64,000 nucleotides of DNA from Selaginella moellendorffii (Eukaryota > Plantae > Lycopodiophyta), in the NCBI RefSeq assembly GCF_000143415.4, contig NW_003314278.1, positions 140,371-204,370 of the forward strand, written 5' to 3'. Shown one piece after another: positions 1-64,000 of this stretch (its first letter is position 1; every line of letters starts with the position of its first letter). The notes below the pieces were generated by a model. It saw only the letters and a program-made list of their open reading frames with translations, was not told where the DNA came from and did not search any database. Position numbers and translations under genes: made by a program.

Positions 1-430
1 ATATGCTTTTTTCATCAACTCTCCATGTTCATCATCTCCTACTAGCTAGACACAATTCATGCTTGGATCAACTGCTTGATTGTGAATCAGAGGTAAAGAT
101 GATGTGGCATGTAATTATGTCCACATCCATATACAATTGAATATAGAGAGTTCTTTTTTCTCATGTGCACCTTTCTCCACTGCTAACATGGTATCAGGTC
201 TGGCATGTGGTATGAACCTTGGATTTTTCCAAGTTTGTAAAATCTCTCATCCTTTTTCTTCCTTGCTATCTTTTAAAAACAATCTTCGTTACGACTTTGC
301 AAGAGGTGCTTGCGGGTATTGCAACCTTTACAGCCAAGGATACGTCACCAACATGGCAATTTTGAGTACCGGACGTTCATTCGGGCTTGAGCTGCGACAG
401 CCACGAACTTCTGTCCCCCAAACTACGCTC

Positions 431-791
431 TGTCAAGACCCCTGACAAGATCAAGACTGGAAAATGCAAAAAGACAAAGAGAAAAGCTAGTGGAAACAAA
501 GAAGAGGCCTTAGACTGGCGTTGATTCAGATTGTGGAGAAATGGAACAAGGCTAACCTATATATACTATAGGTTGATGAAGCTCCACCACTCTTGGATCG
601 AGGACGGCCTAAATATAGTTGAGGTCGAGGAGGCGCCACATCATCATCAGGAATGTGGCTCGAGACTCAGGAATCGGGAAGTGTCTCGAGAGTCAGGAAT
701 AGGGAAGTGTCTCGAGAGTCAGGAATGTGGTCTGCAGGTCAGGAAGCCGGCGAGAGTCAGGAATGTGGCAAGAATTGGGGGATTCCTGACA
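431..791 (-). repeat. 3' LTR
   Basis: TGTCA...TGACA; 7 substitutions versus the other LTR by manual alignment; internal AGTCAGGAAT-type repeats. Confidence 0.97.
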
Positions 792-806
792 GCACCCCCT
801 CCTCAA
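792..806 (-). other. polypurine tract
   Basis: Minus-strand TTGAGGAGGGGGTGC immediately upstream of the 3' LTR. Confidence 0.85.
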
Positions 807-3800
807 GAACGAGTGGAACAAGGATGTGAACGAGAACGAAGAGGAGGATGAGATGAGCGGCGAGGGATGGGAGATGGAGAAAAAGAATGAAGACTAGGAC
901 GAGAAGGATAGCGGCGGTGGAAGTCCTGAACAAGGTCAGGAGAATGAATCAGGTTGTCCGCAGGTTCCCAAGTGCGTTCCTCAGGTCCGTAACCCTTCCA
1001 GTCCACCAGATAGTAGAGTTTAGACCGTGAAATCTTGGAATCAAAGATGTCCTGAACCTCGTACTCAGACCCATCCTCGAGCTGCACTGGTGGAGGCGGA
1101 GGAATGACCTGATTTGGAATAGGACTGGGAATATAAGGCTCAAGGAGAGAGGAGTGAAAAACGAGGTGAATTTGATATGAGGAGGGAAGTGCAAGGCGAT
1201 AAGTGACAGGATTAATGATGGCAGTGATAGGGAAAGGACCAAGGCATTTGAAATCAAGTTTTGGACAGGGCCTGGTGGTGGAGATATTTCGCCTGAGGAG
1301 CCAGACTTTATCCCCGATATTGTAAGGAGGACAATCCTGATGATGGACATTGGCAAATGTTTTCTGAGATTCCTGAGCACGATGGAGGTGGAAGGAGATG
1401 GAGTTGTGGATTTCCTGGAGGTTGGAGATAAATGCCTCATAGTAGGGATTTGAACGAGAGGATTCAGATGGAGAAGGAAGTGAGAGATTGAATCGGGGAT
1501 TTCGGCCAGAGTTCGCAAAGAAGGGGGAAACTTGAAGAGAGGAGTGAACAGAGTTGTTATAGGAGAACTCAGCAAGGGGAAAGATATCGAACCAGTTATC
1601 CTGATGATAGTTGATGAAGCACCTCAAGAATTGTTCCAACGTCTGAATCGTTCGCTCGGACTGCCCATCAGTTTGAGGATGATATGCCGAAGAGAGGTTG
1701 GCCTTCACTCCAAGCAGCTGCAAAAAACGTTGCTAGAAATGAGAGATGAACTGAGGCCCCCGATCCGAAACCACATCTGTAGGAATCCCATGAAGTCGGA
1801 AAATTTCCCTGAATACCAGTTTTGCCATGTCCTCGCCCGAAAACTCCTTGGTACATGGCAAGAAGTGCGCCATCTTTGTGAAGCGATCCACCACAACTAA
1901 AATGTTGTTGAAGCCTCCAAAACTTGGAAGATCACTCAAGAAATCCATGGAGATGGATTCCCAAGGACCTGAAGGGACTGGAAGGGAACGAAGCAAACCT
2001 GAAGGAAGGTGGCGAGGTACCTTATTCCGGGCACAAGTGTCACAGGAGGTAACAAAAGCTTTGATGTAGTTGTCCATGTGAGGCCACCAAAAGTCCCGTG
2101 CAACTAGCTCATAGGTTTTCGCAATGCCGAAGTGACCAGCAGTCGGGCTATCGTGGCACGCCATCAGGACCAACCTTCGAGCATCACCTTCAGGAACGTA
2201 AAGCTGCTCCCCACAGTACAATAAGCCATCTAAGAACTCGAACTCGTCAAATCGCCAGCAGTCGGGAGTCACTGGGTGTCCAGCCTGAAGATGGGGGAAA
2301 ATGTCGCTAGCGAGATCATCGGATTGAAGATCGTTTCTGATTGCATCCATCAAGGAGGAGTCCTGAGGGGCCAGGGAAATTGCCATAACTTGAAGCCGAT
2401 CAAGACCGAGGATAACTTGATCCTGTTGATCGAAGGCAGGATTACCAGGCCTGAGACTGAGATAGGAGTGCCTTGAAAGAGCATCAGGAAGGCCTTGAAA
2501 CTTTCCAGGTCTGTACTTGATAACAAAGTCAAACCGACTCAGGAATTGTGCCCACCTTGCTTGACGACGGCTTAAAACTCGGGAAGTGGCAAAGTACTCG
2601 AGATTTTTGTGATCCGTCCAGACTGTTGTTTGCTCGCCCCCTCCAAGAAACGGTGCCACTCTCCAAAGGAATCCACGATGGCAAGGAGCTCCTTGTCGTG
2701 GATTTCGTAATTGATCTCCGCAGGCTGGAATTTCCAAGAATGGAAAGCGACCGGATGAAGTTCGTGATCCGCTCCAAGTTGAGACAGCACAGCACCAATG
2801 GCAAAGTCGGAGGCGTCAGCCTCGATGAAGAAAGGTTGTGAGGAATCAGTATGGATCAAGACAGGAGCAGAATTGACGGCTGCCTTGAGTGTGTCGAAGG
2901 CCTGCTGGGCAGCAGCAGACCAAGAGAAGGGAACATCCTTGCGAGTGAGATGTGTGAGAGGAAGGACAATGTCAGAGTAGTGATCAATGAATTTGCGGTA
3001 GAAGTTGGCGAAGCCAAAGAAAACCTGAACGTCCGACATTGATTGTGGAGGCTCCCATTCGAGAATAGTCTTGACTTTGGCAGGATCCATCGTGATACCC
3101 TCATGAGTGACAATGTACCCAAGGAACTCCACAGACTGCTGATCAAAGGAACATTTCTCAAGCTTCGCGTATAAGCCGTGTTCTCGCAGCTTCGCTAGCA
3201 CTTTACGTACATGTTCGTCATGCTCCTCCTGAGTTTTTGAGTAGATGAGGATGTCATCGAGGTAGACAATCACCATCTGATCAAGAAACTCCCAAAAGAC
3301 GTCGTTTGCCATGTGTTGGAAAACTGCTGGAGCATTTGTCAAGCCAAATGGCATGACAGTGTACTCGAAGTGGCCATAGCGGGTTCGGAACGCAGTCTTC
3401 CATTCATCACCAGGCCGGATCCGGATCAGGTTGTATGCTCCACGGAGGTCGATCTTGGTGAAGAAGCAGGCACCGTCGAGGCGTTCCAACAGGTCCGAGA
3501 TCAGGGGAAGCGGATAACGGTTCCGAATAGCCACCTTGTTCAAACCTCGGTAGTCGATGACTAGCCGCAAGCTCCCATCCTTCTTCTTGACAAAGAAGAC
3601 AGGCGCTCCAGCCGGGGACTGCGAATGCTAAATGTAGCCTGAGGCAAGGTTCTCATCCACGTACTCTTTGAGGGCCTTAAGCTCGGACGGGGATAACCCG
3701 TAGATAGGCCCCCACGAAGGTGACACTCCTTCCTGTAAATCAATGGGACAATCATAAGGCCGATGAACAGGCAGTACACTAGCTTTTTTCTTGTCAAACA

Positions 3801-4557
3801 CATCCCCAAAATCATGATACTTCTCAGGAAGACTGATAGGAGAAACATGCAAAGCAAAAAGAAAAAGAGGTTCTTCATGAAGGAGTTCTTTCATAGTGAT
3901 TGTGGAGATAGGAGGAGGTGTACGACTAAATGGAATGATGAGACGAGGATACGGTCCAGTGTAAGATGGAAGAGAGGAAAAAGAAGAGGGTGAAAACTTA
4001 ATAGAGTCAGGAACAAAACCCCAATTTGAGTTTAGGGAACTTTTCTTGATTCGGACTCGATGAACAGCAGGGGAAGCCGTGGGAGAGATGAGCTGTAATT
4101 CCTTCCAACAGATCTGAGGCTGATGTAGTTGGAACCAAGGAAGACCGAGCACCACAGAGGAGGACTTGCTATTGATGATGTTGAAGGCGATATCGGTGAT
4201 GGTGGACCCGATGTGTACTCGAACGAGCAACGTTTCCCTAAGTCCAGAAGATGGAGACACAAAATGCCCGCTGATGCCTTCAACCCTCAAATCCCGTATA
4301 GTAGGAGAAAGAGGAACATGATGTCGGGCAGCAAAGTCCGTGTCCATGAAGCAGGAAGTTGCACCCGAGTCCAGTAACGCCAGAGCCTTGAGTCCTGATT
4401 GTCCGGTGAAAGAAAGGAGACATGGGACGCGGAAGTTGCGGGAATTGGTGGTGGCTTTGATGAAAGGTGGTGAGGAGCTTGATAAAGAAGAAAAGTGATT
4501 TTTATTCGGGGAGTCCAAACAGACAGCTCCTACTCTGTTTGGACAGGGTCGTTTTCC
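803..4557 (-). pseudogene. pol: pol (protease-RT-RNase H-integrase-chromodomain), disrupted
   Basis: LLDSGA protease; YLDD RT; DASDFAIG RNase H; HHCC/DDE integrase (AYHPQTDGQSER); chromodomain EYEVQDI...YLVDWKGYGPEERTWEP; stops at 3628 and 1733 and a frameshift near 2630. Confidence 0.93.
4513..4557 (-). promoter_or_regulatory. -1 ribosomal frameshift signal (G GAA AAC + hairpin)
   Basis: Slippery heptamer 4551-4557, 6-nt spacer, perfect 11-bp stem 4534-4544/4513-4523; pol is in the -1 frame. Confidence 0.8.
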
Positions 4558-5501
4558 GACTGCAATAGAGGTGGACTTTGAGGCAGAGTGAACTCAAGCA
4601 GTCGAGGAGGCTTCTTGGGACATACAGCTGCTTTGTGATTAGGATCAGCACAATAGAGGCAAAGATTATGAGATATTCGACGTTGCTTCTCAGCAGGACT
4701 CAACTTCCCTCTAATGAGTCGGGGAGTACCAGAAATATCCATCGGAACCGGAGCAGTAGGTTCAGGAGTATGCCCCAAAAACTCAAGCTGGGATTCCTGA
4801 GTCTGGGACGGAAAAACAGCGGCGCGGCGACTTTCCTGACGACGTTCAAAGAGACGATTGTCACATCGAACAGCTTTGTTGATGGCATCCGACAGGTCCT
4901 TGGGATCCTCCATGGTGAGCAACAAATCCTTGACATCGTTGTTGAGGCCGAAACGAAATTGGTCAATCAGGGCCCACTCATCCCACTGAGTGTCCAAAGC
5001 AAGGAGTTGGAACTCTACAGCGTAGATCGAGGCAGGATGAGACCCCTGAGAGAGACGTCTCATCTTTGTGGTAGCAGCCCGAACCCGATCTGTCTCGCCA
5101 AAACATGCTTCGAGCTTCTCTTTGAACAATTGAAGATCCATCAGCTCTGGAACCATGACCCCTTTCATGCTCTTCTTCAGAAGAGGAGAAAACCATGACA
5201 AAGCTGCACCTTCGAGCAACGTCCCAATCGCGTGGATTTGAGACTCGGGAGTAGGGTACTGCCGATGTTGAAGTGCGAAGATCAACTCCATCTGGTTCAG
5301 GAATCCGCGAAGCTCCGAACGCTTGCCTGAAAATTTCGCCGGGAAGCTCACCTTCGGTTCAGGAACTTTGCTGGATCCTTGAGCCGAAAGTGAAGCAAGC
5401 TCCTGCTGCATGCGAAGAAGGGTCGCCTTCAGCTCGGTATTCTCAGACTGGATTTTTGCAAGGACTTCAGCAAAGAAATCAGGATGGCCTGGAGACTCCA
5501 T
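4530..5501 (-). CDS. gag: gag protein with CCHC zinc knuckle
   Basis: PAKFSGKRSELRGF retrotransposon gag motif and CLYCADPNHKAAVC; ORF open. Confidence 0.92.
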   Translation of the reverse strand: MESPGHPDFFAEVLAKIQSENTELKATLLRMQQELASLSAQGSSKVPEPKVSFPAKFSGKRSELRGFLNQMELIFALQHRQYPTPESQIHAIGTLLEGAALSWFSPLLKKSMKGVMVPELMDLQLFKEKLEACFGETDRVRAATTKMRRLSQGSHPASIYAVEFQLLALDTQWDEWALIDQFRFGLNNDVKDLLLTMEDPKDLSDAINKAVRCDNRLFERRQESRRAAVFPSQTQESQLEFLGHTPEPTAPVPMDISGTPRLIRGKLSPAEKQRRISHNLCLYCADPNHKAAVCPKKPPRLLEFTLPQSPPLLQSENDPVQTE

Positions 5502-5583
5502 TGGCAAGAAGAAAGAAAAAAGGGGGAAAAAAAGGCAAAGGTAATCAAACAATCAAAACGAGCTAAATCAAAAAACGAAAAAA

Positions 5584-5598
5584 CACAATCTGAATCAA
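5584..5598 (-). promoter_or_regulatory. self-priming primer-binding site
   Basis: 15 nt perfectly complementary to LTR 5691-5705; no TGG tRNA-type PBS. Confidence 0.8.
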
Positions 5599-5600
5599 AC

Positions 5601-5961
5601 TGTCAAGACCCCTGACAAGATCAAGACTGGAAAATGCAAAAAGACAAAGAGAAAAGCTAATGGAAACAAAGAAGAGGCTTTAGACTGGCGTTGATTCAGA
5701 TTGTGGAGAAATGGAACAAGGCTAACCTATATATACTATAGGTTGATAAAGTTCCACCACTCTTGGATCGAGGACGGCCTAAATATAGCTGAGGTCGAGG
5801 AGGCGCCACATCATCATCAGGAATGTGGCTCGAGACTCAGGAATCGGGAAGTGTCTCGAGAGTCAGGAATAGGGAAGTGTCTCGAGAGTCAAGAATGTGG
5901 TCTGCAGGTCAGGAATCCGGCGAGAGTCAGGAATGTGGCAAGAATTGGGGGATTCCTGACA
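5601..5961 (-). repeat. 5' LTR
   Basis: Direct repeat of 431-791; TATATATA at 5728-5735. Confidence 0.97.
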
Positions 5962-6186
5962 CACTCAGGCTAACGATAATAGCGGCTGGTGCAATCCTCC
6001 CTTGGAGCACTTCGACATGGCCCAGCCAGCATGGGAACAGATTGGCATCTACCAAGGAGGAATTGTTCCCATCCAATACAGAAGGTACTCTTCACTTCTT
6101 TCATACTTTTCTCTCTTTTCTTCTTTCTCTTTCTCACGCACTATTCTTTATTGATTTCTCTTTTCTTCTATATTGCAGGGTGAGCT

Positions 6187-6304
6187 AGTATGGATACAAA
6201 CTGTGAAAGCATGGCCTATGAATGCTTGGCTGCCACAAGCCAGTTATCCTTGTGGTAACTTTTCTGACACCTCTAACTTCAAATTCGGAAACACTAAAGG
6301 ATTG
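6187..6304. pseudogene. 25S/26S rRNA fragment (peptidyl-transferase region), partly inverted
   Basis: Sense piece ...TGAAAGCATGGCCTAT then the reverse complement of ATCCTTTAG...GTGTCAGAAAAGTTACCACAAGGATAACTGGCTTGTGGCAGCCAAGCATTCATAG, recognised as conserved LSU rRNA. Confidence 0.85.
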
Positions 6305-7299
6305 TATGGATTACCATTTTTTATCCTTGGCCCCAAACTAATATTCATCAATGGTTTGATACTGATGGCTTACCATGCCTTGCCTATCCTCTAAGGAGCA
6401 TAATCTCTTCAATTACGCTCAACGGGAACAAATACTTCATGCTGGTGCTCATGAGCAACGTTGGAGGGGCTGGGGACGTGTGAGCGGTGTCGATCAAGGG
6501 GCTGAGCAGCGACTGACAGCCAATGTCAAGGAACTGGGGCCAAAACTGGCAGAGCGATAGCAGGCTCATCGGGCAGAGCCTCTCGTTCTGCGTCGTGACG
6601 AGTGACAATCGACTGGTCACGTCACTCAATGTCGCACAGGCGGGGTGGAGCTTTGGCCAGACTTTTAATGGAGAACAGTTTTGAAAGGAAACCTCTCTTT
6701 AGTTTTTGTCCTCTCCATCCATCGGGATTAAAGTACAGGAATATTGATTTGTTATTCTAAGAATATTTACAATTTCATAAACAGAAGAATTAAAGTGATG
6801 TTTATAATCTCAAAGACGAGGCGCTGCTGCTCAAGTGCACGCCATAGCGCCACCCAGCCTCGGTTTCTCCCCAAGAAGCTCTTCTGAAAAATGGATGAAT
6901 AACACTAAGAAATTTTAAAGATCTTCATTTTTATGCTAGTTCTCCATCACGCACGCTAGACAGTATGTAGCAAATCAGCTGACATCTCTTTAATAATCCC
7001 AATCCCGGGAGGTTTAGGGTAACACGTCAGTCAGGGATCGTCCGCCGTCCGCATATCACAAACAATATCAACAACAACGTCGTGGTTGAATCAAGTGTCG
7101 AGGAAGCCACCACAGTCTACGGTTGTAATTGGCCCTGTGGAAGTGACTGAGCAAAAGGAAAAGAAGAGGAAGAAGTAGTACCACATTATTTGTCACGTGG
7201 GCTCACAAGAGATTTCGACCCGTTCAAGTCTCATTGTTGGACTGTGCACTTGCCAAATAATAAAACAAGTAAAGTTTCATTTCGGAGAGAAACCAGCTT

Positions 7300-9269
7300 T
7301 TTCAGCAATTCAAAACACCATTAAGTATTTGTTATAATGGGTGCCACAGCACACTCCCGGACGAGTATAAACTTCCTGGATTTGCTTCCCGCTGTGTTAG
7401 CAGTTTAAGCAAGCCTTCGTAGAACTTCAATCTGCTTATCTTCTCTACCTTGCATGCCATCTCGCTCCCTTTTCAACAAGTTCAAGCTAGCTTGGCTCCT
7501 CCTCCATCTAGAATGGTTGGCAATGCGCCTGTCAAGTCGTCCTTAAAGCAGAACGTCGATGAGCAACAAGGATCCGATCTATGCTGCCATTCTATTTGGC
7601 CACTATGGAATCTCATGCTGTAAATGAGGAAAATAAATAAATAACTAAATCTTTAGCAATCTTTAACAATCAACTTTTACGCCCAGGGACACACCACAAG
7701 CAGAGTGGAGAAGATCTTCCATCTAGCACTATATGAAACTGATGATCGCCAATATTAGTCGTCCGTACGGCATTCTGAACTCGAGGTTTGGAAGCTTCTT
7801 GACGTCTAAAGCGCCCTAAGATCCACCCGGATCTCACCTTGAGAAACTCGGGCACACTGTAGTAATTTTGAAGCTCGTCTTGATCAACAACAAGCATCTT
7901 TGTGCACTTCCATGTCCTGGTGCTTGGAGACAACAACCGGAACTCGAAGAATGCGGCAGACGGGGATTCTCATACTCAAGACAAAGGGGTACTTTCCCGT
8001 CTTGATTCTGCATCACGAATTATTAGCAAATAAACAGTTCATGGGACTCAACAAAGAAACGCTAAACGTCACTGTGGGCACGTATGGCGTCCCATCTTTG
8101 ACGTCGCTCAATGATGGAACACGCTCCTGAAAGCTACCGAGGAAGGACATCAAGTTCTGGTCAGTTGAAACCAAAAGATTCTGTTTCTCACCTGCCGTTT
8201 CACTACACACCACTTGTTTGAACAAGAAAGATTGCAATCTGCAAAACATACGTAGTAGATCAGATGTAAAGACGTGAGGTTTGTGGACATTGCTGAAGGC
8301 GTAGTAGACAGGGAGAGTGGATCTGCAGAGCCAAAGCCTCGCGTTTGTTGTGCAGTCGAACAGTGCAAACAAGTGGGAGAGGAATGCCGACTGAGGAGGC
8401 CTTTGCGTGCAGAGACTAGCCAAAAGACCGCTCCCCTGCTCGTCGTACATGGCGGACAACAGTTTCTTGCCCTGTCCGGAGCAATTCGCGACTGATAACT
8501 GTGACCCCAGTCGAAAGTACTCGTCCCACTCTTTCTTGCCCAGAACCACACTCTCCCTCTTGTAGCAGTCCACCACTTCGTCCGCAAGGCAGCGCAACTC
8601 CAGACCCATCCTCGCGAGCCTCGATATGATTTCTTATAAAAGCCAAAGCAGTGGCACAAAAGCAATTGAAGCTTAGTCGATCGATTCAGTTATAGTTTTA
8701 GGGTTCCTCTCTGGATGATTTCTGCGTCAGTGACACTCGTGGACGGGGCCTAAAGAAAGTTAGACATCGATATGATATCGAGGAAGTTTGCAAGCTTACC
8801 TGAGTTGCATGGACTCGTATGGCGTCGTCCAAATCCTCTCCACCGTAGCAAATGCCGGAGAATCGTCCTCGAGGAAAGAAGATTCACCAAGAACCTGGCC
8901 GATCCAGACGCTGTAGATCATCGGAGCTTGTTGTATGGAGATGGGCTAGGCAGGCTTGGAACTCGGAGTGGTTGTTTGAGAGGCAGATGTAGAGCACGGC
9001 CAGGAGATTGAAGAGCTCTGCATCGTAGGCAAACGGGAGCCAGCAGTCTGATCTCCACACAGTCATGGCCTCATGAGTGCACTCGGCCTTGCAGAGGTCC
9101 TCCTCGGGTAGGCTCACGATTCTTGACATAATCTCGTTCCCCAGCGCTGGAAAACGCACTTCCTGCTGCGCCTTTTGGAGGAGATGGAACAGCGCAGCCC
9201 ATTCGCCAGCTGATGTTCTACAAGCCCCGATCTCGCATCCTTGCACTCCGCCTCCATCAGCTTCTCCAT
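7300..9269 (-). other. unidentified, probably degenerate multi-exon gene
   Basis: Several coding-like minus-strand ORFs (8884-9246, 8013-8609, 7670-7936) with splice-like signals; no recognisable domain. Confidence 0.35.
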
Positions 9270-9769
9270 ACTAATTCCTTAGGGTTTCCTTCAATTCCAA
9301 TTTTGAAGGTATATAATGTCTACCTAAAACATATTTGGATATTCGTGGTATATTCTTTATGCTGACAAAATTTAAGCGTCCATTTACTTGTCGTCGCTCA
9401 TTTTATTTAAGCATATTCTTATTTGAAAACTGTCTATACTATAATATGTACTGAGAGCCTGTCATTACTCATTTTGAAAATCCTATAAATTTTTGCCCAT
9501 ACATCTTTGCGCTCCTCATCTTAATATGTGCCACCTGCTGCAATCGCCTTGACCATAGCATCGTCTATTTCACCCGCGCTAGCTTTCAAGGCCCTTTGTA
9601 GTCTGGGAGACTCTACCCACTTCTTAACAATTAGACATGTCTTGTGTCCAAATGTCTAGAGCCAAATGATCCTCAAATATTAGCTGCGCAAATCAACAAA
9701 AGAAATGAGAAACACATTCCAAAGAAAGAAAAAAACCCAAAGAGATTGGTCATGTGAACGATGTAGACG

Positions 9770-11125
9770 ATCATGGCACCGAGCCATTGTTTCTCAGTTG
9801 TTTAGCACCGCCGTCAAAGTAATGCTCCGGAACTGTGTACTGGAAGTTGAAGATCAAAACTGCCCGCTCCATGCCAGCTCCCTTATCTCTCCCAGCTCGG
9901 ATTGCGAGCAAGGTCCTTCCACTGCGCGTTCTTGGACAGCTGCGCGAAATGGCCTTTGCCGAAAACGGCAGCGGCGGCACGGTAGAGCTCGCGCTCGTCG
10001 CTGCTTCCTGCTGTTACCGACTGTCCGTGCTCCACGATCGACTTGCTCGTCGAGCACAGCGTCTGGAGCTCGGCATGGTCCGCTTCCCCTTCTTTGTGAG
10101 TGTCTAAGTGTAGAGCAGACGGCCGATTTGCAAGCTTGCATCCGTAAAGTCCATAAAGTATGAAACCTCGCGGGGCCTGTCCTGGTAAACGAGCGAGCAC
10201 CTTCGAACCCAGCGCTCCAGACTCACACGAATGCTTTCGTCCCACTCCAAAGATAGGTAAGGATTCTACCTCTAACACCTGGCGGACGCCGGGGTGAGAT
10301 CGATCGACTCCCACTCTACCATGAGTTCCTTGAACCACACGTTATAGAACCTCTCGATGCTCCCCGTAGAACCCTTAAGCCTGCATGTTCGCATGGCGTC
10401 TAGGAAGGAGAGCAAGAGGTTGCCCAGGTGCAGCTTTGGCTTGAGCTTCAAAGGTGTCGAGCCATTCGAGCAGCTGCTTCTTTGTTTGGATCTGGAGCTG
10501 CAGCCACCCAGCACGGTGAGTGGCTTGCCCACATCAAACAGGCGCATGGCATCCAGAAGACATGTTCGCGTCGAGAGAGTACAAGGAACTCTAGACAAGA
10601 GCGACACAAGATCTGCACAGACGGCTAGTTAGAACCTAGTGAAAAAAGAGAGAAGCCATACATGAAATTCCTTCCGGTGAGGCCATCGCTTCAGTTTCTG
10701 GCGAGTGAACCTTGAGCTGCAACCAAAAAAACAAGCTCCTCTTTACCGCTTTGCCACAAGAAATCTCGAGAACACTCACCTTTTCAAGCTTTTGTACAGC
10801 GTAGTAGCAAGGGAACACCAAGGTCAGCACTGTCACCGCAACGTTGCTCGTTGAGGCGACCTCGCTAGCGCGTGAAATAATCGGCAGCGATCAAGAGGTG
10901 CAAGAAAACCCGGAGGAGCGCTTTGGGCTGGAGCTGGATTATTCACCAGGGGCTTCGTGGTTCTACGATGGGGATGGGTCGACTGGGAAGATCTGGACTG
11001 TGGCAGTCGCCCACGTGGAATGCCCCTGCCATGGTATGCTGCTTTGGAACCAATCGCCTAAGATGACGCTCACGCGCGGATCCCATGCCACCGCGTGAGA
11101 CCTTTCCTTTGTCGGAACTCCATGA
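9770..11125 (-). other. unidentified degenerate coding-like region
   Basis: GC-richer block with broken ORFs (10272-10607, 10636-10836, 9883-10338); no family recognised. Confidence 0.25.
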
Positions 11126-11365
11126 CAAGCGCCTTCTTCTTAATAGTACAAGAATAGTAAGTATATTCGAAATGTTATTTTATAAGATCTTATATCCAAC
11201 CTTTCTAAACGAAAATCAGACAGCTTCTCTTTCCTGAAAAGTTATGCACAAAACGAATGGTTAATTTGTACAACCTACAGGCAGCGGCAAAAAATAAACA
11301 GGTCATACAAAGAAGAGAATAGAGATATCCAGAAGCTTAACAGACTTCTTAAGCTCTGCTTCCAG

Positions 11366-11424
11366 CTGCCACCACCACCACCACCACCACCACCGCTGCC
11401 ACCACCGCTGCCACCGCCACCGCC
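11366..11424 (+). repeat. (CCA/CCG)n trinucleotide repeat
   Basis: GCCACCACCACCACC...GCCACCGCCACCGCCG. Confidence 0.85.
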
Positions 11425-11801
11425 GATCACCTGGACCTGTCCTCCACTGCCGCCGCATGTGTGTATATGTGTATATGTCAACACAACACTTGTGGCCAAT
11501 GGGTTCGAAAACACCTTGTCACTTTGTGCATCTTTATGGAACGCACGAAACAAGACATTGCTACTTGGATTTGTGGAACATTTTATATGATCTCTTGCCA
11601 ACTGTTGATCAAGCAACTCTTAGAGCTAGAAGTAGTCTATACCGCTCGGTCCAACTATAAATCTTTGGAGCCTCAAAGATTGGAGTGCAACAAAGATGCC
11701 CTTTGCTATATTAGGGGAGGATCTATCTTTGTACCAGCTCTTAGGAGTGTATATCTTTCTTCTTCTATAGGTTGATAATTTTCTTTTGCCAGCTCAAATA
11801 C

Positions 11802-14800
11802 GCCTCCCGTTAAACACCATCCTGATTCACTCTCTCTCCGCTTACCTGGCGATGACGTGGCATCAGCCCTCCTTTTTGTTTTATCTCCAGCGCACTCCCT
11901 CTCCCGTCCGTTGCCGCTGCACACTCCCGCCCGCGGCTCCCGCCCGCCCGCTCACCCTCACAGCTCCCGCCCGCACTCCCACCCGCCCCCGCACATCCGC
12001 CCGCGCCCAGCGTGCGCCCTAAAATTACTTCCACGTGGCCACAGCCCCAACACTTAGCCAAATTTCAATTAGCGCGCGCGTGGATGCCTTTCTACGTGCT
12101 TTACGTGGCCAATGGATGACCATTAGGAGTGGTAAACTTATGAAATCTTCTCACTAATTTAAATATATGCAATGTAAGTATATAAAGAGTTTGTTTTTTT
12201 ATTTATTCTTTGCTAAGATTGAGTTTTTCGTTTAAAGAGCTTTTCTTTCTTGTCTTCCTCTACCTAGTAAAAGGAGTTGCTTCTGGACTACTAGAAGCTT
12301 TTCTTTTACCTGTAATTCTTTCCATCAAAGGTTTTGCTCGCTTCAAGGATGTACCATAACTATCAACACGCTGTTAAAATTCTGCTGCAGGATGAATAAG
12401 ATTGTTTGGCCTGGCTTTAAAAGTTGCAACCTTCTACTGTATCATTTCTAAATCGTTGTCAACCATAGATAAAAAAGCTTCTTCATCAAGAAGATCTTGT
12501 AAGATATCCATCATCTTTTGTTGTAATGTCGCTTTTGTAACTTTTGATGGAGTGATATCTTCTTGCTTAAAGTTCATATCAATATTTAAAATTTACTTAG
12601 TGTAAATTACCTCTATAGTAGTCCTCAACTGAATTTCTTGTTGATGCTGTATATTTTGATGAATATCTTCCTGCTCAATATTCATATATATTAGTATATA
12701 AAATATGTTAGTTTACCTCTAATGTAGTCTCCAACTGAATTTCTTGCTCATGATAAACATCTTGATGGATGTTTTCCTGCTCAAATTTTTATAAGTATTT
12801 CAAAATTTTAATTAATAAATGAATTACCTCTGTCATAGCTTCCAAGTCAAGTGCTTCAAAATCTTGATGACAATAAAATAAATCATCTAGCCCAGGTTCT
12901 AAGATTGCATGCAATTGTGATGGTTGAACCTCATAATTAGTTGTAGTCCAATCAGTTTTTTCTCCTTGTTTTAACATAATAACTTTTGCTTGATGCTTGC
13001 AAAAGTTTTTTTTGGTTGCCCACGGACAATTACACCAAGTCGAAAAAGCCCAATCACTGTGTCCTTCACCTCCGACAACAAGATACCATATAATTGGATT
13101 TGAAGAGGATTGTATATAGGATTTGTGAGTATTGTCCTTATCGAATTTTACTTGAGAGTCGTTAATATTTCTTGCTTTAACAATCGCACTATCGATTAGC
13201 TTTTCATATGCATGGTTTCGGATAAAACCATGATCTTTGCAATAAGTAGTAAACTAGTACCTCGCATGAACCTTAGTAGTAAGTTGATGAATTGCCCAAT
13301 CCATCCTTCGATTGCGAGCATGTTTTTTTTTGGACAAGAGTATAGCTTTCATATTTGCATGGAATGCCTCAATCGAACTATTTGTCTCCTTGTTAGCATG
13401 AGGGAAATTTCGAGCAGCAACAACCCACATATCTATCAAATATAAATTAAAATAAATTATAAAAATTAAATTATTGATTCACTTACCAACTTTGTCCTTC
13501 CATTCGTCTTGAAAATACTTGATAAAGGCTACTTCATTTTGAAAATCCACCTCAAAATGTTCAATAAGTTGTTTAATCTCAGTTCGCATAATATTATCAT
13601 CATGAAAAGCTGCATGAATTAAATGATACATAATATCTCCGAGACGTTTCCATATTTCCATCCTAATATCCCAAGATTTCACCTTACGAATAATATGTTT
13701 GAGCCAATTCCTCCTTACATGCCAAATACATAATAGAATTTGACAATCAAATGTAGCTCTATATAAAAGAAAAAAATTAAATTATTTCATATCAAATTAA
13801 TTACCTTATAGCATTAATCTCTGCTTTAACATCATCAATCATTATCACCCGTGGTTTCCAATTTGGCATGTGTTCTAAAACTCGTTTTATAAGAGCTATC
13901 ATCTAATTCTTCATATGTTCTCCTTTCTCACTAGAAGTTAAAACCCATGCAATTGGAATACCATTTCCATGATAATCAAAAGCAAGCATGGTGTATAATG
14001 GGAATTATAAATTATTAAGTATTAATCACTTAAAACTGAATGAAAATATTACCTTGTAGCGATTAGTTCCAAAAGTTGCGTCAAGACTCAATAAATTATT
14101 ATTTGAAAAGTCCACCATCTTTTGTAGTTGCCAAGTTGTCTGGATCCCAATAGTAAAACAATCTTTACCTCGATCACCTTCCTGATAGAAAAATACTTTC
14201 TCGGGATTTGTGTTCTTCCAAATACGTACACTCTATGCGTCATTCTCATGTAATCGATAAGTTGAAAGCGAATACTTCCTATGCAGATTGTTGATATCCT
14301 GCATAGTTAGAAAATCATCTCGATGAGGAGGTTCACCAGCTGACTTATTCCTTTCCACAATCTGTATATGCTCATTATAAATCTGATTTGATGTGAAATC
14401 CTGCTAAATCATATGAATCACCCAATGTCGAATATCTGCTGAAAGCTTCTGAGGAAATAATGAATTTCCTCCAGTCAGATCAAGTTGACCATGATAAGGA
14501 ATCCCATTCTTATCACAATGTTCTCTATGATAATATGTAATCTGCACATAATCAGGCCATTTGTAAAACTGTTTGACCAAAAAATTGCAAAGGCAACCCC
14601 GCTTATTAGAACTTCGACTGGGTCTACTTCCAAGTCCTGACTTTGGTGTAGATTCAGCAACCATAATAGAGGATGTTTCACGAGTATCTTGTTTTCCATA
14701 TTCACACCAATACCTGTATCATAAAGTTAGTAATTATATTTTGTTAAAAAGATATACCTGATTAATGATAAAAAGCTTGTGTTTTTAGGTCGTTTCAAAT

Positions 14801-15456
14801 CTCCAGGATCACGATTTTTGTTAGAAAATTGCCAAAAATCCACTCCATCACCCCTTCTCCTCTCACCATCTAGAAACTTGTTCACATCCTTCTGTAATAT
14901 ATACACAATAGGAGCTATAGTTTCATTTGATTTAGACAAATTCCAATCTAAATCATCTGCACAAAAATAATCCTTTTCATGGAATTCTTGCACCTCATCA
15001 AGCCATGGGGGATCCTAAATGATTTTCTTGAATCAATATGAAATTGAATTGATTGCTTACCTCTGGAAATTGATGTGCTGCTGCCATGCTTGATCATAAA
15101 AGAAACAGAAGTGTTTTTAGGTCAAGTATGGGGCAACCATCCAGCGTGAATGGGTGGACCAGGGCGCGCTGATTGAAATTTGGCTAAGTGTTGGGGCTGT
15201 GGCCACGTGGAAGTAATTTTAGGGCGCACGCTGGGCGTGGGCGGACGTGCGGGGGCGGGTGGGAGTGTGGGCGGGAGCCGTGAGGGCGAGCGGGCGGGTG
15301 GGAGCCGTGGGCAGGCGATAGCCGCGGGCGGGAGTGTGCATCGGCGACGGACGGGAGAGGGAGTGCGCTAGAGATAAAACAAAAAGGAGGGCTGATGCCA
15401 CATCATCGCCAGGTAAGTGGAGAGAGAGTGAATCAGGATGGTGTTTAATGGGAGGC
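11802..15456 (-). mobile_element. Mutator-like element (MULE) with long TIRs
   Basis: ~280-bp GC-rich TIRs (11802-12078 / 15163-15456); perfect 9-bp TSD CTCAAATAC (11793-11801, 15457-15465). Confidence 0.95.
12200..15088 (-). pseudogene. MULE transposase with SWIM zinc finger, intron-containing, degenerate
   Basis: LDATFGTNRYK, GNGIPIAW, IDDVKAEINA, LCIWHVRRNW, ETNSSIEAFH, CNCPWATKKNFCKH; AT-rich with premature stops. Confidence 0.85.
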
Positions 15457-16089
15457 CTCAAATACCACCACCGTGCAACCACAGTTCGACACTCTGGCAC
15501 AGTTTTGTGCATAGGCAACATGGTTTTTGGAAACCCAACCCAAAAACATGTACAAGTAAAGCTATGCTCTCTATGGCGTGCAATTCGTAAAAGGGTGAGT
15601 GTTACTGCGGTAGATTTCACTCACAATACAGTGTCCATGTGGCAGTTTTCTATTGGTTCGGCATTAAATGTCATTTGGATGCCTCATGGATGCCCCATGG
15701 ATGCTGGCCGATGGCTCAATGATGTCCCCATAATATGAACAATGTGTTATACATAGATGCCACATATCATCAAGTTTGACCCCATGATATGGGGATTCAT
15801 CAGGTCATAGGGTTTAGGAGACGCTTCTCTGCCTTAGCACCTTGCTTTAGTGCTTTGTTATTCGTCATGTTTCTTGGTAGTAGATGCGGAAGGTAACTTG
15901 GTTTGCTAGTGATTAGTTTCAAATGTTTTTGTGGGCAGTATTGGAAGTGGCTGTCTAAGTTGAGTCCTTCCCGATGCATAAAAAATGCCTGGTTTCGAAC
16001 AGTGCCAAGAGCTTGTAAGGTAGCCAAGCACAACAAAATAGATTTAAAGAAATTGTTCTATTCTTGCTCTAAAGATTACCTCTGACAAA

Positions 16090-17632
16090 GTTGCACCTTC
16101 AACATTGGAGAGAAATGGTCCTGGAAGGTCTTCAATATCTTTTCCACCAACAACCAGCATAATCCTACAAAAGCACATTTTATCAGGAATTCTGTAACAT
16201 TACCAAAATTCTTACCCAAGCTCTCGTTCTATCGGTTGAAATAAGTTTGCAGGAACATGAGATGGTCTGAAGTAATCACCACATCGATATGGACGGGCCT
16301 CATGGAGGTTCCAGGTTGCAACTTAGTGTGAAATATCCTTCTCGAGGTACGGAGCAAAGACACAACGTAGACTTTGGTTGTGCCATGGATTAGATACATC
16401 GAGAATTCCTATATCTTCCATGGACTCAAAAAGGTGCTTATAGCGCTCAAAGAGCTCTCTCCACAAATGCTCTATGCGCTGTAAAACAAATTTGATTTAG
16501 TCCTATGAGTCCTTATTTGGAAAAACTCTAGCGCTGTGAGTATCTGGTTACGTGTTGATGTCCCACGTATGAAGCTCCTAGCTGCAGGACCTCAATAGCG
16601 GATCATGTCCTTCTCAACCTCATTGTGCTCTGGAGCATTGTCGCTCCGGATGTGCTTGGGCCTTCCAAATTGACGAACAGCCTGCGCATATGTGTTGAAT
16701 ATTGCATGGGATTCTTTGGAGGTAGCTAGCTTGCAAGCTACAATATAATGAGTTGCCCCACAAATAATGGCATGTACATAGAAACTATAGCTTACAAGCT
16801 TGCAATATGCTACAATAAACATGTTACCACTTGTGCTAACAAAAAAGCAGAAATGAAAGAATACTCACAATCCATATGATAAAGTGCATAAGCCTCCTCG
16901 TTTCTATAAATCTGTTGTCGAATCCTTGTCATGTGCTTCTGTTCCAACCTACTTGGATCGTGAGTGGCTAAGGCCTCACGAATTTGGCATCGGCTAAACC
17001 AGTATCCTCTAGTTCGACAGCTAGATCGGGAATTGATAATCCCCCAATTTGTGCCACCTTGATTCATGGCATTGTTAGTTTGAACATGATGAAATACCTC
17101 TTCGGGTGGTACTCTGTAATATACACCTCTCCAATTTGGATCGGCAAGCCACATGTATTTGTACAGTGTTGGCTTGGAAATTCTAAGATAGCATGCGAGG
17201 TAAACAGCAGTCTTAGTCTCAAGGATCTTCAGGTGCATCCAAGTGCCAAATGTAGCTGAACTATCGAATCCCCTCAATTGCAAAAAATTATAGAAGGCTT
17301 AGAAACGTGCAAATCATGAATCTAGGAGGCTGGAAACTAAACAAACCTCTAGGAGAGCATCGTTATCACTATCCATACTAGAACCATAGTCTGAATCACT
17401 AAAATTGGATGGAAGGCCATCCACCTTGTCTTCCTCCACGTCTTCCAGTAAACCTGGAAGAAAAAGTTTCAGTGGCACAAATTTGAAGTAAACTAGGGAG
17501 GGAACTATACTCATGGTAGGAACTTGAAAGTCCATAGAGAACAATCGAGTAGTAAATCAAAGCAATATTTACTTCATTTGGATCTAACAATGGAGTGTGC
17601 AATGGCTGATGTTGTGGGTGTAGATCTACCAC
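16090..17632 (-). pseudogene. IS3/integrase-core DDE transposase (IS3EU type)
   Basis: HTH (LACYLRISKPTLYKY), IREALATHDP, LYHMD, FGRPKHIRSDNAPEH, FIRGTSTRNQ|RIEHLWRE, WNLH; introns; stops at 16592 and ~16323. Confidence 0.8.
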
Positions 17633-18445
17633 TATACATCAAGAGTGCCTTGCCTACAGCAACACCAGTGAAGTGACGAGCTTTGGGAAAATTATACTTG
17701 GCTATACTCGCAGAAAATTAAGTGTTCTTTAGTGTACATTTCAAATTTAAATTCAATTCTTGATTTGTTCAATTTTAGGGTTTCCACATTTGGGATTAGG
17801 GTTTACACCAAGTCCCACCCATATTAATTGTGCCTTGGATACGGGGCGATTTCATTTTATAACATGATTTTGTTGATGGTTTGTTCGTTAGATTTGTGTC
17901 ATCTAATCGGAGGCAAGGCTTCTAGTGCACACTCCCTCGATCGCAAGACCACCGCCCAAGCAAGAGCGCCACAGCTGTGGTGGTGGGTAGCTTCTCCTCG
18001 ATCAGGTTTGCATAACCAATCCTTTGTGGTTTTTAGGCTTGAAGCAAGAATGCCGCACACCTCAACAATAATAGACACTATGCAGGAAACACTTCATGAG
18101 CACGCAGCCAAGCACTCGATGTTCCACAATTGGGAGAGCCTATTTGGATCCAAGTTGAGAGACAGAGTACATCATCTATTTGATTTCCTAGGTTCTCCAC
18201 ATGCACACGAGAAGTTTTATTCCCTTTAACATACCTGTCATGGAGTGGACCAAACATAAGATCCACTGGGCACTCCAAAATCCAGAGAGCTTGTATGGAT
18301 TGGGCTGATGTTGTGGAAGTAATATAGACACTTTCACAATAAAAATAGATAATTGTCTTGAAATATGTTTCACTTGAAAGAGACACTTTTCAGTTCATTG
18401 GCAAAGTTAAAGGTAAGAATATTCAAAATATTCCATAAATGCCCA

Positions 18446-19040
18446 TTATAGGCACTTGCGGCCCTTGGTACCCTTTTGGCTTATGCTTGCCTCACCAAGG
18501 GTAATCACTATAGCTTCCAAAGCAGCTCCCAATTTAAGTTCTGGGTCAAAACTATCGAGCTTGGATGCTACATGATGCCCATCCTCGCTTGAGGAACTCT
18601 CAACCTGTTTCATGGTAGAACCAAAATCACCCTCTGGGTCTGTGAATTCGTCCTCACTTGCATCTCGAGCAGTAACATATCCCTCACTATCGCTTTCTTT
18701 AGTAGGACCTTTCCCCTCGGTGATTGGCATAACATTAGAAGTAGTCTTGGGCTGCCTTGTCAAAGGGATTGTCAAGCCTTGAGAGGAGGAGGCATCATAT
18801 AAAATCCTCGGTCCTATCCCCTGTTGGATCTATTGTTGTGCCTCAAAGAAGTCATAGAATCCTCTCCAGTTTGCCATGTTAGGAGGAAACATAAAAACCT
18901 CAAACATTGCAAAAGGGTTAGACCATATAGGAAACTATAACAAATCTACTTTTACCAAAGTGAGCACGAACTTCCAATCCCTAAAAACTCTAGTTCTTCG
19001 GCTGTAACGCACGGCATACATTGGATAGTTTTGCCCCATG
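18446..19040 (-). pseudogene. transposon ORF2 with RNase H1 N-terminal (hybrid-binding/viroplasmin-like) domain and acidic region
   Basis: MYAVRYSRRTRVFRDWKFVLTL|VFMFPPNMANWRGFYDFFEAQ resembles YAVRKGRxxGIyxxWxxCxxQVxGFPGAxyKgFxtxeEA. Confidence 0.5.
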
Positions 19041-19069
19041 CTTGGAAACCCTTTTTACAAATTTCAAAA

Positions 19070-19340
19070 TTTGAAACGGTTATAATTGGAAAATATTGTA
19101 AGTGTCTATTGTCATTGCTCTTCTCACCTAAATGTTACTACATGCAATTGCAACTTCCATATTCTCAAATCTCCTTTAGCATGCTCCTCTTGAGAGAACT
19201 CTAGGTCCAATTTGAAACAATTATAATTGGAAAATGTTGAAAGTGTTTAGTGTTATCCTGAATGTTACTACATGCAATTACAACTTCCACATTCTTAAAT
19301 CTCCTTCAGCATGCTCTTATTGAGAGAACTCCAGGTCCAA
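19070..19340 (+). repeat. tandem duplication, ~130-140 bp x2
   Basis: TTTGAAAC..TTATAATTGGAAAAT...GAGAGAACTC.AGGTCCAA repeated. Confidence 0.85.
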
Positions 19341-20100
19341 ACATCAACACTATGCACTTTTGCGTAGTACACAATTGAAGTATGAGCCCCACCAATTCAT
19401 TGAATTGGTTAAACTTCAACTTACTTTTAAGTCATATACAAATCTTTTAAGCATCATGGTACAAAACTAAAGTGTTGAGAGAGTTACACTGGAAATCAAT
19501 GGCAACAAAAGATAAACTCAATGGGATGCATTAAAGACATAACTCCAGATAGTATATATCCATGGCTTTGCAACGGAGATAGATGGAGTTCACTTACGCT
19601 CGCTATAAACACTATGTTAAAAGAGGTGTGCCAAAAAAGGATAATTCAGTTCTTTTGCCATGAGCAGCAAGAGCAAGATGTGGGAACATACTGCTCTAGA
19701 TAAGCAATTTAGTCGATTGTCCATTTGGTTTGCAACATTAACAACTTGGTAGAATGCATGGGATGAATGGGTCTATGGGCCATGAATGGCTCCATTCCAT
19801 ACATAGCATGGGTCATTTTTATGGGCATGATGCCCCATCCAGGGCATAAGGATTGGATATTCATAAAATATTCTATGCCTGTGTTTTTTTCACATTCATA
19901 ATACACGTGGACCAATAGCAGGCATACACGTGGTGTGAGTAAAATCCACTGTTGTAAAATCCACTTTTTTACGAATTGCACACCATACTCTCCATCTAAG
20001 AGGCACATGGAAAAGAGGGAGACTTTATACAATTGGCTTATTAAAAACTTCATACTGACCCATTGATTGATTCTAATCTTCGAAATATTGACTTTCTTTA

Positions 20101-21606
20101 CTAGTTGTTAGCCTCCAGATCTCTCAGAGCTTGGGCGAAGGCCTTGAGGTTCCTGTCCGAGGATCCTCCCTCGGCTACGGCAGCCGCAGCAACCTTGCGG
20201 AATTCCCGAGCCCGGGCTCGCATCTCGCGACCCTCGTCGCCTCTCATCAGCCTCGCCACTAAATCCGCCAGCCTCTCGCTCGAGACCACGGAGTTTTTAT
20301 CCCGATCATCCTGGACCGGGATCGCCAGCTTCCAGTGCTCCACAAGCTCCTTGCAGTTGATGTTTTGCTCCGCCATGCAAGGCCAGGCGAGCATAGGCAC
20401 GCCCGCGCAGATCCCCTCCACGGTCGAGTTCCATCCGCAGTGCGTTAGGAATCCTCCCACCGCCGGGTGGAGCAAGACGTGCATTTGCGGCGCCCACGAG
20501 ATCACGATCCCGCGCTCGCCGATCCGCTGCTTCAATCCCTCGAAGAAATCGTGCACCGAGGGATCCGCGACCAGGGTCTTGCGCAGCACCAGCACGAATG
20601 GCTGGTTGCTGCGCTCCAGGCCCCTGGCGAGCTCCTGCAACTGCTCCATGGACAAGGTGGCCATGCTGCCGAAGGAGACGTAGATCACGGAGGATTCCTT
20701 CTGTGTGTCGAGCCACTCCAGGCACGCCAGATCCTCGGGAGACAGGTGCTCGCTGGATCGCTCCACCGCTGTCGAGTCCCCCGCGAAGAATGCCGGGGAC
20801 AGGCACGGGCCGACGGGGAAGTAGCTGGATTTCATCTCGCTGCGCAGCGTCGCCACTGCGTGTGGCTCCAGCTCCTCGTAGGTATTGCACAGCGCGAATC
20901 TCGCCTCGGCAAACCGCGACGCGCCGTCGCAGATCACGCCCAGGATTGGGTGGTCGTAGTAGAAGGCGAGCGGCAGATCCGTGGCGGGCATCGGCGGGCA
21001 CCCGGGCAGGAATGTGATGAGCTCTTCCGTTTTCCTGGCTGGGAGAAGGGGGAGTTTCCTTAGAACCCTAAAAACAGGGGAGGGAGAACTTACTCGCGAC
21101 TGGCACGAATCCTTTGGAGATGAGCTCCGGCAGGAAGAGGTAATAAATGTCGTTGATCGCATTGGAGGTCCAGAACACCGCCCTGGGGATGCCGAATTCG
21201 TCCGCCAGATCCTGGGTGAATCCGTTGAAGGTGTCCGTGATCATGCAGCAAACGGGGTTCCCTTCCTCCTGGAACTTCCGGATAAGCTCTCGCACAGAGG
21301 CTGCCATGGCTCGCGCTGCCAGGCGGATCTTCTCCACGATCGCGCTGGAATCCCCCTTGGCGAGATCGTTGCTGCTGCGCATGCTGTTACCTGGATTGTC
21401 CGAGACCTCGACGATGCGGACGTTGCTCTTGGCGTGGGGGTCTGCAATCAGATCGCGCGTCTGGTGCATGAGCTTCATGTTGCTCGGATTGGAATGGTGA
21501 CATCGCAGGCCGCGAGACGGCGGCAGAAGTGCATCAGTGAGTTCGTGTGGCCCGGGATTGGGAATGGGAACGCTAGAACATGAGGCTTCTTGCTAGCACC
21601 CGCCAT
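20101..21606 (-). pseudogene. family-1 UDP-glycosyltransferase, frameshifted copy
   Basis: Near-identical to 27873-29384, PSPG box intact, but a 10-bp deletion (GGCGTAGGTG) at ~21493 shifts exon 1. Confidence 0.85.
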
Positions 21607-22664
21607 TCGCAGCGCTTTGATCTTTTGATCTTGGATTGGAAGCCAGGTAAGATATAGGCGAGTACCGAGAGCCCAATTAGAACACCACAAAAAGGAATGC
21701 TCCTTGTGAGAGGCACGAAAGTGCAAGAAAGTAGACCGGAATTGACCAGGCAATCTGATCCTTTGCTCTACAGCACGAAACAAAAGCTGGTACTCGCCAT
21801 TCCGGAGCTGCTGGATTCGTTGGTGGCCGCTTTACTGCAGCAGGTGACAAGCGAAAAGAGGAAGGAAAGGCTACTTGAAGTGTTCTTGCAGAAGATCACA
21901 GTGACTTCTTAGCTTGCTCGCCCTGTAAAGCTGCTCGAGCGGAATGGAGGCGGAAAAGACTTGTAGAGATCTTCACAAACTGCAAGACATGGCGCGGGTT
22001 TTTTTCCTCAAGTGCCGATCATAAGATGCTGAAAGACAGATGGTTTTGAAGGATGGAATTCCGAGAGCGTAGGTTTTGCGAGGTGGTCATGGCTTCAAAC
22101 GACTTTGAAATCGACGACATGGATCAGAAGCCTTGCTACTGGTCGATGAACCCAAGCTTATAAATTCTTTCATCAAAGGCGATGTGGCGAGCAAAGCGCT
22201 CCTTCGTGTGGATGGAAACAAATAGACGCTGCGGAGGGTTACTAAAGAGGGGCGTGATCTAGCATCACATAGTTCGTCGATAAAAGCCTTCATGCCATGA
22301 AGCTCCATAGAACTTCTTGATATTCAAGCAAGGATGCCTAGATTGACAAAGTGGAAGTTCCAAAAACGTAAAGCCCGTTCACTACTTTTGCTAAATGCGG
22401 ATGACTTTCCATGCTTGTAATGTATGGAATCCCGCGTCAAGATTCGCACATAATAGAGAAGACTCTCTGCTCTTCATGCCATGAAGGATTTCTCAACAAC
22501 AATATTAACTTACTAAACAAAAGGTTATATTATAATTAAAAATGTGATTTAACCAGTCAGCTTTGCAATAAAAGTTCTAGAAAAATTTGCCCCGCTAAAC
22601 TTTCGTCTTCTTTCCATTCAAAACTTACCAAAGAATTCTTAACCTTTGGTCGACATGGCTCCTT

Positions 22665-23165
22665 CAGCCTGCCTAGTTCCCAAGTGCTCAAGTTTCCTCC
22701 TCAACTCCTCCCTCGCCATCCCTCACCACGATCTGTCCACCAGCTCCATCCCCCGCTCACGATTGGCCACCCCAGCACCTGCCTGCTCATGCTCTCCTGG
22801 ATCGAATCCACCTGCAATGGCTCAGGAATCTGCTCAGGAATGCATCCATAGATGTTGGAGAAGTTCCCGCAACAAGCCATTGCTCAAAAAAGAATTGCAA
22901 AGGCAAGAAAGATCTAGAACTTACACGCACCCGACCACTTGGCCCTGTGCAGGATTGCGACTGGTATCACGAAGCACCATGCCGTGTCGCTGCTCTCCTG
23001 CTAAATCAATGTGGAAATTGTACCTAGTCTCCGGCAAGAGGATAGGGTCTCGCTGCTTTTGCCCAAGGCAAAGGGTGTATATTGCCTGCGAGAGAAGAGG
23101 ATTGAATGACAAGAAGCTAGCCCTCCCTTCCTTGGTGATTGCTAAGCACATTAAATTAAAACATT
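22665..23165 (+). repeat. dispersed direct repeat (partner at 25340-25762), degenerate gene-like fragment
   Basis: Shared CTGTCCACCAGCTCCAT...ATGGCTCAGGAATCTGCT...GACTGGTATCACGAAGCACCATGCC...ATTAAATTAAAACAT. Confidence 0.8.
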
Positions 23166-23499
23166 GGCTAGTTTAAGAAGTTAGATAAATTATATTTTTG
23201 GAGTGGAATATATTTAAATATTCTAGGATATTTTACCATTTAACGGTTATTAATTATTTAGATTAACTTTGTATTTATAATTTATAAATTTTCCTAAACA
23301 CTTCTTAGTCTATTCTAGTTTATTCTAATAATTGATAAACATGTTTATAATTAAAAAATCTAATTGATTAATTATATTAATAAAAATAAGAATATCACTA
23401 TTATTAAGCAAAATCGAGCCTAACAAATTATTTATTGATTATAATATAACTTTTTGTTTAATAGTCAGTGTGAGGACATTTATCACATCTTCCTGCCGG

Positions 23500-24300
23500 A
23501 AAAGGATTCGTGCCTCCCCTGGTTTTAGGGTTCTAAGGAAACTCCCTTACATTCCTGCCTAGCTGCCCGCCGATGCCCGGGCGTGATCTGCGACGGCGCG
23601 TCGCGGTTCGCGGAGGCGAGATTCGCGCTGTGCAACAGCTACGAGGAGCCGGAGCCCCACGCGACGCTGGTCAAATCCAGCTACTTCCCCGGCATTCTTC
23701 GCAGGGGAATCGACAGCGGTGGAGCGATCCAGCGAGCACCTGTCTCCCAAGGATCTGGCGTGCCTGGAGTGCTCGACACACCAGAAGGAATCCTCCGTGA
23801 TCTACGTCTCCTTCGCCAGCGTGGCCACCATGTCCGCGGAGCAATTCCAGGAGCTCGCCAGGGGCCTGGAGCGCAGCAACCAGCCATTCGTATGGTGCTG
23901 CGCAAGACCCTCGTCGCGGATCCATCGGTGCACGATTTCTTCGAGGGATTGAAGCAGCGGATTGGCAAGCGCGGGATCGTGATTTCGTGGGCGCCGCAAA
24001 TGCACGTCTTGCTCCACCCGCAGATTCCTGACGCACTGCGGGTGGAACTCGACCGTGGAGGGGATCTGTGCGGGCGTGCCGATGCTCGCCTGGCCTTGCA
24101 TGGCGGAGCAAAACGTGAACTGTAAGGAGCTTGTGGAGCACTGGAAGCTGGCGGTCCCGGTCCAGGAGGATCGGGATAAAAGCTCCGTGGTCTCGGTCTC
24201 AAGCGAGAGGCTGGCGGATCTCGTGGTGGAATTCCTGAGCCCGGGCTCCCATCTCGCGACCCTTGTCGCCGTTCAGAATCCTCCTTTGCTTAAGCTTTGA
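23500..24300 (+). pseudogene. inverted, truncated UGT relic
   Basis: Exon-2 sequence with multiple frameshifts and deletions; lacks most of exon 1. Confidence 0.9.
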
Positions 24301-25160
24301 AAGATTTTTTGGAAGATAACAACCATTATGTAAAGTCAATATTTTGAAGATTAAGATGAATCAATTGGTCGTGATTCATGGGCCTACATTTCTGCAAGTC
24401 TTTACGGACAAGAGAATCTGACACTCTCCTCTCTTTTAATGAATGAATTTTTGGCTTGAGAAACTACGTTTAAAGGTAAACAAGTTTAAGATTTATAAAC
24501 ACAGCATTTCTAGAACCAAATATACTAGCATATTCTAGGTTCGAAAAGTCTTTCACGTTGCCGTCACCTTTTAGATTAGGGTTTAAGTTTCAAATGCACA
24601 GCTCACCGTCCTCACAAATAAGATCTAATCTTCCGCAGCCACATGAATTTTCATTCTTATCCATGGTGCTGCCCAGCATTTTTCCTCGACGTCCTGCCCA
24701 AGTGCAACAAGGAGTTAAGTATAATTTGTGGTGCCTCCAGGTTTTGTCTTGATTGATTCTCTCTGGAAAACTTGCAGGCAGCGCACAAGAAAAGAAACCA
24801 CCAATTCTTGGCTGGAAGCAAGAGGTTACGTTACAACACATCCCCGAGCCACCTGATTGTGATGCTCCCGTTCACTGTCCGCCTCCGGAGCCGTGCATCA
24901 GCCATGTGAGAATGTTCTGTTAAATCCTTCTATCTCCTTGCCACTGGAGCATAAATATCATAAATTTCTTGTCTAGGACGGGATGATTCTCCAGGAAAGG
25001 ATTGCAGCGAGGCGTGCTGCAATTGCCAGCTCCAAAAATGTGAAAATCCCTCTCTTCAAGAGGCATTCCATCGCCCTCTGAGCTTTGAAATGAATAAAAA
25101 TCTTAATGTAGTTAGCTAAAATCATTAAATTTAAATAAAAGAAGAGTAAGAAACAAGTCA

Positions 25161-25233
25161 TCCGTTGTAGTCTAGTCGGTCAGGATACTCGGCTCTCACC
25201 CGAGAGACCCGGGTTCAATTCCCGGCGACGGAA
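25161..25233 (+). tRNA. tRNA-Glu(CTC)
   Basis: TCCGTTG/CGACGGA acceptor stem, CTCGG-CTCTCAC-CCGAG anticodon arm, GGTTCAATTCC T-loop, downstream oligo-T Pol III terminator. Confidence 0.96.
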
Positions 25234-26091
25234 TTGTTTTTTTTTTTGGAATAGTATAAAGAGGTATAGCTGATTAAAGTAACAAAAGAGAAAGTTTCTC
25301 CGTGATTAGAGTAACCTTCCATTCACCAAATAATTTTTAATGGCCTACCTAATTCCCAAGCGCCCAAGTTCCCTCCTCAGCTCCTTCCTTGCCATCACTC
25401 ACCATGCCACTGCACGATCTGTCCACCAGCTCCATTCCCCGCTCCACCCCAGCGCTCATGCTCTCCAGCATCGAATTCCACCACCTGCAATGGCTCAGGA
25501 ATCTGCTACCCATAAGTGTTGGAGAAGTTCCCGCAAGAAGCCATTGCTCAGAAGCAACAGAAAAAGAATTGCAAAGGCAACAAAGACCTAGAACTTAACC
25601 ACTTGGCTGACTGGTATCACGAAGCACCATGCCATGTCGCTGCTCTCCTGCTAAATCTCCGGCAAGAGGATAGTGTCTCGCTGCTTTTGCCAAGGCAAAG
25701 GGTGTAAGTTTGCGTCTAAACACCTGCGAGAGAAGAGGTGACAGCGCATTAAATTAAAACATGTTAAGGGAGCATCCATGGAGCTCGAAGCATCGGCTTG
25801 AAGGAAGCTGGTCGCTTGGAAGACGGTGGAAGTGGCCTGAGAACTATTGTGTCCATAAGAAAGACTCAAGAGTCTTTTGTGGCGAGATTTACCAGATTGC
25901 TTCTTTTGATAAATTGGTTCTAGAATTGGCATTAACAAATCATGGTTTAAAGACAATGGTATACCTAAGTTCTTATGATTAAACAACACTGAGGCACATT
26001 GTGACAAACGTACTTGGATAAGGATTGAGCGAGTGGAGTGGCTAGAGTGGAGGGAGCAGCAAGGGAGCAGGACCGGGGAGGTGACACCGCA

Positions 26092-26114
26092 AGATAGATA
26101 GATAGATAGATAGA
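26092..26114 (+). repeat. (AGAT)n microsatellite
   Basis: AGATAGATAGATAGATAGATAGA. Confidence 0.9.
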
Positions 26115-27872
26115 ATATCCCCCTCTTAACCAGTTCATAACTGTCGCCGTGCCAGCTGGCTGTGCCCAACACTATTCTATTCTCCACGTCCAGGCGTCGA
26201 CAATGGCGACCATTGCGACGTCCAGCCATCCTTGGCTATCATGATTTCCTATGATCAAGCCGGATTCAACCTAGTTTGTGATCGCCTGAATCATTGCGAA
26301 CTTGGATAAAGTATTCCAGGCATATCCAGTAACACTAAATTTTCAATCCTAATTTGTAAGGAAAAAAAAAAAAAAAAAAGACTTTGACCATTTCCCCATT
26401 GGCTTCCCTCTCTCTCATGTCAGCTCTTCCTTCCGACTCTCAACAGATTGATCGATCGATCATTCCTTATCAAGCACAACAACACCATGGCCTTCACTTA
26501 TACACTTACACGCAGCAAGCAGCAGAAAGAATTCACCAACGAAGGCCGTCCCGCTGCTTATCCCAATCTCAACCAGGTAATTACGGACCCGGAGCTCCCC
26601 TGAATTCTGGCCTCCTGCACAGAGGATAGCCCCTCTTGTAAGTTTTTTAGTTGATCGAGCCATATTTATTTTCTTCTCACAATCACAGTTGGTGTATGCT
26701 TTGTTGGCGCATGGCCAACATTGTGGACCAAGGCAGGTAATTTTTTGCTGCCAGATCTTTAAATCAATAGCTCATGGCCTGCAAAGGAGCTGCATACCAT
26801 CGACTGCTTATGTTTTCACCAGTGGCACCATCTTTTGCATCTTGGAGTGGTTTGTTGCAAAGCTGCGCACAAGTACGGACTCCCCGAGGGGCCTTGCAAT
26901 GACATCTGTGTGCAATTGCTGCTCCATCACACAGGTTTCAAGAACCGGAAGCATTAGGTTGTTTTAGGGTTGTGAAAAGTTTGAGCAAAAGAAATCTTCA
27001 CTTCATTACTGACCTTTATGCACCCTCATCCATTGGTAACATTTGACCGATGACTGTCATGCTATACCTTTTTTGAATGGAAAAAATAATTTCGTTGCCA
27101 CGAGAGCCTGACTGAACTGATGACTTTGATTGGAATTTAATAAATTTAGCTACTGCATTAAGATTTTATTCATTTTAAAGCTCAGAGGGTGCGTGGTGGC
27201 AGTGCAATCCCTCTTGAAGAGAGGGATTTTCACATTCTTGGAGTTGGCAATTGCGGCATGCCTTTCTGAGATCCTTTCCCGGAGAATCATCCCGTCCCAG
27301 ATAAACAGAATTAACAGATCATTCTCACATGGAGGCGGACAGTGACGGGAGCATCACAATCAGGTGGCTTGGGGACGTGTTGTAACGCGACCTCTTGCTT
27401 CCACAAGAATCGGTGGTTCCTTTTGTTGTGCGCTGCTTGCAAGGTTTCCAGACAGAATCAATCAAAATTATACTAAACTCTTTGTTGCGCTTGGGCAGGA
27501 AGTCGAGGAAAAATGCTAGGCAGCACCATGGATAAGAATGAAAAAACATGTGGCTGGGGAAGATTAGGTGAGGACGGTGAGCGGTGCATTTGAAACTTGA
27601 AGAAAGCTAAACCCTAATAAGAAAAGGTGACGGCAACGTGAAAGACTTTTTGAGCTTAGAATATGCTAGTATATTTGGTTCTAGAAATGTTGATTCTTAA
27701 TCTTTTTTACTTTTAAACCTAGTTTCTCAAACCAAAAGTTAATGAGTGGAGTGTGTCAGATTCTCTTGTCTGTAAGGACTTGCAGAAATGTAGGCCCATG
27801 AATCACGACCCATTGATTGATTCTAATCTTCGAAATATTGACTTTACATAATAGTTGTTAGCCTCCAAGAGA

Positions 27873-29384
27873 TCACACGAAATCTCTCAGAGCTTGGGCA
27901 AAGGCCTTGAGGTTCCTGTCCGAGGATCCTCCCTCGGCTATGGCAGCCGCGGTAGCCTCGCGGAATTCCCGAGCCCGGGCTCGCATCTCGCGACCCTCGT
28001 CGCCTCTCATCAGCCTCACCACTAGATCTGCGATCCTCTCGCTCGAGACCGAGACCGTGGAGCTTTTATCCCGATCATCCTGGACCGGGATCGCCAGCTT
28101 CCAGTGCTCCACAAGCTCCTTGCAGTTCACGTTCTGCTCCGCCATGCAAGGCCAGGCGAGCATCGGCACGCCCGCGCAGATCCCCTCCACGGTCGAGTTC
28201 CATCCGCAGTGCGTCAGGAATCCTCCCACCGCCGGGTGGAGCAAGACGTGCATTTGCGGCGCCCACGAGATCACGATCCCGCGCTTGCCAATCCGCTGCT
28301 TCAATCCCTCGAAGAAATCGTGAACCGATGGATCCGCGACGAGGGTCTTGCGCAGCACCAGTACGAATGGCTGGTTGCTGCGCTCCAGGCCCCTGGCGAG
28401 CTCCTGGAATTGCTCCACGGACATGGTGGCCACGCTGCCGAAGGAGACGTAGATCACGGAGGATTCCTTCTGTGTGTCGAGCCACTCCAGGCACGCCAGA
28501 TCCTCGGGAGACAGGAGCTCGCTGGATCGCCCCACCGCGGTGGATTCCCCCGCGAAGAATGCCGGGGACAGGCACGGGCCGACGGGGAAGTAGCTGGATT
28601 TCATCTCGCTGCGCAGCGTCGCCACGGCGTGTGGCTCCAGCTCCTCGTAGGTGTTGCACAGCGCGAATCTCGCCTCCGCGAACCGCGACGCGCCGTCGCA
28701 GACCATGCCCAAGATTGGGTGATCGTAGTAGAAGGAGAGCGGCAGATCCGTGGCGGGCATTGGCGGGCAGCCAGGCAGGAATGTGATGAGCTCGTCCGTT
28801 TTCCTGGCTGGAAGAAGAAGAGTTTCCTTAGAACCCTAAAAACAGGGGAGGGAGAACTTACTCGCGACTGGCACGAATCCTTTGGACATGAGCTCCGGCA
28901 GGAAGAGGTGATAGATGTCGCTGATCGCATTGGAGGTCCAGAACACCGCCCTGGGGATGCCGAATTCGTCCGCCAGATCCTGGGTGAATCCGTTGAAGGT
29001 GTCGGTGATCATGCAGCAAACGGGGTTCCCGTCCTCCTGGAGCTTCCGGATAAGCTCTCGCACAGAGGCTGCCATGGCGCGTACCGCCACGATTGGCTTC
29101 TCGAGGTTCTCGCTGGGATCCCCCTTGGCGAGATCGTTGCTGCTGCGCATGCTGTTACCTGGATTGTCCGAGACCTCGACGATGCGGACGTTGCTCTTGG
29201 CGTGGGGGTCTGCAATCAGATCGCGCGTCTGGTGCATGAGCTTCATGTTGCTCGGATTGGAGGCGTAGGTGATGGTGACATCGCAGGCCGCGAGACGGCG
29301 GCAGAAGTGCATCAGTGAGTTCGTGTGGCCCGGGATTGGGAATGGGAACGCTAGAACATGAGGCTTCTTGCTAGCACCCGCCAT
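27873..29384 (-). CDS. family-1 UDP-glycosyltransferase (2 exons, intact)
   Basis: PHVLAFPFPIPGH catalytic His, CMITDTF, PSPG box WAPQ...HCGWNS...AEQ; short intron ~28808-28861. Confidence 0.93.
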
Positions 29385-29806
29385 TCGCAGCGCTTTGATC
29401 TCGGAGGAGGCGAGGAGATTTGTGATCTGGATTGGAACCCAGGTGAGATCTAGACGGCTGGGGAGTACCCAAGTGGTGATTTGGGCTTGGTAGCGCTGGA
29501 ACAAGCGCTCAAATAGGACACCACAGGAAGGAATGCTCCTCGTGAGAGGCACGAAGGTGGACTAAAGGCCAAGAAAGAAACCAAGACAGACCGGAATTGA
29601 CCAGGCAATCTGGAGCTTTGCCCGCGTCATGATCGCATCATCATTTGCTAAGCCCTAATTGCCCGTGATTTCTCGTGATTGGAACTCAGCACTACCATAG
29701 ACACTAAGATAAAGCTGTGATTCCATGCATGATGTTATTATAAACCACCTTTAAGGTAAACCTAATATTCTTTTTAGGGTTATAGATTTAGGGTTCTTGA
29801 GCAGCG

Positions 29807-30553
29807 ATGGCGCAGAGAAGGGCGCCAGGGATTCCACCGCAGCAGCACCAGCAAGTCCCCTTTGTCCCCCAGCAGCAGCCGCAAGCGCCAATGCGGCCGA
29901 TGCCTCCGACGCCAGGTTTGCCCTTCCTCTCCTTCGACATCGGCAACTCAGGGTATGGCGGATCGGCGCCTCTCCAGCAGCCGGGATACTCCTCCTCCTC
30001 CTCCGCCTCCACAGGCTTTGGCGCCGCGTTTGAGGACGAGCCTCCTCTCCTGGAGGAGCTGGGGATCAATCCGTCGCAGATCTTGCAGAAGACCAAGTCG
30101 GTGCTCATTCCTTTCAGGAGGAACCTCAACCTCCACGAGGATGCCGATCTGTCGGGGCCGTTTTTGTTCTGCATTCTCTTTGGGCTTTGCCAGCTCCTGG
30201 CTGGGAAGCTCCACTTTGGAGTGATCCTCGGGTGGGGATCTCTGGCTTCTGGGTTTCTCTACACTGTCGCTAATCTTCTATCGGGAACTCGTGGGACGCT
30301 AGATCTCTATCGAAGCTTTAGCCTCGTCGGGTATAGTTTGCTCCCGATGATCCTCTTCTCGGCTCTTTCTCTTCTAGTTCCTCGACAGGGTGCTCCCATC
30401 TACGTCATGGCCGGGTTGATAGTTCTTTGGTGTACGTGGTCGTGTACGAGCTTGCTCGTGGTTTTGGCTCCTCACTCGGAGGAGCAGAAGCGTCTCATTG
30501 CGTATGCTTGTTTGATCATCTATATGGCCTTCGCGCTCCTCATCATCTTCTAA
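29807..30553 (+). CDS. Yip1-domain (YIPF5/Yip1-like) membrane protein
   Basis: FEDEPPLLEELGIN, DADLSGP, GKLHFG, GYSLLPM; five TM segments. Confidence 0.93.
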   Translation: MAQRRAPGIPPQQHQQVPFVPQQQPQAPMRPMPPTPGLPFLSFDIGNSGYGGSAPLQQPGYSSSSSASTGFGAAFEDEPPLLEELGINPSQILQKTKSVLIPFRRNLNLHEDADLSGPFLFCILFGLCQLLAGKLHFGVILGWGSLASGFLYTVANLLSGTRGTLDLYRSFSLVGYSLLPMILFSALSLLVPRQGAPIYVMAGLIVLWCTWSCTSLLVVLAPHSEEQKRLIAYACLIIYMAFALLIIF

Positions 30554-30800
30554 CTAAGCATTCGTGAGTGGAAATAACTTGGAAAGCTTTGTATAGTACT
30601 TGTTTTTCTCCATCAAGTTTTGTATCTTTCTCGTCCATCTGTGTTAGTTTCTTTGCGATGTTCTTCGCTCAAAACAACGTTTGATTCTCTCTTGGATGGA
30701 GTTACTACGCGGCAAGGTTGGTCCTGTTTTTCCTTTTCATCCTGTGTTTCTGATTTTGAGCTCTTTCCAGGATGGAATTACATCGTAAGAACCGTGGTGG

Positions 30801-34086
<3,286 letters not shown>

Positions 34087-35437
34087 CTGGAGCAGCAATG
34101 CTGGAGAGAAAAAAATCAAATGAGAACCAATCCAAGCAATCATCAGCAGTGTGATATGTGTACTAGAGTAGTGAAGAGAAGAGTGTGTGTTTTGCTACTC
34201 AACCTTTCTTCTTTCTCCTCCTCCCAGCACAGGCTGTTTTTGGGGAGGCAAGACAATGTGAGGTGAAAATACTAAACATAAAAACAAAAAGCAATAAACA
34301 AAGAAAAAATCAAGAACAAACAAAACAAGAGATTTTTTATTTTTCCATTTTATTTTCTACAATGTGACATTCCAAGAACGACAGTTTGTAATGGTGCTGT
34401 GGACCAAAAGCACATCCACTGTAAGAAACATCCATCGCCAATTCAAGCATAAAGGAGAAGCTATGAAGAACTTTGGCCAAATATCTCCACTCCACTTTTC
34501 TCCACTCCACCCGGAAGACCAATTAATCGAGTGAGTGAATAATCTTCCCAAAACGCGCTTGGATGAATCTTCACTGTGCCAGGGCACAGCATACTGTGGA
34601 GGATCGACCCTGTTGTCACGGTCACCGAGGGAAGCTGGATCGCTGGGACGCTGGAATCGAATGAGATATCATTTCCCCCGTCCACCTGGTTCTCTATCGC
34701 CTGGCAAAAGCGCGCATGCCACCCGTGAAAGTCCCAGAGATGGAGCTTGCACTGCCAAGGACTCTGCTCCTTCCGTGACCGCATCGAGCAAAAAAGAGCA
34801 CGCTTACCTCTCTTTCTCTCCTTTCGGGAGCTGCGAACAGGATATGGAACCGGCCAGCTAGCGCCATGACACCCAACCGAGTGGAACAAGTTACATCTTT
34901 TCTCCTTCACTGTGCTTGTAAAAAGAGAAGATACATCAGAGAGGATGATGCGGGGTCCAGAATTTCAAACATACCTCTTCAAGAGTGTAGAGTCAAACCG
35001 GGAATTTAGGCCGAGCTTGCGGGCGCCTCCTGCTAATCTAATCGGGAGCGGCACGATCAAATAGCTTGTCCCCTCCCTTGTTTGATTCGAGCTTCGTCTT
35101 GGAAGCCGCGAAATAAAAGACAGACATGGACACACTGAAAGGTACCTCATATACGCTCAAAGTCTCTTTAACTTAGCGGCTTGGCTTGTACATTACTTTG
35201 AATCTGAAAATGAAACCATGGTCAGCGGGTCTCAAGGGGCCCCCATTCTTTTCATTGGACTCCGAAAAAGCAACTGCTGAAGACTAGAGATTAAAAAGAA
35301 GAAAAGAAAAGGCCGAACCTGCGGTGGGGCTTGTCTTTGTCCGCGCACGAAGGGCTCCGAAAAATTCCAACTCAATTTTTCTTTCTTGTTGCTCTTGGAC
35401 GGCAACGTTTGAAACAGCAACTTCTCCTGCTTTTTTT

Positions 35438-36441
35438 CTAGAAGAGCTCTATCCTGTCCGTCTCCAAGAGCCGCTTGATTGGCTTGTAGTTGAAGATGTA
35501 CAAGTCCCCATTCTCCATATCCACTATACTTTCGCCCCTGGAGCATTTCACTCATTAAACCCGACACGCGAATGTAAATGATGAAACCCGGAACTTACTT
35601 GTCATCTAGTTGAAACGCACTTATAGGTCTCCGGCATTTGCAGAATACGAAACTGTCGAGAGGAGGCTCAACAACTATGTAAAGTCGCCGTTAGCTTCAA
35701 GATAAGAATGAAAAGCACACAGCTTACTCATATCATTTTCGTTACTCGAGTTTGCCTGTTTTAGCATCGACTTGTATCCTTCCGGGAGCTTATTCAGGAC
35801 AGAAGAATCAAAATGAGCTTGCAGCGTGTCGGCGAACCTGGAGATAATTATCGAGTCGTCACAAATAGTAAGGGTTTTCTCGCGTACCTCTGAGCATAGT
35901 CTTGTTCTTGGCTCGACAACCTCTCCCAAATCTCCGGTACAGTCAGTATATGGAGAGCAAACTTCTCAATCTGGTAACAAACGATTCCAACAGCAGATGA
36001 AAAGAAAAAAAAAACACCAACTAAACTAATCCGAGGGAACGATTCTATGGAAACAAAGAAAAGGTAAAGCAGAAATGCGAACCTTGAGTAGCCGTGCTCG
36101 CAAATAAGATCGCAGCATAAAGAGCGTCCGGTCCAAATCCATCCGGTAGAGCGACACAGTAAGCTCGTCACAAGATTCTTCGACAAAAGCCGCGAGGTTT
36201 TCCTCCTAGCGAAGATTCAAATGCTGGAGATCGAGAATGTAGTACCAAAAGATGATACCTCGAGAAGAATCTGCTCCTTGACGCGCTCCACGAGCTCGCC
36301 CTGGAATGGCAGAAGCTCAGGCGAGAGCTTCTCGTTGCGCCAGGCGCGCTGCAGCAGTCCGGCATCGCTGACCTCCGCGGAAGACGCGATCGAGGGATCG
36401 GTCCAGTCCTCGAGCCCGGCGCCTTCCTCCCCGTCCGCCAT
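35438..36441 (-). CDS. SLD5: GINS complex subunit SLD5/GINS4
   Basis: LQRAWRNEKLSPELL, RSYLRARL, IEKFALHIL, YKPIKRLLETDRIELF*; multi-exon. Confidence 0.92.
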
Positions 36442-36467
36442 AGCCAAAATATTTTCCCCTCACAAAG

Positions 36468-36483
36468 AAACCCTAAACCCTAA
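36468..36483 (+). promoter_or_regulatory. tandem telo-box (AAACCCTA x2) upstream of SLD5
   Basis: AAACCCTAAACCCTAA ~30 bp from the ATG; typical of plant replication and translation genes. Confidence 0.6.
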
Positions 36484-36650
36484 AATTTCTATCAGCTGAA
36501 AGGGGAAAAGCAAGGCATTTATTCCAGGAATCAAAGAGATCCTTCGTGCTCCTCAAGAACACGAAGAACACGAAGGATGGATACCACCAAGAACAAAGCG
36601 AGACCAACGACTTGTAGACAAGAAATCTTCCAATACCTTCTTCGATACGA

Positions 36651-37175
36651 TCACGCGCCTGGGGCGACGTCCTGGGATTTCTGCTGGAGGTAGCCTGTGA
36701 CATTGGATCCATACTCGCGCGCCTTCTCGGTCATCTGTGTGGCGGTGTCCATGAGGCGATGCCGCGCGGCTTCGATCTGATCGGTGCCCACCGGATGCCG
36801 CCCTTTCGCGTACTTGTAGATCCAGGTGACGGCCGCGACGCAAGAGGCGACGAAGGCGATGGTGGAGAGGATCCCGCCGGTGACGACGATGGCGAGAATT
36901 CCCAGCGGCACGAGGATGGGGCTGAAGAGCAGGAAGATTGGAGTGCCGATGACGAGGAAGACGATGGTGGCCAGGATCATGGCGCCGCCCATGGCCGCCA
37001 GCGTGAGGCCGCCAAGAGCCAGCGTGGCGATCCCGATGAGCTGCTGGGAGCTGGGCGCGTGCTCCTTGACGCGCTCCACCAGGCCGCGCGAGTGTTCTTG
37101 GATGCGCCCGGCCTGATCCTTGGCTTGATCCTTGGTCTTGTCCACGGCTCTCGAGGCCTGGTGGTGATCGCCCAT
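36651..37175 (-). CDS. oleosin
   Basis: Long hydrophobic hairpin with proline knot PIFLLFSPILVP; YAKGRHPVGTDQIE. Confidence 0.95.
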   Translation of the reverse strand: MGDHHQASRAVDKTKDQAKDQAGRIQEHSRGLVERVKEHAPSSQQLIGIATLALGGLTLAAMGGAMILATIVFLVIGTPIFLLFSPILVPLGILAIVVTGGILSTIAFVASCVAAVTWIYKYAKGRHPVGTDQIEAARHRLMDTATQMTEKAREYGSNVTGYLQQKSQDVAPGA

Positions 37176-37670
37176 GGTGACAATCGCGATCCGAGAGGAA
37201 GAGGAATGAAGAGAAAGACTTGTTCTTGCGATGCTCTCTCGCGCTCGCTCTCTCTCGCGCTCTCGCCAAGAACAAGAAGCTCTCAAAACTTAAAAAAGAT
37301 TTGTTTGGAGATTTTCTTGGGCCATTTGGCTCATTCTCGCGTTTAGAAACTGCCACATTTTGACAAAAATGGCAAAAAAGAAATAAAAGGGGAGCGATTT
37401 CCTTGCATGGTTTTTTGGCCCCTGGCATTATCCACCCACCACTCCAGTTCTCCAAACATTTCATTCTCCATTTTTTTTACCTTACCCGGTCGGTTTTTAC
37501 CCGGGCGGTGGGTTGAAAACGAAGAACTGACGTTGATTCCTGACAGGATCGAGCGCGAATCTGGAGCATAACGCTCGAATCACTCGCCCGTTGACTGTCG
37601 CTGACTGACAGTCAACTAAAGTCAAACCCCCGCATGGCGCGGACCAAGTGTCGCCGCGCCCCTCGCACTG

Positions 37671-37678
37671 CATGCATG
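37671..37678 (+). promoter_or_regulatory. RY element (CATGCATG)
   Basis: In the divergent oleosin promoter, just upstream of a TATA-like TATTTAAG. Confidence 0.65.
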
Positions 37679-37796
37679 CAAGGCTCGTATTTAAGAAATA
37701 GAGCAAAGTTTCTTTTCTTGGAGCTCCGGTTGGATCGTCGAGTCGATCGATCGGTTTCGTTTTTCACGCCCGCGAGGAGAAATAACTTGGGCTGCC

Positions 37797-38282
37797 ATGG
37801 CGGAGCGAGCGACGGATCGAGCTCGCGAGCACGCTGGCCGCGCGCAAGAGCAGGCCCGGGGCATGATGCAGAAGATCCAGGAGCGATCGCCCAATTCCAA
37901 GCAGGTGTTGGGGCTCTTGACAATCATCACTGGAGTGGTGGTGGCGCTCGTCATCGGCGGCGTCACGCTGGGAGGAACTGTCTTAACTCTGCTCCTCGCA
38001 TCGCCGGTTTTTCTCCTCCTTAGCCCGGTTCTCGTCCCCATTGGCATCGTCATCGCGCTTGCTACTGGCGGATTTCTCTCGGCCAGCGCCGTGTTTGTGG
38101 GATTTTGCTCCGTGGTATCTTGGCTCTACAACTACGCTCGCGGCCGGCATCCCGTGGGAGCCGATCAAATCGACGCTGCCAAGCACAGGATTGCCGACAC
38201 TGCTAGCCATGTAACCGAGAAGGCTCGCGAGGTGACGGGGTATTTGCAATCTAGAGTTCCAGAGGCTGCTCCAGGTGCTTGA
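37797..38282 (+). CDS. oleosin
   Basis: Proline knot PVFLLLSPVLVP; ARGRHPVGADQID. Confidence 0.95.
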   Translation: MAERATDRAREHAGRAQEQARGMMQKIQERSPNSKQVLGLLTIITGVVVALVIGGVTLGGTVLTLLLASPVFLLLSPVLVPIGIVIALATGGFLSASAVFVGFCSVVSWLYNYARGRHPVGADQIDAAKHRIADTASHVTEKAREVTGYLQSRVPEAAPGA

Positions 38283-38427
38283 TCATCTTGAAAAAAGGAG
38301 TGAGAATGAGATCGTTCTGTATCGATGGTTTTTGTTCATCGTCCCCCTTTTGTTGTTGATAAGAAAGTTGAAGAATAAAATTCTTTTGCTTGTACTACAT
38401 TCCCAACGATTCATCCAGATCATACGA

Positions 38428-40302
38428 TCAAGATGATACAGGGAGTTTCTGCAAACCCATACGGCGCCCTTGATCAGAGCAAACGTTTGCAAGCAAAAGA
38501 TATGGCGATTCTTCCTTCGTCTCCATCCTAAACACGCTTTCAGCGATCCGGCGAGCTCTCTCGCCATCGCCATGAAGCTTGCAAGCAGCAAGCAGTGCCA
38601 CCCAAGCCACCATCTCCGACTCCAAACCCACAGCTCTAACCATCTCCTCGGCGTCGTCCAGCCTTCCAGATCGCCCTAGCATATCAACCAAGCAAACGAA
38701 GTGATCCACCGTGTGGATCAAGCCAAAGTCCTGCTCGATCGAGGAAAAGTAAGCCTTGCTCTCCTCCAGCTTTCCAGAGTGACAACACGCATACAAAACC
38801 CCCGCTAGCGTTACTTCGTTTGGTCCGACACCATCGTTACACATCGCCCAGAAGAGCTCCAGTGGTTCTTTGGTATGCCCGGCTTGGGCATACGCAAGCA
38901 TGAGAGACGTCCAGCATATAACGTCGGGCTTGGAAACTCTGGCAAAGGCCTTGCGAGCACCCGCTAAGCTCCCGCATCGTTTATACATATCGATCAAACT
39001 GGTCCCAATGGTAGCATTCGACTCAAACCCACAGCCCAACACCACCTCGTCAAGAGCTTTTCCGAGTTTCAGATCTGGAATGCTAGCACAGGCATCAAGA
39101 ACGATCACGAAGGTAACTTCGTTGCAAGAAATTCCCTCAAGTACCATAAGCTTGAAAAGCCCAATTGCAGATTCTGCATGCCCGGCTTGGGCATATGCAG
39201 AAAGAAGAGAGTTCCAGGCTATTAAGTTCTCCTTCGGCATTTGCGAAAAGATCTCAAAAGCCTCTAATAAGAGCAAGATCTTGGTGTAAGTTGTGAGCAT
39301 TAGAAACCAAGTTGTGCTATCTCGAAAAGTCATTTGATCAAAAAGTTGTCTTGCTTGAACAAGATACCCGTTCTGGGCATATGCTGTTACTAGAGCGTTC
39401 CATGACACTACATTCTTTACGAGCATCTTATCAAAGATTTGCTTGGCTCTGTGTAGGTCGCCCTCGTCACCATACGCGGTGATCATACACGTCCAAGCAA
39501 CAACATCGGGCTTCTTGATCTTTGAGAACAAATTCTTGGCTTCGTCAATATGCCCGGATTGGGCATAAGCTACAACCATGGAAGTCATGGCCACCAAATT
39601 CACGTCCTCCATTCTCCAAAACACTGCCTCTGCGTGATACAAATTACCAAACTCCCCATACATCCTGATAAGAGCGCTAGCCACCACCACATTCCTCGCG
39701 GCAAATCCACTCGCGATGGCTTCCTCGTGGATCAATCCTCCAAGCTTTGGATCCCCAAGAGCTGTGCAAGCCTCTAGCAGGCTCACAAAGCATCGCCCAC
39801 TCGGCCTAAATCCCTCCACGTCCATCCGAAGGAACCAATCCACTGCCTCTGGGAATCGCCTGTTCTTGACGAGCATCGAGACGATCGAGGCCCACGAGAC
39901 CGCGTTGCGCTGTGGAGCTCGCTCGAAGATCTGCCAGCATTGATCCAAGAGCCCCTCTCGGGCATACGCTGCGAGAAGGGAATTCCACGAGACGACGTCC
40001 CTCTGGGGCATTCGATCGAAGAAGAGCTGGGCGTTCTTCACATCCCCGGCCTGGGCATAAGCGCCGAGCATCAGATTCCACGAGAAGATGTTGGGCTGAT
40101 CGATCCGGCTGAAGACGCGCTGCGCGTCCTCGATGCTGCCGCACCGCCCAAACATCTCGATCAGGAGATTAGAGAGGTAGCGATCACGAGGAATCGCTCC
40201 TCCGGCCGCTACCACCGACGAGTGAATCCCCCAGGCCTGTTCTAAATCCTTGCACTCCCTCGCGAGAGAGGCGTAGTGATCTACTCTTGCTAGATTCCTC
40301 AT
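38428..40302 (-). CDS. PLS-class PPR protein with E domain
   Basis: Repeated VVSWN/AYAQ motifs; HFVCLVDMLGRSGRL; AWVALLAACKLHG. Confidence 0.93.
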   Translation of the reverse strand: MRNLARVDHYASLARECKDLEQAWGIHSSVVAAGGAIPRDRYLSNLLIEMFGRCGSIEDAQRVFSRIDQPNIFSWNLMLGAYAQAGDVKNAQLFFDRMPQRDVVSWNSLLAAYAREGLLDQCWQIFERAPQRNAVSWASIVSMLVKNRRFPEAVDWFLRMDVEGFRPSGRCFVSLLEACTALGDPKLGGLIHEEAIASGFAARNVVVASALIRMYGEFGNLYHAEAVFWRMEDVNLVAMTSMVVAYAQSGHIDEAKNLFSKIKKPDVVAWTCMITAYGDEGDLHRAKQIFDKMLVKNVVSWNALVTAYAQNGYLVQARQLFDQMTFRDSTTWFLMLTTYTKILLLLEAFEIFSQMPKENLIAWNSLLSAYAQAGHAESAIGLFKLMVLEGISCNEVTFVIVLDACASIPDLKLGKALDEVVLGCGFESNATIGTSLIDMYKRCGSLAGARKAFARVSKPDVICWTSLMLAYAQAGHTKEPLELFWAMCNDGVGPNEVTLAGVLYACCHSGKLEESKAYFSSIEQDFGLIHTVDHFVCLVDMLGRSGRLDDAEEMVRAVGLESEMVAWVALLAACKLHGDGERARRIAESVFRMETKEESPYLLLANVCSDQGRRMGLQKLPVSS

Positions 40303-40413
40303 TCGCGCTGCTCTTCAATGGCGATGATCGCAGCGTTATCTTCCATAGCCATTTTGTTTGAGTGTTCTTCCCGCCCTAGGGTTTAGGAAATTTGGAGAGA
40401 GAACTTTTTGGCG

Positions 40414-42303
40414 ATGGCGGTGTTTGAGGCGCCAGCGCCGATGCAAGCGGTAAGCTCATCGCGCCTGCGCATATCGATCGATCGCGTCTTTCTTGCAAAT
40501 GTAGGTGATCGGGAGCGCTATTTCTCGATGCCGGAGTGCGAGCAATCCTGGAGCTTTGATTTCGGTCACTCTTTCTTGCATCGATGCTTGCGATGGCGTG
40601 GATCGCTCCAAATTCAGCTTCTCTGGTTCTTAATTCCTCTTTTTTTCTTCTTCTTGTTTTCGCTGTATTGAGCGATGATCTTGCAGTCTCGGATACCGGT
40701 CTCAGCGTTACTGGCAAAGCGATGGATGATTTTTGCCACCTCGTTGTTGCGAATCCTCCTATCTTGGATCATGCTGAAATTCTCTGGGGTAAGAACGTTG
40801 GTGCTCTAATTGTCACTATTTTCATTATTTTTGTTTTGTTCCAGATAGAGTGCTCGAGGTTTCCACCCCGGGTATGATCTATAGTCATTCAAGTGATCTA
40901 TAGCATTGGATTTTTTTTCTTGCCAGATCCCATCGAGAAGAAAATGCGTAACTACCAATTGCGATTCACCGACGCTAGCGGCCTCCAGATTCTAGAACTC
41001 CGACCGCAATGGAGAGAAAAGCGGTAAGTACTCACAGAAAATGATTCGACGCCTTTAGCATTGGAAATTTCAGAACGCTAGTGTCAATGGACATTGAAGG
41101 CCCGACGCTGGAAACGGTGTCATCCTTCAGGAATTTGCTGGAGAAGGTCAGTAAAACTATCGATGATATACTTTTCTTGAGCTTACCAGGTTTCTCTTCA
41201 GTTTTCCCTTCCAATTATCGAAGTGTCCCTGGAATGGCACTACGTTAATTGTCGAGGCGAGCGCGACACTTACCAGAGTCGAGAGGTCCTGACAAGAGAA
41301 CCATCGGAGCTTGATGAGCTTGCGACAGGCTTTGCACACTATTTGCACAATAGTCGCCTTTCGGAAGCGGATCGTGTAGCTGGTATACATGTCAACATTG
41401 GAAGGGGTGGCTCGGACAACATTGGTTCTAGTCTACATGCATGTGTAGCTATTACTGAACCACTGACGACGGTGTCTTCAAAAACGAAGGTTTGTAAAAT
41501 CTAAAATGAAACGCTTATAAACTCGGTCTTGTGTTGCAGATTATGTACTTCGAAGATTTTGCGTACACTCCAGTGCCTTCGGCGATGCAGCAGTTTTTGT
41601 CGAAGGTTGACTGGATGAAGTTTAATCTCCCAGTACAGTCTGTCGACACAGAGACGGCTACTATCACTTGGGAGTGTTCCAGACACGAGTCGATTGATCT
41701 TGTTCTCCACAAGGTCACGAAAAATATCCTGTTGAAAGACATCTTGATTTTGGTATATCGTCCTTGACTGCTTTCTTAACCTGGACGGAGATTGAACGCT
41801 AGATGTGAAGCGAAACAGGTGAAACGGGCTATTGAAGGAGCTCTTCATGACTTGAAACTAAAACTGCCTCATCGTTTGGCGAGCCCCCAAGCAATCAAGG
41901 TAGCTTCCAAATTATTTTTTCTTTCTTCGTTTCTCGTTTCTTAGCCACATCGTCTGTGCAGATGATGTCGTGCGTTCCAGACCTCTCTAGATGCATTGCA
42001 GGACTGATCAAGTCCTCCACAGACGCATCGTTCCAAGCCCAGTGCGCATCACTGTTGGGACTGCTACCGTCAGAGACTCACAAACTAGAAGGCCAGATCA
42101 GTGACAAGCTGAGTTCAATCGTTATAGACACTGACAATTCAAACTCCGGAAAACTAATCGCCTACGACAACTTAGCAAAAGAAGCCGGCAGTGACACTGA
42201 CAACTCAAACACGGGAAAACTAATCACCTACGAAAACTTAGCAATCGAAGCCAGCAGTGACACCGACAAGTCTGATGCTGAAGACTTCTTTACAATTCCA
42301 TAA
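40414..42303 (+). CDS. MTOPVIB: meiotic topoisomerase VI B-like subunit
   Basis: VSDTG (GHKL-like), KTKIMYFEDFAYTPVP, KVDWMKFNL, VPDLSRCIAGLIKSSTDASFQAQC match plant MTOPVIB motifs; multi-exon. Confidence 0.85.
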
Positions 42304-42381
42304 GAGAGGTAAGTCACATGGTTTTGATACACTTCTCTAACTGATCTGTGTAGTGGCTTTGATCTTCGGAGATCGGATGGG

Positions 42382-44751
42382 ATGGCTCTGGTATTGACAG
42401 TTCAAGTGGGTCTAGCCGACAACGACAAGGATCTCGGACAGGAGAGGTTCTGCAGTAATACCGAAGCTTACGCGGCTCTTCTCCGACGCTGTGCGAACGA
42501 GAGAAACTTGGTCGATGGGAAACGTGTACACGAACATCTCCGACGCTACGGTTACGAGAATGAGACCTTTCTCGGCAATCTTCTCGTCCAGATGTACGGG
42601 AAGTGTAGCAGCATCGACGACGCCGCCCTCGCCTTTGACAGCATCCGCAAGAAAGATCTCTTCTCTTGGAACATCATGATCGCTGCATTCGCCGAGAATG
42701 GCTGCTTGGATCGGGCCGTGGGTGTTTTCAAGGCGATGCCGGACAGAGACGTGGTCTCCTGGAATGCCGTGATAGCAGCGTACGCAAACAACGGTCAGCT
42801 CGACGGGGCGTTTCAGATTTTTGCAAAGGTGCCGCAGAAAAACGCAGTGTCATGGAACGTCTTGATCGCGGCGTATGCCCAGAACGGGTACCACAGAATG
42901 GCGTTCATCCTGTTCTGGACAATGAGCTTCGATGGCACCAGGCCAAACGAGATCAGCTTCATCAACATCCTCGAGTTGTGCTCGATCGGCCAAGGCAGGA
43001 TCATTCACTCGGTCCTGGTGAGCACCGGATTGCTGGTAGCGTCTGCCAAAGTCGCCAACGCAGTGATCACCATGTTTGGGGAGTGTGGAAGCGTGGAAGA
43101 AGCCGAGCTCGTGTTCCAGGGAGTGGAAGATCGCGACGTTGTCACTTGGACCGCGATGGTGGCGGCGTATGCTCAGAACGGACAGATGGACGAAGCGAGA
43201 AGTCTGTTCGATCGAATGCCGGTGAAGAACGTCGTGTCGTGGAACGCGATGATCTCCGCGTATGCGCAAGCCGGGCATACTGACGAAGCTCTGGAGGTTT
43301 TCGAGCTCATGGAGCCGGCCAGGATCAAGCGCAACAGGGGGACTTTTGTGGCTGTTCTTGCCGCTGGCCTCGACTTGGAGCAAGGGAAGAAGATCCACGA
43401 CAGCGTTCACTCGAGTGGATTGGAAAGGAACGAGATGGTCGCGACAGCGCTGCTGAGCATGTATGGAGCTTGTGGAAGCACCGATGACGCCAGGCAGGTG
43501 TTCGAGCAGGTCCCGAAGCTCGATTTGGTTTGCTGGAACGCGATGATCACAGCCTACGTCCAGAACGATCGAGGCCGGGAGGCGCTCGAGATCTTCCACC
43601 GGCTGGAAATGGAAGGCGTCAAATGCAACGAAGTCACTTACCTTGCGGCTCTCGACGCCTGCGCCTGCCTCGCGGTCCAGTCCGAAGGAAGATCGCTCCA
43701 CAAGAGAGTCTCCGAGGCCGGGTTGCTGCTCACGAGCTTCAAGGTGGCGAACTCTCTCATCAACATGTATGGGAAGTCCGGGAACCTTGAAGCCGCGGAG
43801 GAGATCTTCGAGAGCATGCCGAGCCGGGACATCTCCTCGTGGAACGTTTTGCTGACGGTCTATGGACACAACGGGCTGGGGGACTTGGCGGTGGACCGTT
43901 TCACGGAGTCGTGCTTGGAAGGCTTTGAGCCGGACTCCATCACTTTCCTGGCGGTGCTCCAAGCTTGCAGCCATGCCGGACTGCTCGACACCGGCGTGGA
44001 GCTGCTGGTCTCGATCCAGGAGGACTGGGGCATTGATCCGACGCAGTACCACTACCTCTGCGTCGTGGATCTGCTGGGACGATCCGGAGAGCTTGTCAGG
44101 GCCGAGGCTTTGATCAACAGCATGCCTTTCGAGCCGGAGGAGGGAGCGTGGAGATCGCTCCTCGGGGGGTGCCGGGTGAACAGCGACGTTGGTCGAGGCG
44201 AGCGAGCGACGCAGAGGTTGCTGGTGATGTCGGAGGATTCGTCGCCTTACGTGCTCATGGCCAACATCTACGCGAGCATCAGGAACTTCGATCTGGCCGA
44301 GAGGCTGAGGAGCGTCATGGCGGATCGAAACGTGAAGAAGCAGCCGGGGCTCAGCTGGATCGAAGTGAGGGGGCGGATCCACACTTTCGCCGCGAATGAC
44401 AAGCTCCATGCCAGGAAGGAAGAGATCTACGCTGGACTGGATCGGCTCTTTGTGGAGCTCCAGCGAGAAGGATATCGGCCGGACACGAGAGTGGCGCTCT
44501 ACGATGTGGAGGAGGAGAAGAAAGTGAGGATGCTGCTCCATCACAGCGAGAAGCTGGCCATCATGTTTGGATTGATGAGCACACCGGATGGAAGTCCTCT
44601 GTTCGTGCTCAAGAACTTGAGAGTTTGCGCGGATTGTCACGCCGCCACCAAGATCATCGCCAAGATCACCAAGAGGAAGATCGTGATGAGGGACGCGAGT
44701 CGATTCCACCACTTTGAGAATGGTAAATGCTCGTGCTGTGACTATTGGTAG
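42382..44751 (+). CDS. PLS-E-DYW PPR RNA-editing factor
   Basis: PG box PGLSWIEV, HSEKLA, KNLRVCADCH, CSCCDYW; intronless 789 aa. Confidence 0.97.
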   Translation: MALVLTVQVGLADNDKDLGQERFCSNTEAYAALLRRCANERNLVDGKRVHEHLRRYGYENETFLGNLLVQMYGKCSSIDDAALAFDSIRKKDLFSWNIMIAAFAENGCLDRAVGVFKAMPDRDVVSWNAVIAAYANNGQLDGAFQIFAKVPQKNAVSWNVLIAAYAQNGYHRMAFILFWTMSFDGTRPNEISFINILELCSIGQGRIIHSVLVSTGLLVASAKVANAVITMFGECGSVEEAELVFQGVEDRDVVTWTAMVAAYAQNGQMDEARSLFDRMPVKNVVSWNAMISAYAQAGHTDEALEVFELMEPARIKRNRGTFVAVLAAGLDLEQGKKIHDSVHSSGLERNEMVATALLSMYGACGSTDDARQVFEQVPKLDLVCWNAMITAYVQNDRGREALEIFHRLEMEGVKCNEVTYLAALDACACLAVQSEGRSLHKRVSEAGLLLTSFKVANSLINMYGKSGNLEAAEEIFESMPSRDISSWNVLLTVYGHNGLGDLAVDRFTESCLEGFEPDSITFLAVLQACSHAGLLDTGVELLVSIQEDWGIDPTQYHYLCVVDLLGRSGELVRAEALINSMPFEPEEGAWRSLLGGCRVNSDVGRGERATQRLLVMSEDSSPYVLMANIYASIRNFDLAERLRSVMADRNVKKQPGLSWIEVRGRIHTFAANDKLHARKEEIYAGLDRLFVELQREGYRPDTRVALYDVEEEKKVRMLLHHSEKLAIMFGLMSTPDGSPLFVLKNLRVCADCHAATKIIAKITKRKIVMRDASRFHHFENGKCSCCDYW

Positions 44752-44913
44752 CCCTCATTTTTAAATAGGTTTGCGCGCGAAGTTTAAATTCAAAAGCCTT
44801 AAATCGCGGGAAAAGTCAAATGTATTTAATCTCAAGAACCCTAAAAAAAGGAGAACAAGCGGAGGTACGTACGTCACAGGCATTTAATTTAGCGCTTAGA
44901 TCCGCGAAAGAAG

Positions 44914-46363
44914 CTACGCTGCTCGATCCAGCTTGAGAGATTCCACAAACTCTTCCAGGGATTTGTGAGATGTTCCTCCGGGCGCCACGGCGCGTTGACC
45001 GGCGATTCTCATTCTTGCGACACTTCTTCTCGCCCATTTGCCCTCTTTTCCCTGCATCAGCTTGACCACGGCGCTGGAAATCGCTGTAGCGTCCATGGCG
45101 GCGTCGAATGGCACGCCGATCTTCCAGATGTCCGTGATGAATTTCTGGTTGAGATTCTGCTCGGCCATGCAAGGCCATCCCAGCATTGGAACTCCGCTCC
45201 AGATGCTCTCCAGGACGGAATTCCAGCCGCAGTGCGTGAGAAATCCTCCCACCGCGTCGTGCTGGAGCACTTGGAGCTGTGGTGCCCATGGAACAACTAG
45301 TCCTTTCTCCAGAGCTTTCGCTCTCTCCTGGAACTTTTCCATGAAGTCCTCGTCTTTGTCTTCCACCAAGTTGGTTCTAAACACCCAAACAAAATCTATG
45401 CCGCTGGCCTCCAAGCCTCTCGCGAGCTCCTTGATCGAGCGCATGGAATCTATCCCCGCCACCGTTCCAAACGAGACATAGAGCACCGAAGCTTTCTTCT
45501 TGTTGTTCAGCCACTTAAGTATCGCTCCTGTGTCTTTGGCTGTTTCCAGGGAGGAGGACGAGCTTGGCAGCATCGGACCGAGCACCACTAACTCATGCTC
45601 GACGAACTGGCGGAGAGCAGCGATGGCTTCCACCTCTATCTCGTTAAAGGTATTCGTGACAACCCAGGAAGCCTTGAGATTGTTCCTAATGGAGCTCTGG
45701 CTTAGTTTGAAACCAGGATCTGCTGGACTTTCCTCATGGAGTGCGAATGGGAGCTCCCTCGCTCGCAGCCGTGGAACTCCTTCGAGATATGGAATGAACT
45801 CGTCCTTTGTTTCCTCTGGTAAGTTCACAAGACTTAGTACGTTCTATAGGTACTCTCTTACACTTACCTCGCAGAGGGACGCATCCGCTGGAAACTAAAT
45901 CTGGCGCATGGATCATTAACAGCAAGAATGCCGCATTCGAAGTCCAAAAGGCAGCTCTCGGAAGATGGAGTTTTGCCGCGACTTCGCCCGTCCAGTCCAG
46001 GAGGAAATCAGAGACTAGACAAGCAACTCGCTGCTCTTGATTGAGTATTTCCTCCAGCAGCCTTTCAAACGTTCCTCGCAAACTGTGCATGAGAGTTATC
46101 GCCTCCCAGATGGCTTCTATGCCGGTTTTCTTGGTATCTCCTTGCCCTTCCAACTGATCATCTGGAATGCTAACGAACTTGAGTGTGCTTGCAGAGTCGG
46201 GCATAGTCTCGCTGATTGCTCGGAGAACTCTCGATTGTGTTCTTCTGGTGGTGACGAACGTGACTTTGAGGCCCTGCGAGACAAGACGAGCAGCAAAGTG
46301 AAGCATGGGAGTTATGTGCCCCATTACAGGTAATGGAAACACGACGACCGTACTGCTCTCCAT
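44914..46363 (-). CDS. family-1 UDP-glycosyltransferase (2 exons)
   Basis: PLPVMGHITPM, CLVSDF, PSPG box WAPQLQVL...HCGWNS...MAEQ. Confidence 0.93.
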
Positions 46364-47028
46364 TGGAGTTCTCTACACTCTTCTACTGCAGAATGCCTAC
46401 ACAGATCCACAAATCTACTGGCGAGCAGAGTGGATAAATACTAGAGGCGAGCTGGCTCAGCGACAAATCGCATTGCCGCGGCATCTACAGAAGCGTCTAC
46501 TGTGGGTGATCCTGTTTTAATCTTCATCTTCGGCAGGGAATTGACAACTAGCCATTCGTATTTTTGTGTACTCAAATCGGATTTCCTCCAACACGCTATG
46601 AAGAGTAAGTCAACGATTCCCCAACGTCCGATGTTATCTTGATATGATACTGGTTTTCGTTTTTCCAGTGTTCGTATGGCTTTAGAACTTCACAAAGACT
46701 TGGCTTAGTAAATTTCATGGTGGGGACAAGTGGAACGAACCAGCAAAAGTGGCATGTTTTCACAGCAGACAATTCAACGTGTCAAGAGTCTATATAAAAT
46801 GGTAAGAGCTCCTTTGTTTTCATTTGAGAACTTGGGATCGAAAATAAAGAGTTTCTTTTGTTGTGTATTGTCCAGGTACAAACGAACAGGAGAAAAGAAC
46901 AAAAAGAAAATCGCGCTACCGCATTTATTTCTGCTACAACTCTAGAAGAAGAAGAATCCGTCCCATGCAAGCAAAAACCAGAAAAGAACCTCCTCTACCG
47001 GCACAGAAGATCAAAAAAGGAGAGCTTT

Positions 47029-47502
47029 CTACGCTCCTGGAGCAACCTCCTGCGTCCTGGATTGCAAGTAGCCAGTCACTTCCCGGGCCTTCTCCGTGAC
47101 ATGCGAGGCAGTATCAGCGATGCGGTGCTTGGCAGCGTCGATCTTGTCTGCTCCAACAGGCTTTTGGCCGCGGACATAGTTGTAGATCCAGGAGACGAAA
47201 GAGCAGAAGCCAACGAAGACGGTGCTAGCCAGCAAGAAGCCTCCAATCCCGAGAGCCACCATGATGCCGAGAGGGACGAGCACGGGGCTCAAGAGGAGGA
47301 AGACAGGGGTGGCGAGCAAGAGCGTGATCCCCACGCCTCCGATGGTCACACCGCCCAGGACGAGCGTCACGATCGCTCCCGTGATGAGCGTCACGAAGCC
47401 CAGCATCCGGTTGGAAGACGGAGATTTGTGGTGGAGGCCTTGGATCACTCCGCGGGGATCTTGCTGCTGGAGAGCGCGGGAGGCTTGATCGCGAGCTGCC
47501 AT
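47029..47502 (-). CDS. oleosin
   Basis: Proline knot PVFLLLSPVLVP; C-terminus nearly identical to the 37797 oleosin; RY element at 47634-47641. Confidence 0.95.
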   Translation of the reverse strand: MAARDQASRALQQQDPRGVIQGLHHKSPSSNRMLGFVTLITGAIVTLVLGGVTIGGVGITLLLATPVFLLLSPVLVPLGIMVALGIGGFLLASTVFVGFCSFVSWIYNYVRGQKPVGADKIDAAKHRIADTASHVTEKAREVTGYLQSRTQEVAPGA

Positions 47503-47809
47503 CGCTTATACAAGGAAAGGAGAAGAGAAAAAGAGAAGAAAAAAGACTCGCGAGAGCTAGAGGACTTGGAACCTCTAGATTGAATGTTTGGAGGGATGAT
47601 TGTGGTATGGTTTTATACGAGATTGTTTGCGTCCATGCATGCAAATTGGGTGGTGGACTGTGGCGACAGTGCGGAAACTTTTAACTTTGGAAAATGCGTG
47701 TCAAATGCGTGGTTTTTCACTCGCCAACAAAAGAGAGCGGCGTCCACCGGATTTAACTAGAAAAAGCATTGGTTTTATATCCAAAAGATCGGCTGATTTA
47801 TTGATCATA

Positions 47810-50170
47810 ATGATCAAAGCCATGATTTTCTATGTTCTACTATGGTTTTTCTTGAGCGTGGGGATTGCTGTAAATCAAGAAGTGAGAACATTATTTACTA
47901 GTGATTATTTGATTTGTGTCTAAACTGGCAGATTTATATTGTGTATTTGGGAGGAACCCAAGGGATTGATGCTCAGAGGTTAAGCGAGAGCCACCATGAG
48001 ATTCTCTCCAGAGCCACTGGGAGGTAATTAATCACGGTGAATCTGAAAGTTCTTACCTTATATTGCAGTTTGGATTCTGCCAAAGAGTCAATGATTCACA
48101 GCTATAGGTACTCGTTTAGCGGCTTCTCTGCAAGATTAGACGAAGAACAAGCGGAGTTACTGTCCAGTTAAGTCTCTAGAACTTGTGGAAAGGATCGAGA
48201 GTTTTGATATTCGTGAGCAGGATCACAAGAAGTTCTTAGCATCTATCCCAGCAAAACTTATCAAATCCAGACCACGCGATCATGGGACTTTCTTGGGTTG
48301 ACAGACTCCATGGTTGTAGCGGACAAAGAAAACCATGAAGCTGCGGGTTCCTACAACGTGATTGTGGGACTCCTTGACACAGGTAAGAAAGAAAGTGAAA
48401 AGACCAAAACTCACCATATTGATTTACCTTGTAGGAATCTGGCCGGAATCTCAAAGCTTTAGAGACGATGACATGACACCAGTTCCAAGTCGCTGGAGAG
48501 GAGAGTGCGTGAATCCACCCGGAATAAACTCTTCCTTTATCATCCTTTGCAACAGGTAAGAAAAACAAATATCAAAGTTTGGACAAAGAAAAAACCGCTG
48601 TGGACCTTGTAACAGGAAACTTATTGGAGCGAAGTTTTTCAACTCTAGAGTGAAATCGCCAGAGTATGGAAATGCCCGGGACGACAATGGCCACGGCACA
48701 CACACGGCCTCCACAGCCACCGGAAGGCTCGTGAGCAACGCAAGCATGCAAGGCCTGGCTCGAGGAACCGCCCGGGGTGGCGTGCCTCTCGCACGCCTCG
48801 CCATCTACAAGGTTTGCTGGGGGATTGGCTGCGAAGAATCGGACATCCTCGCGGGGTATGACGCCGCGGTGGGCGATGGAGTGGACGTGATATCCGTCTC
48901 CATCGGAGGACCCGCGGTGAAGTATAGCTTGGATGGGTTGGCGATCGGAGCTTACCACGCGGTGGAGAAGGGCGTCGCGGTAGCGGCCGGGGCTGGAAAC
49001 TTTGGTATCTGGACGATGCAGGTGATCAATGCCGCGCCGTGGATTTTCACCATCGCTGCTAGCACCATTGACAGGAGCATTGACAAAGCCAAGGTAACTC
49101 TAAACGAAAGTTGGTGATTTGTCTAACTTGTTTGATCGATCGAAGAGAAACGAGAGTGATAACTTCAAGCCAGCACCCGAGATGGGATACTTTTCACTGG
49201 GAGGGCCAAACCCGATTAGTCCGGATATAATCAAGGCAAGTCGTCTTTGTATTCTTATTCTTTTGTTCTTCATGTTGTTGTTATTACTATTGTTATTTGT
49301 ATATTGTTATCAGCCGGACGTGACTGCTCCTGGTGTTGATATCTTGGCAGCTTGGCCAAGTGGTATCGCAGTTCCAGGATTCAATGGCGGTACCATTTAC
49401 AGCGACTATGCCCTTCTCTCCGGAACTTCCATGTCCACGCCTCACGCTGGGGGAGCTCTGGCATTCGTAAAGTCGGTCCATCCATCTTGGAGCCCCGCTG
49501 CTCTAAAATCTGCGCTCATGACAACAGGTAAACTATCCAATCTCGAAAGCTTACAAATCAAATAATGGATATGAAACAAGAAAGGATCATGTTCTTTGCA
49601 GCCACAACTCTTGACAATACAAACCAAACAATCAAAACATCCTACGGCGAGCCAGCGACACTCTTCAGCTATGGCTCCGGGCAAATCCAGCCAGCAAAAG
49701 CGCTCGATCCGGGGCTGGTCTACGACATAGAACCCACGGACTACATCTCATACCTTTGCAGCACGGGCTACTCCTCGGCCCAAGTTCGCAACATCACTGG
49801 GGACAAGTCCACTGCGTGCTCCACAAACTCCACCTTCGATCTAAACTATCCCTCCATTGGAATCGCGCGGCTTGATCCTGGAGAGAGCAACGCAGTGACC
49901 GTCGCCAGGACGCTGACGAGCGTGGGATCGTCGCCATCGGATTACCGCGCGAGCGTGGACAAGCCAAGCGATGCCAGGCTCTCGGTTGTGGTGGAACCCG
50001 AGACGCTGCGTTTCGGTAGCTCCGGAGCCAAGCTTTCTTTCAAGGTGGCGGTCACCTTGGCGAGTTCTTCAGGGCACACCAACGCAACCTGGATCTACTC
50101 GGCATTGATCTGGAGCGATGGAGTTCATCGTGTTCGCAGCCCGATTGCTGTTCTTGCCTCGTCGTCTTGA
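47810..50170 (+). CDS. subtilisin-like protease lacking the PA domain
   Basis: [45 protein letters not shown]; no PA-coding sequence between TIDRSI and KPAP. Confidence 0.88.
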
Positions 50171-50189
50171 TTGGCTCTTTCCAGAGATC

Positions 50190-51989
50190 TCATCGCATAT
50201 GTACTTGACGAACTCCATGAAAGTTACGCAAAGCTTTCGTATTTCCTGTAACTTCCATGCCTTGCACCAAGTTCTCTACGAGTTCCAGCTTTCCAGCTCG
50301 TCCTAGAAGATCCACAAGGCAAGCATAGTGATCGTCAATCGGTGTCAAATGGAAGTCTCCAGTGATCGATAGAAAATAGTGCAACCCATCGTGAAGCAAG
50401 CCTCCATGGCTGCATCCAGCGAGAATGCTGATCAGGCTCACCGTGTCGGGCTCCATTCCTTCCAAAACCATCGTTTGGAATGAAACCATGGCTTGTTTGC
50501 CACAGCCATTCCGAGCAAAGCACTCGCTCATTGACGTCCAAGAATGGACGTTCTTGCAAGAGGCACTGCCGAAGATCTTCATGGCTTCTTCGACTCTCCC
50601 GCATTTGCCATAGAGATCGACCAGTGCTGTGACAACCATCGCGTTGCTCGACGCAAAGTCTATGCTGGAGTGGATCAAAGAACCCTCATACAGAGAAGGT
50701 CGATCGGCACAGGCTTGGATCATGATGCTGGCAGTGACTTTGTTTGGAGTAATACCGTTCAGATCCATGAGCTTGAAAAAGAGCAACGCCATCTCAAAAT
50801 GCCCATTCGCGGCATACACTGTGAGCATTGCTGTCCAAGAGACAACACTGTGATCGACAATACTATGAAAGATTCTCTCGGCGTCTTCTACACACTCAAA
50901 CTTCCCATACATGGTAACAAGCGCAGTACCGATAGAAACCTTACTCACTAGATTCCCATCCTGCTCGTCAATGCAGCGATGGAGTGATCTTCCATCCTGA
51001 AGCACCAAGCAAGCTTCAAGCACGCAAAGATACGTTACTTCATTGGGTCGAGTGCCATCGATGAGCATAAGCTTCGACATTAGAAGAGCTTCTTCCAAAT
51101 GCCCATTTTGAGCATACGCATTGATCATAGCAGTCCACGAGATCACGTCCTTCTGCTGGATCATAGCAAACGCTCCAAGAGCAGACTCAACACTGCCACA
51201 CTTCCCATACATCGCGACGATGGCATTAGCCACTGCTACGATCGAATCAAACCCGATCTCACGAGCAGTGGCGTGGATGATTCGACCCTCTCGCAGAGCT
51301 CCTAACTGCGCGATGGCGTCAAGAGCCACCAAGAAAGTGCCTTCGTTCGCCCTCTCCCCCTCGAGAGCCATAGCTCTAAACAAAACTAGCGCCTCTAGCG
51401 AATGCCCATTCTGCGCATATGCCGCGATCATAGCGTTCCAAGCAACGCAGTCTCTTCGCGGCATTCTTCCAAAGATTTCATAAGCTTCGAGAATATGCCC
51501 TCGTTGGGCATATGCGGTCAACATGGACGTCCACGCCACCACGTTTCTCTCCGGCATCTCGTCAAAAAGGTGACGCGCTTCCTCTAGATTCCCTACCCGG
51601 GCATATGCTCTTAGCATGGCATTCCAGGACACCGCGTTCTTCACGGGTGCGTGAGAGAAGACCGCTTTCGCAATATCCATATGCCCATTCAGGGCATATG
51701 CTTCCACGAGGATATTCCATGAATAGGCATCGGGCTCTTTTATTCTTTCGAACGCCGCCCTCGCGTCCTCCGGGCTCCCGCATTTTCCATACATCTGGAC
51801 GAGGAGATTCCCAGCTAGGGTTTCTCGATCGCGTCCCGCCTTGGCGAGGGAAAGGTGGACGCGCTTGCCGCTCTCGAGCGCCCTGGAATCGCCACATTTC
51901 TTGAGAAGCGCAACTAGATCGGGTGAGGTTCCCAGGCGATCGTGCCTGTCCAGAATCTCCAAGATTTCGCTGTTCTTGCTCTTCCACAT
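50190..51989 (-). CDS. PLS-class PPR protein, truncated E domain
   Basis: PPR repeats; ends shortly after HYACLVDLLGRAGKL. Confidence 0.9.
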   Translation of the reverse strand: MWKSKNSEILEILDRHDRLGTSPDLVALLKKCGDSRALESGKRVHLSLAKAGRDRETLAGNLLVQMYGKCGSPEDARAAFERIKEPDAYSWNILVEAYALNGHMDIAKAVFSHAPVKNAVSWNAMLRAYARVGNLEEARHLFDEMPERNVVAWTSMLTAYAQRGHILEAYEIFGRMPRRDCVAWNAMIAAYAQNGHSLEALVLFRAMALEGERANEGTFLVALDAIAQLGALREGRIIHATAREIGFDSIVAVANAIVAMYGKCGSVESALGAFAMIQQKDVISWTAMINAYAQNGHLEEALLMSKLMLIDGTRPNEVTYLCVLEACLVLQDGRSLHRCIDEQDGNLVSKVSIGTALVTMYGKFECVEDAERIFHSIVDHSVVSWTAMLTVYAANGHFEMALLFFKLMDLNGITPNKVTASIMIQACADRPSLYEGSLIHSSIDFASSNAMVVTALVDLYGKCGRVEEAMKIFGSASCKNVHSWTSMSECFARNGCGKQAMVSFQTMVLEGMEPDTVSLISILAGCSHGGLLHDGLHYFLSITGDFHLTPIDDHYACLVDLLGRAGKLELVENLVQGMEVTGNTKALRNFHGVRQVHMR

Positions 51990-51999
51990 ACATTAGGGT

Positions 52000-53229
52000 A
52001 TGATGCCGTGCGTCAAGGCGCTGATCGATCGCCCTGCTCGCTGCCACTGCGCAAGAATCTCTGCGATCGAGCAGCAAAAGCAGCCGCAGCCAGTTTTGAT
52101 TCACCGGCTCATCGATGATGCATTCAAGGAGCTGGATCTCGAGCTCTTGAGAACCAAGGCAAGATCGTTGGATCTGGAAGTCCTCTCTTGATCGCTTGCT
52201 CGTTTCCAGGTGAAGGGCGCGAGGAGGAGGCAACACTGCAATCCCATGAAGGCTTCTTTGATGGTATGAAGTTTTGTTTCAGCATTTGCCCGGAACGGGC
52301 ATTTGTTTCTAATGAGGTACCTTTTTCTTTTCTTTTTTCTAGGAGCCTCTTACTCTGCCTGACTGGAAGGATGTTTTCGCCGATCCTGCATTGCCTCTAA
52401 CGGTCGACATTGGCTGTGGTATAGCTACTTCTCCATATTTTTCTTCTATAGCACTTCTAATTCTCGTACTCTCGTAATGCCAGGACAGGGCAAATTTTCT
52501 CTGCTGTTAGCAAAGAAAAATGCCGGTTTTAAAAACTACCTGGGCCTTGACGTTCGCCGGATGGTAGGCTGTTCTTGTTTACGCTTTTTTTCTTTCAATT
52601 TTAATCTCTTGTTGTGCAGCTGGTCGAGAAGGCTAATGTTTGGGCCAAGGAGCTGAATCTCGTCAATGCGTAAGCTGTCCGATTCCATTGTAATAGCTTT
52701 TTGACACCTTCCATTCTTGACAGACACTTCCTGACTGCAAACGCAACAGTGTCTTTTGGCTCGTTGCTACCAACTTATTCGGGAAGACTCGAGCTTGTAT
52801 GCATTTTGGTACGATTCTTTCCAGCTTCTTGTTTGTCGTTTGTTTCTCATGTAGCTTCTCTCAGTGCCCGGATCCGCATTTTAAGCTACGACATCGCAAG
52901 AGACGAATCGTCCAGCCAGCTCTAGTGAATGATATTATCAGATACACTGCTGTAGGTGGAAAAGTACGTGAATACTAATTTATTTAAGCGTGAAACTGAG
53001 GTTGTTTGCGCAGATTTTTCTTGAGTCGGACGTAGAGGAGGTTGCGGTGGACATGAGAAACCAGTTTGAGACACACCTTGGCGTTATTACAAAGCTTGAC
53101 GAGCCTTCTCTGCAAGACACAGAAGATGGCTGGCTGCTGGACAATCCCCTGGGAGTTTGCAGTGAACGAGAGATTGCCGTGCTCGCCCAAGGTGGAAAGA
53201 TGTACCGAGCTATTTACCAACGGAGATAA
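52000..53229 (+). CDS. trmB: tRNA (guanine-N7)-methyltransferase, TrmB type (probably organellar)
   Basis: [42 protein letters not shown]; multi-exon. Confidence 0.88.
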
Positions 53230-53282
53230 TCTAACAGTATAGCTGAAGAGTCAGGTAAAGTTCCATGGATAGATTCTGACGA

Positions 53283-54812
53283 TCATCTCTTGCTGAGCTT
53301 CACAGGCAAACCATGGGCCGGCAGAGGCGCTGTTTCCACTATAATACCTTCATTTGTGATCACAGGCTTCCAGTCGTGGCTTAGCAGCAGGTAATGCAAG
53401 AAAACGAGCATCTCCATCTTTGCAAATTCATTTCCAGGGCACGTCCGAGGCCCTCCTCCAAACGGTGTGAAGACGTAAGGAGCTGGGCCATTGCCTTGAA
53501 ACCTGAGAGGATCAAACTTTTGAGGTTCCGGAAAGAACTCGTCTTTCATCCGGGAAGTGTTAACAGACCACATGAGCTTCAACCAAAGAGAAGAAAAGTG
53601 GTGAGCAAAGTTTCTACAAGATTAACTGATGTCTTACTTTATATCCCTCTGGAATACGATATCCAGCGTACTCAAATTCTTGTGTGGCTTTTCTTGTAGC
53701 ACCTGGAGACGGCGGATACAACCTCATGGACTCCTGTACCGAGCACCATGTCAACTTCATTTTCCTCAGGTCATTCCATTCCAGTACGTAATCGGGTTTG
53801 CTTTTAGATGCTCTGATCTCCAAATGCTCTGTATCCAGAAAAAGAGAAACTTGTCGTAGCCTCGAAAGTGAACAACACAAGTTGTACCTTGATAGAGCTC
53901 CTCTTTCCAGTGTGGGTTGTCAGTTAGCATCTTCATGGTGATCGTGAGAGCGCGAAAGACCGTCTCATGTCCGGCAAACAGCATCAATAGTACGTTGTCT
54001 TCTATCTCGTTCTCTGATATAAGTTTCCCATCTTCGTCACAGGTTGTGAGGAGAACCGATAGCATGTCCCGGTCGTCTGTGGGATTCGCAAGCAGCTCTT
54101 TCTTTCTGGCGGAAATGACCGGATCCAGTAGCCGAAGTATTGCCTCCCGGCTTTTCAACGCCTCGTAGTAACGGGTCCCTGGGAAATGCACTGGCAGAGA
54201 CATCATTCCTTTCACAAACTTGTAGAACGGAACCAGGAGGAGCTCTTGGTCTGACTCCTTGTCCATGCTCAGGAACAGATTACAGGCAGCCGAGAATACG
54301 AAGCTCTGGACCAGCGGTGCTACAGTGACGACGGCCTCTTCATTCCACTTCGACTGGAGGAAACTCTGTGCAAGCAAGCAGAGCTTTGGAAGATATCTTC
54401 CGAGGGCTTGGCTGCTGAGGAACGTCATGAACACTTCCCGTAGTCGCCGGTGTTCTTGGCCAGTCTGGACTGCTAGCGAGCGCGGGCCGAGCAAGCTAGC
54501 AGTGGAAGGAGGCCAGCATCCTACAACGAGCTTGTTCTCTTGGGAGAAGAGGAACTTATTCCCATCTGGGCCGGGCATGACGATGGTGGGGGAGCCGAGC
54601 AGGCTCGTCTTGAACACTCCCCCATGCTTGGCCATGCGCTCGTGGAAGAAGCTGTATGCCTTGTTCTTTCTAAACAAGGCCAGGAACTGGAGGGTCTCCC
54701 CGACAATCGGCCATCCGAGATTGCCTGGAGGAAGATTGGAGCTGGGAGAGAAGCGAATTGCGAAGATGGTGGTGATGAGAAGAAGGAAGCAAGCACCTAG
54801 CAAAAGGATCAT
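53283..54812 (-). CDS. cytochrome P450, CYP85 clan (CYP716-like)
   Basis: LPPGNLGWPIVGETLQF, VFKTSLLGSPT, AGHET, ESMR, FDPLRF, FGGGPRTCPG; 3 exons. Confidence 0.9.
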
Positions 54813-54960
54813 CTCCAAGGAATGAGCCCCTCGAAACAAGACAACTAGCGCAACTCGTCTGAACAGAGTTGAAACGAACAGTAAGTCTGCGGTATCACAA
54901 ATTAGAGAATCTTCTTCTCACCTAAAACAAAATGCGCGCTTTTATTTTGCCACCATTGTT

Positions 54961-55142
54961 TCTTCTTGAGTCGGACGTTGGGTTGCGGAGAGACACCTTG
55001 GTGTCATTACAAAGCTTCTCTGCAAGACACAGAAGATAGCTGGCTGCTGAACAATCCTCACTGGGAGTTGAGAAATTGCCGTGCTCGCCAAGGTGGAAAC
55101 GTGTACGGAGATAATATCAGGTAAAGTTTCATAGATTCTGAC
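54961..55142 (+). pseudogene. degenerate duplicate of the TrmB last exon and 3' UTR
   Basis: Direct repeat of 53016-53280 with several small deletions. Confidence 0.9.
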
Positions 55143-55679
55143 ATTTGATCATAGTGTTAATCTAATTATCATTACACACAATGCTTCATATCATTCTCTC
55201 CTTGGCCGGAATTTATATCCAAACTTTGAATCCCTCCTCACGGTGCCACTCCACAAATTTCTCCAAACCATGGATGAGAGGCACGAGCTTGTCAAGCTTA
55301 ATCAAACAGCTTAGCTCCACGTATGGAGCCTCATATACGTGGGGTAATGGAATTCCCCCCACAACTTTCAGATGTACAAATTCCGTCTTCATCTTAGGCA
55401 GTTTGCAACATCAACCTGATGAGAACTCTCAAGCATGCCAATTCTTGCACACTGCAAGGGATTGGATCAGCATTATCCACCCCAATTACGTCAAACTGCC
55501 CCATGAATAAAAGAATCTTAAAAGGGATTGATTAACAAGAAATGCTTTAGGCGAGATCAAGTTTTTGAAAACGCTATTGAGTCGCAATCTTGAATATAAG
55601 AATTGCCAGTCACATTGGTCCACTCCTTGTACCAGCATGAAACCCCATGATCACTGGATTTTTATACCCACAAAACATC

Positions 55680-56420
55680 CTATCCTGTCGATTCCATTAC
55701 TACAGCTCCGAAGTTCTTTGCGATCAAATCTTTCGCAAATGGGTGCTTTCCACTCACACTCGCACTCCCAGCTACCCTCTCCACGCCTAAGCACTTGAAG
55801 CACTGGCTTGTCACGAAGCCAGCAACCATATAAACTTCACCCTTGCACATGAAAACTCCACAACACTCCAGTTCCGTACGTCTTTCTTTCAATGTGACTG
55901 ATCTCCTTACCCAGCACGACTCTAGGTCATCATACTGGTGATCTGCAAAGTCAATCACAACGTAGAGTGGCAGCGCTGCGGCATTAAATGTTTGGATGTT
56001 TTCAACCCAGCTATGCGCTGACCAGCTTGGCTTTTTCTCCCCGCCCTCCAAACTAGGTACACCCCAGAATTTCCAAGGATCCTCAGTTGTACAGGGAGGT
56101 TCTATAGCCTTGTAAATTTGCCCTGTGATGCGATTGCAAAGAAATACCTTGAAAAGGCTGTCACCCTCAAAGAGACCCATACACCATACTCCCATGCAAC
56201 ACGTTAAGAATTTGTAGGCAAACAAAGATCTGCCCCAAGGCCGTGGTAGCTTGAAGATGACCTTCACCCATATCTTGTGTTGCATGCTCCAAATCAAGTG
56301 GCCACTTTTCTGATTAACCACAAGCAATTCCTCTTCTGGCCTGGTCTCACATAGATCATACTCTTCGTGTGCTTAACATGGCATGCCATTCCTTGCATAC
56401 ACGCTGAGCTTGATGGATGT
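55680..56420 (-). pseudogene. F-box-associated-like gene fragment
   Basis: LTCCMGVWC...FLCNRITG resembles the 'GLLC...VCNPLT' motif of plant F-box proteins. Confidence 0.35.
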
Positions 56421-56469
56421 AGATGTCAGCTTGCAGAAAATCAAGACCTGAAGATCACAGAAACACGCC

Positions 56470-56960
56470 CCACTTCGAACAGCCAGACTTCAATGAAAAC
56501 TTCTGGCAGTGGCTGATTCTTTTCTTCAGCTGCGAGTGCGAGAGCGCTAGCTACAGCAACAAACGTTAGAGTATTTGGCTCGCAGCCTTCCGTTTGTTTG
56601 CAAACGCAAGCTTCCTGCCCGAGCTGAGCTATGAAGATCAAGGCTCTGTCCCAAGGCGCGAGACTTCACTCTGAGGCTGCGAACCGGGGCTACGACTCGG
56701 ACGTTTTCGTCTCGAATGCTCTGGTGGACAAATGCGCGAGCATGGCAGACGCTTGCCGGGTTTTTGACAGGATGCCTGGGAGCACTTGCGTTTCTTGGAC
56801 TTCCATGATCTTACTGAGCAGCCTCCGAGGAGCATCGCGGAGAAAAGCAGTAAGGCCGTGTCGCCTTCGTCGTTCTGCACGTAGCCGAGAATGATCCCAG
56901 TCCACGCCACCACCGCACGGTTTGGCATCCGATCGAAAATCTCTCGCGTATCTCATACCA
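56470..56960. pseudogene. PPR fragments joined in opposite orientations
   Basis: + strand VFVSNALVDKCAS..VFDRMP..VSWTSMI; - strand MPNRAVVAWTGIILGYVQN. Confidence 0.75.
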
Positions 56961-57379
56961 ACTGTAAGTTTCACGGGGGGCTGCCGCCTACGGCGTCTCC
57001 CCCAAGGTGGTTATTCGTGTCATAGCTCCTTTGGCTGGCTGCCTGGTAAGAAGTATAAGTTCTCTCTTGATTTGGTTGTTCCAGCCCGAGATTGACGAGG
57101 AACACAAGCGGTGACTCCATCTAATCCGGCCACCGCAATGGCCTCACCGCAAGCTACCCAAGCCCCCCAGTCGCTGTACTCTAGCTCATAGAGCTGCGAC
57201 AAAGCGCGCGACGCTGTGGTGGTGACCGCTCAGAAGAATGCGGTACTCGAGCTCCTCAAACCATTGCTCAATTTGTATTACTATAGTATGCAGGAAAAAA
57301 AAAAGAGATTTTTAGACCGATACATCCTCTTTCTCCACTGCTTGGATCAAGCTTTCTCCACAGTCAAGCACAGCAAGCC

Positions 57380-59330
57380 GCCACAGTAGAGAAGCTAGGC
57401 CGTGGACGCGGCCCCCTTTCCTCACGTCCTCCACGTCCTACTTCTTGTAGTAGTGCGGCGCGATCTCCACAAGCCAGTCCTTCACCTCGATCGCATTCCT
57501 CATGTACTCCTTGGTGATGAGCACCAGCTCGTTGTACACCACCCACCGCGGCAGCACCTGCGAGAGGCCCGAGCCGGGAGGAATGTGCACCACCTGCGGG
57601 TTCCTGGTCCCGGATGTCGCGAGCCTGCTTCATGCTGCGCACCTGGATCGTAGCACCAGTTGGAGCTGTAGTTGGTCTCCTTCCACGAGTCGTAGACGCG
57701 CAAGCGCGATTCCGGAGTGGACGTTCATGCGGGCCGTGTCGGCGTGGACCTGATTGTAGAAGATGGAGCATCGCGGCGATAGAGATGATCTCCTTGCAGC
57801 ACTTAAGTTGAACATGCACACAACTAGGGCAGGTAGTTTAGTGGTAGAGCACTTGGCACCGGTGTAAGAGGTCTTGGGTTTAATCCAGATCCATTTTCCA
57901 ACATGGTGTGGTATAGCTTAGGTCTTGGGTTCAATCCCTAGTCTGTCCAGATCCATTTTCCAACAACTTGAACTTGTCCGGCGAAGCCACGATCATCTTG
58001 GACAGCATCAGGTCCAGTGGGAACTGGGCCATCCTCCTCCCCAGCTGGATCATTCAGCGAGCCCAGCGCATACAGCTGCTCCAGGGCCCTCACCAGCGTC
58101 TCGGCCAGTGGAAGTTGAAGTTCATGAGGTCGTTGATGCCCAGGCTCTTGAGCATGAGCACGATGTTGCCTAGGTTGGTCCGCTGGATCTCCGGCACCGT
58201 GTTGTCCTTCATCTCGTTGTTGAACAACCACTGCGTGAACGTGGGGGAACGTCCGCCCCACTCGTCCGGCTCTCTGTATCGCCGCCGCTTTGGAGATTGG
58301 AGCTATGATGAGCGAGCACCACCTTTCGTGCTCCAGGAGGAGTCTGCTCGAAGATCTTTGCTTGCAAGTCCGATGGAAGGTTGGCATAGATGGGACAGAT
58401 GATCAGCTCCGCTATCCTGGAACCGCTGCCTCGAGCTCCGTCAGAAACACGCCGGGGGGCTGCATGATGTGGATTTGCAGCACCGTCACAACGGCAGCGT
58501 CCAAGTACGACCTCCGGAGCCTTTGGTGAACATGGGATGTCGCCTTCCCGGAATGGTAAAGATCGGGGCGTCATCAAAGTACATGGAGAACTTCTCGGCG
58601 TCTAAAGTCGCACTGGAGGTCAGCACCTTGAGATCTTGCCGGAAGCGAGCTTGATGTCCTTCATCAGCCCGAACAGGAGGTCCGTCGAGATAAGCCTCGT
58701 CGACGATCATCACACTGTAGCTCTTGAGATCCGGCTTGCCGAGACAGCAGCTGTCATGTCCTTGAGCTTAGTCTTTTCCGAGGTGCAATCTTCAAACTGA
58801 ATCGAATACGAGCTTCGCATTCATCTCTTGGGCCACTCAAGCCGCCACACTCCGGGGTTGAGTGCACCCGATCCTTCCACCCTTGGTGTAGCCAGCTTCG
58901 TGAAGATACTCTCTCCCACTATCACAAGAACCTGGTACTGCTCTATAGTATCCGCCGGTATGGATAGATTGACAGCTTCTTTCTCTCCTCGAGAATGTGC
59001 TCGTGCTCTGTTTGCGCCAGCTTTCCTGCTCTCCTTCTCATCCTCGGGCTCGTTCTCGTCGGACATGATATCGGCTTGCACGAACGGACTTCACAAACTC
59101 GTAGTCGTCCTTGAGCTCCTCCAGCTTCTTGTCTTGCCTCTTCTTGAGGTAGGAATGGCGAAAGATCTTCCTCACCACTCTCCTGTAATTGCAAGCACCG
59201 CGAGAGATCACCGAAAATTTCTGATGTTGGCCTCGTCCCTCTCCTTCAGCCTGGCCTCCAGCTCTTCTCGCGCTGACGTCGCGGATCCCGGCGGCGTCGC
59301 AGCACGACTCGATCATCACCGCCATCACAG
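57380..59330 (-). pseudogene. DEAH-box splicing helicase (PRP2/DHX16/ESP3-like) pseudogene
   Basis: [54 protein letters not shown]; many deletions and frameshifts, no evident introns. Confidence 0.88.
57826..57966 (+). mobile_element. tRNA-derived SINE-like insertion
   Basis: A-box TAGTTTAGTGG, B-box GGTTCAATCCC, duplicated TCCAGATCCATTTTCCAACA; interrupts the helicase pseudogene. Confidence 0.5.
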
Positions 59331-59374
59331 CCTCGCCCGGCCGCCACTCCTCGATATTCTTTGAATTCTGACCA

Positions 59375-61586
59375 TTAATGTGGACTTGGCTTAAAATTGA
59401 TAATTATTCTACTTTTCATGGAAACGTCATATAAGAATATCCCTTCAACAATATTCTCATTCACGGACTGGATAGGGAGGTCTGTTGCACCGATAAGATA
59501 GGTAGCGATCATAGTTCCAAAATGCAAGGAGGTCTGTTGCAGCTACCCACGCTCTCCAGGTGGGTTCGTCCTTTATGACAAAGTGAACCTACAATTTCGA
59601 ACACAGAATAACAAAGGCATGTCTAATCCAGGGCAGCTTACCTCAATGGACGGTTTAGCACTTCTGAGTGCCTTTTGTACGCTTTCCACAGCAATCCGTG
59701 CCGCTTTATCCAGAGGAAACCTGAAACACAATGCCAACTCAGTATACAAGAGGTAAGGTGTGAGTACAAACCCGCCACATCCGCACGAGATAGCTGGGAG
59801 CGCTATGTGCTTAACGCCTTTCTTGCGAGCAAATGTTATAGCGTTCCTGTAGTAGCAAAAGCACAATGTATCAAATTTGCTACACACTCCGACATACTCA
59901 TAAGTGAGACCAAGTTGCTTGGCAGCTTCCGTCTCCATGTCTTTGAAGTATTTTGGGCCTCTAGTAATAATGATTTTAGGTGCTGGTAGTCCTCCTGAAG
60001 GGCTGAGAAACGAGTCAGTTAAAAGGTGGAAAACGAAATAAGGAAAGACACTTACATGATATCCAAGCCAGTAAAGCTCGACCCAGTGGCAAAACCTATT
60101 TCTGAAGAGAAAAGAAAAGACAGAAGCTCATGTCAAAATGCCAAACACCCCTTTGCGTTACCTCTGTGTATCTGACCTCCAACAGGAACTACAATAGCGT
60201 CCTTCCTTCCGTCCACAAACCACTCTTTTATGTCCCCGCTTTTAATCACAAACTTGCAAGAGCCGACTTTACAAACAAGCTTGAGGTCCTTTCCCTGATC
60301 AAAAGCCACTAAATCTCAAACCACGACCTCTGGAAAAAAAAAAAAAACAAGAGGGAAATTTGAAGTATTATTACCTTGAGGTCCATCACCTTTATGCAGG
60401 GGTCCCTAGGAGGTCCGGGATTGCAACAGATATAGGGTTCGGGTACTTGAGCGTTCCCATTGACTGAAAACAGTAATATGGTCATATAGCTATAATTGAT
60501 GTCCTGTACGTACCTAGGGGGCGGAAACCACAGGGTGTAACATCATATAACTCTATCATCGCTGTTTCGTCTTCGAACTCATCTTCATCTTCAGATTCAG
60601 ATTCAGATTCAGATTCAGATTCGTCCACAGGCTCGGGATTCATATCGATTGGGTCTTCCTCTCCATTGGCCACTTTCTGTCGCAGCAGCTCTCCAACAGG
60701 AACTAGTGCGAACGTCCTGCATTCATCGGTCCCTGCAGCAATCTGGCGGCAAGCTTCCTCGAGGCCCTGTACTAGTTCGCACATTACAAGCTCGTTTGAG
60801 GATCAAAAGTATAAAATACTCACCATTGCGTCAATCCGAGTGGTGAAAACGCTAGTATAATCGCCATCCATGTGACAACTCAGGTGCGCCAATGCAACGA
60901 GAAGATAGGTGTCTGCTGTAGTCACCCGCTCCTGCGTCCACCAAGCTTCCAGAATAACAAATTTCAACAAAAGAGTGAGTACCTTGTGGTAATAAAAAGG
61001 TTCACTGCTACTTTGCGGCGGGCTAGCATTTTTGAGACGGTAGAGAGAACTTGGACGGGTCAGCATCTCGTCCTTCCCATTTCGGCACAGCATCACCGAC
61101 GCAAAGGCCTCGCCAAACACATACACATGCGCATCTCCAAGCACCACCACCAAGGACCTGTTTTGCGCACACCAATCCTATAACCAGAACCAAAGCAAAC
61201 ATTTACAGCAACAGCAGTAATCACCACCACATACCCAGCAATCTGATGTTCCTACCACAGCCCGCAGCTCTTCATTCATCCTGCAAAAGAACCACCGATG
61301 TTTTGGAAAAGGTACAATGCACATACTCTTACTTTGTGAATGCGAGCTCCAGAGCTCGTGGAGTACCGAAAGTTGACAGCTCCAGAGATGCTCGAATGTG
61401 ATCCATGAGGCGAGATCGGCGTAACTTGAGAAGTTCGATATGTAGAGAATAGAGGTGAATATCTCTTACGCTCGGATAAGCTGCATGGAAAATTAACACA
61501 GCTCGCTCCTGCACTCTCCCCAGCTCCGGCAAGCACACGACATGCACAGTCGCATCCTGCGGCGGCTCGACTATCACTGCCTCCAT
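59375..61586 (-). CDS. chimeric protein: degenerate PP2C-like domain + acidic linker + degenerate Macro domain
   Basis: Manual GT-AG splicing gives one open frame: AFTKMNEEL, VYVFGEAFASVMLCRNGK, ERVTTADTYLLVA (PP2C-like); DESESESEDEDE; SGDIKEWFVDGRKDAIV, LPAPKIIITRGP, HIALPAISCG, FPLDKAARIA, VHFV (Macro). Confidence 0.65.
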
Positions 61587-61660
61587 CGCCCAAGCCCTAG
61601 GGTAATTTAAATAGCTAGGGAATATTCTATATTAACAAATGTTAAGCTTGTGTTGCCCTA

Positions 61661-63558
61661 ATGGCTGTCGGTATGGCGCCTTTGTTGCCTCTCACGCTGG
61701 ATGAAGCGTCCAAGGTCCTGGAATGGCCGATCGGCGTTTCTATGGCGCTCTCGGAGCTCGCGCAGGGCCCGGCGATCAGCCGCGTCTCGTCCGGAGAGGC
61801 CCTGCTGGATTACATCGTGGAGATGCGTCGTCTGGGCGGGATGAGAGATGCCAGGCTTCCGGCTAGGGCTGTGCAAGGAATGGGCTTGTTCTTCCGCGAG
61901 GTAAGCCAAATTCTTGATCCGGTTGCGCAAAAAATCTGGCTTCCAGCTCGTACCAGAAGATTTCTCTCGCGGATTCTTTGGCTCGTTGCTGCCAGCGATG
62001 GCTCAGCTCGCCTTGAGGCTGTCGGCGCTTGTCAAGGATCACATTGATGGCAGCGTGAGCGATCGTTTTCCATCACAACTGGATTTTTTGCAGCTGCGTG
62101 CTCTTCCCGCCGGACAAAGTGGCATGGTTTTGCTGAGCCAGGTAAAAGATTTCATCCATTTTCTTCTTTGAGTTCTTCATTCTCTTATGCCAGCAGATCA
62201 CCACCAGGAGCTTGTGGCATCGATTCTAGCGTGCGGGTTTTTCTGCTTGTATCCTTCGGCAGAGAGGAACAAATTGGATCTTCCCGACTTAAACTTCTAT
62301 AAACTCTTCATGTAAGTTGCACTGGGCTTTGTTTTTTTCCCTTTCTGTTTATCTGTTGCTTTTTGCAGGGCACTGGTTGATGAGAATCGAGAAGAGAGTG
62401 CCAAGCACAAGATCATATGCTTGTTGCATTACTTTCAGATTGTTTGTGAAAGCGTACCGCAAGGAATGATTTCTTACGAGCGCAAGGTGTTGTCTTTGGA
62501 ACAAGAGATGGAGGATCCTTTCTCTTTCTGGAGCAGTTCCTCGAGACCGCTGTGTCAAATACTGGTATTAGTCACAAGCCTTGTCAGCTCATTAACTTGT
62601 TCTCTTCTTTTCAGGTAATGGAAGATGGCACTATAGAAGGTAGTGATACTCCCGTTTTGGAGGTGGATTTCGCCAACAGGGTCTTAGGTGGTGGTGTACT
62701 CGGCGCCGGATGCTTGCAGGTAGACTTCTCTACGTTTAAAACCTATGTGAACAATTGTGACAGGAGGAGATTAGATGCGTAATCAATCCCGAACTGATCG
62801 CTGGAAGGCTTTTCTTACCGGCAATGCAAGACAATGAAGCAATAGAAATAGTCGGGACGCAGTGCTACAATCGATATGAGGGGTATGCCGAGTTTATCTT
62901 ACCACGGAAGCGTTCTAACTTCTTTTTCCCGATAGATATGCCTCGAGCTTTCGTTTTGCTGGAAAGTTCTTCGACAACAAAGCCAGAGATGCATGGGGTC
63001 GAAAGGAAACGCACATTGTGGCCATTGACGCTCTCCCGTTTCCGGGAGAAGCACAATTCGACGCTGCGCTAATGCTGCGGTAGGCTCTCGTTTTCGATAC
63101 TTTTTCGTTGTGACTTTTCTCTTTTTTTTTCTTGAACTTTTTACTGTACCAGGGAACTTAACAAGGCATATTGTGGCTTTCTCGTCCATCAGTCGATTCA
63201 ATGCGGTGGCTCGAGTGAAAGCACTCGTGGAGTAGCCACCGGCAACTGGGGATGTGGGGTCTTTGGCGGGGACCATGAAGTTAAGAGCATGCTCCAGTGG
63301 CTGGCTGCCTCGGAGGTAAGCATCTCTCTGTCGCAAAAATTCATGCTTTGGGACGATGAGAAACCTTTGCAGGCTGGCCGGCCCTTCTTGTTGTACTACA
63401 CATTCAAAGATCCACGTACCACGAAGCTCCAGAGAATAGCCGACTGGATTTTAGAACAAAAGTGGAGCGTCCTGGAACTCTGGAGCGTTTTGATCGAGTA
63501 TGGAAAAGGAAGGAAGTATACCAAGGTGGGATTTTTTGACTGGCTTCTTCCAGATTAA
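61661..63558 (+). CDS. PARG: poly(ADP-ribose) glycohydrolase
   Basis: VDFANRVLGGGVLGAGCLQ|EEIR catalytic motif, TGNWGCGVFGGD, LQWLAAS; multi-exon, frame intact. Confidence 0.96.
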
Positions 63559-63838
63559 TCGCAAGTGAAGACGCTGAGCTCCTCGCATCGATTTTTCCGT
63601 GAAGAACTGGGAAGAACTCGATGATTTGTCAATACGGAAGAAGCTCATGGTTAGAACAAAGAGTTCTTGGAATTTTTCTATATCCGGAGTACGTGGAGCA
63701 AAGTGAGATCCGTTCATTAACACTGTCGTAAGAGAGCATCCATTGAATATACTTTCTCTCGAGCCAGTAGTTTTTTTTTTCTTCGCATATATAAGGTGTG
63801 CCTTGGAGGACCGGTAGGGTTTTAGAGATCACGGCGCC

Positions 63839-63991
63839 ATGGGAGAGGCATTGCTCGACGCTGGGGGCGAATCGATGCTCCCGCCACAGGCGTTCCTGGA
63901 GCGGCTCAAGGATTTCGGGCAGGAGCACACGCTGGGGCGCTGGAAGGAGCTGAACGAGGTGGAGCGCGACGAGCTGATCTGCGAATTGGAG
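63839..63991 (+). CDS. UAP1: UDP-N-acetylglucosamine pyrophosphorylase, first exon (partial)
   Basis: PPQAFLERLKDFGQEHTLGRWKELNEVERDELICELE followed by a GT donor. Confidence 0.8.
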
Positions 63992-64000
63992 GTGGGAAAT

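Follow-up and report, generated by a model that had tools for sequence, protein, structure and literature searches.

On the minus strand of the window, by which we mean the whole 64,000-nucleotide stretch analysed here, lies a transcribed and spliced gene (SELMODRAFT_412077) in which a very diverged, probably inactive PP2C-like domain is joined through a linker to a truncated macro domain, and which belongs to a family of genes confined to Selaginella moellendorffii. Its neighbour, arranged head to head with it, is a PARG gene, and we read this adjacency as incidental. Taken as a whole we give this account a probability of roughly 0.6. The predicted product of 504 residues would consist of a PP2C/PPM-like domain without the Asp of LASDG, an acidic and variable linker, and a macro domain without loop 1 and helix α1. 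Owing to these losses both domains are most likely non-catalytic, and the protein, if it is functional at all, would act by binding.

Gene structure and transcription

The sequence-only reading of this DNA had proposed a minus-strand gene spliced by hand into about ten GT-AG exons in a single open frame, with the locus extending to 59375. The GT-AG splicing and the open frame stood when frame continuity was verified exon by exon, though the model now has 12 exons and 11 introns (all GT-AG, 50-80 nt each), with an open frame of 1515 nt (504 codons) that ends at a TGA stop at 59459-59457 and not at the limit first given (Table 1). The motifs that had been picked out by eye (IFHAAY, FGEAFAS, ALAHLS, the (ES)n/ED run, GDI, WFVDG..DAIV and PAISCG) are all found in the exon translations. 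For database searches and fold predictions, single exons and the database proteins P0001, P0010, P0013 and P0015 were used in place of the joined window protein.

For eight of the 11 introns, cDNA contigs or reads contain the corresponding joint. Among these joints is the one on which the proposed PP2C-macro fusion depends, 60375/60294, listed as 60293->60374 and corresponding to an intron at 60374..60295 with the acceptor gatcag/GGA; it comes from run X17, where the cDNA contig that spans it has a depth of 15.3 and 90 letters on the shorter side. The halves are also joined in independent gene models of paralogues, and the fusion through an acceptor near 60296 is confirmed by both. The intron itself carries a poly-T tract and an alternative acceptor at 60330/60329, which had been put forward as the stronger one and would give a product ending in RSWFEI before a stop at 60311-60309; it is indeed present in the sequence, and none of the cDNA joints listed uses it. 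The variants in the cDNA contigs agree with the second haplotype at this locus and not with a paralogue. When two raw RNA runs were sampled, the window's own fusion copy had no matching reads, those found there being derived from paralogues, and correctly spliced transcripts of the fusion family occur in several runs.

Table 1. Positions of the fusion gene, its parts and its neighbour, numbered from the first letter of the window.
Feature	Position	Strand	Remarks
Fusion-gene coding region (SELMODRAFT_412077)	59457..61586	-	Hand model, frame and GT-AG ends checked; P0015 has the same exon peptides
Exons 1-6	61586-61333, 61280-61235, 61177-60983, 60931-60824, 60766-60514, 60463-60375	-	
Exons 7-12	60294-60162, 60101-60056, 60002-59898, 59846-59772, 59720-59642, 59588-59457	-	
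N half	60662..61586	-	Exons 1-4 and first 35 codons of exon 5, ~232 aa; diverged PP2C/PPM-like, probably catalytically dead
Linker	60375..60661	-	Acidic (ES)n/ED run, then Pro/Cys-rich stretch (exon 6); spans intron 5 (60513-60464)
Intron 6	60295..60374	-	80 nt, the longest; removal joins N half and linker to macro exons
Macro half	59457..60294	-	Exons 7-12; GDI..WFVDG..DAIV strands and PAISCGCGGFP loop 2 retained
Spacer between start codons	61587..61660	.	74 nt; carries TATTTAAAT and CCCTAGGG elements
PARG gene	61661..63558	+	9 exons; Pfam PARG_cat_C (PF05028); eight GT-AG joints, stranded RNA reads

The linker gave only a low-complexity match in Pfam. At its boundary with the N half (60661/60662) all other full-length copies have 16-17 extra residues, and reads from paralogues depart from the window sequence at 60661 and run on into this insert, VTQEVSGQLH (P0004, P0010). 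A 30-letter continuation of reads at 60661, considered as a distant exon or as trans-splicing, is absent from the window and is the same paralogue insert, and was discarded as a candidate.

The N-terminal half resembles PP2C

We infer that the N half is a very diverged PP2C-like domain, from lines of evidence that are weak but concordant. Whether profile searches would recognize a PP2C fold had been named as a deciding point, and the outcome depends on the kind of comparison. With sequence profiles none was found: PF00481, PF13672 and PF07228 gave no match with the threshold relaxed to E = 10, whether exon peptides or the complete N halves of database models were searched, phmmer and hmmsearch against PDB sequences returned chance matches or none, and no PP2C turned up among the 1.84 billion representatives scanned. 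Profile-profile, fold and language-model comparisons, however, all point to PP2C. The ten best named neighbours in ESM-Atlas are without exception PPM, SpoIIE or PP2C proteins (score 0.94, 160 shared features). Aligning the family with 30 PP2Cs by hhalign gave a score of 28.7 (P 0.003) over 110 collinear columns, at a reported probability of just 10%; 100 column shuffles gave a mean of 15.1 and a maximum of 25.2, so that none of the 100 reached the real score (z = 5.2). In Foldseek against the PDB, 46 of the 46 best matches are PP2Cs, with the TAB1 homologue 2irm at rank 28, though these matches (best E 2.2e-3, TM 0.2-0.3) are weak because confidence in the AlphaFold model behind them is low (pLDDT 38). 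In that model the secondary-structure elements are predicted in an order that suits PP2C. Confidence was low for both halves (pLDDT 38 and 45), and the input alignments held near-identical paralogues alone. Since the three lines share one sequence signal, they are not fully independent.

The hhalign alignment pairs ANxGDSR with FGEAFAS and ASDGLW with ALAHLS, the very equivalences suggested earlier by eye, whereas the third, IFHAAY for FDGHGG, is ambiguous, the counterpart of the DGH Asp being either IFHAAY or VRDIH in an alignment of low confidence. In the same alignment the Asp of LASDG is replaced by Ala in the window copy and by Arg or Ala in the others, and that of GDS by Phe or Leu in the fusion family; the position of the DN Asp holds Glu in the window copy and Asp in the paralogues. 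A metal-binding Asp of catalysis thus appears to be missing at LASDG at least, and because of this replacement the N half is probably inactive.

We also considered as parent of the N half a PP2C gene that adjoins the paralogue P0013. The two could be aligned neither by Smith-Waterman (not significant, z = 1.3) nor by hhalign against this single PP2C (no match), and its parentage is therefore unsupported.

The C-terminal half is a truncated macro domain

Judged by its sequence, the C half is a genuine but truncated macro domain. Pfam PF01661 matches P0001, the database model of the allele, with 55.8 bits (cut-off 22, 5e-15), over profile positions 46-118 only, and the PAISCG piece of the window (exons 10-11) reaches 26.3 bits with the Pfam Macro profile (E 7e-6). 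Foldseek likewise returns macro domains over about 100 residues, from a model with pLDDT 45. The loss of the NAAN...GGG loop that had been noticed at the outset is borne out: neither a NAAN nor a GGG motif occurs in the exon translations of the fusion gene, exons 7-8 included, some 26 residues that would carry NAAN, the GGG loop and helix α1 in a canonical domain have dropped out from between DAIV and the TG loop, and the matches in the PDB (YmdB, macroH2A, PARP14 and GDAP2) begin only past the TGSS loop. When the macro half was used by itself in a word search, one further fragment of the family came up and no canonical macro protein. The segment VPVGGQIHR keeps a residual GG, so that ADP-ribose binding may still be possible. 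Loop 2 differs between the copies, which have for instance SCGCGG, LCRYGG, SCGHGG or LRRCRG.

A family within one species

At least 17 gene models belong to the fusion family; they come without exception from S. moellendorffii and amount to some 8-10 loci per haplotype, and database searches found no relatives outside this species. Homology among the copies starts at ATG-5 and ends shortly after the stop codon, and so covers the gene body only. Carriage by a transposon was considered and dropped: in the end alignments of the copies, to which the evidence on terminal repeats is limited, no common termini lie beyond the gene body. At least five copies (the window copy, L002, L001 copy 2, L004 and L005) are still open through all 12 exons and have every splice site, and others are broken by frameshifts or the loss of exons (L001 copy 1, L003 and a partial copy at L001 17422-18096).

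Constraint on the family is weak: the N half is moderately constrained, the macro core hardly at all. In the N half dN/dS lies at 0.16-0.47 (about 0.4) and is significantly below 1 in most pairs, with p down to 4e-6, whereas in the macro core (exons 9-12) it ranges over 0.5-1.5 and is not significantly below 1. The sequence-only reading had named neutral decay as an outcome that would speak against its proposal; among these copies the macro core evolves about neutrally, the N half under moderate constraint. The protein sequence of exon 7 is nearly invariant among copies. Divergence in exons equals that in introns in three paralogue pairs.

The neighbouring PARG gene

The neighbour is a canonical PARG gene, intact in its signature, GGGVLGAGCLQEEIR (GGG-X6-QEE), and in its GNWGCGVFGGD loop. 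When its exons are joined and translated, the frame is fully open only if the acceptor is at 62207/62208, and the annotation of the allele contains both PARG_cat_N and PARG_cat_C. The ATGs of the two genes, at 61586 on the minus and 61661 on the plus strand, are separated by 74 nt exactly as first described, and in consequence the spacer has to hold both core promoters, which must overlap. Between haplotypes no part of the locus varies more than this spacer, which has 5 differences in its 74 nt, and the sequences upstream of the paralogues show no relation to it, save for a short TAGGGCTT element that it has in common with the two L001 copies. Among the copies examined, a PARG gene is adjacent only at this locus and at its allele on the other haplotype; five other copies adjoin GDSL lipases, an aldo-keto reductase, RMI1 or an isochorismatase. 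In every run the depth over PARG is several times that over the fusion gene. The head-to-head arrangement looks incidental, a feature of one locus in a compact genome and not a conserved functional pairing.

Discussion

The rate data allow more than one view of the family, since equal divergence in exons and introns together with a macro dN/dS near 1 is as compatible with decay as with a function that evolves fast. If the family were non-functional, it would have arisen as a chimera of PP2C and macro fragments that was copied, perhaps gene-converted, and is now decaying, its frames and transcripts being leftovers. The broken copies, the intron-like divergence of exons, the statistically neutral macro core, the large conserved segments gone from both domains, the restriction of relatives to one species and the end of homology where the gene body ends would all agree with this; but at least five copies keep the complete frame with its splice sites, the N half is mostly under significant constraint, exon 7 hardly varies, and splicing is correct in several runs. 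We regard general decay as a real though minor chance. At the other extreme, the intact copies might be Selaginella-specific double pseudo-enzymes, a dead PP2C under purifying selection coupled to a fast-diversifying macro domain, serving as decoys or adaptors that link phospho- and ADP-ribosyl signalling, for example in conflict with microbes that use ADP-ribosylating or PP2C-targeting effectors. The near-neutral rate of the macro core would then reflect diversifying selection and not decay, a picture that we consider distinctly unlikely.

Two further alternatives concern the origin of the N half and the meaning of its neighbour. An N half unrelated to PP2C, that is, a domain peculiar to this lineage that arose de novo or from some other source and whose motifs are alike by chance, would explain why Pfam, the PDB sequence searches and the 1.84 billion representatives all came back without PP2C, and would be in keeping with the failed alignment to a Selaginella PP2C (z = 1.3) and the unreliable AlphaFold model. 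Such an origin is nevertheless unlikely, as the language model, Foldseek, hhalign with its shuffles and the motif order agree on one family among thousands, the collinear alignment sets known PP2C motifs opposite each other, and the secondary-structure elements are predicted in a fitting order as well. In the original proposal the fusion protein would read ADP-ribose or serve as a scaffold, its gene would have a bidirectional promoter in common with PARG, and the two would act together in ADP-ribose signalling. In its favour are the closeness of the ATGs with their necessarily overlapping core promoters, the transcription of both genes, the retention of the arrangement on the other haplotype, and the persistence of loop 2 (PAISCGCGGFP), the DAIV Asp and a GG. 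Yet the proposed check of synteny, made here among the S. moellendorffii copies, found the pairing kept on the allelic haplotype alone, with none of the other copies examined adjoining PARG; the copies have unrelated sequences upstream, the macro half has lost the canonical NAAN/GGG loop together with helix α1, loop 2 is variable, exons 9-12 evolve at a dN/dS of 0.5-1.5, and PARG is severalfold deeper in all runs. We thus think a module of this kind very unlikely, and favour a transcribed, single-species fusion gene that came to lie beside PARG by circumstance.

The present evidence reveals no new ADP-ribose signalling module, and in a compact genome the adjacency of genes is no proof of functional coupling. 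What the locus does offer is a multi-copy chimera, found in a single lycophyte, that combines two degenerate enzyme folds and stands between function and decay, and that is for this reason useful for studying how pseudo-enzymes and new domain combinations originate. No fusion of a PP2C-like with a macro domain was found in a literature search or among Atlas clusters, and in public records the N half is unannotated, the proteins being named 'Macro domain-containing' or 'hypothetical'.

With known bidirectional-promoter pairs the locus has in common the divergent ATGs 74 bp apart and the transcription of both genes, but it differs in that the pairing is absent from paralogous copies and that the haplotypes differ more in the spacer than elsewhere. 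The macro half resembles MacroD/YmdB, macroH2A, GDAP2 and PARP14 over its C-terminal 100 residues or so (E 1e-9 to 1e-7), including the PAIS-G-x-x-G-(F/Y)-P loop 2, and opens like plant-type macro domains with GDI..W.VDG..DA(I/V)V; its start also resembles a more canonical macro gene of S. moellendorffii in L005. Unlike MacroD/YmdB-type domains it is without some 26 residues, and its loop 2 is variable and about neutral. To the PP2C/PPM family the N half is linked by a collinear motif order in profile-profile alignment and by all of its best fold and language-model neighbours, the TAB1 homologue 2irm included, whereas it stays under every curated profile threshold, has only about 230 residues without the RVxGxLAVSRAxGD hairpin region, and shows VALAH for LASDG and AFA for GDS. 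TAB1 is a pseudophosphatase of PP2C fold in which the catalytic metal ligands are replaced, and the macro domains of macroH2A and GDAP2 are non-catalytic. The N half differs from TAB1 in being fused to a macro domain in one plant species, the common ground being the fold class only, but a binding-type role for the fusion protein would recall all three of these proteins.

Gene structure and transcription

The observation of a gene that joins a PP2C-like half to a macro-domain half was real, and its description as a double pseudo-enzyme largely right. No such fusion was found in a literature search or among ESM-Atlas clusters, and the architecture appears undescribed; since it occurs in one species only and is weakly constrained, we regard its significance as moderate.

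In this Selaginella moellendorffii window the exon peptides are identical to the database protein SELMODRAFT_412077 (P0015). A 98 % identical model, SELMODRAFT_407336 (P0001), lies on a separate scaffold, where genes for UDP-sugar pyrophosphorylase and PARG precede the fusion gene in the order found here, and the two stretches, at 97.3 % identity, are most likely two haplotypes of the published assembly. The sequence-only reading was slightly off in exon number (about 10, for 12) and in the end of the gene (59375, for 59457), its remaining description being as stated. The spacer between the ATG at 61586 and the plus-strand ATG at 61661 is 74 nt.

Reads and contigs from four public runs were mapped onto 59300-63700. 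Among the joints listed, introns 1-8 of the minus gene are spliced in contigs of runs X17 and X1, and none uses the alternative acceptor at 60330/60329. Removal of intron 60374..60295, on which the proposed fusion depended, is borne out by the joint 60293->60374 (contig depth 15.3, shorter side 90 letters); variants in this contig agree with the other haplotype of the same locus, not with a paralogue. Introns 9-11 have no joint among those listed; X17 depth there is continuous. When considering the raw stranded runs X23 and X24, PARG is well covered with the strand as expected. Reads on the minus gene are few, and all of them have fixed differences absent from both haplotypes; they depart from the window at 60661 into sequence encoding VTQEVSGQLH, the linker insert of paralogues (P0004, P0010), and thus derive from other family members. 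From these reads, paralogues are expressed with the same splicing pattern as the window gene, and expression of the window copy in these samples is weak at most.

Coordinates of the fusion gene, family copies and neighbouring features
Feature	Location	Strand	Description
Fusion gene coding region	ATG 61586 to TGA 59459-59457	-	12 exons, 11 GT-AG introns of 50-80 nt, 1515 nt, 504 codons
Complete copy	L001 15133-17286		12 exons
Broken copy	L001 6001-8149		exon 1 frameshift, half of exon 3 missing
Broken copy	L003		exon 9 frameshift
Broken copy	fragment		exons 9-12 only
Telobox-like elements	61587-61660; upstream regions of L001, L003, L005 paralogues		CCCTAGGG, AACCCTAA
PARG intron-2 junction	62139-62230	+	62141|62197
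UDPGP gene start	63831-64000	+	
Possible decayed helicase copy	58000-59357	-	directly downstream of fusion gene
Canonical PP2C gene	L004:10760-11701	+	SELMODRAFT_405953 (P0020), intronless
Macro-domain gene	L005:15277-17675	+	637-aa model

Family copies and their neighbourhoods

Word and HMM searches identified at least 17 gene models on eleven scaffolds, all in S. moellendorffii, and five loci (L001-L005) were fetched. Complete 12-exon copies are those in the window, L002 (its other haplotype), L001, L004 and L005. The window copy is unlike all others in having neither the 16-17-residue linker insert nor 33 nt ahead of the stop. The functional link to PARG proposed earlier is unsupported, as the copies examined beyond this locus and its allele adjoin unrelated genes (GDSL lipases, aldo-keto reductase, RMI1, isochorismatase) and never PARG.

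Overall, the family is under weak constraint, which is greatest for the pseudo-PP2C half and first macro exon, given the pattern of dN/dS (Nei-Gojobori) and the equal divergence of exons and introns. The ratio is 0.16-0.47 for exons 1-4 (most pairs significantly <1), 0.2-0.6 for exon 7, and 0.5-1.5 for exons 9-12 (significantly <1 in no pair), while total exon versus intron divergence in three paralogue pairs is 0.108 versus 0.101, 0.154 versus 0.169 and 0.135 versus 0.124. Nucleotide homology between copies sets in 4-5 nt upstream of the ATG, includes the introns and fades about 20 nt past the stop, the upstream regions being unrelated; gene conversion could account for both these sharp limits and the equal rates. 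Telobox-like elements lie close upstream of the ATG in several of these otherwise unrelated promoters.

The adjoining PARG is canonical (Pfam match, GGG-X6-QEE signature, GNWGCGVFGGD loop). Its intron-2 junction, seen in X1 and X17 contigs and six RNA reads, retains 11 nt (ATCACCACCAG) and leads to a stop at 62227; the acceptor 62207/62208, 11 nt further, would give the complete canonical frame (LSQ|ELVASILACGFFC). The former may be alternative 3' splice-site use yielding an unproductive isoform. The UDP-sugar pyrophosphorylase (UDPGP) gene follows PARG tail to head, in L002 also. On the other side, the region downstream of the fusion gene, which the public model P0015 joins to the macro gene, is paralogous, at 77-90 % identity, to the L004 751-aa gene end and DEAH-box helicase gene. 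With DEAY in place of DEAH and spread over several frames, this region may be a helicase copy that has decayed. The window and L004 loci have the appearance of old segmental paralogues.

The PP2C-like N-terminal half

Sequence-to-profile methods gave no match for the N-terminal half, and exons 3+4 searched against 1.84 billion representative proteins matched S. moellendorffii family members only. Three sensitive comparisons nevertheless converge on one family, and we therefore accept a PP2C-like origin with a probability of roughly 0.8. The ten best named neighbours in an ESM-Atlas feature search were all PPM/SpoIIE/PP2C clusters (top score 0.94; the search's own calibration puts the chance rate at up to a few per cent). 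AlphaFold produced a poor model (pLDDT 38) in which the elements of secondary structure follow an order compatible with PP2C; PP2C phosphatases made up all 46 of its top Foldseek matches in the PDB (best E 2.2e-3). Aligned by hhalign to 30 PP2Cs, collected via the canonical PP2C gene adjoining a paralogue, the family alignment scored 28.7 (P 0.003) over 110 collinear columns, compared to a mean of 15.1 (s.d. 2.6, maximum 25.2) for 100 column shuffles.

The same alignment reproduced two motif equivalences suggested earlier, pairing VANVGDSRA with YVFGEAFAS and LASDG with VALAH; the DGHGG counterpart is ambiguous, and global mode pairs GSxDN with GTDEC. In PP2C the aspartate of LASDG serves as a metal ligand (PPM1A structure), so this half is probably catalytically inactive. 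The canonical PP2C gene of L004 is found downstream of family copy P0013, 590 bp away; as parent of the N-terminal half it is unsupported, showing no specific similarity (z = 1.3).

The truncated macro domain

In L005, some 5 kb from family copy P0014, there is a macro-domain gene of more canonical form, which carries GDLSKWHVDGKYDAVV, then IAPGNKRLNTGPAVNAG, and ...LPVARVIHTVGPVY. It has in common with the family a W.VDG..DA(I/V)V start (46 % identity over 24 residues), and the macro half may descend from a gene of this type.

Pfam Macro matches the allele model at 5e-15 and a paralogue model at 1e-13, at profile positions 46-118 only. A PDB sequence search with the C-terminal half found YmdB, macroH2A, PARP14, GDAP2 and MacroD proteins at 1e-9 to 1e-6, in alignments that likewise begin only at the TGSS loop, and Foldseek with a low-confidence model found macro domains across about 100 residues. 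Loop 2, PAISCGCGGFP, is retained in the window copy and variable across the family. NAAN, the GGG loop and helix α1 are absent, and the limited Pfam coverage and absent segment support the earlier reading of a macro half without the NAAN...GGG loop. The cDNA joint 60162->60101 rules out a missed exon in the DAIV-to-TGSS stretch, which spans 14 residues in the fusion protein (VPVGGQIHREIGFA), compared to about 40 in YmdB.
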